A DNA stretch of 64,000 bases from Eledone cirrhosa (taxonomy: Eukaryota), in assembly GCA_964016885.1 (NCBI GenBank), contig OZ024742.1, positions 104,780,001-104,844,000 on the forward strand, written 5' to 3'. Positions 1 to 64,000 of the stretch are shown one piece after another. Position 1 is the first letter of the stretch. Each line of letters starts with the position of its first letter. The position numbers were made by a program, and so were the translations under genes. The notes under the pieces are model-generated. The model was given only the letters and a program-made list of their open reading frames with translations, was not told where the DNA came from and ran no database searches.

Positions 1-470
1 GGGACGACTTGATAAATTCTGACCTCACACACTTAGACCTCTCCAAGACAATGTCACTGGACCGAGATCTTTGGCCCTACACAGTAATACAGAAGACCCG
101 CCTTACCTAAGTACAAAGTGAAACCTACTACAGTCAGTAGGCACCTCTTACAAACCCCATCCACACCACCCCTTTCAATGTAAAGTTATGTTGGTACCAC
201 AACATCCAGTCCTAAACAAATGAGGTCGTGTAGGTGTCACGACAAAAAAACACACAGTCCACGCTGTAATGTGGCCGTGTAGGTAACACGGTAAAAACCT
301 CCCAGTCCACACCGTAAACGTGGTTGGTGTTAGGAAGGGCATCCAGCCGTAGACAACCTGCCAGACAGTCCTGAGCAAGACAACCAATCTTGTCTCAAGT
401 GGGACAATTCGCATCCAGACCCATGCTAGCGTGGAAAATGGACGTTAAACGATGATGATGATGATGATGA
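1..470 (+). mobile_element. 3' end of an RTE-clade LINE: ORF C-terminus (stop at 108-110), 3' UTR and (GAT)n tail
   Basis: Frame from 3 reads DDLINSDLTHLDLSKTMSLDRDLWPYTVIQKTRLT*, resembling RTE ORF ends (D-L...DR..W). The UTR carries the GGTTGGTGTTAGGAAGGGCATCCAGC and CCCATGCTAGCGTGGAAAATGGACGTTAAACGATGATG motifs repeated across the window. Confidence 0.8.
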
Positions 471-2226
471 TATACGGAGTGTCTCCGGTGGGATCCTATT
501 GTCTACTTGCTGGAGAAAGTGACCTAGTCCCACACATTCCCGCATCACATGAGACACCTTATTTGCATACTATCTGAAGAGATGAAATGTAGAGTTGACT
601 TTAATGAGATTTGTAATTGGAATATAAATGGACATTACTAAATACAGCAAAACATGTAGCCATACATTTTTACTACTTCATTTCACTACCCTTTAATATT
701 GTATAAGTACCAGTCAAATACTGGGATTAACTATTAATGTCCTGTACCACATGAAACAGCATTAGCAAAATATTCTTGGAAAGTACAAAACAGTACTATG
801 ACTGGATCAAACTAAATAGCAAATCTTTAGTATAATACTGCAAATTTTCACAATAATTAGTCCACTAGTAAAAAGTTACTATAAACATCTGAATTAACCA
901 ACATATCTTTTGACATTTTTTCTAAATTACGTGATGTTAAGAGATAGTATAATCAAAAGTTCCTTCCAAAAAAATGTGTGATATTATACCTATAAAGAAC
1001 AGGATGAGTTGCAAAAGACTGAAAACTAGGAAAACATTCTTGGAAGTTAATCATGTTTCTTAGATAACCCAAATAAATGATATTTCTTAGATAACCTGAA
1101 TAACTTTTGATGGGAACTGATACAGCATAATGTCAAAAGTTTGTCATAGCAAGAACAAATTTAGAAACAGGAACATGCTTTCTTTATATGAAGTAGAATT
1201 ATGAAATTGAAAGTTTATTTGATTTAAATACATAGAATAAAGTATGTAGGTATGTTTGAACCTGTAACTCCTGATGGAGTAGTAGGGGCACCCTAATGAC
1301 ATGTAGCATGTCTTATGTATTTTAAACCTGGCAAAGCCTATAAACAGTCAATGTCTTTCAGTGAAGGAGAGAGAGAGAGAGAGAGAGAGAGAAGGAGATA
1401 GAAAGGAAGTGAGATAGAGATGTAGAGGAAAAATTTACTACTTGGACTTGTTCCTTTTTTTATTGACCCTGAAAGGATGAAACCAAAGTTGACTTTGGTG
1501 GAATTTGAACTCAGAGCTGGAATGAATACCAGAAACATTCTATCTGACACTTAAATGACTCTGCTAATTTGCCGCATACATTGAATAATAGAGTTTATTA
1601 AACATATATATTTAAATCACAGTATTACCCTCAGCAATACTGCAAGTTTGAAAGCTGGCCTAAGAACTCATCAAAGGGAACTCCCACACCCCTTGTGATA
1701 TGTGATTGAGTGTGCCTGGCTTCTCCTATTTTTCTTCTTTTTTTATCTGCAACTTAAATATATGTTGTCAATGACCCAGCTGTCCCTCACATAACAAATA
1801 CTACTGTTTGAGGCATGTGTAAAAAATGATACTGTATAGCAGTTCAGCATGGGAAGTAAATAGAGAGGACCTAAAGCAACAGCTACTGTAGAGAAATGAT
1901 ATGATCTATCAAGTGTATAAAATTGATTCCTAATTTTGGCACAAGGCCAGCAAATTTAGGGAAAGGGCAAAGTTGATTAAATCAATTTCAGTACTTGACT
2001 GGTGCTTTATTTTATCAATTCCCCACCCTTGTATAAAGTAAAATTCAAATACAAATTGAGGGTATGTAGAGCTATGTTTACCATTCTCTCCCAAATTCCA
2101 TTCCATTCAATAATTACGGAATATTTTTGGCACCTACAGCCATAAAAAAAATAATGAATGGCAACAGAATAAAATTATTTTCTATAAACCTTATGAATTA
2201 TCAAAGCACTAGGAGTGTTTGAAATT

Positions 2227-2414
2227 TGAAAATGTGAGAGTCCTAAACACAGAAAATAACTGTAATAACAGGTGATCACTATTGATAATAGTTAGGAAAA
2301 TTGGGTAAATTACCCTTATCTTTTAGGATAATTTACCAAATTCTGAAAACTATTATCAATAGTAATTGACTGTTATTACAGTTATTTTCTGTGTTTAGGA
2401 CTCTCACATTTTCA
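2227..2414. repeat. 188-bp fold-back palindrome (MITE-like or Penelope-like remnant)
   Basis: The outer 45 bp (TGAAAATGTGAGAGTCCTAAACACAGAAAATAACTGTAATAACAG) are a perfect reverse complement of the right end; imperfect pairing continues to a short central loop. Confidence 0.85.
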
Positions 2415-4556
2415 TTATTTTCTATTCGAGTTTGAGTGCTGTGAAGGGCAAAATTGATTATATCAATCCTTGTACTTGACTGGTACATTATTCTATTGAC
2501 CCTGGAAGATGAAAGTCAAAATTGACCTTGGCTGGAATTGAACTCAGAACAAATACTGCAATGGCATTATATTCAATGGTCGACCTATTTTGCTAATCTA
2601 CCATCCTTCACAAAATTATATTCTCTGAATTTTTTTGACAAATTTTCTTTTCCTTATTAGTCTCGTCTTTTTCCTATTCTTTGCAAATTATGGCCAGAAT
2701 TTGAAAATATCAGCACCAATACCTGAAATGAATGATGTGGGTTTTGTTCCTATGTACCATATTTCTTTACATAAATTGACAGTATTTGAACACATATTTC
2801 GCACTATTAACTACTATAGCCAGCAAATGTCTAAAAACAGTTATGTGGTTTATGTGCCTAGATGTTCGTTAATATATTTCTTTACATATGTCGAGAGTAT
2901 TTAAATATATTTTGCAATACACACCTACTAGCAATAACAACCACCAATATATGAAAGCAATTATGAATGCATTTCTAGTACATTCTGTTTTATTGTACAA
3001 TTGATTTTGGTTTTAGCATTATGTTTTGCTAGCCCATCATATGATGTATTGGACAGAGCAAGGCGGGGTCACATAATTAATATTCAAGTAACTTGCCAGA
3101 AAAAATAAATTATTAAAAAAACAAAACAAGAACTAAGCAATTACATATTTTGATTTAAAAAACAAAATTGAACTTTCTAGTTTCAGTGGTATCTGTCATA
3201 TCAGAGTGGTTACTCAAAGTTGCTCACACAAGTAATCAAGCTTAAAGATAAAGGGGAAAGAAGTGGCACATACATTTTAAGTTGGAGGTAGTGATGGGTT
3301 CAGACATAGCTTGGGTATCAATAGCTTAATTTAATGTATACAAGAGGAATGAATTTGTTAGTACAAACATATATGAGCAGCTGGCATATGCCAGGTTACA
3401 AAATGTGATGGGCTGACAATAGGTGTAATTGTGGAGGAGGTAGACCAAGGAAGACTTGAGAAGGAGCTATCAGTTTGGATAAGGTGACATAGAAAAAAAT
3501 TGCTATTTTCTAGAACTTAACTGCTTTCAATTCCAGCATGGAAAATTGGGTTCTAAAACATTTATAATTTTGATGTATAGGCACTCATTTGCCTATGTAC
3601 ATATGTTTATCAGTGTTTATATATGTGTATATACTATTGTGAGTATGCATTATGTGAATATACATATATATCTAGATAGATAGATTTCTTTAAATTTCTT
3701 CATTAAAAAGGAAACAATCTCCAACCAAGAAACAAATTCCCTTATTGGCAACTAGACAAGAATAGCCGCTAGTTAGAGTCAGATGTTGGATTTAAAGAAG
3801 TCTTGCATAGTTTTACTACTCAACCATATATATCAGTATATTTCCTGTTTCCATGCTGGCATAAGTTGGACTATATATCTGTATATATTTCTGTGCATAT
3901 ATGATATATATAATATGAGGTTTTACTCGGAGGTGTTCGTGGGTTCATGGACCTGCGGTGGCTGTGAAGCCATTATTTCAGAGGCTAACGAAAGATTAGC
4001 CACACTTATTTCTCTACACCATAATCACAGTGACAGAACATGACTATCAAGGATATATTTAATTTTTGCTTAATTGCTTCCTTCCCCTAATTCTTTAATC
4101 AAATCTTTAAATTTTAAACCTAAATTTTACATTTTTAATCTTTAATCGTAATTTCAAACTCTACCTTAAGACCTTTGGGGTTCTAGTTCTGACTGTACAT
4201 CCGGCCACTATATTTTTTAGTACTTTTGATTAATGCCAACGAAAGTTTTTTTCTCTGTAACCTGATCTCCTTTACCACTAGCATGTGTCCATATGGCAGT
4301 GGGTGACAGCATGGTAGTAGTAGACATACTACTTATACTGGTCCCCTAACCCTACCGACAGGGTAGTAATCACTATAAGTATACAGCCCCCTGACCAAAC
4401 CGACAAGACAAAATTAAGTAGATTCCTCACTTGAAGGTGGTCATCCAGACTGGCAACAGCTGGCCCTGACCACCTTCGGGTCTTAAACATTTCTCTCTGC
4501 TTTTCATCCTCTTGGATTGTGTTTACCATTATTCCTGTATTATATAACTTTTATAC

Positions 4557-4624
4557 AATAAACACCTGATGATGTCACCAGGATCCTATGGACCCTGGTC
4601 ACTGAAATGTTCATAGCGTTTGTT
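4557..4624 (+). ncRNA. Candidate minimal type I hammerhead ribozyme (degenerate)
   Basis: Stem I AATAAACAC / CTGATGA (4566-4572) / stem II GTCACCAGGATCC-TAT-GGACCCTGGTCAC / GAAA (4604-4607) / TGTTCA / TA / stem I' GCGTTTGTT, followed by AATAAA. Confidence 0.65.
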
Positions 4625-4752
4625 ATAATAAATCTTTGAAGGAATTTCACCAGTTCAGTCTCCTGTCATTTTACTCAATAATTATATATCATCATCATCA
4701 TCATCATCATCATCATTTAACGTCCATATTCCACGCTTGCATGGGTTTGGAC

Positions 4753-4796
<44 letters not shown>

Positions 4797-4826
4797 AAAG
4801 AATAGAGGTGTAACACACAAGTTATT

Positions 4827-4914
4827 ATATATTGGTAAACGGAATAGAAAATGCTGACAAATTTTTCAACTGTGAACAATTTGTCAGCATTTTCTATTCT
4901 GTTTACCAATATAT
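4827..4914. repeat. 88-bp near-perfect palindrome next to a (TA)n tract
   Basis: Arms 4827-4863 and 4878-4914 are reverse complements with a single G/T difference. Confidence 0.85.
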
Positions 4915-4932
4915 GTATATATATATAGGCCA

Positions 4933-5228
4933 AAACACTGTAAAGTGGCCGTGATGGTGACATGGTAAAAAAAACACCCAGTCCACACTGTAGAGTGGTC
5001 ATGGAAGTATCACAACAAAAAGCACCAAGTACTCACTGTAAATGAGGTTGGTGTTAGGAAGGGCATCCAACTGTAGAAACCAAGCCAAAATCAGTTCTGT
5101 ATGAGCAAGATATGGTCACCTAACCTAATATTACCTACAACACAACAAAATGTCTAACCCATGCCAGAATGGAAGAATGGATGTAAAACGATGATGATGA
5201 TGAAAATGATATTAATGATGAAGATGAT
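4933..5228 (+). mobile_element. 5'-truncated RTE 3'-UTR fragment with 48-bp units and (GAT)n tail
   Basis: Same CACTGTAAAGTGG...AAAAAGCACCCAG units and GGTGTTAGGAAGGGCATCCA tail as 1-470. Confidence 0.75.
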
Positions 5229-5741
5229 ACATATTTATTCTTTAAGGCCAAGTTTGAGTCTTGTTACTCTGAAGTTTTTCCTGTGTACTCACATGGTCAT
5301 CAGATGAGCTTGGCCTTTATAAAGAATATATTAATCTCTACTAAGGTATTCTCATGACCATCAATACCATGTGTGAATGTATAAATATATGTACACACAT
5401 ATTTTTCTTTTGTTTTAGAGGATGGAATTTTCTGCCACTTCTCACTGTCCCATTCACAGATTAGAGTTTGTAAATTGTTTGTACTTCTATGTTTTTGAGA
5501 GCTGCAACTTTTCAAAAGTTGTGTAATAAATGTTTGTCTGTTACATAACTAACTGCCTCAAAACCCCCAGAAACAAATCCAAATTCATAGTCCATGTGTA
5601 GAACTTTAAACTCTTGCACCAGTTGTCTATAAATAATGTTATATTTTTGTGTATCAAGAATTCTATCCTGTCATTCCATATACCAAGATTTACAACCCCA
5701 TCCCACTACTCCTACTCCCCCCCCCCCCACTCCCACCAACA

Positions 5742-6060
5742 CCACCCTTTCTCAAAAGTTATGTTGCTACCACAACATCCAGTCCAAAATAAATGAGGTC
5801 GTGTAGGTGTCATGGCAAAAAAACACACACACAGTCCACGCTGTAATGTAGCCATGTAGGTAACATGGTAAAAACCTCCCAGTCCACACTGTAAACGTGG
5901 TTGGTGTTAGGAAGGGCATCCAGCCGTAGAAAACCTGCCAGACAGTCCTATATGAGCGAAACATGGTCACCAGACCAATCTTGCCTTAAGTAGGACAATT
6001 TCCGTCTAAACCCATGCTAGCGTGGAAGATAGACGTTAAACGATGATGATAATGATGATG
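5742..6060 (+). mobile_element. RTE 3'-UTR fragment closely matching 165-470
   Basis: Colinear with AAAGTTATGTTG.TACCACAACATCCAGTCC...GACGTTAAACGATGATG. Confidence 0.8.
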
Positions 6061-6843
6061 TATTTCTATATTTTTAATGGTATTTGAGAGAGATGTGGCT
6101 GCTATTTCTAACAAGGCATGTGATTATACAGAAGTTTCTCTCCACAATTGGTTCACTGCTTCATTGTAGGTTTATTGTGCAACTGATATGTTCATTTGCA
6201 TCAAAGCATGGCAAATAAAGATTTCTAATTTTGACAGAAGACCAGTAATTGTTTCATGAAGGGAAGAGGGGGTGAAGGGAAAATTGGTTATATCAACCTC
6301 AGTACGTGACTGGTACTTTTGTTTTATTGACCCTGGAAGGATAAAAAGGCAAAGTTGACCTTGGCATGATTTTAACTCAGAATGTGAAGAGCCAGAATAA
6401 ATACCACAAAGTATTTGTTTAATGGTCTAACAACTCTGCCAAACACATGGCAAATAATGGCAGATGAAACCACCCAGTGAGAGCAATAACTACAAGTAGC
6501 CTACTTCAGTGAGATGCCATGCTACAGAATCAACCGCATGCTGTCTGCAAGAAAGAAAAAAATGCTTTACAAGCATTTGATACCAATATAGAATTAACTC
6601 TTCTGAATTAAATTCTTTTCAAAATATTTATTTACCAAATTTCTTGAAATTTTAATGAGAACATTTGGTAAAGCCATTTTACTGCCAGCATTTAGCACCA
6701 ATATTTTGTGCCATAATATCAGATATGAAATAACTAGAAGCTGAGGAAGTATTAGTATAATGAGTTTTATAGTATTTAAAAAAAAGATTCTGACAAAGAA
6801 TGCATACAATTTTATGGCCATCATCAGAATGGAGGAACTATTA

Positions 6844-7036
6844 ATAATTGCTTCTACTTTTGGCACAAGGTCAGCAATTACCCAGTACATTACTGGTACT
6901 TTATTTTATCGACCCCGTAAGGATGAAAGGGAAAGTTAACCTCGACAGGATTTGAACTCAGACCGTAAAGGGATGTAACTATGCTAGAAAGCATGGCATC
7001 CAACCCTCTACCGATACTGCCAATTTACCACCCCTT
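6844..7036 (-). mobile_element. tRNA-derived SINE (family B, ~190 bp) with target-site duplication
   Basis: Reverse complement of the 8345-8531 copy; flanked by AAT[G/A]GAGGAACTATTA (6828-6843 and 7037-7052). Confidence 0.85.
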
Positions 7037-7091
7037 AATAGAGGAACTATTAGTAATGATGATTTAAAACATTGGTATAAGGCTACATATT

Positions 7092-7314
7092 TTAACACTT
7101 AACATTCTGTAAATATTTAGCAGATAATATCTAAAAGTGGGTTTGTTAATTCAAATGTTTGTCGTATCTTTACTACTGGGGAAATCATTGTGAAAATTTG
7201 CAGTATTTGTAATAAGATTTGGATTTTAATGTGATGCAGTCATAGTGGTATTTTGTACTTTTCAAGAGAGACTTGCAAATGTAGCTTCATGTGGTATAAA
7301 ATGTTAAGTGTTAA
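7092..7314. mobile_element. TTAA-flanked piggyBac-like MITE (relatives at 17059-17276 and 57889-58110)
   Basis: TTAA-CACTTAACATT...AATGTTAAGTG-TTAA termini; internal similarity to the other two copies. Confidence 0.6.
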
Positions 7315-7569
7315 TATATTCCCTGATATATGCTTTATCAAACACAAGAATGATGAAAAACATTGTTGATTCTCACAGGATACAAACTCAGAATGCTGTG
7401 AACTGGAACAAATATGGAGAGACAAATCTAAAAATTGTAGGATATTTGGTAAAACACTCTTCCAGTTTAAATCAGTGTAACTATGCCAACATGTTAGGAA
7501 CTATCAGCAATAATAAAAGGTTTAAATATATATGTGTGTATATAGTTTTATATAATTTTGATGTATACA

Positions 7570-8344
7570 CACATCATCCTCATCATTTTATGTCTATATT
7601 TCTATGCTTGCATGTGTTGGATGGGTTCTTTTCAGCACAGGATCTCTCTACTTGTCGTGTTCCTTTGTCATCTTCTCAGCTCTCACCACCTCTGCCAGGT
7701 CTTCCTTGGTATACCTCTTCTGAGGTTTCTTTCCTGGCACTTCTTCACCCATCGATCATCATCCATCCCCATCACATGTCCATACCAATTCAATCTTTCT
7801 TTTGCACACTCCTTCTGATTCCTCTTAAACCCAGTCTCTCCCCTAGTTCATTCAAGCACTGCTGTTCTCGCACACTTACATTGCACATCCATCAAAGCAT
7901 AGTTGTTTCATTTCCCTCCAGCCTACTCATGCTCCCTGCAGTTCCAACCCATGTTTCAGCCATCTGTTTATGCGTAGGGAGAAACCTTTTGTTGTCAACT
8001 ATGGAAGTAGCTTTCTAAACTTCTTCCATCCTATCTTTATTTTAGCTATTATACTCTTGAAGCACCCTCCTCCACTGCTAATTAGGTCACCTAGGTAGCA
8101 TAAGCTATCAACTGCTTCTATGGATCCTTCATGTAACTGAAAAAGGTTTATATCACTGATGTGCTTCCTGTCAAATTACCCATGTGCATCTTCTACATAC
8201 AAAGTCTTTCCTTCCTGTTAGCCTACCCATTATCCCACAACATCTCCTGTGTATCCAAGAATTACATTGTGTATGTCGTATAGAGTTTCTGCTTAGTCCT
8301 TTTCTACATATCGAGCATGATGACTTTCCATTATATGCAGGAAA
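7570..8344 (-). mobile_element. Degenerate RTE LINE fragment (PHD-finger region to C-terminus)
   Basis: Minus strand encodes GKSSCSICRKGLSRNSIRHTQCNSWIHRRCCGIMGRLTGRKDFVCRRC and a YLGDLISSGGG-like segment, homologous to the 41.4-43.4 kb element. Confidence 0.75.
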
Positions 8345-8531
8345 GGGCGGTGGATTGGCAGTATCGGTAGAAGGTCGGACGCCATGCTTCGACGCATAGA
8401 GTTACGGCCCTTGCCATTCTGAGTTCAAATCCCGCTGAGGTTAACTTTGCCTTTCATCCTTACGGGGTCGATAAAATAAAGTACCAGTAATGCACTGGGT
8501 AATTGCTGGCCTTGTGCCAAAAGTAGAAACA
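8345..8531 (+). mobile_element. Full-length tRNA-derived SINE (family B) with perfect 15-bp TSD
   Basis: A-box-like TGGCAGTATCGG, B-box GAGTTCAAATCC, body GCCTTTCATCCTTACGGGGTCGATAAAATAAAGTACCAG; TSD ATTATATGCAGGAAA at 8330-8344 and 8532-8546. Confidence 0.9.
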
Positions 8532-10269
8532 ATTATATGCAGGAAATTGGCAGCAGAATCATTAAAATGATTTATGATATTTGTTTTGGTTCTCTGAATT
8601 CTAGCTCAAATCCTGCTGAGGTCAACTTTGCTTTACACCCTGATGTCTCAGCCAACAGGCTCTTAATCCTTTTGATACCAAACTATTTGAAACCACCCCT
8701 GGTTCTACCATACAAAATTGTTTATTTTAAAGTGTTTATATTTATCTAAATACCTGCCATCATAATTTTATGTAAGAACTTTTGTTATGTTCCAAACACC
8801 AGCTTAATAATGAGAAAAAATCATTTTACTAAATCCCTTTAGATTCTTGATTAGTCTTGAAATTATTTGAAATTGTTATGGGTGGTTAGCAGCAGGAAGG
8901 GGACCTCACTGTAGATACCATGCTTAAAAGGATTGAGAGAACCCTTTAGCTGTGTCAAAGACATAACAACCTTCCTATTGCTGGTGATCTATACAATAAA
9001 AGCACCAAGTACATGATGTTAAATGGCTGATGTTAAGGCCATCCAGCCATAGAAGGCTTGCTAAAGGAGGGGTTAGGAAGATCCTTCAGTTTGTGTCAAA
9101 AGACATGACAACTTCTCCTTTGCACTCAGTAACGACCATATGTATGCAGGATACAGACCTCCTCAGCCTGTTTGGGACATCAGTGGCCTAGCTTCAGTCT
9201 ATGTAAACCTGTTCAACTCTTGCTAGCAGCAAAAGCAGGCATTAAACAATGAAATGGATGATGTTGATTTTCATTAAAAATATGGGAATGAAAGGGTTAA
9301 ACAGCAATTTGCTTTCACTTCTTATGGCAATCAAACTATCTGATATTCAATGAAAATATCCTTTGAATTTGCTATTAGTTTTAATGCTGACACAGTTTTT
9401 TCCTTGATTTTTGGATATTAGCTGTCCAGTGAAACTGTCTGCCACAGGAGCTACACAACTAGCTTGAAGTAAAGGCTGTCAACCTATACAATTGTTCTGT
9501 AGTAAATCCTTGGCTCCTATACATTTCTGTAAAAAGCTCAGTTCACCTATCAATAACCAGCTTCAAAGCAAAGCACAATGTATTGTTGTAGCAGTAAGAA
9601 CCATTGTATCACTGATGTGCGACTTCTTGACTTGGTGTGCCAAGTTCAAATTTCACCATGATTTAAAACTGCAACTGCCAAACAAAAGGGAACAACTATC
9701 TTTTCATTAAAAAAAGAGAAAAACATGTGAAACAAAAAAAGTGGGGGGAAAATCCACACACTTAATTACGCATCACAAGAGTTACTGGAGTTTCCCTCTA
9801 ATTATTTTTGAGGCAAGCCAACACACTTGATAACAAAGTATAAGCTCTACTTACTGCACTGCAATACAAGCAGTAAAAACAAAGATAAATGGAGATAAAT
9901 TCATTTTAAAAAGCAATGAAAACTTAAACAAACAAAATCCCTTAACATAAATAAAGAATTTCTCATAAAGTGTTTTTATTTCCTGAGTTTGCTTCAGTAT
10001 AAATAAATGTTATTTATATTTTAGCTAAAGGTGTTGGCCACTCTGATGCAGTAATACCTCAGTGTTGTTAGCACCAAACTGAACCTAAGTTTGCCATAGT
10101 ATAAATATGTTATTTATATTATTTATATTTTAGCTGAAGGTGTTGGCCATTCTGATGTAATACACTAGTGTTATTAGTACAAAACTAAACCTTACCAACC
10201 AAAATCTGAAAGCACTTAGCATTAGATCTCATTGACATTCAACTAAGAAAGACTGCAGGTTGATAAATT

Positions 10270-10382
10270 GAACAGTAACTAAATAACTACTACTACAACT
10301 ACTACTAATACCACCATCACCACCACCACTACTGCTGGTAGAAGTGGTGGTAGTGGTGGTGGTGGTGGTAGTGGTGGTTGTG

Positions 10383-10425
<43 letters not shown>

Positions 10426-10845
10426 GGATGGCGGTGGTCATAGTAGGTAGTGTCAGTAGAAATAGCAGAGTACTTGGCACAGATGCTAGTGTAGCACATG
10501 ATTGAGGAATGATATAGTCTAGAAACAGAAAGATTGTATATAAACCAAGACAGGTCTTAGTGGTGGGGGTGTTTGAAATAGTAGTAGTGGTGGTGGTGGT
10601 GGAGATGTTAAGCTTAGTGGTGGTGGTGGTATTCTTTATATAGTTGGTGGTGGTGGTGTTCTTTATATAGTTGGTGGTGGTGGTGATAGTAATCTTTTGT
10701 TTATAGTAGTGGCGGTGGTTCTTGTTGTTATAATAGATGTAGTGGTGGTGTTGAGCTTGGTGGTAGTAAAGGTGATGGTGGTGGTAATCTTTTGTTTGCT
10801 GTAGTGGTGGTGGTATTGCGCTTGGTGATAATTCTGGTGGTTATT

Positions 10846-10896
<51 letters not shown>

Positions 10897-10942
10897 ATAA
10901 TAGCAGTAGTAGTAGTAATAGTAGTAGTAGTAGTAGCAGCAC

Positions 10943-10993
<51 letters not shown>

Positions 10994-11600
10994 CGATGTT
11001 GAGTTTGATGGTAGTGATGCTCTTCATAAAGGTGGTAGTGGTAGTAGTGAAGATATTTTGTCTTGTGGATGGTTTGGACAGCAGTGTGGTGATGGTGGTT
11101 GTGGTTGTGGTGTTGGTAGCAATGGACAATGGTAGTTGCAGTAGTAACAATGGTAGTGCTAGTATTGAAGAAGGATTCCAGTGGTGGTATTTGTTTTGAT
11201 GGTAGTGTTAGTAGTGATAATGGTTTTAGTGTGTGGGGTGGGGTAGTCTTGGTAATGGTAGTAGTAGTGGTGGTGGTGGTAATATTGGCAGTGGTGGTGG
11301 TGATCTTGGTAATGGTAGTGGTGGTGGTGGTAGTCTTGGTAATGGTTGTGGTAGTAATATTGGTAGTGGTGGTGGTCTTAGTGCATATGATGTGAGCTTT
11401 GATGGCAGTAGTGTTGGTAGTGGTGGTTGTAGTGTTGGTAATGGTGGTAGTAGTGATGGTAATGGTGGTAGCAGTGTTGGCAGGGATGATGGACTTGGTG
11501 ATGTTGATGTTGGCAGAGATGATGATGGTAGTATTGGTATTGATGATGATGATGATGATGATGGGTGTGAGGTGGAAATGGTGAGAGTATTGGTGATGAT
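10270..11600. repeat. Long degenerate (GTA/GTG/GAT)n trinucleotide low-complexity tract
   Basis: Direct reading; it generates the poly-V/T/G/S ORFs in the ORF track. Confidence 0.9.
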
Positions 11601-12039
11601 AGAGGCTAATAAAAACAAACATAAGCAATATACTTGGCACAGATAGGAAGTAAGTGTGCAGTTAAGTATATCAAGGTTTGTAAGATAAGAGATACAAGTG
11701 ATACACTATTAGGGAGGAAATACGCACACTAACAGAAACTCATATATTGAGTATATCAAGTATGTGCAGATATTGATGGGTGTCTGCATTTGTAAGCATA
11801 AAATGCAAGTTCAATAAAGCACACACATGTGTGTGTGTGTGTGTGTCTGTGTGTGTTTGTGTTTGTGTTTCTGGTTTTGAATGGTTACACAGCATCTCAG
11901 CTTGTCATGAGAAGTGATTAAAAGGGTTAGCATCAAAAAGGGCATCCGGTTATAATACATTGCCTCAAAAAGTCCTGTCCAACCCATGCCAGCATGAAAA
12001 TATTGACATAAAAACAATGATGAAATATATATATATATA

Positions 12040-12096
<57 letters not shown>

Positions 12097-12143
12097 CTTA
12101 CTTATACATATGTATATAAATATATATATATACCTATACATAT

Positions 12144-12229
<86 letters not shown>

Positions 12230-12441
12230 ATATATAAATATATATATACACATGCCTATCCATATACATATATGAGGAGATTACAAATCATGAGAGTACT
12301 TAATGAATGTGGAGATGCAGAGTGGGTATAGAGGTTTAATCTCAACCACAGTAGCAAACGCTTTTGGCTTGTGTGTTCAGCAAGCCAAAACCATTTGGTA
12401 TTGCAGTCAAGATTATACCTCTCTCTCTCTATATATATATG

Positions 12442-12518
<77 letters not shown>

Positions 12519-12601
12519 GGAGGTGAGTTTTATTGTAGTACAATAAAGCAATGCAAATATTGGATAAGCAGCACTCTACAGTTTGTAGGACTGGAGTATA
12601 A

Positions 12602-12822
12602 ATAATATAAGATGAAAAGATGGTTAAAAGAGTTCCAAGTATTTTATTATGCGCATTTCAATATGTTGATTTAAAACTTCACTATTCACAAGTGTTTTTT
12701 AACCTTCATATCATGTATCCCTATTTTATCTGATGAAAACGCAGATATCATCTCATGATGATATTTGTTTTTGAAATGCGCATAATAAAATACTTGGAAC
12801 TCTTTTAACCATCTTTTGATCT

Positions 12823-12830
<8 letters not shown>
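12602..12830 (+). mobile_element. Fold-back element with 60-bp inverted arms and an internal hammerhead (Penelope-like pLTR or retrozyme-like remnant)
   Basis: Arms 12602-12661 and 12771-12830 are reverse complements with one mismatch; the right end runs directly into (TA)n. Confidence 0.7.
12722..12792 (+). ncRNA. Minimal type I hammerhead ribozyme
   Basis: Stem I TATTTTAT (12722-12729) / CTGATGA (12730-12736) / 16-position stem II with TCAT loop / GAAA (12773-12776) / palindromic TGCGCA / TA / stem I' ATAAAATA (12785-12792), a perfect 8-bp complement. Confidence 0.8.
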
Positions 12831-12908
<78 letters not shown>

Positions 12909-12953
12909 TAACACAGCTTTGTAGCTTGCTTGAAGCATTGTTGAATAGGAAAC

Positions 12954-13145
12954 ACAAATTTAAATAATTTTGAAAACCACACAAGACATTAGAAAGAAAA
13001 TTAAATCGCTAAGATAACAAAAGAATCGCTAAGATAACAAAATTAAATCGCTAAGATAATTTGCTAAGGTAAGATTTTTTGTTATCTTAGCGATTTAATT
13101 TTATTTCTAATGCATTATTTGGTTTTCAAAATTATTAAAATTTGT
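12954..13145. repeat. Inverted repeat with 69-bp arms and internal triplication of AATCGCTAAGATAA
   Basis: 12954-13022 is an imperfect reverse complement of 13077-13145; the right end abuts (TA)n. Confidence 0.8.
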
Positions 13146-13828
13146 ATATATATATATATATATATATGTTAACATAGTACCTGTGAAAAATGGTGGGTGT
13201 ATAGTAAAAACAAGTTAATAATTTGTTGATATAAACCTTCTATGTGAAGTTAATTGAATCCCCAACTTTTCCTTGGCCTTTCTAATTTTTAATCTGCTGC
13301 TGCCTCCTCCTCCTTAAGTACACGACCCAACACACTCACATCTATGGCATATAATCACAGAACAACTTAGAACCACTTCCATTACACTACAAAAATGACG
13401 TGTGTTATTTAATTAATATTTATATACTTCTATGTACAAATAAATGTAAAGATACATTGTAGTCTAAGTCAACCTGAGACAAAATATGGCGTGTGAACTT
13501 CCTAGTGAAATTCTCTAACTGTCGATTATAACTGAAGCTAATCTCTTGGATCTGAAGTGTTCTCTTTGACTGTGCCATATCAACTCATCTCTCACATGAT
13601 TTTAATCCAACAACTTTGACATGCTCAAAAGATGTGTCATTCCCTCAGAAAACTCTCTTCCTAAATAAAGTTCCATTAATTCAATTTCATATATTCTTAA
13701 GCCATTTATTTCTCTTCTTAAACATCTATTTTAAATAATTCTAAGAAAGAGCCACTCGGTGGTTGTTCAATTTGCTAGTGATAGCAGCCCAGTCATCTTT
13801 AAGTTAATAACTCATTTGTCCACTCTTC

Positions 13829-14088
13829 TTAACCCTTTAGCATTTAAACCGGCTGTATCCAGCCAGAATTCTCTCACCTTTTTCTGTTCAAACTGGCTGT
13901 AACTGGCTGCTCATACTGATGTTAAGGTAATATTCTCAAAATAGATAATATCAAAATCTCATAGATTTGATATTTAGTGAGATAATTATGTGTTTACCAT
14001 GAAAATACAATATAAATACTTTAAAGTAAACAGTTTTACATCATAGATCCAGGGGCAGTTTCAGGCAGTTTGGTATCAAAAGGGTTAA
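13829..14088. mobile_element. piggyBac-like MITE (TTAA-CCCTTT...AAAGGG-TTAA)
   Basis: TTAA flanks and CCCTTT/AAAGGG termini; related copies or fragments near 8665-9300, 24212-24741, 48347-48607 and 56813-57029. Confidence 0.65.
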
Positions 14089-14501
14089 AATGAAATACTG
14101 AGAGCAGTGATTCTGATATTTAGCAGTGCAGTGACAACTCTATATATTTTGGTCTTATTAAACTTCATCAGAAAAGCTTTGTCTCTTTGTCTAACCATGA
14201 CTGCAAGATCATAGAATAAGTAGAGGTATACAGTTGTTTTCATGAATCAACACAAAGTGATGTAATAACAGAGAGGGATAACTGGTGAAAAGTACTCAGG
14301 GACACCTGCTAACTGAAAAATTAATAGTAAAGGGAGTGCTAGCATGGTTGATGTAGTAGCCAGTAAATTTTAATTATAATTACATATTAATGAAGAAAAC
14401 AACCACTGTCTATGTATAGTGTATGTATAGTGGGGTAGCGTATCAGATATTCCTTAAATCAATTCAAACTGAAGCAAGTCTGCCAGTCAGTGGTAAACAT
14501 A

Positions 14502-14697
14502 TATGAGGGTCAGTTGAAACATTCATAGGCTGATTATGAAGGAGTGATGCTAGTGCTGTGAAATCTTGCATGCATTAATTTCAACTCTTCGTATTAATAA
14601 CTGCATTGATTCTTTCCAGAGACTATGTTGAGTATCTTGGTCCAGAGACATGAGAGTATCTTGGTCAGCCTATGAACTTTTAAGCTGACCCCCCATA
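14502..14697. mobile_element. Tc1/mariner-type MITE
   Basis: TA-flanked TIRs TATGAGGGTCAGTTGAAACATTCATAGGCTGA / TCAGCCTATGAACTTTTAAGCTGACCCCCCATA; two more copies in the window. Confidence 0.75.
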
Positions 14698-14964
14698 CAC
14701 TGTTCATGTATAGTTGTAGTGTAGTTTAACTAACTTAATACCAAACAAGCTGAAACTGCCCTTGTTTCTATGATGCAAAACTATTAATTTTAAAATTTGG
14801 CAATCTATTTTGGGGAACAATATGTCTAATATAAAAGATGGTATGCTTTTGATCATAGAAGACCGCCTTCCCACAGGCACAGGTGAAGCTGAAGCATATG
14901 TATAGTATGTACCACCCCAACCTCACCCTCCCATACATCTCCCACGAGGACAGGCTGAAGTGTA

Positions 14965-15355
14965 CATCTAGTAAAGCCTCCAGCCCACACTGTAAAGTGG
15001 TCTTGATGGCGACATGACAAAAAGTGTCCAGCCCACATTATAAAGTGGTCATGATGGTGACACAGCAAAAAGCACCCAGTCCACACTGTAAAGTGGTCGT
15101 GTAGATATCATGACAAAAAGCACCCAGTCCACACTGTAAAGTGGTTGTACAGGTGTCACAACAAAAACACCCTGTACTCACTGTAAATGAGGTTGGCATT
15201 AGGAAGGGCATTCAGCTGTAGAAACCAAGCCCAAATCAGTTCTGTATGAGCAAGACAAGGTCACCTGACCTGGCATTGCTCACAACAGGATAACTTGTCT
15301 AACCCATGCTAGTGTGGAAAAATGGACATTAAACGGTGATGATGATGATGATGAT
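14965..15355 (+). mobile_element. RTE 3'-UTR fragment with about four 48-bp units
   Basis: Repeated CACTGTAAAGTGG...GACAAAAAGCACCCAG units, then the GGCATTAGGAAGGGCATT tail and (GAT)n. Confidence 0.75.
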
Positions 15356-15409
15356 CAGTGCTAACAAGGATTAAACAACCACTATATTTTTAGATAGAAT
15401 GCAATAGAA

Positions 15410-15672
15410 AAATATCCACTGGTATGGACATGTTATGCACATGGATGATGGTCATTTGTTGAAAAATGCCAAGAGATTCAAGTAGAAGAATGCTGCAGTA
15501 AAGGAAGACCAAGGAAGACTTGGTCAGAAGTGGTGAAATCTGATTCAAAATCATTGAACCTCATAGAGGAGATAACGCAGAAACACATTAAGTGAAAGGA
15601 AACTATACTGAAAAAGCCCTGACCATCCCAGGCAAGCATGGAAAAATGGAAGTTAAAAAATGATGATGATGA
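15410..15672 (+). mobile_element. Degenerate RTE LINE C-terminal fragment
   Basis: Encodes WYGHVMHMDD...GRPRKTWSEVVKSD, followed by the RTE tail. Confidence 0.7.
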
Positions 15673-17286
15673 CATAGGTGATGTTAGCACAAGTCTAGAT
15701 ATGTTGAAAACACTGTATAAAATGCACAAGCTGATCTCATTGATAACACAACATTCAGTGGTCTGGTAATCTGTTTCTCATCATAATTCTAAAGAATTCT
15801 CTTTATAATCCTTGTGAAACATAAGCACCTCCAAAAATCACTATTTAGTAAACACACACACACACACACACATACATACACACACACACACATACACACA
15901 CACTCATACTCACACACACACACAATCATCATCATCGTCACCATTATCCATGAGTCATCATAATAATCATCATCATTATTTATAAGTCGTATCATCATCA
16001 TCATCATTATACAATTTGCTTGCCTATATAATCATGAATATTTAACACTAATGCCTACACATAGGCATACATGCAGACACACCATATATAAACACATATA
16101 TATGCACCCACATGTACACATACACATACCATAATTCATGTAGGAAACAGACAAAACATACAGTTAAGTACACATGTACAGATTCTCAAATGCTCACACA
16201 CACACACATACACTCATACACTGATAAACACATAACTATAGTGACATGTACACAGAAACACACATTCAAACAGTCATATGTAGAACTATGCTACATATAC
16301 TGTAAGCATACACACTAAAACAACATACACATCTTACCACACCCAAACACACATATATCCATATACAAACATATATCTATATACATACATGCATGCTTAC
16401 CCATACCTAAACACATATATACACATACTCAAACACATACATTCTCAAACACACACATTCTCAGATACACATACACACAAGAAACATTCTCAAACATACA
16501 TACACTCAAACACCTTCTCACACACACACACAAACATACATTTTCAAATTCATATGTACACAAACACATACAAACTCATTATAAACTCATACAAAAACAT
16601 TATAAACACTCATACACACCCAAACATGTATTCTTAAACACATACACACATCTTCAAACATATACACTCAAATATAAAAAAAAGCATACATCGATGTATA
16701 ACTGTATATGTATAATATACACATATGCATACTTAAAATAAACACACACAGACAATCACACATACTCACAGATGCACCCAATGAACCCCCCTACACACAC
16801 TCACTTGTCTAACAGTGCATCCATTATTTCATTAAGATCAATGCTCTCATTTAATTTTATTGGCCCACCAAGCAGGACAGCAGGTAACCATGCCAACACC
16901 CAAATTAGACAATGAACTTTCACCTCTATCTTCCTTTATATCTTAACTCTTAACACCCTATAATGATTTAGCAGAAAATATCCCCAAATCGTTTTTTTTT
17001 TATTCAAATGTTTACACTACCTTTATTAGCAAACAGATTGTTGCAAAAGTTTGCAGTATTAACTCTTAACATCCTGTAATAATTTAACAGAAAATATCTA
17101 AAAATTGGTTTGTTAATTCAAATGTTTATGGTATCTTTACTAGTATACAAACTGTTATGAAAATTTGCAGTAAACTAAAGACTTTAATTTTTAATGTGAT
17201 GAAGTCAGAGCTGTTTTCTAATTTTCAAAATATCTTGCTAAGGCCATTTCATGTGGTACAGAATGTAAAGAGTTAAAATGATGTTT

Positions 17287-17580
17287 TCATCATCATCATC
17301 ATTTCATTTTACGTCCGCTTTTTCCCTGCTTGCAAGAGTGGGACGGGAACTGATTCTGGCTTGATTTCTACAGCTGGATGCCCTTCCTAACACCAACCTC
17401 ATTTACAGTGAGTGCTGGGTGCTTTTTGCTGTGGCACCTCCACGACCAGTTTGCTGAGTAAACTGGAGCAATGTGAAATAAAGTGTCTTGCTCAAGGAAA
17501 CAACACATCACCCGGTCTGAGAATTGAACTCACAACCTTTCGATTGCAAGGCCAATGCTCTAACCACTAAGCCATGTGCC
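17287..17580 (-). mobile_element. CORE-type tRNA-SINE with RTE tail (internally deleted)
   Basis: Reverse complement of the 37216-37540 copy. Confidence 0.85.
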
Positions 17581-18309
17581 ACATGGATATGTTTTGTATA
17601 GTCAAATTATCTAGAACATTCTATAATTAGTTAAAAATGTGGATGGGAGGAGTATTGGTTAAAACCCCTGGTCTGGAATTGGATGAATGTACCTGGACAA
17701 GATTAGAGCATGTCTTCTGTGAGTGGGGGCAGAATTATCACTACCCACAGCCAGAAAACACACACCTTCACCAATATACCCACAGCCTGTATGCCCACAG
17801 ATATACACTCCCACTACTTTTTTCAGTCTCATACTTATTTTATTGATCTCTATTCACCCAATGGCAAAGTTACTTTTTACAAACATCATTTTTTCTTAAA
17901 AAAGGTGTGTTGTGTAAAAACAAAACATACACATAACCACATACAGTGCACATACATGTATATAAATATCCAGTTTAGAATATGTATACCATATCCTAGC
18001 ATGTTGTAAGAAGCAACTAAAAGGGTTAGTGCCAGGAAGGGCTGTAAAACATTGCCACAAAGAGTCTTGCCCAACCCATACTAGCATAAAAAAGTCAGCG
18101 CAAAAAGAATACTGATAATGATGATGATGAGTGAATGTATATATGTAAAGTAGTTGGTGATAGGAAGGGCATCCAGCCACAGAAACTATACCAAAAATTG
18201 AACATACAAGAGAGATATGGAGCACAGTAGCTCTGAATATAAATTGATTCAGACCATAGTGGCAGTGTAAATGATGTTGGTTGAGATGTTGGTGATGGTA
18301 GTGAAGGAG

Positions 18310-18562
18310 CTTGTATGAGTGGTGTTGGTGCTAATGGTTATATTGGTGAGTTAGTGATTGTAGTAGTGGTGATGGACGCTGGTAGAGGTGTTAGAGGTGG
18401 TATTGGTGCTGATGGTTATATTGGTGAGTTAATGATAGAAGTGGTGGTGATGTTGGGTGCTGCTAGAGGTGGTATTGGTGCTGATGGTTATATTGGTGAG
18501 TTAGTGATTGTAGTGGTGGTGATGGATGCTGTATTGATGCTGATGGTTGTATTTGTGAGTTA
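18310..18562. repeat. Imperfect minisatellite, 3-4 copies of GGTATTGGTGCTGATGGTTATATTGGTGAGTTAGTGATTGTAGTGGTGGTGATG
   Basis: Direct repeat visible in the DNA and in the ORF translation (GADGYIGEL-like motif three times). Confidence 0.75.
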
Positions 18563-19139
18563 AAGGAGAAACTCTTAGAGCAATTAAATTGGAAATCAAA
18601 AGCAGAGTTTGAAAAAAAAGAAGAAAAAACATGTCCCTCAGCCAAACTTTCTCTATGTGTATGAAGTTCAAAAGATTGTATTTGTTGGAAGTATAGACAG
18701 ACAGTTATTTTACTAAAATACTACGACAATTCAGCATTCAAATTAGAATTCTGATAATTTACAAACCTAAGATTTCTGAAATTACCCCAGTGATGAACAA
18801 AAAGATAATAGTTATTGTGATGATGATGATGATAGTGATGATGTTGATGTTTAACCCAAAGCCAATCCTATTCAAGCAGGCCTATGATCAAAGCTATTTT
18901 ATCCATGACAATCTCATCATTTTAGTAGTATGTATGCATAGTTGGATTAAGACTTACACAGGCCATAAGCAGTGAAAAGATTATGGTGTCCCTATATACT
19001 GTACTATAGAAAAGGAAACTATGGGGTCCCATCTTTATTTGAGGCCCTAAACACATACTTATTTGGTTTAACGGTTTGTCCAATACTCTATATAGGACTA
19101 TATAAGGTGGAAAATAGGAAGAATTCTTAGAATGTCAGA

Positions 19140-19516
19140 TATGAGGGTCAGTTGAAAAGTTCATAGACAGACTATGAAGGAGTTATGCTAGAGCTGTGAA
19201 ATCTTGCATGCATTAATTTCAACTCTATGGGCGGTGGATTGGCAGTATCGGTAGAGGGTCGGACGCCATGCTTTCCAGCATAGTTACGTCCCTTTACGAT
19301 CTGAGTTCAAATCCCGCCGAGGTTGACTTTGCCTTTCATCCTTACGGGGTCGATAAAATAAAGTACCAGTAATGCACTGGGTAATTGCTGGCCTTGTGCC
19401 TAAAGTAGAAACAATTAATTTCAACTCTTCTTCTTAATAACTACATTGTTTCTTTCACTCAGTCATTTCATGGGAGTATCTTAGTCAGCCTATGAACTTT
19501 TCAGCCAACCCTCATA
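19140..19516. mobile_element. Tc1/mariner-type MITE interrupted by a SINE
   Basis: TIRs TATGAGGGTCAGTTGAAAAGTTCATAG / CTATGAACTTTTCAGCCAACCCTCATA. Confidence 0.8.
19227..19413 (+). mobile_element. Full-length family B SINE nested in the MITE, perfect 15-bp TSD
   Basis: TSD ATTAATTTCAACTCT at 19212-19226 and 19414-19428. Confidence 0.9.
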
Positions 19517-19899
19517 GAATGCTTTGTGATATTCATTCCCAATCTCTGCACTCCAAGTTCAAATCCTGCTGCAGTCAGCTTTGGCTTTTATTTTTTCAAG
19601 CTTGATAAAAAAATGGTACCAGTCCAGTACTGGGGTCGATTCTTCCTCTATACTTTTTTCTCAATTCTTCTCTTTTTTACTCTCTCTCCTTTTCTAGAAG
19701 AAATCAGCTGTGTAACAACTTGGAGAGGGGATGAGCACCACAAGGTTTTAAATGCCCAAGACATGTCGTATGTCACTATTATATCCCCTACAACTCTGTC
19801 AACAGGTACAGGAGCACATTATCTAATGTTTAGGTAATGGTAGGGGTGTGTAATTTAAGGGAGACTTAGTTGCTATTTCACTGGCAATTCTGAAGAGTG

Positions 19900-20390
19900 A
19901 TAATGATGGTGGTGGTGGGTATGATGGGAGTGGCAATGATGTTGATGATCGTGGTGGTAATGTTGATAATGATGACAATAATAAAGATTGTGATGAAGAT
20001 TAAGACTATGGTGGTGGTTGTGATGATGATGATGGTAATAACAATAAAGATGAAGCTGGTGCAGATGATGAGCATTGCGGTGGTGGTCATGATGATGAAG
20101 ATGAGGAGGAGGAAGATGACAATGATGACAATGATGACAATGATAATGACAATGTTGAAGATGATAATGATGATGATGAAGCTGATGATAAGGATGAAGA
20201 TGATGAGGATGATAAGGACCACGAAGATGAGGAGAATGATAACAGCAACAACAATGACAGTAACAATGACAATAGTGATGATGATGATGATGAAAATAAC
20301 AGCATCTATAAAAATTATAATGATAATGATTGTGATAATGTTGGTGGAGATGGATATAAGATTGATGAGTGTGATGCTGATGATGGATGG
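19900..20390. repeat. Degenerate (ATG/GAT)n microsatellite tract
   Basis: Direct reading. Confidence 0.9.
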
Positions 20391-20751
20391 TAGAATATTT
20401 TTTCTTTTTTTTTACTATAAACTTATATGATAGAGTTTTGCTTCAGGGAATAAAACTTATTTATTGTTTTTGAGAAAGGGAACATTCATTTCATATAGAA
20501 AACCAAAGAAAGTTATAGTGAGAACATTGCCATCTGCTATATGTATTGGTTGGTGTGTGATGTGGTAGAGGATATTCCATAGTACAGTGGTACTGAAGTC
20601 CTACGTTTGGCATCTGTAGATGGAGGACTGACTGAATAAAGACTGTTTTACTGTGACATGGAAAAAATATAAATAAACAAGTTATGAAATTGTCTCTTGT
20701 TGAGGTTTACTATCTTGTTACTAGTTCCAAATATATGTATGTATATACACA

Positions 20752-20810
<59 letters not shown>

Positions 20811-20879
20811 TACATACACAGACACACAGACACACACACACATATATATATATGCGTATAAATGAAGCTTGCATGGATA

Positions 20880-21200
20880 TGTAATAGTAGTGTTCATGAA
20901 CAATAAGGTATCAATGAACTGAAAGAAAAACTAGGCATAAGAGGGGTCAGATGCAGTGTACAGGAGAGGAGATTGCAGTGGTTTTGACACGTGATGCATA
21001 TGGAGGATGACAGTTGTATAAAAAGGTATAGGGTACTCATAGTCGATGGAAATTATAGAAGCGGAAGACATAGGAAAGCTTGGGATGAAGTTATAAAAGC
21101 TGATCTTGTTCAATTAAACCTCACAAAGGGGATGACACAGGATTGAGATCTCTGGCATTATGTTATACTGCAGAAAACCCACCTTTCCATGTGCACAAAT
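20880..21200 (+). mobile_element. Degenerate RTE LINE C-terminal fragment
   Basis: Encodes ELKEKLGIRGVRCSVQERRLQWF*HVMHMEDDSCIK, homologous to the 41.4-41.6 kb segment. Confidence 0.7.
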
Positions 21201-22506
21201 TAAAATGAAACAAACATGTAGAGGACACAATTATCTGCACTAATCTTCTCTTCACATCTCCCCATTGCAAAAAGTGGACTTTTCTTGCAACACCTAAGGG
21301 CCAGGTGCAGGGTTAGTAGCAAAACGTTTATAGGTCCTAAATGCTGAAAACTTGATGGAACTCCCTTTTTATGAGTCCTGGTTCAGCTGCAACATTACAC
21401 CATAGTCCATTGTAAATCTGTCACTGGAAAAAACAATCTTTGGGGCTCCTCTTTAGTGAAGACTGTAAGATGGTGCTTATTTTGTTTAATGGTTAATCCA
21501 GAGTTGGCCAGATGGTGGTGTTAAACCAGGTGATGGATTAGGTTTATCACCCAAGTAGGTCACAGTAGAATTTAAACTCAGAACGTATGGAGCTGAAACA
21601 AATACCTCAATACATCTCATCCTATGCTCTAACAGTTCTGCCAATTCACACACCTAGACTGGTACTTTATTTTATCAACCCTGAAAGGATGAAAGACAAA
21701 GTTGACTACAGAGGGATTTGAACTCAAAATACTAAGAGCCAGAACTGTGGGTTTCCATATATGGGTTTCCATATATGACGATGGTGTCCTCTTTTATTCC
21801 TAATGAAATAGATTGCCAAAATGTTTCAATTAATTCTGAAAAATAACCAAACATTTGGAGGAATTAAATAAAATAATTAAGTTTTTCATTAGTAAACTGA
21901 TATTTAGAACATTAAGAAACATTTCTAAAATAAAATTATGATGAAAGGTTTTAATATAAAGATAAACTTTCTAAAATGAGCAGTTTTTTGTATCATAAAT
22001 ACAGAGCAGTTTCAGACAGTTTGGTATCACAAGATTTAAGGTGTGCTTCAAAAACTGTCATCTTACCATTAGTAACCCGATATTTAGAACATTACAGAAG
22101 AAAAATGTCTAAAATAAAATGTTGATGAAATTATGATTTAAGGATAAGCATTTTAAAATTAGCAGTTTTGTATCATAAATCCAGAATGATTTTAGGCAGT
22201 TTAGTATCATATAATCTGTCATCTTATCAACATATTTTTTCTTTAGTGTCATTGATGGCTTTAACATCATCAATATCATTATCACCATTGTTTAAATGGT
22301 TGTTTTTCCATGCTAATATGTATTGAATGTGATAGTTTTGTGAGTGTTATGTAGACAGAGGCTTTTTCTGACACCAACCCTTATTTAGTAAGGTATGGAT
22401 TTTCACACATCTGATTACTAAACTGTGGACTTTTGTTTATAAGGGACATAAACAGATGTCACAAACTACACTAATGATGTCAAATGTGTAGCAAAGATAA
22501 AAACAA

Positions 22507-22537
<31 letters not shown>

Positions 22538-22560
22538 TGCATACAAAGATAAAAGATACA

Positions 22561-22719
22561 TACAAGGGTTGGCTGAAAGGTTCATAGGCATTAATTTCAA
22601 ATCTTTTTATTAATAACTACATTGTTACTTTTCAGCGACTATGTTGAAAAATAAACCTCACTCAGACATTCCATGAGAGTATCTTAGTCAGCCTATGAAC
22701 TTTTCAGCCGACCCCCATA
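22561..22719. mobile_element. Tc1/mariner-type MITE (third copy)
   Basis: TACAAGGGTTGGCTGAAAGGTTCATAGGC ... GCCTATGAACTTTTCAGCCGACCCCCATA. Confidence 0.75.
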
Positions 22720-23754
22720 CCTACATACATTCATACAAACATCTATGAGTGGTGTGTGTATACATGTTGGGCTGCTATACAGTTTCCATCTACCAAATTC
22801 ACTCACAAAGCATTGGTTAACCTAATGTTATAATGGTTTCTGATTTAGGCATAAAACCAGCATTTTGAAAGAAGAATGTCAGTTAAATTGACCCAGAACT
22901 TAACTGGTAGTTATTTTATTGATTACAGAAGGATGAAATGCAAAGTGGATTTGAAACCAGGAAGTAGAGGGCTTAAATAAAATACTGCAACACAAACCAC
23001 AGGGATATGAAGCAAATTTCTTAACCACACAGCCATACCTCTGCCTTTAACCTTACATCTAGATCATTGTCATTGTGTTGTAGCCTTTTTCCATGTTGGT
23101 AAGTGTAAGAGGAGTCTGAGTTCTTGTCATATGACACACAAAGATAAAATACTAATTTCTAATTGTTGTGGGTTATACACACACATGCATATATAAATAT
23201 GTATAACTCTGTGTGTCTATACATATATATTTTTTCTTTTTATATATATACACAAGTACACACATATACAAATATTGTCCAAGTTTTGCTAGCAAGAATA
23301 ACAGATGCTAAATGATGATGTTAGTGTGTGTCTCAATGTATATATGTATGTGTGTTGGTGTATGTATGTGTGTGTGTATGTGTGTATATGTTTATGTGTG
23401 TATATATATGCATGTGTGTGTATACATGTGTATGTTTGCTTGTGTGTGTATATATGTGCTTGTTTGTGTATGTTTGCTTGTGTGTATATATGTGCGCTTG
23501 TTTGTGAAAAGATATAAAAATCTTCACATATTTGAACGTAACTAGAATAAGAATAAATGAAATTTGAAATTTTTTACAAGGTCTTTTGCATAAAATTTGT
23601 CTCTTATCTCCATTTATGTACAGTTGCCATAACAACACTTGTAAAATCCTTAGGTTTCTATCTTCATCTGGCTATTAATTATTTCTGCTATTGTTAGTTC
23701 AGACAATTTTCTATTATACAAATAGATTATAATAAAATATTATTATTATTATTT

Positions 23755-23918
23755 GAGAGTCGAACACCATGCTTTGCAGCATAGAGTTACGGCCCTTTAT
23801 GATCTGAGTTCAAATCCCGCCGAGGTAAACTTTGCCTTTCATCCTTACGGGGTCGATAAAATAAAGTACCAGTAATACACTGGGGTAATTGCTGGCCTTG
23901 TGCCAAAAGTAGAAACAA
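23755..23918 (+). mobile_element. Family B SINE, 5'-truncated, in an (ATT)n tract
   Basis: High similarity to 8345-8531. Confidence 0.85.
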
Positions 23919-26479
23919 TTATTATTATTATTATTTTTCACTGAGGTCAACTTTGCCTTTCAGATTTCTGGAGCTGATAAAATAAAATACCAGTAAAGTA
24001 CTGAGGTTGATTTAATTGACTTTCCTCTTCCCCTGAATTATTGGTCCTGTGCCGAATTTAGAAACCATTATTATTATTGGCAGAATCTGTAGAACTATTG
24101 GACAAAATGATTTGCCTTATTTAGTTACATTCCATTACAGTCTGAGTTTGAAACATACCAAAGTCAAGTGGGGTTGATAAAAGAAAATATCAGTCAAGTA
24201 CAGGGATGGAGTTAATCCTTTTGACACCAAACAGCCTAAAATTGCCCCTGTTTCTATGATACTAAGCTGGTTATTTTAAAATATTTATATTCATCTAAAA
24301 GTCTTCCATCATAATTTTATATAAGAACATCTATTAAGTTATGTTCCAAACACCAGCTTAATAATGAGAAAGTTTAGAAGAAGAAGAAGAAGAAGAAGAA
24401 GAAGAAGAAGAAGAAGAAGAAGAAGAAGAAGAAGAAGAAGAAGAAGAAGAAGAAGAAGAAGACGATGATGATGGTGATGGTGACTAAATCATTTGAAATT
24501 ATATAGGCAATGTCTTTCATTGGAAATATAGTTAAAGGATTGAAGTATTTATATTTATCTAAAAAATCTTTGATCATGATTTTATGTTAGAATCTTAAGT
24601 TATTCTATATTCTAAATACCAGCTTAATAATGAAGAAGTTAGAAATAATCAAGAATTTAGTGGGATTTAGTAATATGACTAAATCATTTGAAATTATATA
24701 GGCAGTGTTATTCATTAGAAATATAGTAAGAAAAGGGTTAATCAACTGTATCCTCCTCCCCAAATGATGGCCTTGTGCCTAAATTGAAAATCATTATCAT
24801 TGTCACTGTTGTTGTCAATGACATTATTATAATCATCGTTGTCATTAGTGTGGTGAATTTATCAAAAACTCAGTTTATGGATTTTCTTCAACTCCTAACA
24901 AAACATCCTTTAATCCCAAACAAATCTCAAACAAATCTCAAACAAATCCCAAACAAACTTCAACTCATCTCTCATCTCTGTCCTCTTTCTAATTATTTAG
25001 CTGCTATCATAATGTTTGTGGTCTTTCTGGATTTTCAAAACTGATCTGTTTTCAAAACTTCTCTTTTTATCAAATCACAAGGACCCATTGTTTCATTGTG
25101 TCATTGGAAATAAATAACTTGTGATATGTGTTTCCACTCTCAGCAGTCTGAGTTTAAAATTTTGGAATGGTCGACTTTACATTTTATCCATCCTTGGTCA
25201 ATAAATAAGGCACTGAACCAATGCAATTAAATGGGGGGGATTATTAGAGCATTGGATGTGATGCTTTTGGGTTTCTATTCTGGCTTTGGGCAGTCAGAAT
25301 ATAAATCCTGCCTTCTGTCACTGTGAAACTGCTGTCATGATAGAACAGGAAACACAATCATTAAAACACCCAAGAAACCTCCAATGAGATGCAACCTCAT
25401 TGGAAGCTGGTTAAATCCATGCAAGTTTGATTAATAATAACAACATTGCTGCAAGCTATATATCAAGATTTCATATAAAAAATCAGATGAGATAAATCTG
25501 TCTTTGGATATGATGCTAGTCTCTTAAAAGTAGTTTTCCCATGCAAGAGAATCTGAACTCATCAATGCAATTTTACTGAAACACGCATGAATTCCAAAGT
25601 GCTGACACAGCCTAGAATGTATAATTATATACGATGGCCCTTCTGTTGTGGTATCTACCTACAGTTAGACAGACTTGGCTATTGGGATTTCAGGGTTTGT
25701 TCATAGACAACACAACACAACACAGTGCAGCCACAGTCAAGTGTAGCAAATTATACATGCAACCTCAACATCTTGTGGTATCTACTTACAGCTAGGCAAA
25801 CTTGTCTGTTGGGAGTTCAGTGGCGAAGACGTCAATATGTATATTATCTTTGAATTCAGATGCCTGATGGTCCCAGTGGACAGAATAGAGAAAGCACTAC
25901 TATGAAAGATAGAAGGTAGATAGCCATTCTATCTTGTGGGGCAACTCCTGTGAGTGGCCAACTCCACAGTGTCTTGACTATAGACACAACACAACACAAT
26001 GCTGGTTATAAGATATGAACTATCAGCCATCCAGTTGAATGTCCTATATGCCACTGTTTCTGTATCTGCCAGCACCATATTTTTACTGTACAGTGAATTA
26101 GCAGAGTTGTTAGAACGTCAGATAGAATGCTCTTTGGTATTCATTCCAACTCAAATCCAGCTGAGGTCAAATTTGCCTCTCATCCTTTTGAGATCAATAA
26201 AAAAAATGTACCAGTCCAGTACTGGGGTCAATTTTCTTTCTCGTTTGCTCTCTCTCATTCTTTCCCTATCTATAAGAAATCAGCTTTGTTCAAACCTACT
26301 GAGAGGATGGGCTCTGCCAAGTTTAAAATACCCGAGATGGTACCCCAATGGCTGACTTTATCAGGGGTTATGGGTCCATACATACATATTTACACCCTTG
26401 ACAAAACCATATTCATTTCTTACTGTTTCCTCTTCAGAATGGTTGCATATTTCTGAGATAATATGATTGAGAATGATAG

Positions 26480-27300
26480 TGAGGTTAATTGATGATAGTG
26501 ATCATCATCATCATCATCATCATTGCAATCCTCCTCCTCCTCCTCATCATGATCACTTTCCTTGCAATCTTCCTCTTCATCATCACCAATCTTTGCAATC
26601 CTCTTCCCCACCATCATCATTGTCAACATCAACTACCATACATCATAGCAATCATCATGATTGTCAATGTTATAGTCATAGCAATCATCATGATTGTCAA
26701 TGTCATAGTCATAACTCCCACCATCTCCCATCACTACCATCACCCACTCCCTACACATGCTGCATCACCATCGGGTAGCTGAGTCTGCACTGCCTATATC
26801 TGGCACCTGTCCAAGAGCATACCCACCAGGGGTATAAAACTAGGTCAGTACTATGCAGTGGGTGGGGTAACCTTTTGTGAGTTTTAACATATTTAATTGG
26901 CTTCAGCAGGTTTTTTTGGCATGGCGCCCTCTCTCAGCATCTGCCGCTTTATAAGGGTAGCAACTTTTGTAATGGTTAATGTTCTACTTTTCAAAGTATT
27001 CATCATCATTCTCATCATCATGAACCCTTGCTGTCACTGTCACCACCACCATCACCATCACCATCACATCAAAATTATCATCACCATCACCATCACCATC
27101 ACATCATGATCATCATCGCATCTTAATCATCATCACCATCCTCGTTACATCACCATCCCCATTACATCACAATCATCATCACCATCACATCATAATGATC
27201 ACCATCACCATTACATCATCATCATCATCATTTATCATTGCCACCATCACCAACATTATCATTACATCACAATCATCATTATCATCATCATCCCCATTAT
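26480..27300. repeat. (CAT)n-rich low-complexity tracts
   Basis: Direct reading; source of the His/Ile-rich spurious ORFs. Confidence 0.85.
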
Positions 27301-27307
27301 CTCCTAC

Positions 27308-27462
27308 ACCATGCTTTCCAGCATAGTTACGTCCCTTTACAGTCTGAGTTCAAAGCCCGCCGAGGTTTACTTTGCCTTTCATCCTTACGGGGTCGAAAAA
27401 ATAAAGTACCAGTAATGTACTGGGTAATTGCTGGCCTTGGCCTTGTGCCAAAAGTAGAAACA
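27308..27462 (+). mobile_element. Family B SINE, 5'-truncated, with TSD
   Basis: TSD ATTATCTCCTAC at 27296-27307 and 27463-27474. Confidence 0.85.
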
Positions 27463-27581
27463 ATTATCTCCTACTGTAGTTGATGCCACCCCACCTTACC
27501 AATATCATTATGTGGTAATCATTGTCATCACAACCACAACTATTGTATCATCATCGTTAGTATTGTCCTTGTTATAATAAT

Positions 27582-27770
27582 TGTTTCTACTTTAGGCACA
27601 AGGCCAGCAATCACCCAGTGCATTACTGGTACTTTATTTTATCGACCCCGTAAGGATGAAAGGCAAAGTTAACCTCGGCGGGATTTGAACTCCGACTGTA
27701 AAGGGACGTAACTATGCTAGAAAGCATGGCGTCCAACCCTCTACCGATACTGCCAATCCACCGCCATGTT
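27582..27770 (-). mobile_element. Full-length family B SINE with TSD
   Basis: TSD CTTGTTATAATAAT at 27568-27581 and 27771-27784. Confidence 0.9.
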
Positions 27771-27914
27771 CTTGTTATAATAATAATCATTAATGTCATC
27801 CTCATCATAATCACTTGCATCCTCCTACACCTCCTCAGTACATGACTGGTACTTTATTTCATTAATCCCAGAAAGATGAAAGGGATAGTTTACCTCAGCA
27901 GGATTTGAACATTA

Positions 27915-28097
27915 ATAATTCTTTCTACTTTTGGCACAAGGCCAGCAATTATCCCAGTGTATTACTGGTACTTTACTTTATCAACCCTGTAAGGATGAAA
28001 GGCAAAGTTAACCTCGGCGGGATTTGAACACAGACCGTAAAGGGACGTAACTCTATGCTGCAAAGCATGGAATCCAACCCTCTACTGATACTGCCAA
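27915..28097 (-). mobile_element. Family B SINE (an older relative follows at about 28110-28280)
   Basis: Reverse-complement match to the family B body. Confidence 0.85.
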
Positions 28098-28299
28098 TAA
28101 TAATAATTATTATTCCTATTACAGGTACAAGGCCAGCAATTGGGGGGGGGGGGGGGTTGATTAAAAAGTGCATTACTGGTGCTTTATTTTATCGTAAGGA
28201 TGAAAGACGAAGATAACCTTGGCAGGATTTTAACTAAGAGCGTAAAGGGCCATAACACCATGCTGCAAAGCATGTTGTCAATAATGATATTTGCTCATA

Positions 28300-28870
28300 A
28301 ATTCAGTCAAGCCATAAAATTGAGTATGGCCTAGACAAAAGGAGCCAAGCTACTATATGATGAGGTAAATTAAATCTATCAGAAACATTAAATTTGATAA
28401 AGATACCAAAGTCAGATAATTAGACCAGAACAGCTCATACAAATACTTAGTAGGAGGTGAAACAGATAAATTAGCAGTAGCTCTAACATAGCATGGTTCA
28501 TAATAGGGGTGTATATGAAAGAATCTACAATATGTTTATGTATAATACACATGTGAGAGTCTCATTATGAATGTTTTAAGCTGTGATTGTGTCGCAGCTA
28601 GCTCAGTAGCAGTGAGAATGCCAGGCAGTTGTTTCTGTATTTTTCTCCTTCATTGATGACATTTATTTACCCAGTACTGAGACAAGAATAGGCTAAAGCC
28701 TATATGGTTTTTGTATATGAAACATTGGCTGGAGAAGCTTATTTAAGATACAACATAGAAATGAAGGAGAAAATTTAAAGAGTAAAATTAGTATTAAAAG
28801 CTGAAACCCATGCTATAAATACACTAGCTATCCCAGTAATAAACTACAGCTTTAACATAATAAATAAGAG
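28300..28870 (+). pseudogene. Degenerate non-LTR reverse-transcriptase remnant (R4/Dong-like)
   Basis: Broken frames give EYGLDK..., NIKFDKDTKVR*LDQNSSYKYL and HAINTLAIPVINYSFNIIN, resembling the FGLDKC / YKYLG / AINT.A.PV..YS motifs of that group. Confidence 0.55.
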
Positions 28871-29497
28871 TTTAAATCAGTTGAAGAGCATAGACCAGTG
28901 ATTCACAAATTGTTTTTACATGGCACATTTCTGAAAAAGTAAAAATATGCTGGCACACTTTGTACGATAAATTCAAAAATTTATTTAATAGCACAACCCA
29001 ACCAATGTTCTATAGCACACAACACGTACTCTAAATAATTACCACAATAAAATTCAACTCATTCAAAAATAACAAAGCACAGACAGGCACTTCACCAAGC
29101 TTTAGTGCTTGAGGAGAGAGAGATAGGGCTTCAGAATCTTTTGTATGTACACTCTAATTCACAATAATTCTAAGGTAAAATCATATCACCATAAATCTGA
29201 TGGCACACCATGCCATCCTGTGGCATCTAGTAACTTCCTTGGCAACAAGCCCAAGCACATATGAAAGGAAACAAACTACCATAGTCCACATGACAAGTAG
29301 GAAATAAGATAAGGTAAAAGGGCTTTAATTCTGGAGGGAGTCATAGGAAGCTGGTCCTTACACACTGTTTGTGTTAGGTGCTTTAAGTATAAGGAAAGGA
29401 CATCCTCTCCAAGTTAAAACACAGCTGATTTCTTATTATTGAAAGAGGGGGAGATGGAGGAGAGACAGAGAGGAAGAGAGAAGAAGAGAGACAGAGG

Positions 29498-29592
<95 letters not shown>

Positions 29593-29837
29593 GGGGGAGA
29601 GAGAGAGAGAATCGACTCTAGTACTAGAATAGTACAGTTTATTAACCTGGAAAGGGTGAGAAATAAAGTTGACCTGAGTGAGATGTTAACTGCAGGGAGC
29701 AGGAACAAACATGGAAGTAGTTTTAATGATCTTAAAGCACTGCCAATTTACCACCTTACACAACAACGAGATGAAGTACTAAACTAATACCAGAAATAAC
29801 GAAGACACCCAACAACAGATAGTATATATATATATAT

Positions 29838-30021
29838 ATCATCATCATCGTTTAACATCCATCTTCCACGCTTGCATGGGTTTGGACGGGAGTTTTCCCA
29901 CCTGAGGCAAGATTGGTTGTCCTGCTCGCATAGGACTGTCTGGTGGGTTTTCTACGGCTGGATGCCCTTCCTAACACCAACCACGTTTACAGTGTGGACT
30001 GGGAGGTGTTTACCGTGTTAC

Positions 30022-30022
<1 letters not shown>
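29838..30022 (-). mobile_element. RTE 3'-UTR fragment inserted in (TA)n (close copy at 60920-61091)
   Basis: CATCATCGTTTAACATCCATCTTCCACGCTTGCATGGG...GGATGCCCTTCCTAACACCAACC. Confidence 0.8.
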
Positions 30023-31100
<1,078 letters not shown>

Positions 31101-31699
31101 TAGATACATACATTCATACTACATTCATACATACAAGCATATATGCATACTTTTGTATGCATATATATGTACATACATAATTATATATATATATATATAT
31201 ACATTCACATACATTTTCACATGTATGCACATATAAGGACATACACACATATAGACAATACCTACACATACACACACACACAATCAGACACACATAAAAG
31301 ACAACAAATACATACATACATTACAGAGTTACATCTGCTCACATACAAAATAGAATTACATTTGCACACACTGACACTTAGACATGTACACATAGAAGAT
31401 TAAAAACCTTCATACAAAGTTACACACACACACAGAAAATACAACAAATGCACACACACACAAAACAGATACGCATGTACACACAAACTCACACAGAAGA
31501 TAAGACATACAGAGTGACTTCTGCACATACACACACAGGCATTAATTTCCCCCATCCATGCCTATATACCCACATATATTCATACAGTGCTTATGCACAA
31601 ACACACACATGCTCATAAATGAATATGTATACACACTCATGAAACACATAGATAAATGTGCATATACCTGTACAAATTTCTATATATACACGCAAATAC

Positions 31700-32276
31700 A
31701 TGTGGTTGTGTAAGTGTCAAGACAAAAAGCACCCAGCCCCAACTGTAAAGAGGTTGTGTAGGTGTCATGACAAAAAGCACCCAGCCCCTACTGTAAAGTG
31801 GTTGTGTAGGTGTCACGACAAAAAGCACCCAGCCCCTACTGTAAAGTGGTTGTGTAGGTGTCACGACAAAAAGCACCCAGCCTCTACTGTAAAGTGGTTG
31901 TGTAGGTGTCACGACAAAAAGCACCCAGCCCCTACTGTAAAGTGGTTGTGTAGGTGTCATGACAAAAAGCACCCAGCCCCTACTGTAAAGTGGTTGTGTA
32001 GGTGTCACGACAAAATGCACCCAGCCTCTACTGTAAAGTGGTTGTGTAGGTCTCATGACAAAAAGCACCCAGCCCATACGGTAAAGTGATCGTGTAGGTG
32101 TCACAACAAAAGCACCCAGTACTCACTGTAAATGCGGTTGACATTAGGAAAGGCATCCAGCTGTAGAAACCAAGCCAAAATCAGTTCTGTATGAGCAAGA
32201 CATCATCAACTGACCTGACATTGCTCACAACAGGACAACTCGTCTAACCCATGCTAGTGATGATGATGATGATGAT
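31700..32276 (+). repeat. RTE 3'-UTR fragment with a 48-bp unit expanded to about 9 tandem copies
   Basis: Unit CTGTAAAGTGGTTGTGTAGGTGTCACGACAAAAAGCACCCAGCCCCTA recurs at 31743, 31791, 31839, 31887, 31935, 31983, 32031 and 32079, then the standard tail and (GAT)n. Confidence 0.9.
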
Positions 32277-32285
32277 ATATATATA

Positions 32286-33660
32286 TCTATACTATAAAGC
32301 TGACGGTATGTAGGTAAAAACTTTCCGCCAATCGGCTGGACCAAACAGCACCAAATTTGCACCATAGATGTAACTTTTTCCAAGTAAAAAAGTGAGGGTA
32401 TTTTTGTGTACTGAATTTTGTTAAAAGATTAAAGACATTATTTAAATATTCACTTCTTTAAAATTTCAAATGTCAACACTTCCGGTTATACGTCATTCCT
32501 CACTTTTTCTTCTGATGTTGCACAACATTCCCCCCTTTTTCTTAGTCTGTATGTCTGGCTGTCTGCATTAGATAACGTTTTTCGAAATATTTACTTCTGC
32601 GTTCACAGACTGATTTTTAAGTTTCAGAAGATCCCGTTAAGGGTGAAAGCAGCGATTCTTTGCTTAAACTTTAATCTGTTATTTTATTATATATATTCGT
32701 GTACAGATATTTCTGCATACACAAAAACAAAAACCTATTTATTTCACGAAAGCACAGACGGCTTATCGTTATTGTTACTGTTTGAGGTTAGAGGACCACA
32801 GTCTTTCCAAGATCTGAGAACCATCAATGGCCATTAATGTTCCACTTACCGTTTGGCTTGCCAGATGCGTGGTATGTTACACGATGACAGTCATTGGCAC
32901 CTCACCCTGCAAGAAGCAGCAACTGCTAAAGTCCCTTCTCAGCTGCGAAAACCTTTTGCTATTATGCTGCACAACTGCAATCTCACCGACCATCTCGCAA
33001 TGTGGAACAACCACTGCGAAAGTCTAGCTGAGGACATCCTCCACCGCACACGCAGATACAATCCAAACATAACATATAATGTGTTTTCAATGAGGCGCTC
33101 ATTTGTCTTGAAAACAGTGTCCTGGAGATTGGTGGTAGGCCTCTAAGTCACTACAGCTTACCTGCTCCTGACAGGAGTGTCCAGAGGTCAACGTCTACAG
33201 AGCTTCTCTGCGAGACGAGCTACGAGATCAGTGATTCTCCTATGGTCAATTGTATATAGGATGCTCTAGGGTTAGCTCACCAAACAATCTCTTCATCCTT
33301 GCTCCGGATGGCTGAACAAAAAATATTGTATACTCTGAGGCTCTAACAATGTAATTTAAATATTTTCTGTTACTTGGAATTTCCATTATGGTTGTACAAA
33401 TTATTGTTTCTTAAAAAATTTGTTCTCTGTTCAGCCTTTATTGTTGTAACTATCAATTTTCTTTAACATACTGGCTGCTGAACTGGAGAATTCTAAAACT
33501 ATTCAAACCCAACACAAAAGCACGTTAACCCCCCCCCCCCCCCCCACCCTCGCTGACTTGAGAGGGCATGCGGTATCTTTGCACTAGAGTGTAGGAGGGA
33601 TTCCTGAAAAGATAAAATGCCAGTATACCTAGCCTGGCGCCAGCCGGACGGACCAGCTAG
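32286..33660 (+). mobile_element. Non-autonomous Helitron with intact termini and an internal RepHel fragment
   Basis: A|TCTATACTATAAAG 5' end; GC-rich hairpin (33632-33649) then CTAG|T 3' end; 32770-33075 encodes LLLFEVRGPQSFQDLRTING / ACQMRGMLHDDSHWHLTLQEAA...QLRKPFAIML...LAEDIL, typical of the Helitron RepHel segment upstream of the PIF1 helicase. Confidence 0.85.
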
Positions 33661-33705
33661 TGTATATATATATATATAAAATAGAGGTTTATATGAAAAC
33701 ATATA

Positions 33706-33895
33706 TAATTGTTTCTACTTTTGGCACAAGGCCAGCAATTATCCCAGTGCATTACTGGTACTTTATTCCATCGACCCCGTAAGGATGAAAGGCAAAGTTA
33801 ACCTCAGCGACAGTTAACTCATAATGTAAAGGGCCATAACTCTTTGCTGCAAAGTATGGCGTTCGGTGCTCTACCGATACTGCTAATCCACTGCC
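33706..33895 (-). mobile_element. Family B SINE
   Basis: Reverse-complement match to 8345-8531. Confidence 0.85.
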
Positions 33896-34218
33896 TTTTT
33901 ATACAATAAACATATGGAGCACCTCACTGCTGAAGAAAAATATATCTTTTCTACAAAGAAAGAAAACATTTTTTTATTTTTCTCTATTTTCCGCAGTGAA
34001 TATATCTCTGAGTTGTTAGTATGTTCTGAGAATGTTAGACAGCTGTTTGAAGATTTGTTAATCTTTCATAACAATTATATATATTTATGTATGGGTTCAA
34101 TATTATACAATGCCACCCTTATGCACAAAATTGCATTGCCCAGGGAGTGGTTGATGAGGAAGTTGGCTGTTTATTATTCTCACATAATTTGTTTTCTTTT
34201 TCATGTGCAACTTTGCTA

Positions 34219-34273
<55 letters not shown>

Positions 34274-37215
34274 ATAAACATATAAAGGCAAAGAATATAC
34301 GTGTGTGTGTGTGTGTGTATATATATATTTTAGTCACATCATCATCATATAATAATGATTTTGCATGCATACCTTCAACTACATATTCAGAAAAGCATTT
34401 AAACACATACAGCACATGCACACACACACTGAGTGGCACATACCCCCGACAGCTATATTTCATTATACCCCATAGTTAATTATAATTATATCCGAGAATG
34501 TCATTACCACTTCCTTTTTAGTGAAATTAACTTATTAATTCTGAACAGATGTCCAAATAGTGCAAAACTCTAGATGAAATGATGACAGCATGTGTGTGTG
34601 TGTGTGTGAGAGAGAGAGTGTGTGAGAGAGTGTGTGAGAGAGTGTGTGTGTGTGTGAGAGAGAGTGTGTGAGAGTGTGTGTGTGTGTTGGAAGAGTACGT
34701 AACAATTGTGATAAAGAATTTTCTCCACATTGCAGAACCTGAAGAGCAGTTAATTTGCTGAAATGATATGACACTGGTGTCATTGTTAGTATTTCATTGA
34801 GATGGCGGATTGACAGAATTGGTAGAGCTTCAGATAAAATGATATTGTGGCATTTGTTCTGGTTTTTTACTTTCTGAGTTCAAATCACGCTGAGGTCAAC
34901 TTTGCCTTTCAGCCTTCTGGGGTTGATGAAATGAAGTACCAATCAAGTACTGGGGTTGATTAATTTAATTAACTTTGCCCTTCCCCTAAATTTACTAACT
35001 TTGTGCCTAAATTAGAAAACAATAATATTTCATCTATTCTGCCAGACATCCTAAGAAGTGACTTAACCAAATCTTTCCATGGAATGGATCTTCATCAGTT
35101 GTTCAATCAATGGAATGACCTGCTCAGCTCATGAAATTAACATCTAAGTGACCAAGCATTCTATCGATTCGTGTAGCCTAAATGCAATACTCAGGGAGAT
35201 TCTGCATGAAATAATGTGTGACAAGGCTGGTTCTTTGAATTACAGATACAAAAAGTTTCTATTTAGTTTCTCTCACAAGGCATGGCTCAACCCAAGGCTA
35301 TGACAAATGATACTTGTCAAAGATCCATGCAGTCGGGACGAACCTAAGATCTAATAATTTTAAAGCAAATTCCTTAACAATTTGGCCATGCTGTATCCAA
35401 ATATTGTCATATATCCATAGATACCATTCACTCACAGTACATTGCAACCAGCATTACACATCAATTCAAATCTCATTTCTATTCTAGTTCAGTTGGTTCT
35501 CCTGTATGCATTTAACCCTTTTATTACTATATTTCTAATAAAATATACAGCCTATATTTTTCAATTAATAAAAAAAAAGAGTTATCATGAAAGAGTTATC
35601 AAATAGAGTTATCATGAAAGATAAGGATAAAGATTTTAAAATGAGCAGTTTTGTATCATAAATTCAGGTTGGTTTCAGGGGTTTTGGTATCAAAATTTTG
35701 ATACTTTTCTAAGGAAATACACTGCATGTGTGTTTCAATACTTGTTTTTATCATGACATTAGTAAGAAAAGGAAGGGTAGCATCCATGGATTTTCAGGGC
35801 CTCCAACACTGATGAGACGAAAGTAGGAAGTTATGCTTAGTGTAGGTCTCTGTTAATGTCACTCAAGGGTCAAATGATGCTGTTAAACAAAATTATAAAT
35901 CAAGTTTACCACCAAAATTTTTGAAACATATCAAGAATTGGGAAGGATTTTCTAAAACTAAATTTCCCATTATGATTCAGCTGTTGTTTAGAATGTAACA
36001 TAACAAAAGGTTATTACATAAAAATATGATGGAAGGCTTTAATTCAAATAAGATGTCAAAATAGCCAGTTTTGTATCATAGGGCTAGGGTGGTTTAAGTT
36101 GGATTGCTTTCAAAAGTATTAATGTTCAGCTGCTCTTTCAGCAAGCATTTTATCATTCTTTAATGCAAGTTAACATTACACATCTAATGGATTATTATCA
36201 CCCCACTTCTCACAAGTCTCCACATACAATGAACATATCTTGCTACCATGCAGTCAAACACTGTCTGTCTTTGTCACAAAGGGAAACATGCCATTAGAGG
36301 CAAGAAGTCAGTCCCTGCAACTATACCTTAGATACTGTCACCTCCCACACTAAATAAATCCCCTAGGTAACAAAACAAAACAAAAACGACATCTAGTAAG
36401 CAGCCTGGGAATTCTGTGGATTTCATTTTAAGGAGGCTTCTACTGCAGGCTACTCATGTACACACAACACACACAAATATAACATTTTTATGGAACATTA
36501 ACAAACACGTTCCTGCCAATGCAAATGGTGTCAAATGCAAAGCAAAAGCATGGAGATAAACAAACCCACATGCATGCGTGTGCACTCACACTCACACACA
36601 CACACGCGTGTGTGTAGGTGCATTGCCTAGTGATTAGGGTGCTTGGCTCATGATCACAAGGTTGCTAGTTTGAATCCAAATGGCACATTGTGTCCTTGAG
36701 CAAGTCACTTTATTCATGTTGTACCAGTCCACACATATAGTTAAAAATCATTTGAACCTGCAATTCAAAGGACCAACATTGACACACACAGTGCTATGCT
36801 ATCTCCCTAAGTATTATATCAAGGGTTCACATGTCTATGGAATGTTTAGCCTCTAAGAAGAATGTTAAGTATGATGTCAAAGATTTATGACAAGTGTGGT
36901 GGGATTCAACAGGGTGATGAGTAGAAAGGGATGGGAATAATCTCCAATAGTGCAGTTGGGTTATACATACATATATATATATATGTATATATATGTAAAA
37001 GGTGAACAGAAATAACAACACAATCAGTACAGTATATGAAAGGAATATATTAGTTTAATGCCTGAAATAGCAGGAACAGGGTCTTAATGTTTTGGATGCT
37101 AGTCCAAGAATGAGAAATTAGAAAGATTGGAGGGGATGGGCAGGATGGAATGGAAATAACGTTTTTTGAGAAAAATAACAAGTCCATTCATGTTGATATA
37201 TATATATATATATAT

Positions 37216-37540
37216 GGAGGCACATGGCCTAGTGGTTAGAGCATTGGGCTTGCAATCGAAAGGTTGTGAGTTCAATTCTCAGACCGGGTGATGTGTTGTT
37301 TCCTTGAGCAAGACACTTTATTTCACATTGCTCCAGTTTACTCAGCTGTAGAAATGAGATGATAGAGACTGGGGTCCATATCATTCCACTGCAAAGTGGT
37401 CGTGGAGGTGCCACGGCAAAAAAGCACCCAGCACTCACTGTAAATGAGGTTGGTGTTAGGAAGGGCATCCAGCTGTAGAAATCAAGCTAGTTAGTTCCCG
37501 TCCCACCCTTGCAAGCATAGAAAAGTGGATGTAAAATGAT
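37216..37540 (+). mobile_element. Full-length CORE-type tRNA-SINE with RTE-derived tail
   Basis: A box TGGCCTAGTGG, B box GAGTTCAATTC, CORE-like CCTTGAGCAAGACACTT...CAGTTTACTCAGCTGTAGAAATG, then a tail shared with the RTE 3' UTR. Confidence 0.85.
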
Positions 37541-37730
37541 TTATATTATATTATATATATATGTATGTAGTACATATGCATATATATATATATATATATT
37601 AACATACATATATATATATAAACATACACATATATATACATATATATTAACATACATATATATATATATATACACATATATATTAATATACATATATATA
37701 CATATATATTAACACATATATATATATATT

Positions 37731-40112
37731 ACAGTGAAAAAAACCCTTCTCTCAGACCATGACATGGTTCTTTGTAACCTGAGATTCCACCAGCCGAAAG
37801 CTAATCCTTTCCAGCCCACCCATTTGATAACATGGATCTCTACAATGCCAACTGGGATGCAATTATGAACGAACTAACACATGTTGACTGGTCTTTTACA
37901 CACGCACACATTTCCACCAACATCAAAACATCTTGGCAGATCTTTGTAGACACTGTCACAAATATATGTACAAAACACACCCCACCAAGACCTGTGAACA
38001 AAACTAAGTGCAGTATCCTCCAAAACAGAAAAACAATTATCAGAAAAATAAAAAGAAGAAACAAAAAATTAACACACTAAAATACTGCCAACAGCAACAC
38101 ACACATTCGACGTCTATCACTCTGCTTGAATCAAATAAATATAACCTCCAACAATGCATGAAGATCATCATCAATAACCAGAGAACAGCTGAAGAGAGGT
38201 GGGCCATTGAGAAAATCAAACTCAACCCCAAAGTGTTCTTTTCATTTGCTAAAAAACACAAGGTCACTGTTTCCACTGTTGGCCCTCTAGTTGATGAAAA
38301 TGGTACACTCAAAGATAATGCCAAAACCATGGGCGAGATACCTCAGAAACAATACTGCTCTGTTTTCAGCAATGCTGATATGGCCGATCTGGGCTGTATC
38401 AGAGATGTTAATCCCCAACACACTATATCAGACATAACGTTTGTCGCCCCTGATGTCTTAGCGGCAATAAACAAAATTAAATACAATTCAGCAGTAGGCC
38501 CCGACAGGTTCCCTGCTTGTGTCCTGAATGTGTGTTGACACCAACTTGCATCTCCTCTTGTTAATCTATGGAGGAACTCACTGGATACTGGCTATATTCC
38601 TGAAAACTTTCTGTCCCAGCCCATTGTCCCAGTCTTCAAAAAGGGAAACAAGTCCCTTGCAGTGAACTACCATCCGATCTCACTCACCTCTCATATTATC
38701 AAAGTATTTGAGAGTGTGGTGAGATCACGAATAACCCACTTTCTTGAAAGCAATAGCCTGCTGAACTCCAACCAACATAGGTTCTGTAATGGAAGGGACT
38801 GCCTAACGCAGCTCCTGCATCACTTTGACGATGTTTTGAGAGCCTTGGGAGAGGGCTCCAGCACTGATGTCATCTACCTTGATTTCAACAAGGCCTTTGA
38901 CAGGGTTGATCATAAGATTCTACTGAAAAAACTATCCAATATTGGTGTCTCTGGAAAGTTACTACAGTGGATCAAATGTTTCCTGACAGACAGAACCCAG
39001 CATGTTGTAGTCAAAGGAGTAAAATCAAGCCCTGCCAAAATCAGCAGTGGCGTCCCACAAGGCACTGTGTTGGGCCCACTTCTTTTCATCATCTACATTA
39101 ATGACATTACTGACATCATCAAGCACAGCAACATAAGAATCTTCACAGATGATTCCAAGGTACAAAGGGTCATCAATGAGGTGGGTGACCGGACTTGCCT
39201 TCAGTCACACCTACTGGCTGTTATCCAATGGGAAGAGATGAATAATATGCTGTTGAATGAGGATAAATTTGAACTAATCCACTTTGGAAAAAAGGATGCC
39301 CTGAAACTACCATACTCTCTTCCTTCAGGTGAAACTCTCGTGGCATCCAATAACATCAGAGACCTAGGAGTAATTGTGGACAACAACATGAGCTGGGCCA
39401 CTCATATAAACAGCAAAGTTGACATGGCCCGCAGAATGTGTTCCTGGATTCTCAGAACTTTCCAGTCGAGAGATATCCACACTGTTATCCTTCTCTTCTC
39501 CATTTTTGCCCACCCCACCTTGAATACTGTTGTCCACTGTGGTCTCCCCACATGAAACAAAGTATTATGAAAGTTGAAGCACCCCAAAGATCGATTACAA
39601 AAAAGATAGTTGCCATGACAGGCCTTGACTATTGGAGTCGATTAGAAAAGCTCAACCTTTATTCTCTCCAACGTTGCTGTGAGCGCTACATTATCTGCAT
39701 GATGTGGAAAATATTCCATCAGCTTTGCCCAAATGATGTTGGCATCACCTTTAATGTACACCCAAGGCTTGGGCCCCGTGCTATCTGCCCACGACAAAAC
39801 TCTCAAAACTCTCACTTGCATCTCATAACAACAATATGGCACAATTATTTCACCTCAATTGGTCCTGCTCTCTTTAATATTGCACAAAACACATTAGAAC
39901 AGAAACAGACCCCATCAAGTTCAAGAAGTCTTTGGACAAATTCCTTCAAGAAATCCCGGATAAGCCTCCTACACCCAGATATACCTCCATAAACAATAAC
40001 TCTCTGCTCGAGTGGGCCATGGTGCCCAAACACTGATTTGTAAGACTTCGCCAGATGGTGCTATTAAGTTAGACATGGCCTGGGCCAATACTGGCCGAAA
40101 CCTATCAAAGTT
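37731..40112 (+). mobile_element. 5'-truncated CR1/L2-group LINE, ORF2 pseudogenised (APE end, RT, C-terminus)
   Basis: Starts in the APE SDH motif (TLLSDHDMV); GPD, NYHPISLTS, YLDFNKAFDRVDH, SGVPQGTVLGPLLF, FTDD, RDLGV and LEYCCPLWSP motifs occur across frameshifted ORFs; flanked on both sides by the same TATATTAACATACA microsatellite. Confidence 0.92.
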
Positions 40113-41404
40113 ATATATATATTAACATACATATATATATATATATACATATATATATTAACATACATATATATATACATATATATTAACATACACACAC
40201 ACATATATATATATATATATATGTGTGTGTGTCTGATGGTAGCTAAGGTTCAAGGGATCAGACACCATACCCTGTTGACTGTATATGTCCCGCGGGGTAA
40301 GCCGACATAACCCAGGATGCCTACCCGACTCTGCACATCACCCTAGGCAACAACATTGCCTGAGCCGGGACAGGTTGACCCAAATTCCACTGATATTCAG
40401 TCCCGTGCCTTACACCAATAACACACTATACCTCCCTCACAGTGACATGCTCCAGTATGGCCTGTCCACGCACCCCCTACATGTGTATCTTTGCAGTAGA
40501 GAGTGCATACTCTCCGCGCATTCCATTTTGTAGCACCTAGTGTATTTTCCGTACACAGACGCACGTGTGTCTCTCATACTTCTCTTGTGTACTATCTCAT
40601 ATACATACACGTTCCTTCTTCTTTTTTATATATATTCTGCACGCATTTTCTATGTACGGTCTGCGCATACTATTTACTGTAATGTCATGAACGCACATTA
40701 TGTGGCTTTGCGTGAGGATTCCATAAGTGGTTTGATCCATGTTTGCACCGTAACAACATCTCTGTAGGCACATATAACAAGGTGCACCCTTTCATGTATA
40801 GCCCACCGTGTATATTTATGTGCCGTTATATGTATATTTTTTTAATATTTATATATATGTATTTTTTTTTTATATATGTATATATTTATAACAAGATGCA
40901 TCCTTTCATGTATGGCCCATTGTGTATCTTTATGTGACTTTGTGTGTGTATATTCTTTTTACGTATATATATATTTTTTTTTTTCTTATGCGTGCATGGG
41001 TGTGTATATGAATATGCGCCAATGTGTGTGTACAAGCACCCGTGTAGGGAAAGGGCTTGTTTGTGTGTATATATGTGTGTTTGCACGCGAGTGTATATCT
41101 GTGTGTGTATATATGTATATGTCTGTACGTGTTTGTGTGTACGGGTATATATACGCGTAAGCATGTGTATGCACATGTATGTGTGTGTGTATGTTGATGT
41201 ATATAGGCATATGGGTATGTGTCTGTGAGTGTACGTGCCTCTCTGGACATAATTATATGTTCCTCTTAAATGTGTGTGTATAGCGAGCGACTATGGGTAT
41301 GACTGTCATTATCTCTGTGCTTGTGTGTGTGTGTGTGCGTGTGCGCGCGAACAACCAAACACAGCAGTAATTTATTGAAGTGTAGCAGACATGGGACAGC
41401 TAAC

Positions 41405-43398
41405 GCCCTGATGGTCCTGCACTTTTTTACACCGCTGTCGTCTTTCATGCGCATCACGTGACCATACCAACATAGTCTTCTCTCAAGTAAACAGCATCTG
41501 ATCCCTCTTATTCTTAATTTTTCACTTAGTTCATTTATGCTTTGCCGTTCACGTATATTACTATTACACATCCAACAGAGCATGCATGCTTCGTTCCTTT
41601 CCAATCTGCACAGGTCCTCTGCACGTAATGCCCATGTCTCACTGCCATGTAGCATACAATCTGCCTTTCATTTTTTAGAGAGAAACCTTTTGTGGCCAAC
41701 AGCGGTATAAGCTCTCTGAACTTTTTCCATCCCGTTCTGACTCTGGCTACTGTACTTTCAGAACACCCTCCACCACTGCTGATTTCGTCTCCCAGGTAAC
41801 GGAAAGTGTCTACTATTTCGATAGAACCATCTGGGCAATAGAAGGAGCTAGTATCCTGTGGACACTTGCTACTTATTGCACCTGAGCATCGGCCACATAT
41901 AAAGTCTACGTTCTTAGATAATTTACCTGTGATCCCACTACATCTTTTATGTACCCATACTTTGCATTTCGGACATAAAATTGAATTTCTGGCTATTCCT
42001 TTCCTACACACTGAGCATGGCCATTTCCCTGAGGGTACCTGTGCCTTATTTTCCTTTCTACAAACTAGGACTTTAGTCTTAGACAAGTTAACTTTAAGGC
42101 CTTTTGATTCTAGGTCATGCTTCCATTTTGGAATTTCTTCTCTAGTTCAGCCATTGATTCAGCTATGAGTGTTAGATTCAGCTATGAGTGTTAGATCTGC
42201 GTATAGGAGTTCCGATGGGCAGCCGGTCTTGAACTCCCCTGTTTTAGCCTGAAGGGCAATAATAAATAGGAGGGGGCTAAGGACAGAGCCTTGGTGAACA
42301 CCAACTTTTACACTAAATTCTTCACAATATTCATTCTTAATTCTAACCTTACTGACTGTTTCATTATACATAGCTTGTATAGCTCTCACAAGCCATTCAT
42401 CTACACCTAGTTTTCTAAGAGCCCACCAGATAATCGAGCAGGGGACTCTGTCAAAGGCTTTCTCCAGGTCTACAAAAGCTAAGTAGAGGGGTTTACTTTT
42501 AGCTAGGCACTTCGCTTGTAGTTGTCGTACAAGGAAAAGAGCGTCTGTGGTACTTTTACCTGACACAAACCCAAACTGCATTTCATCTAGATCAATTCGA
42601 TCTCTGATTAGTTGCGCTATAACTCTTTCTGTTACCTTCATGACCTGGTCAACTAACTTAATGCCTCTATAGTTTCCTCTATCTAGAGCATCTCCTTTAC
42701 CCTTGTAGTAGTTAATGATGATGCTGCTACACCAGTCTTTTGGTATGACCCCATTCTGTATTACTTGGTTAACTATACGGGTGACCATAGTATTTCCCAC
42801 CATTCCAGATGCCTTCAACATCTCAGCAACTATCTCTGAAGACCCAGCTGCCTTGCCTGTCTTCATATCTTTGATTGCCTTACTTATTATACTACCTTTA
42901 ACTTGCACCGCTAGTCCTTCTATTGGATCGATTTGGGGCAGACTATCTTTTTCCCATTTATTCTCCTCATTTAGTAGTCTCTCATAGTGACACTTCCAGG
43001 CTATCTTCTTATCAGTATCAGTGATGGCAAGTACACCGTTATCATTACGGACACACTTCTCCCCAACAATATCACGGTTTTCCTTGACACATTGTCTAGC
43101 AATCCTGAACACCTCACGTTTTTTTGTTCCACCACCAAGTTACTCTCCTCCTGCCAATAGATCTGCTCCAGCCACAGATTTCATCCGTTGCTTTCAGCAG
43201 GTTCACTTTCAAGAATTGCCACTGTTCCTCTATATCGCACGTCTCTAATTGCTCTTCCTTATTGTCAAAGGCATCAAGTAATAAGCTTTTAAATTTGTCA
43301 CTGGCTATGGGGTCCTTCAACTTCCATATTCTTCTCCTCAAGGTAGGCCTCCTCTGTCGTCGAGTACGTCTATTCCTGACTATGAGGTCACTAACTAC
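41405..43398 (-). mobile_element. RTE-clade LINE, truncated and frameshifted, RT plus embedded PHD finger
   Basis: ORF 42159-43112 has NYRGIKL, QFGF, FVDLEKAFDRVP, GVHQGSVLSPLLF and LLYADL (damaged YADD). Downstream frames give KTKVL-[C4HC3]-FRYLGD, LHGSETW and RRLCWYGHVMRM. Confidence 0.92.
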
Positions 43399-43443
43399 TC
43401 TCTCTCTCTCTATATATATATAAACATACATATATATATATAT

Positions 43444-43529
<86 letters not shown>

Positions 43530-43604
43530 ATATGTGTGTATATATATATATATATATGTGTGTGTGTATATATATATATATATGTGTGTGTATATATATA
43601 TATA

Positions 43605-43667
<63 letters not shown>

Positions 43668-43690
43668 CATACATATATATATACACATAC
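43399..43690. repeat. (TC)n/(TA)n/(TG)n microsatellite at the RTE 5' truncation point
   Basis: Direct reading. Confidence 0.9.
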
Positions 43691-44406
43691 AAAAGAACAT
43701 ATGATGATATGAGGACGATGGTGATGTAGTAATTATATCATAAAAGTTTTATTTTATCCATTTAGAAACATACATTTATTTTTTCTTAATAGTACTATTG
43801 TTTACTATGAAGTGCTGAAATATTTGGTAGCACTTCTGCAGCCTGGACATTGATACAATCTCACTGAATCTCTTGAAAGTTAGTTAATGGTGAGATATTA
43901 TAAACCAGAGAAGAGAGGGAGAGGGGGTTTTCTTTCTGCCTTTGTTTTTTTTTTTGTTCTTCTTTTCTTAATTACATTAAACATGAGAGTAGTTAATATC
44001 AGTTTGATATATAAAGTAATTCTTTTATGTGTTGGTCAATCATCCCCTTTTGTACAAATAAATCTACTTTTTTATTTTATTTTTGAACTTTGTTTTATTG
44101 TATTATTGAATTTTTAACTTTGGTTGTGTGATACAACCACAGAGAAACATGTAATGAATCTATATATACATATATATACACACACACAAACATACCTATA
44201 CAAACATACCTATACAAACATATATATGAATTGCTGTCTGTATATGCACACACATACCTGTGCAATTAGAAAGATTGTGTGTGTATAACTTACTATAAAA
44301 GAAAAAGCGATTAAATAGTGATTGAAGAAAAGGAAAAATACAGAAAATGATACATTTTTACGCTTATTATATAGACATATACATACTATACATACATATG
44401 TACATG

Positions 44407-44646
44407 TGTGGTGCCACGAACATCCAGCCAACACTGTAAAGTGGTTGTGTAGGAGACACGACAAAAAGCATCCACCATACACTGTAAATGTGGTTGGTGT
44501 TAGGAAGGGCATCCAGCTGTAGGAATCTAACCAGAAACAGTCCTATATGAGCAAGACATGGTCACCCAATCCAACTTACTTCTAATGGGACAAACCTGTC
44601 TAACCCACGCTAGAGTGGAAAATAGACATTAAACAATGATTATGAT
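44407..44646 (+). mobile_element. RTE 3'-UTR fragment with two 48-bp units
   Basis: Same unit and tail motifs as 1-470. Confidence 0.75.
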
Positions 44647-45134
44647 GTATATATATATATATAAAGATATACATATATATATTTATTACACACATCATCA
44701 CCACAATTTTATATCTGTGTTCAATGCTGGCATGGGTTGGGCATGTTGTCAGGTTCTAATACTAAACAGATCAGGTGGCCACATACTACTCCAACATTCC
44801 AATTTGGCATAATTTCTACACCTAGATGCTCTTCCTAGTGTCAACCACTTTACAGTGTGTACTCTGTGTTTTACCTTAGCACTACCACTACTACTACTTT
44901 ACAGAGTTGGCTGGGAGTATTCTATTATGACACCAGCACCACCACTTTACAGAATGGTGTTTTATTTATTGACCCCAGAAGAATGAATTTGTCCTCATCA
45001 GGATTTGAACCCACAGTGCCAACAGCCAGAATAATTATTGCTTAACATTCTGTTCAACTCTAATGTCCCTGTCAATTGGGCATCTATTTACAAACATATA
45101 CATTCACACAAATATATATATAAAAAAAAAAAAA

Positions 45135-45303
45135 AGGATCGATTGACTTTCGTCAAATCGGACCGAGGAAACAATGTTTCCGTTGGTCTTTCCAGTTGCT
45201 AGTACTATCTATCGGTCGCAATTGCAGGTAGAAGGAGCAACGTGAAATAAAGTGTCTTGCTCAAGGACATAACGCATCGCCCGGTCCAAGAATCGAACTC
45301 ATA
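45135..45303 (-). mobile_element. CORE-type SINE fragment, different subfamily
   Basis: GGAGCAACGTGAAATAAAGTGTCTTGCTCAAGGA...CCCGGTC...AATCGAACTC matches the head and CORE region, but the downstream sequence differs. Confidence 0.65.
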
Positions 45304-45309
45304 AAAAAA

Positions 45310-45342
<33 letters not shown>

Positions 45343-45485
45343 CATACACACAAATATATACACACACACATACACACACACATATATATATATATATGCA
45401 GATCAAACCCGAGCTGATCGATATAGAAACAATTGTAATATGAAATAAAGTTTCACAAAAAGCCGCAATTCTTATTTCCCCCCCC

Positions 45486-45551
<66 letters not shown>

Positions 45552-45695
45552 AAGTCGTTTTCAAATATGAAAACAGATAAAGGTAGAAGAAATTTTAACA
45601 GCTCAGAAATACGAGATTTATTACAGTAAACCGTTCATAAGGCTACATACAATTTTTAATAGCATGAATTCCTTAATACGAATGTTTATGATTTT

Positions 45696-45738
<43 letters not shown>

Positions 45739-46153
45739 GTGGTGGTGGTGGTGGTGGGGGGGGGGATAGATAAATAAACATAACAAGAAAGCAACAAACC
45801 ATAAAATAATTATAAAATACCACAAAATGATGTGTGTAAAATGCCAAACATAAAATTAAGGGTACATATCTTAAATATTTTCAGTGAAGCATATTTTTTA
45901 AATTTTGATTCCTGCTTTTTTTTTATTTATTTAACTATTAATTAAGCCCAAAGAATACATACAGACATCATCATCAGTGTTTAACATCTGCTTTCCCTAG
46001 ATTATCATATTATATATATATGTATATATACTGTAATACTGTATATATCTATCTATATATATATACTGTATATATATAAACAATGTATATATATATACAT
46101 ATATATATATATGTGATGATGATATATATGCTGTTTATATATATATATACATT

Positions 46154-46199
<46 letters not shown>

Positions 46200-46362
46200 A
46201 GTATATATATCATCATCACATATATATATATGTATCATCATCATCATCATCATTTCATTTTACGTCTGCTTTTTCCCTGCTTGCAATATATATATATCAT
46301 CATCATCATCATCATCAACGTTTAACGTCCGTGTTCCACGCTTGCATGGGTTTGGACGGCAG

Positions 46363-46393
<31 letters not shown>

Positions 46394-46479
46394 CTTAGTG
46401 TGAAGTTTGGGTTTGAAATAAATCTTTTGTGACATCAGTCCTGGAACTTTTCTGACACACCTCGTATATATATATACTG

Positions 46480-46638
<159 letters not shown>

Positions 46639-47063
46639 TGTATATATATATATATACTGTATATATATATATATATACATACTGTATATATATATAAATA
46701 TATATATATGTACACATACATACAATGTGATGATGATTACTCGTATATCTTCAAAGACCCCCAACAAAAATTGTTTTCAAGAATTTAACTTGAATCGAGA
46801 AAAAAAATACAATTAATTAAATGGGAAAATTAGAAAAAAATAATGATCATTATTTTAAAATCTGGGTAAAAATGATGATTCATGAGTTTTATGTGTAAGG
46901 TGAAAGAATTAGTTAACTGGGTATCTAAACAACGCCCTTACATTCTTTGAGTACTTAACTGTAAACTATTAAATATATTAAATATACAAAGGAGGTTTTT
47001 TTTCCCTGAATCAAAACATTCCTTATCATTTGTAAATGGATTCCTCTCAATGTAGAGAACTAT

Positions 47064-47230
47064 AATAATTGTTTCTACTTTTGGCACAAGGCCAGCAATT
47101 ATCTCAGTGTATTACTGGTACTTTATTTTATTGACCCCCGTAAGGATGAAAGGCAAAGTTAACCGTGGCAAGATTTGAACTCAGACCATAAAGGGCTGAA
47201 ACTCTTTGCTGCAAAGCATGGTGTCTGAAC
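47064..47230 (-). mobile_element. Family B SINE, 5'-truncated, between two copies of a ~115-bp direct duplication (46955-47068, 47272-47380)
   Basis: Family B body; AACTGTAAACTATTAAATATATT...CTCTCAA...AACTATAATAAT occurs on both sides. Confidence 0.8.
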
Positions 47231-47997
47231 TAATTATAACAAATAATAGTTGAAAGCAATCTTTGAATTCCTAACTGTAAACTATTAAATATATTATGTA
47301 TATGCAGGAGGCGTTTGTGAATCAGAACATACTTTATCATTTGATATTATAGCCCTCTCAATTCAAATAACTATAATAATAGTTGACCACAATAAACAAT
47401 AGTTGAAAATAAATTGGTTAAATTACCTTCAGAGACACAAAAAAAGTGGACAAAGATGCCCAAGAGGAGTTGATCTATCCATCTCCAGTATACCAGCTAG
47501 TTTGATATCCCACAGGTGTTTTTGTCCACTTTTTTCAATCTCCAAAAGTACTTTACTTGATTTTTTTCTACTATTATTTATAGTGATTAGCTATTATTTT
47601 AGTTATCTGCACTGGGATGACTATTTTTTCAAATTACAAATTTCCCAACGCCTTCTAAATGAAACAGATGTTTATTCTTTATCAGGATTTTTAATACCAA
47701 ATATATCAGTCAAAAATTCTTTGTTCTTTGTAAGTAATAAGGGCTTTCTAGTGGTGCAGAAAATATTAATCTTTTGAGGAGAAAAAAAAAATTGAAAGCA
47801 TTAAAAGCTGTCTTCTGGTGGTAAATATGTTTAATCTTTCTTCTCTAATGAGTTAACATGAAGACAAAATGGGAGGGATGAAAAATACCTTGTATTTATT
47901 AACTTGAACAAATTTCACAGTCAGGGAGAAGATGAGATATGTTTGTTTAAAATATTTTAATTATTTTCAGGTTTCTTTGTTTTGGTATGACTGTGTG

Positions 47998-48050
<53 letters not shown>

Positions 48051-51000
48051 ATATATACACACACCCATATATTAGATATATCTAGATTTTCATGTGTATG
48101 TATATATATATATATACATACATATGTATGTATGCATTTAGGTATGTTTATCTATGTATATATACATATACACATTTATGTTAATAAACCAGTAGATGTT
48201 TTAAGTATTTACAAAGATGGCATCTCACCAACTAATATAGTTAATTTTTGGCAATCCATCAATATTTAGTTATCTCATGTGAATGTGAAGATAAACAGTG
48301 ACAGAAGTTTGACTTATCCCAACCAGACCTATCCATCAGTGAGTAATTAACCCTTTTATTTATTTCCATATTGCTAATGAAATACACTTCCAATGTGTAT
48401 CAATTTATTTTGAAAAGGATAAAAAAGATTGAAGCAGTTCAGTAATATAACTTTTTGATTATTAAGCTGATATTTGAAATACAACTTAAAAAGTGTTAAC
48501 ATAAAATGGTGGAAGGTTTTGATATACATATATGCTGAAGAAAAAAAGAGTAGTTTTGTGCCATAGAACCAGGGGCAGTTTCAGGCTGATTGGTATCAGA
48601 AAGGTTAAACCTGATGGCTTCATGAAAATGTTCTTCAGCTTCATAGCTATTGTAGATTTTTAGTTCAACCCTACAAATCAACATATCTTCTATCACTTAT
48701 ACACTTCTCTCACTGTTTAAAATAAAGAGATGCATCTCCTCATGGGATATATTTACTACTAAGTGGACTGAGCCAAAGAGTGTCTTCACTATAAACTTCA
48801 TGTCATTTCCATTTAATGATTAACATTTAAAATCAATGGTCTATTACAGATTAGTGATGCAAATCTGACAAATGCGTGACTCTCCCAGTTACAGATTACT
48901 AGGTTCTGAATATGAATGTATTCTTCTCAGTTGTTGAGGAAGCATGGTTAAATGATTAAGAAGTTCACTTTGCAATACATAGATCTTGAATTTGATACCA
49001 ATACATGGGTAAGTGTCATTGCTCAACCTATGCTTTGTGAGTGAAATTGGGTTCATGGAAACTCTTTTGAAGCTCTTTGGGTGGACTGTACCTATAATTT
49101 AAAAGGTCAGTCTCATCCCACACTGTGTCATGCTGAATCTACCTGAGAATTACATTAAGGGTACACGTTTCTGTGAAATGTTCATCCAGTTGCACATTAA
49201 TTTCACAACTTGGCTGCTTGATTGATTGAACAACTAGATCACACATTGTCATAACTGACAACAGTCTTTTCCAATTGCCTTGATGTAAGCTTACTAAACT
49301 CTGACAGTGACTATAAACAGATTACCTTTAGGGACAGACATAGATAAGTTCGAGGAACTGCATATATTGTTAGGATATTCTCATACAGAATTTGTAATCC
49401 TTGGACATTTTAATGCATATTTTTCAAAATGTACTTTAGGGAAAAATGAATAAGATGATGACAATGGCACTAATGTTGATGATGATGGCAATAATGATGA
49501 TGATTATTTATATGAGAAATATATAAAGAGTTTCATTTATTATATACAAAAGAATTAGGCACTTCTTTGAAATGATGAATACAAGTATTCAAATTTCAGA
49601 CATACTCTAATAACATTTACAAACACTAATATGGTAGTTTTCTGAAATATACTTATGCCTATAGGTAATCTGAAAACTTTTTTTATTGAATTGATTGTGT
49701 ATATTCCAACTGCACCAATTCAAATGGAGTATTGGATATTATTTTCTATCTTAACCCTTTTTATACACCTAATATTACCCCTCCATATACACGCACACAT
49801 GTATATCATGACTCATACACTATTCAATTCCCTGACATTTGTATATTATTCTATGTACTATACATGCACCTTTGATGAGTTGTAGTGCACATGAGCACTG
49901 TACACAATAATTTCATTATTATTATTATATACCACCCTGGCCAAAACTGGCTCTGGTTCTGTGAAACAAAACCACCGATTTTAAAGGGTTTAGATTAAAA
50001 TCTTCCTAAGTAATTCTATATAAGAGCCACATGTTATGTTGCTATATTAGTATTCATGTAATTCCTGCCCAACCCATGCTGGCATGGAAAACAGTCGTAA
50101 AATGATGAGGATGATGACATTAATAGATTCTGAGGAATCTTGTTATAACTTGATATAGCAACAAAAAAAAAAAAAAAAAAAATCAAGGGTGAGCTAAATT
50201 TAAGTTCAAGAAACTTAAGGATTCATGAAAAACTAGAAAAAGTAAAAAATAATGAAAAAGAAAAAATCATCCCAATGATTCATTATTTTATTTCCGAATC
50301 TGTGTTAAATTGGTGAGTATTATAATGGGGGTGCGTTGTATATTAAATAAACACATCATATAGAGCAGCTTACCCTAGTTATCTTATTGGGAAATAGATA
50401 AATCTTTATTTAATTCAGTTCCTAACTTTGAAGTGGAACCCCTAACCTATTTAAACAAAATAATATTCAAAAATATCTAGCATTTATAGTAGTAGCTTTA
50501 TGGCATACATCTGGAGTATATTGGTGTTATAGAATAAAAGAGACATTCACTTTCAGAAAATAATAATAATATGGAGTAAATAAAAGATTCTAACTAAAGT
50601 AAAAGAAATATAATACTTCTATCTATATGTTATATGCCCACCTCCCTATCTCTCTCTTTCTCTCTCTCTCTTTGGTTCCATGAAACTTTTTATTTTCTTA
50701 CACCCACATTATGTTTATTTTACAATATTTTCTACCATATTAAAACATTTTCTTACATATTTCTTCCCTAAAACTGTATATTTTTCTAAAAGAAATCTTT
50801 GTCACAGATTCTGTTTTATCAAACTCCTACACCTAATAACATTGTTGGAACATCATTAAGTGTTTTATGGTGCTTGCTAATCACGGCCAAATTTAAAATC
50901 ATGAAACCAGGGTTTGGTTATATATTTCTGTATATTAAGACTTAACATCTTATACCACATGAAGCCACAATAGCAAGACATTCATGAAAAGTAAAAACAA

Positions 51001-51761
51001 AAAAACATCATCATGATTGCATCACATTAAAAATTGAAATCTTTACTCTAATACTGCAAATTTTTACAAGTATCTGTTCATTATAAACATTTGAATTAAC
51101 AAATCCAAACTAGCAATCAAACAATGAATGTAAAGGAGAAAAAAAATTATGTAGAAAAATGTAAACATAAATTTCAAATATTGTAAACAAAGTTAATTTT
51201 TATAATAAATAAACTTTTATGTCTAGGATATAATTGCATAAAAAAAAAAAAAATGAAAAAAAGAAATGAAAAAAAGAAAAAGAAAAAAATGTTCAAGCAA
51301 CAAACGAAAGGGAGAGGGGGAGGAACAGTCACTACACCCTAGTCTAAGCACTGCCTCAGCTGCACCCCACAAACCAAATGGCAAAAGCATTACTGTGGAA
51401 AATGGCCAGAGACGCCCGCTGCAACAACCATATTGAAAATATGTTAGCTGAATGTAGTCTGTTTCAACATTGATTCTTAACCATGAAAAATATTTCAATA
51501 AGTTAGGTAAGATGAAAAAGTGGACAGACAATACTGCCCACATTTTCTGTCTCTAGGAGCTTATCTGCCCAACTTGTTGGTGTATTTTTCCTAGTAACAA
51601 ATCTACATTGAAGCAGTTAACATTAAGCTAACATATTTTCAAAATTTCAAAATTTTGTTTAGGAAAGACGAGAATAGATTAAAATAGCCAAAAATTGGGA
51701 CAAAACATAAAATGAAAAAGGAAATGGGGGAATGAGTTGGAGTTAAAAAAACAAGCAGAAG

Positions 51762-51807
<46 letters not shown>

Positions 51808-53572
51808 ACAAAACTAGAGTATGTTTAAATATAACATAGCACCCCATTTCTTATGCTTAAATAAGCTGCTAAAGTCATATGTCTAGTCATAGTTTCTGAC
51901 AAAAATATGCAAGCTTTATGTAACTGTCTATAAAGAATCATGGCGTCTCAGAGACAATGGAAGTGATGGATAACTGTTCATTTTGAATTAAAAATTATTT
52001 TCTTCCTTCTTTTTTTATGATTTTATTTCAACATCCTATCACTTCCCATGATAAAACAAGCAACTTTTATCCATTCTGTCCTTGAAATAATACTTCTTTC
52101 TGGTTTTATTGTGGTTTAAGAAAGAGAAATGATGAAAAGAAAAATATAAATGGCGACCATGGTGTGACTGTGATTTGTTATGTAAATATGAAGTGATTCA
52201 TTGTTTGCGGTTATTTTCAGTTCACCAGACATGGTGTGTGTGTGTATATATATATATATACTATATATATATGTATATATATATATATGTGATGTTTACA
52301 TGTGTGCATTTGTATGTATCTGTGTTTGTATGTATATGTATAAATGTAAATATATATATATATATATGTATACATATATATATGTGTGTTTGTGTGTGAA
52401 GATATTTACATGTGAGTGTGTGCGCGTTTGCATGCATCAGTTAATTTGTCCCAAATATGCATGTTTATATTTATGAGTTTGTGTTTGTCATGCATGCATG
52501 TCTTGTGCATATGAAATTGCTTTTATGTGTGAGCTTGTATGATTTTGTATTTGTGTTTGCATGTACCCCTTTGTATGTGTGTGTGTGTGTGGGGGGGGGG
52601 ACTAAATATGATGGTGAATGAGAGTTAATATATCATTAATATATCAAATATCTTCAAACTAGGCTCAAGGCCAATTTTTGTACAGAAGTGTGTGTGTATG
52701 TATATATGTGAGTGTGTGATCCTGGAAGTACGCAGGTGAAACTCCAGACTAACAAGCCTCACTACATAGTTATAATATATATATATATATATATATATGA
52801 TCAATAAAATAACTACCCATACAAATGGTTGTGAATACTGGTAATAAATAGGTTGCTGGTTCAAATGCTGTCATTGAAGCTATGAAGTTGTCATAGCCAA
52901 GAGACAAGTAGGTACCACAGAATGTTATATGCAGCAAATCTTCCATGAAATCAACAAGTGATTCATTAACAAGTAGTATTAAATTAATTTTCACCTTTGA
53001 GGAAAAGTTACTTATGACATATTGTTACCCTGTTCATGAACAAATATCTCTCTTAGCCAACACTGGTTTGATGATATTGAGTTTGAGCGTACTGGGTGCG
53101 TCATATCACGATACCAGTACTAGATGTTATCAGGTTCTTGGCATAAACAAAGAATCTTCTCAAGTCTACCTTATCTCTGATTAAGTGCTGACATGGTCTG
53201 TGATGAACTGTCCGACCCATTCTAGCAGGGAAAATGGGCCTTAAATAATCATGATGATAATGATGATGAATATATAGTTATAGACAGGACATTTATAGCA
53301 TAACTATGTGATGCCAAGAGCAAGAGTAGAAAGTCATCAATCAATATGCTTATATCTTTATTGATATAGAGACACACTAGCTGTGTAACACATAAATACA
53401 CACACATAGTTACATAGCAACATACACATCACACACACATATATATATACATATATACATACATGCACACATATATATACATACATGCACACACACCTGT
53501 ACATGAACATACACAAACATGTGCTCACACGAAAAAAAAAATAGGACAATAATAGATACCATATATATAGCT

Positions 53573-53916
53573 GGAGGCACATGGCTTAGTGGTTAGAGCA
53601 TCGGGCTTGCAATCGAAAGGTTGTGAGTTCAATTCTCAGACCAGGTGATGTGTTGTTTCCTTGAGCAAGACACTTTATTTCACATTGCTCCAGTTTACTC
53701 AGCTGTAGAAATGAGATGATAGGACTGGGGTCCCTATCATTCCACTGCAAAGTGGTCGTGGAAGTGTCACGGCAAAAAAGCACCCAGCACTCACTGTAAA
53801 TGAGGTTGGTGTTAGGAAGGGCATCCAGCTGTAGAAATCAAGCCAGAATTAGCTCCCGTCCCACCCTTACAAGTAGGGAAAAGTGGACGTAAAATGATGA
53901 TGATGATGATGATGAT
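53573..53916 (+). mobile_element. Full-length CORE-type tRNA-SINE with RTE tail and (GAT)n end
   Basis: Near-identical to 37216-37540. Confidence 0.88.
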
Positions 53917-54750
53917 AGATATATGCATATTATACACAAATTCAAACATACATAAATACATGTATACCTACATCATATATATTAACAGAGCCTTGATGAT
54001 AATCACAGTTAAATAAATAGATAGCGATATGTGTGTGCACACACCTGAATTTATAGATACATACATACAGACAGGCTGGCTTTCCTTTTCTCCTCTCTCG
54101 GTTCTTTCTCAACATTTGGCATGGTGGAACCAAAAATTGAAGCAGATAATATGATTCTCTAGACTTCTTCATCTTTCTGAATTAACCATATCTTGTTTTT
54201 AAGATTTCTAATCACATGTTTTTAATACTGTTATTTTTATTATCATTTCGATGTTTAATAGTCACTTTTCTCACTCTAACTTCTTGCTATAGTGTCTCCG
54301 CAGTCCTCCCATCCACCCTCTATCCAACACCTACCGGCTCGCTGTTTGGCAGCCATGGCCTTGCAACTCCCTTTCCACCCCTTCCCACCTGTTGCTTTTC
54401 ACACCATCACATTTACTCCCCACTCCTACATCAACAATGCCAATTCACTCTGAGAAAAGTAAGATTTCAATTCATGGGGCAGATGCTGAGCTTTGTAAGC
54501 AACCAAGACGGCAGATTGTCTAAGATGGGAGAAGCTCCAAATTACAAATGACCTGTACAGGGCAGATGTGGGTTCTGTAACCTGTAGTGAAGGCAACCCG
54601 TCAAGTAGAATAGATACCCAAATAAAATTAACATAGGGTGAAGAAGACTCTTGAGTCCAATAAAACAACTTCTCTAGTGCTGGTGTCATCTAGAAAACAC
54701 ATATGGTGTTATGAGGCTGTTTGCTTGCAGACGAACCTAATATTAATAAT

Positions 54751-54930
54751 TGCTTCTACTTTTGGCACAAGGCCAGCAATTACCCAGTGCATTACTGGTA
54801 CTTTATTTTATCAACCCCGTAAGGATGAAAGGCAAAGTTAACCTCGGTGGGATTTGAACTCAGATCATAAAGGGAGGTAACTCTATGCTTCAAAGCATGG
54901 CGTCTGACCCTCTACCGATACTGCCAATCC
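54751..54930 (-). mobile_element. Family B SINE with perfect 17-bp TSD
   Basis: TSD AACCTAATATTAATAAT at 54734-54750 and 54931-54947. Confidence 0.9.
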
Positions 54931-55190
54931 AACCTAATATTAATAATATTATTATAATATCATTATTATTAATTCACGAATACACACACACACATATATA
55001 TGTATATATACATATATCTATATCTATCTCTCTCTCTCTATATATATATATATAACAAGGAAACAAGAAACGAACAAACAAGAGGATGCAATAACATGAA
55101 GTGTATTAGTTTCACACTTGGTGGAAGAAGAATAGTATATACATATGAACACACACATACATATACATACACACACACATACATACATAC

Positions 55191-55246
<56 letters not shown>

Positions 55247-55739
55247 AAGCGTAGATATGTGAGTTGATAAAGTGCACTGGTACAAGTAGCTGGACAATAG
55301 ACTAGGAATACTGTCAGGTTTTCAACGCCATTGATTATTGCTCCCCTCCTTTCACCTTCCTTCAGTACATTATGTATTGTTCCTGGAACTATCATATTCA
55401 ATAATGGACTGTGTATGTGAGAGGTGCATCACTGACACATCATTGCTTCTGATGTATATCTATATTGTCATGTTCAACTAACTGCATATATATCTATATT
55501 TCACAAACAATATAGCTATATGCCACTATCTATATAGCCAACTCAGTAGTAGTAATAGTAAAGATTTCGTTTATTGGTCACAAGGGTCCTAATCACTTGA
55601 GACATGGACACAAAACAATATAGATTGAAGTTTACTTTAAATAAAGGAAAGAGCACATTAACAACCGCAAAAGAATAAGTACAACAATAATGATCGTAAT
55701 AAATAGTCATGGTAACAATACAAAACAATAAATAATAAT

Positions 55740-55921
55740 AATTGTTTCTACTTTTGGCACAAGGCCAGCAATTATCCCAGTGTATTACTGATACTTTATT
55801 TTATCGACCCCGTAAGGATGAAAGGCAAAGTTAACCTCAGCGGGATTTGAACTCAGACCATAAAGAGCCGTAACTCTTTGCTGCAAAGTATGGTGTCTGA
55901 CTCTCTACCGATACTGCCAAT
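55740..55921 (-). mobile_element. Family B SINE (an older relative follows at about 55930-56060)
   Basis: Reverse-complement match to the family B body. Confidence 0.85.
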
Positions 55922-56145
55922 CAGAATAATAATGGTTTCTGATTTAGGTACGAGGCCAACAATTTTGGAGGGAGGGGCAAAGTTGATTACATCAACCCTA
56001 GTTCATAACTGGTACTTTGTTTTATTGACCATGGAATGATCAATAACAAAAATTAACTCAGAATGTAGAAAGCTGTAACTAAATACATTGATACTACTAA
56101 ATCAACATGATGATGATGATGATGATGTTGAGGAGGCAGAGGAGG

Positions 56146-56640
56146 GTTTATTTTATTTGCCATAAGGGTGAAGGGCAAGAGAACAGTATAGGGACAAATT
56201 ACAAGAGTACTGGGGGATTATGTAGAATTGATTATGAAAAGGAAAAGTCATTGAAAACAACAGTTTAGAAAAGGAATGAAATGAGGTCCCAAAAGGGTGA
56301 CAACTACCTAGAGCCACCTAAGGAACCTTTCAGATCCAGAATTATTCTAATTACCCAAGGAAATTAACATTTCCCAGCTACATTCTCCAGCCCACAGGTG
56401 CATACTGAAAGTAGGTTCATTCTCTGGGTTATTCTCTCCACTTTTATCCAACTTTCAGAAAATCACTGGGAGGCAGTACCCTCTCCTCACTTCTAACTTC
56501 CTCTCCAAGTAGAACTTAAAGAAGTTGCTGAAATCTTGGTTGAAGAGAAAAGTGTTTTATTCATCATACAATATTTTCACCTTAGTCACAGAACAGAAAA
56601 AAAATGCCTGCCTCTCCTGGCTAAAAGAAAACAGTGACAT
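56146..56640 (-). mobile_element. Possible degenerate 3' end of an L1/Tx1-like LINE
   Basis: Minus strand gives NFFKFYLERKLEVRR-like residues followed by a UTR ending ...AAATAAAATAA; weak recognition only. Confidence 0.35.
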
Positions 56641-56812
56641 GATTCTCATAATCATCATTTTTACATAGACTATTCAATGCTGGCATGAGTTAGATGGGTT
56701 TTTTTGAGGCAATGTTTTACAGCCAAATGCCTTCCTTGACACCAACCCTTTTATTTGCTTCTTATGACACACAGATACACAGTATAGTTATTGTAAACTA
56801 GTTACAAGTAGT

Positions 56813-57029
56813 TTAACCCTTTAGCATTTACATTACTCTATATTTACTATTGTAAACACTTTATTTCACATAATTATCTCACATAATTTCAAATCTATGA
56901 GATTTTCATATTAGTTATTTTGAGAAGAATTCCTTAACATAAGTATGAATAGCTGGTTACGGCTAGTTTGAACAGAAAGAGGTGAGAGAATTTTGGCTGG
57001 ATACGGCCGGTTAAATGTTAAAGGGTTAA
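56813..57029. mobile_element. piggyBac-like MITE
   Basis: TTAA-CCCTTTAGCATTTA ... TAAATGTTAAAGGG-TTAA. Confidence 0.7.
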
Positions 57030-58205
57030 AATATTTATTATTCTAAAAACCTCCCATCATATGGATTATGAGAGGAAAGGGGCAACTCAGTTAATAACCA
57101 GATCCATTATGTGTGACAACATTAACTGCCCCAGACCGCAATGCTTAGACACTGAACAAATGCATGCAGGATGGTTTCCACAATCTGTGTGCATTTCAAA
57201 CAATCCCAGGTGATGGAACTACTATGTCTGTAGGGTTTATTTTAGACCAGTAATGATTCCTTGGTAGCAATGCCAGGCCAGTGGTTTCTGAGTGACAGTA
57301 TTTCAGAATTAAGTTGATCTTAATTCTCCCCAGAGTCACATTAAGTTCTTTTGAAGCCATAAGCCCTTAAAAGATTATGGTGCCCATCATATATAAAGTC
57401 TGCAAAAAAAATTTTTTTTTTTTTAATGACAAATAGAATAAATTTGAATAAAATGGTGCCCCTCTTCCCTTGATTCTCTAAACATGAGTTTATTTTGCTT
57501 AATGGTTAATCCAACCCTGATTGACACCCAGAGTCTCTTTAAGAATGTTGTGGCTGTTAACCAACCCTAAACTATAGAATGCAAGGGTTGACATATCACC
57601 AGTTATGCCCAACTGGTTTAAAGCTGTGAGTACCTGGCATTATACTAAATGCCAGAAACTTAGTCTTGGTCTTTCCTTCAAGGACTGCAAGCAAAACATT
57701 TTAGGGAAGGGTATGGCTAAACATATCAATAGACTTAGTAGCAAATATAAAGGAAACAGTGATGTTTATTCCCTAATTTAGAAAACCTAAAGTCAAAGAT
57801 GTTCCAACCATGACCTATCCTGTCTTTTCTTCAAATATAGTGTATAGCTATTATCCAATTATTATCCAATGTGTCATTTGTTTTCTTTTTAACTCTTAAC
57901 ATTCTGTATGACATAAAAACACATTAGCAAGACATTCTTGCAAAGTACAAAAGAGCAGTATGATTGCATTACATTTAAAATTAAAGTATTTTAGTTTACT
58001 GCAAATTTTCGTAATAAACTGCCACTATTAAAGATATTATAAACACTTAAATTAATAGACCTATTTTTAAATATTTTTCTACTAAATCATTATAGAATGT
58101 AAAGAGTTAAGGTGTTAGTTTGAGATTTGAGGGAAAGTTAGCTCTGCTTTTTAGAATAATGCACAAGAAACAAAAAAGAAAAGGAGCTATCATAAAAGAA
58201 ATAAT

Positions 58206-58394
58206 TGTTTCTACTTTAGGCACAAGGCCAGCAATTACCCAGTACATTACTGGTACTTTATTTTATCGACCCCGTAAGGATGAAAGGCAAAGTTAACCTC
58301 AACGGGATTTGAACTCAGACCGTAAAGGGACATAACTATGCGTCAAAGCATGGCGTCCGACCCTCTACCGATACTGCCAATCCACAAATTGGAT
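58206..58394 (-). mobile_element. Family B SINE with 18-bp TSD
   Basis: TSD TATCATAAAAGAAATAAT at 58188-58205 and 58395-58412. Confidence 0.88.
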
Positions 58395-59427
58395 TATCAT
58401 AAAAGAAATAATAATAAAATGGAAGACAAACAAAAAGTCTGTCGCTATTTCCAAAATTTAGGCAACAAAATATCCAGATATGCAGAACTATCCAATCTCA
58501 TACTAGCAGAGAGGATAAAAATATAAGCAAAAGCAATGGGATTGAAGCTATAAAAACAAACTGAAGGAGAGAAAAATGATATACAAATGATACATTTTTC
58601 ACAGTTAGCAGTCAACCCCATAAGAAGACACACACACCTCAGAAAGATATATACCTTGCTGTTTGTTGTACTGAACTGTAAGTGAACTAGAATGTTATTT
58701 CCTTGTGAGATATCTGACATACTTATGTCACAAACAGGTGGGTTATATATATATACCTAAATACACACATACACACACCACCCTCATCATCCTACCTTCA
58801 TAAAGAACATAAGAAGAGAATTCTAGAGAAAATTCACATCTGTTTTAACTACCCACAGAATATGAGAAACTTTTTTAATATTTGATGAGATTGACATATG
58901 AATCAAAATCAGTAATATTGATAAAACTTAAACTCAATGTAACAATTATAAAAATATACAAATATTTATTTTGTCAGGTTAAAGAAAAAATAATTAATCT
59001 TTAAATATACCCCTGTGCTTTTCCAATTTTACTTTTTATCTATAATCTTCGATTTGTATGAGAATTTCTCCCCCTTTTCAACTATACACACAAATATATA
59101 TATATTTATGTATACATACACACACACACATATATATATACATATACATCTATATATATATATACATATTCATCTATACATATACACATACACTTGTGTG
59201 TGTGTGTGTGTGTGTGTGAACCATTGTAATAGTGTGAATCACAACAGGATAATGGCCATAAAAGATCTGTACACGTAGGGTGGATATTTGGTAGCTGGAT
59301 AGTCAGCAGTTAACATTGGATTGGAGGTGTGCAGTTTTTCCTCTTACATATTATCACCACCATTGTCATCATAATTTTTGCATCTGTTTTTCCATGCTTG
59401 TATGGGTTAGACAAGTCCTCTCCGGTA

Positions 59428-60001
59428 CACCATACACTAACAACATATTACTAAAAATATGTTCACCACACACTAACAACATATTACTAAAAATATGTTC
59501 ACCACACACTAACAACATATTACTAAAAATATGTTCACCACACACTAACAACATATTACTAAAAATATGTTCACCACATACTAACAACATATTACTAAAA
59601 ATATGTTCACCACATACTAACAACATATTACTAAAAATATGTTCACCACACACTAACAACATATTACTAAAAATATGTTCACCACACACTAACAACATAT
59701 TACTAAAAATATGTTCACCACACACTAACAACATATTACTAAAAATATGTTCATCACACACTAACAACATATTACTAAAAATATGTTCACCACATACTAA
59801 CAACATATTACTAAAAATATGTTCACCACACACTAACAACATATTACTAAAAATATGTTCACCACACACTAACAACATATTACTAAAAATATGTTCACCA
59901 CATACTAACAACATATTACTAAAAATATGTTCACCACACACTAACGACATCTTACAAAAAACATGTTCACTATACTAAAAGTATGTTCACCACATACTAA
60001 C
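59428..60001. repeat. 36-bp minisatellite, 14 near-perfect copies plus degenerate ends
   Basis: Unit CTAACAACATATTACTAAAAATATGTTCACCACA[C/T]A repeats from 59437 to 59940 with exact 36-bp period. Confidence 0.95.
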
Positions 60002-61837
60002 AGATATCTTACAATAAATAAATAAATAAATAAATAAATAAATATAATTAAATAAAAAAAAACTAAAATGTATGGTATTTGTTCACTCTAAACCGTTGAG
60101 AGAAAATTAATAGTTTGAAAGCATGAACTGGAGACATTACCTGAAAAACTCCATTACTAAAATAGGCTACTTCAATAGGATTCTAGAAATCAATCTGTAA
60201 GTGGAATAGTGAAGACATGAAAGTCTTTCCTAGAATTCTTCAATCTGTTATCCAAATTCAAGTGACAGAACTTTGAATCTGAGTTTGACATTAGCCTTTT
60301 CTTTATAGGAAGAATTAAAAAGGAGAGAGAGAGATACAGACAAACACACATACAGACAGCCATTCATACAGACAAACAGACATACAAACAGACAATCAGA
60401 TTCAATTTGTTTGATGGACCTCTGTCAGTTTCAACGATGACTGTTTTCCAGTTGTTCAATCAATGGAACAGCCAATTCATGAATTTAATGTCTAAGCGGC
60501 TGAGCATTTCACAGACATGCACACCCTTAATGTAATTTTCAGGGTTAGGGTTAGCATTACAGGTATAGTGTATTTTATCATTGCACCAACACTACCATTT
60601 TACAGAGTGTACTGGGCGAATTTTATTGTGGCATTGAGTTATATTGAGTGTCTCCCACCATGACACCAATACTAGAGAGGTTGGTTCATCCATGGCAGGC
60701 TAAAAGGAACCTTTTCTCTCCAATCATTCTCTGATCCCTTATATTTATGTTTTAGCACTGAAGGGTTTCTGTTGGAGGGTGGTTCCTTTTGAGATGAGTT
60801 ATTCTGTTCTGTATGTCACTAGAAATAAGTAAGTCTGAGATACTTGGTTCATAATCTTCATAATTATTTCACATCTTTCCCTGCCAGCAAGGGTTGGACA
60901 GCTCATCACGAGCCAATTTATCATCATCATCATCATCATCATCGTTTAACGTCCATCTTCCACGCTTGCATGGGTTTGGACGGGAGTTTTCCCACTTGAG
61001 GCAAGAGTGGTTGTCTCGCTCGCATAGGACTGTCTGGCGGGTTTTCTACGGCTGGATGCCCTTCCTAACACCAACCACGTTTACAGTGTGGAATTTTATA
61101 TTTAATCAGAGTTACTACCTTTCAGACAGGCCATGGGTTCTCACTCTCTACAACTAAGAAAGTTGTCATGTCTTTGACACAACTGAATAGTCCGTTCAAC
61201 TCTTTGTTTAGTATGTTTTCTATGGCTGAATGCCCCCTCCTATCACCAATCACTTTACAAAATGTAGTGGGTGGGTTTTATTGTGTCACCAACACTATAG
61301 ATATTGTTGGAACCATGATAAACTGAACAGTTCTCTCAAAACTATTTTGGGGTGATTCGTACAGCTGAATGCCTTTCTTATCATTTTACAGAGTGCACTG
61401 GGTACATTTTTGTGGCACCAGCACTAGAGTCATGTGATTATAGAGTCCTCTCAGTTAGTTTTGGCATGGTTTCTATGACTGGATGCCCTTAAAACATTTT
61501 CAATTTCTTCAATGAAAATACTCAACTAGTTATTGAATGGATATCATACATTGTACTTTAACAAAGAAAACATTCTACTTTTTTCATTTAACCAAGCTGA
61601 AAATTAGGTATCAGCCATTTCAAAAACTTTTTGATGAACTATAAAAGAAATCCAGCTGTAAAAACACACTCTCATAGAACCCATGTGCAACTATCTAAAT
61701 TTAAAGAATCATCCAGCCTATGCACAAAAAATAACATGTTATATGTTATTTTTTGTGGTTATATGTTATTTTTTGTGGTATATATGCCAAAAGGGTTGGT
61801 GGAGGGTTGGAGAAAATAGAACTAACAAATATTTTCT

Positions 61838-62003
61838 ATAATTGTTTCTACTTTTGGCATAAGGCTAGCAATTACCCAGTGTATTACTGGTACTTTATTT
61901 TATCGACCCCGTAAGGATGAAAAGCAAAGTTAACCTCGGCAGGATTTGAACTCAGAATGGAAAGGGCCGTAACTCTTTGCGTCAAAGCATGGGGTCCGAC
62001 CAA
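61838..62003 (-). mobile_element. Family B SINE, 5'-truncated
   Basis: Reverse-complement match to the family B body. Confidence 0.85.
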
Positions 62004-62048
62004 GCAAAGAATATATATATATAAATACACATACACATACATAGAAAT

Positions 62049-62079
<31 letters not shown>

Positions 62080-63879
62080 TAAATTACATACATTTCATTT
62101 TTTTTTTCAAATATAGGGATTGGTTGTGAATGAGGTCATGATATTTGGGAGTGTGTTTCCTTATCTCTCTAGCCTCTCTATTCAGCAGAGGGCAGAATCA
62201 CACTCGACTCATTTCTAAATCAGCAGGAATATAAGCACCACTTTGAAGCTGAGTCTTACTCTAGTTATCATCACTGGTTTGTTCCATCTCACTTCACCTT
62301 CACTCAATGACAGAATTATGGGTGGGTGGCAGAGGATTGGCAAAATCATTAGAGCATGGGACAAAATGATGTGTAGCTCAAATCCTACTTAAGTAAATTT
62401 TTCCTTTCACTCTTGCAGGGTCAATAAAATAATGTACTTGTCATGTACTGAGTTGATGTGATTGGTTTTCCCTCTGCACAAGTTGTTGACCTTCTGCTTA
62501 AATTAGAAATCATTATGGTATATTTGCTTGTATATAAGGGTGTATGTGTATACATGTATGTATACTTATATTGTATGTATGTCATCACCATCATAGTTTA
62601 ACATCTGTTCTTCTTGCTAGCAACAGTTGAACATGTGCTTGTAATTTTGTAGTTATGCTTGTGCATGTTATGCTTGTGCATGTGTGCATATGTAAATATA
62701 AGTATGATGGAGTCATATTAGTGAAGTTTCAGCTTCTATTATCTGTCTGTGTTTATCTATCTACCTATCTACATGTATTTAGAACACTTTTATTTCTAAT
62801 GCCAGATATATGTCTATATGGTTAAGAAGTTTGCCTTACAATAAGGTGGCTTTGGGTTTAATACCACTATGCTCATATATATGTGCATGTGTGTATAAAT
62901 GCATATACACAGAAACACACACACATATATAAAAATACACATATGTATATGTGTATATATCATCATCTTTGTTTTTTTTTGTCAACTTTTCCATACTGAG
63001 GACGTTTTGAAGCAATATTTTACAGCTGGACGCCCTTCCGCATACCAACTCCTTTAATCCTTTCTAATACATAGGAATATGGTGTATATATTCTAAATTG
63101 TGTGGGGGTGGGGGTGGGGGGACGGGCTGAGAGAGCATCAAAACACTGCCCCATCATGGCTTCACACCAAAAAGTGAAATCAGTAAAAGAATAATTTTAC
63201 TCTTAAAAGAATATATTATATATAGATGCTATCATCACCACCATCAATTTACATGTTTTTTAATAATGGCATGGGTTGGGCTATGTACACACACACACAT
63301 GTTCATATATTCACATTTGGTTTTATAATTTACTATTTTCAAATCTAACTTCAGGAAACCTGCCAGCCATTTGGTAACCTCTTCAACAGGTGAACACATA
63401 AGCCAGAGTGAATTCTTGCTTATTAAGAAATAGGATATAAATGTGAAACTCTTTCCAGGAGAAGATTGTACTTCTTTACTCTCCAACATAAGTTAGTAAT
63501 CAGAAAATCTCTGCATGGCATATTCAACTAGAGGGAGGAAGGAAAGAGGAGATAGACACATATGATATGGAGGGCAATTGGAAGTTCCTACATGACAATC
63601 TACTGCAGGTAATTAGAGATGGTGAAACAGTTCATGGATAGAGCCATTAAAGCTAAGAGACAGACATGGAAAAACTGGTAAGATGGAGGCAGCAAAGAAC
63701 AATATCAAGTAGCTAAAACAGAAGCTAGATGACAGGTTACATGTAAAGAAGATGAAAACAGGAGGTGTGTCAACATCCTGAGATGTGAAGATCAGAGAGG
63801 TGTGGTTTTCTGTATGGCCAAGCAATGTGTCAGTATGACTCAGGATGTCATTGGGGGAAAGTGTGTTCAAAATGACAAT

Positions 63880-64000
63880 GATACATGTTTGTGAGACGAA
63901 GGCAGTGAATGCAGAGAATATGAAAATATTGAAGAATAATGAAGCGAGTATGCTTCAATGGATATGAGATGTTAATGTGTATGAATGATAAAGCATGGAT
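63880..64000 (+). mobile_element. Degenerate RTE LINE fragment running off the window end
   Basis: Encodes ETKAVNAENMKILKNNEASMLQW, homologous to ETWALRAEDLCRLERNEACMLCW at 41.6 kb. Confidence 0.6.

What the first reader, a model, noticed from the sequence alone, without database searches (positions are those of the whole stretch)
12602..12830. Hammerhead ribozyme packaged with its own antisense arm
Seen: a complete minimal type I hammerhead on + (8-bp stem I, CUGAUGA, long stem II, GAAA, palindromic UGCGCA stem III, AUA triplet; predicted cut after 12784). It overlaps an AATAAA and runs into (TA)n. The upstream arm 12602-12661 is a 59/60 reverse complement of 12771-12830, which covers exactly the GAAA, stem III, cleavage site and stem I' half. 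Established: minimal hammerheads with palindromic stem III occur in Penelope-like pLTRs and metazoan retrozymes and cleave best as dimers. Inference: a read-through transcript would sequester the ribozyme in a 60-bp duplex (off). An RNA starting inside the spacer, or a duplex weakened by ADAR, could self-cleave. The minus strand of the left arm would supply a free substrate half. This could be a switchable self-cleaving element or simply a by-product of an inverted Penelope insertion.
Basis: partly seen in the sequence, partly recalled or inferred. Interest (0 to 1): 0.75.

Follow-up and report, generated by a model that had tools for sequence, protein, structure and literature searches.

The report
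Penelope scar recording its capped start
The hammerhead motif and its mirror-image arm are in the sequence as described, but they are the two shortened, head-to-head ends of an abundant Penelope-type jumping gene in a (TA) repeat, so the arm is likely a by-product of insertion rather than an on/off switch, and the family's thousands of copies likely record where its RNA starts and that it was copied uncut.

Summary
In detail: hammerhead motifs at 12722-12792 and a 59/60 inverted arm. The unit is larger, 12516-12830, inside (TA)n. It is a doubly shortened, head-to-head insertion of a Hydra-clade Penelope-like element (PLE) with 20,118 exact arm-end matches and intact 798-809 aa RT/endonuclease ORFs elsewhere in the genome. 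The 'antisense arm' is part of a second, 146-nt inverted copy carrying an 86-nt PLE tail. Arm length varies widely among copies; the window's junction type occurs at 250 places with varied joints, so nothing marks it as a selected switch. Family statistics bear on mechanism: 44 of 49 inverted pairs join one tail end to one short end; 43 of 142 arms stop at the base matching 12661, and untemplated junction bases there end in G in 14 of 25 cases (6 of 29 elsewhere), as expected for a copied cap; truncations show no peak at the ribozyme cut. Cleavage and expression are untested. This scan already read other PLE stubs the same way (e1-9877229). Verdict: ordinary locus of a new family, useful for a PLE mechanism question.

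The parts
12429..12515 (.). Left (TA)n target tract
   Evidence: 60 of 60 tail ends and 70 of 77 short ends in the C1 sample abut (TA)n
12516..12601 (-). PLE tail (86 nt): on the minus strand it is the sequence that follows the pLTR and leads into the 5' UTR and ORF of full-length copies
   Evidence: aligns to L076:1141-1231, which runs on into the 5' UTR and ATG; 92 of 100 listed 5' UTR starts are preceded by the tail (read by hand)
12602..12661 (-). 3' 60 nt of the pLTR in inverted orientation (the 'antisense arm'): inner part of a 146-nt 5'-truncated copy
   Evidence: 59/60 to 12771-12830; length varies among copies
12661..12661 (+). Head-to-head junction, 1-nt overlap; fixed 5' end of many arms, inferred capped transcription start
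   Evidence: 43 of 142 arms end here; G enrichment at -1
12661..12830 (+). Direct pLTR copy (170 nt) from the fixed 5' end to the short 3' end
   Evidence: matches the pLTR after the ORF and 3' UTR of L061, L064, L076
12722..12792 (+). Type I hammerhead with 8-bp stem I, 15-bp stem II and palindromic AUGCGCAU stem III; predicted cut after 12784
   Evidence: activity untested
12784..12789 (+). AATAAA overlapping the predicted cut and stem I
   Evidence: function untested, insertions end in (TA)n and not poly(A)
12831..12910 (.). Right (TA)n target tract

Best explanation
12516-12830 is a short head-to-head insertion of two pLTR ends of a Hydra-clade Penelope-like retroelement in a (TA)n tract, likely made when the element's enzyme cut the tract and copied its sense RNA twice, once from each side. 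Shown: family membership, the tail, variable arm length, one tail end plus one short end per insertion, a fixed 5' end at 12661. Inferred: one cDNA started at the short site and ran 170 nt to the RNA's capped 5' end (right arm); the other started 86 nt further down at the tail site and stopped after 146 nt (left arm); the two cDNA ends were joined over a 1-nt overlap. The hammerhead is the family's pLTR ribozyme, predicted to fold as a dimer and kept by selection in source elements, but templates for insertion were likely uncut. The arm would bury the ribozyme in a read-through RNA, as in any inverted insertion, by accident of geometry.
For: Family: 20,118 arm-end and 16,489 core matches, controls 0. 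Parent: ORFs of 809 and 798 aa open from ATG to stop (L061, L119) with RLRW, SDKT, FDIASYY, YRDD, CxCx5C, CxxC and CxH motifs, matching the Hydra description and alignments in PMC8557442 by eye; Atlas neighbours at 0.95-0.98 carry HTH_animal, GIY-YIG and RVT_1. Pairs: 44 of 49 tail+short, p = 8e-9; both arms share a 4-site haplotype in 44 of 48, chance 0.175; 17 pairs both run into the 3' UTR, 11 both stop at the fixed end, 1 mixed, about 14 expected mixed. Neither window arm can be a copy of the other: the left has the tail that the right lacks, the right has 12662-12770 that the left lacks; where only one arm reaches the fixed end it is the short arm in 3 of 7 (C1 sample) and 21 of 24 (window-type set). 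Fixed end: 14,353 matches, only 6,210 with the parental upstream bases, 2,557 with G at -1 where the parent has C, 747 exact palindromic joints. Untemplated inserts end in G in 14 of 25 there, 6 of 29 elsewhere, Fisher p = 0.011. Public contigs show many left breakpoints (12540-12613) joined to 12659-12663. No truncation peak at the cut: 2 of 30 loci, neighbours 1-4; 4-5 of 100 listed, neighbours 4-9 (by hand). Ribozyme selection: all 8 common stem variants keep pairing, the one common core variant is at N7, stem III has none, 149 arms.
Against: No RNA data, so the start site, cap and lack of cleavage are read from DNA. Some G at -1 comes from the partner arm or from the parental C read on the other strand (4 of 11 G cases in the C1 sample are templated); the junction classifier is rough and the control differs only at p = 0.011. 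Copying of one RNA molecule is not shown: arms share only 3 rare variants against 44 private ones, 4 of 48 pairs differ at a diagnostic site, and earlier notes report arms from two families (not checked here). 45 of 142 sampled arms had no scored partner, 11 of them joined to a partial tail. Pfam and PDB searches found no RT or endonuclease match for the ORF. The sample is the first 37 Mb of one contig.
Confidence: 0.82

Rival explanations
1. A selected, switchable ribozyme: the 60-bp arm is kept to hold the hammerhead off in read-through RNA, and internal starts or A-to-I editing switch it on.
For: Folding is predicted to behave that way: stem I pair probability 0.0 with the arm, 0.11 without, proper double hammerhead as a dimer. 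The inferred start sits at the arm boundary.
Against: Arm length is a continuum; about 250 of roughly 10,000 insertions share this junction type, with many different joints; the neighbouring family at 12905-13145 has the same tail-plus-inverted-arm layout with no hammerhead found in it; no editing footprint; the copy is young (0-3 differences in 166 nt from other copies) and carries an unrepaired mismatch.
Confidence: 0.04
2. Fold-back: one cDNA snapped back on itself (or an antisense RNA self-primed, as proposed in PMC3846280) and the inverted arm is a copy of the first arm.
For: 747 exact palindromic joints centred on the ATAT at the fixed end; arms of a pair are nearly identical (1.5 against 5.9 mismatches per 83 nt); published model.
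Against: A copied arm cannot hold sequence that its template lacks; in the window each arm has 86-109 nt missing from the other, and the short arm is the complete one in 21 of 24 window-type pairs. Arms end at a fixed 5' point of the sense RNA with extra G, which fits a sense template.
Confidence: 0.08
3. A non-autonomous MITE- or SINE-like subfamily that is copied as a fixed 315-bp unit with its arm.
For: 15 of the 30 best BLAST loci share the window's junction.
Against: Those loci were chosen by likeness to the query, belong to several subfamilies whose diagnostic bases are mirrored in both arms, and the exact joint is 8 of 100 in the unselected listing (by hand). Ends are not terminal inverted repeats: the tail lies outside the arm.
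Confidence: 0.05

Closest known systems
Hydra clade of C-terminal EN+ Penelope-like elements, e.g. Hydra-1_Obim and Penelope-13_HM (PMC8557442; passages, section 11, supplement part 2 and passages read)
   Same: RT followed by a GIY-YIG-like endonuclease; RWx, DKT, CxCx5C, CxxC and CxH motifs; no CCHH; (TA)n target; hammerhead in the pLTR; inverted 5'-truncated copy and one-sided tail.
   Different: A different family: hammerhead sequence unlike Hydra-1_Obim's, 15-bp stem II and a dimer-type palindromic stem III where most listed Hydra motifs have 3-7 bp stem II and a 3-4 bp stem III; tail 86 nt against the usual 30-40; element about 3.3 kb with an Asn-rich insert before the linker; about 10,000 insertions.
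Poseidon PAc of Anolis in vitro (PMC11167929; parts 1-2 of 4 and passages read)
   Same: Tail equals the distance between two internal RT start sites; AT-rich target; both strands cut and extended; hammerhead cleavage not needed for insertion, no reads ending at the cut.
   Different: That work found no difference in start site between strands, whereas 44 of 49 insertions here pair one tail start with one short start; it does not address inverted junctions or the RNA 5' end; here both start sites lie upstream of the ORF.
Inverted pLTR units of Adineta vaga Penelope elements (PMC3846280; passages read)
   Same: Head-to-head pLTRs, tail on one arm, palindromes at the junction.
   Different: Explained there by self-priming on an antisense template; the mutually exclusive arm contents here favour two cDNAs from sense RNA.
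Minimal hammerheads of metazoan PLEs (PMC4209133; parts 1-2 of 4 read)
   Same: Type I core, palindromic helix III, solitary copies and opposite-strand pairs 100-700 bp apart.
   Different: No unpaired base after A9, A-U instead of G-C at 10.1-11.1, longer helices I and II.
Non-LTR retrozymes (bioRxiv 10.64898/2026.07.22.740005, part 1 of 5 read)
   Same: Short, non-coding, pLTR-related, type I hammerhead.
   Different: Defined by direct tandem repeats with two or more hammerheads; this unit is inverted and has one.

Membership tests
EN+ Penelope-like element (family level) | Single ORF with RT and C-terminal GIY-YIG endonuclease | tested here: met
   L061 and L119 ORFs; Atlas neighbours; by-eye match to published Hydra alignments. 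Pfam and PDB gave no match. The window copy itself has no ORF.
EN+ Penelope-like element (family level) | pLTRs in partial tandem around the ORF | tested here: met
   L076, L050, L119: pLTR-tail-5'UTR-ORF-3'UTR-pLTR; 244 matches of the 5' UTR start
EN+ Penelope-like element (family level) | Inverted 5'-truncated copy and tail on one end | tested here: met
   window copy; 44 of 49 pairs
Hydra clade | RWK-like, DKT, CxCx5C, CxxC/CxH motifs, no CCHH | tested here: met
   RLRW(T/I), SDKT, CNCRIKNKC, CNLC..E, N..CLH in P0001 against section 11
Hydra clade | (TA)n insertion preference and hammerhead in pLTR | tested here: met
   60 of 60 tail ends, 70 of 77 short ends
Hydra clade | Phylogenetic placement inside the clade | not tested
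   published Hydra sequences were seen only as supplement text; no tree was built
Type I hammerhead ribozyme | CUGANGA and GAAA boxes, NUH triplet, three stems | tested here: met
   stem III only 2-3 bp as monomer
Type I hammerhead ribozyme | Match to an Rfam hammerhead model | tested here: not met
   none at E<=1 or E<=10
Type I hammerhead ribozyme | Structure-preserving variation | tested here: inconclusive
   8 of 8 common stem variants keep pairing, all one-sided (G-U), none compensatory on both sides; subfamilies are related, so p about 0.004 is optimistic
Type I hammerhead ribozyme | Self-cleavage | not testable with these tools
   no assay; no genomic trace of cut templates
Non-LTR retrozyme | Direct tandem units, each with a hammerhead | tested here: not met
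   one hammerhead in the window, inverted layout
MITE | Fixed-length unit bounded by terminal inverted repeats | tested here: not met
   tail lies outside the arm; lengths vary

The most novel reading that the evidence does not exclude
The roughly 10,000 insertions of this one family are a record of the PLE reaction: a two-headed enzyme cuts (TA)n, uses the tail start site on one strand and the short start site on the other, copies the same uncut sense RNA twice, and in about half of events works on the 5' pLTR and runs off the cap, leaving an extra G. That would map a PLE transcription start from DNA alone, replace antisense self-priming as the source of head-to-head pLTRs, explain how thousands of solitary minimal hammerheads arise, and imply that the conserved ribozyme acts at some step other than preparing the template.
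Probability: 0.55. Interest if true: 0.55.

Novelty: new member of a known kind. Interest (0 to 1): 0.3.

Why it matters
The locus itself is an ordinary transposon scar. The family is of use because how PLEs make inverted ends and what their hammerheads do are stated as open in PMC8557442, PMC3846280 and PMC11167929. A young, very large family with intact ORFs, two sharply mapped cDNA start sites and a fixed RNA 5' end gives precise predictions for the existing in vitro PLE assay.

Tried and rejected
Rfam: no hammerhead match. Sequencing runs: no RNA holder listed, which says nothing about expression; contigs of four runs of unknown kind were laid and show variants and joints only. A-to-I footprint in copies: not found. 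Truncation peak at the predicted cut: not found. Fixed-unit MITE or SINE: rejected. Tandem retrozyme: rejected. Naiad or Neptune clade: rejected on domain order and motifs. Second pile-up of 5' ends at the tail end, suggested by L061: 8 of 100 listed 5' UTR starts lack the tail, too few to call. Pfam and PDB searches of the ORF gave nothing useful. Host gene context: 14 of 35 window ORFs scanned, only retroelement RT and a PHD finger found, so whether the insertion lies in a transcribed intron is unknown. Scripts failed through my own indexing errors and were redone; one pair (L207) scored as mixed shows both arms ending at the fixed site. Literature searches for PLE twin priming, untemplated or cap-derived bases at PLE junctions and octopus hammerheads listed no paper whose title or abstract start reports them; most subscription papers are outside the library, and bioRxiv supplements could not be seen.

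Full report
Observation. The region folds better than 200 of 200 shuffles, and two copies are predicted to form a double hammerhead through an 8-bp palindromic stem III. Rfam has no matching hammerhead model.

Boundaries and family. A search of the window's genome returned full-length matches at 91-97%. The 30 loci fetched share 12516-12830 and, with few exceptions, sit in (TA)n on both sides. Exact-pattern counts are 16,489 for the core and 20,118 for the arm end, with 0 for reversed controls, so there are roughly 10,000 insertions. Core matches often come as a minus-strand copy followed by a plus-strand copy 0.1-5 kb away. Fetching 20 such regions showed an ORF between them. Two ORFs are open from ATG to stop, 809 and 798 aa. 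They carry the motifs listed for the Hydra clade in PMC8557442 section 11 and align by eye with the published Hydra proteins; Atlas neighbours carry HTH_animal, GIY-YIG and RVT_1 families, though Pfam and PDB searches did not recognise the ORF. The published octopus family Hydra-1_Obim has a different hammerhead, so this is another family. That the host is a cephalopod is my guess from genome size and repeat content, not a tool result.

What the arm is. In L076 the pLTR is followed by 86 nt and then the 5' UTR and ATG; window 12516-12601 is the reverse complement of those 86 nt. So the left part of the unit is a 146-nt inverted copy made of tail plus 60 nt of pLTR, and the right part is a 170-nt direct pLTR without tail. 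An inverted truncated copy with a one-sided tail is the described layout of PLE insertions (PMC8557442, PMC3846280, passages). Arm length is not fixed: the 49 inverted pairs in a sample of 142 arms from the first 37 Mb of contig C1 span 68-5,136 nt. Junctions like the window's occur at 250 places with many different joints, and public contigs show the same scatter of left breakpoints. The next repeat in the window, 12905-13145, has the same layout with no hammerhead found. The arm therefore needs no function to explain it.

How it was likely made. Three patterns constrain the mechanism. First, 44 of 49 pairs have one tail end and one short end (p = 8e-9), and both arms share a four-site subfamily haplotype in 44 of 48. 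PMC11167929 showed in vitro that a PLE protein extends both target strands and that the tail is the distance between two internal start sites. Second, 60 arms run into the 3' UTR, 43 stop at the base matching 12661 and 39 stop elsewhere; pairs are of one kind in 28 of 29. Genome-wide, only 6,210 of 14,353 matches at that site keep the parental upstream bases and 2,557 have G where the parent has C. Some G is supplied by the partner arm, but untemplated inserts end in G in 14 of 25 cases against 6 of 29 at other truncation points, and 17 of the 100 junctions listed have such a G (by hand). An extra G from copying a cap is recalled from LINE literature, not from a call; an internal promoter is shown for Drosophila Penelope (PMC2377424, passages). 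I infer that 12661 is the RNA start. Third, each window arm has sequence that the other lacks, so neither is a fold-back copy of the other; the short arm is the one that reaches the fixed end in 21 of 24 window-type pairs and 3 of 7 in the C1 sample. Together these favour two cDNAs primed on the two sides of a cut (TA)n tract, copied from sense RNA and joined at their ends, over the antisense self-priming model of PMC3846280. Whether one RNA molecule or two serve as template is not settled: shared rare variants are few (3 against 44 private).

The ribozyme. Across 149 arms, the eight common variants in stems I and II all keep pairing through G-U, the one common core variant is at the free N7 position, and stem III has none, while 18 flank columns vary. 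This suggests selection in source elements, with the caveat that the changes are one-sided and subfamilies are related. Yet truncation points show no peak at the cut, so inserted copies came from uncut RNA, in line with PMC11167929, where cleavage needed the protein and was dispensable for insertion, and with the weak activity reported in PMC4209133. A full-length transcript has two hammerheads about 3 kb apart and could form the dimer; an inverted stub has at most one per strand. No editing footprint was found, and no RNA run was available.

A read-through RNA would bury stem I and an RNA starting at 12661 would not, so the physics is plausible. But this holds for any inverted insertion of the family, and nothing singles out this arm length or locus. 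The proposed free substrate from the minus strand keeps only 2 nt of stem II.

Verdict. Ordinary scar of a new Hydra-clade PLE family. Earlier notes of this scan reached the same class and the two-cDNA idea on other DNA; I had formed that reading before the look-up and tested it here. The fixed, G-marked 5' end and the lack of cut templates are what this family adds; I found no paper on them, within the limits of the library. Interest 0.3; 0.55 if the mechanism is confirmed.

Noticed in passing
window 12905-13145: A second repeat family in the same (TA)n tract with the same layout (about 49-nt one-sided extension plus inverted arms, 80% self-complementary); 1,734 candidates in the genome; no hammerhead found in it.
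   Followed up: partly
flanks of loci L003-L245: A simple descriptor found 19 other hammerhead-like motif classes near family copies, most with palindromic stem III (CTAG, CGCG, TATATA, CTAATTAG, CCGATCGG, GTAC) and some with 10-20 nt stem III that could fold as monomers.
   Followed up: no
L010, upstream of the family copy: A different hammerhead-bearing unit with its own partial inverted arm, between (TA)n tracts.
   Followed up: no
L207 and L067: Both arms of one insertion share a rare variant; in L207 it breaks the stem III palindrome, which suggests that a ribozyme-defective template was inserted or that arms were homogenised later.
   Followed up: no
L061:1640-1665: An ORF-bearing arm begins just after the tail end; 8 of 100 listed 5' UTR starts lack the tail.
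   Followed up: partly
window 12526-12546 and 12784-12789: Each cDNA start site lies a short way after an AATAAA on the sense strand (about 40 nt and 13 nt), and the tail holds a small hairpin with AATAAA on both strands; role unknown.
   Followed up: no
L077: Fragments of a PLE-type RT with a KPADKG motif and of another Hydra-like ORF lie among family copies.
   Followed up: no
window 38539-39555 (+), 42159-43139 (-), 41535-42146 (-): Two reverse transcriptase ORF fragments (RVT_1, E 2e-26 and 3e-21) and a PHD finger, probably broken LINEs.
   Followed up: no
window 14972-15187: Tandem array of a 48-nt unit, 4-5 copies.
   Followed up: no
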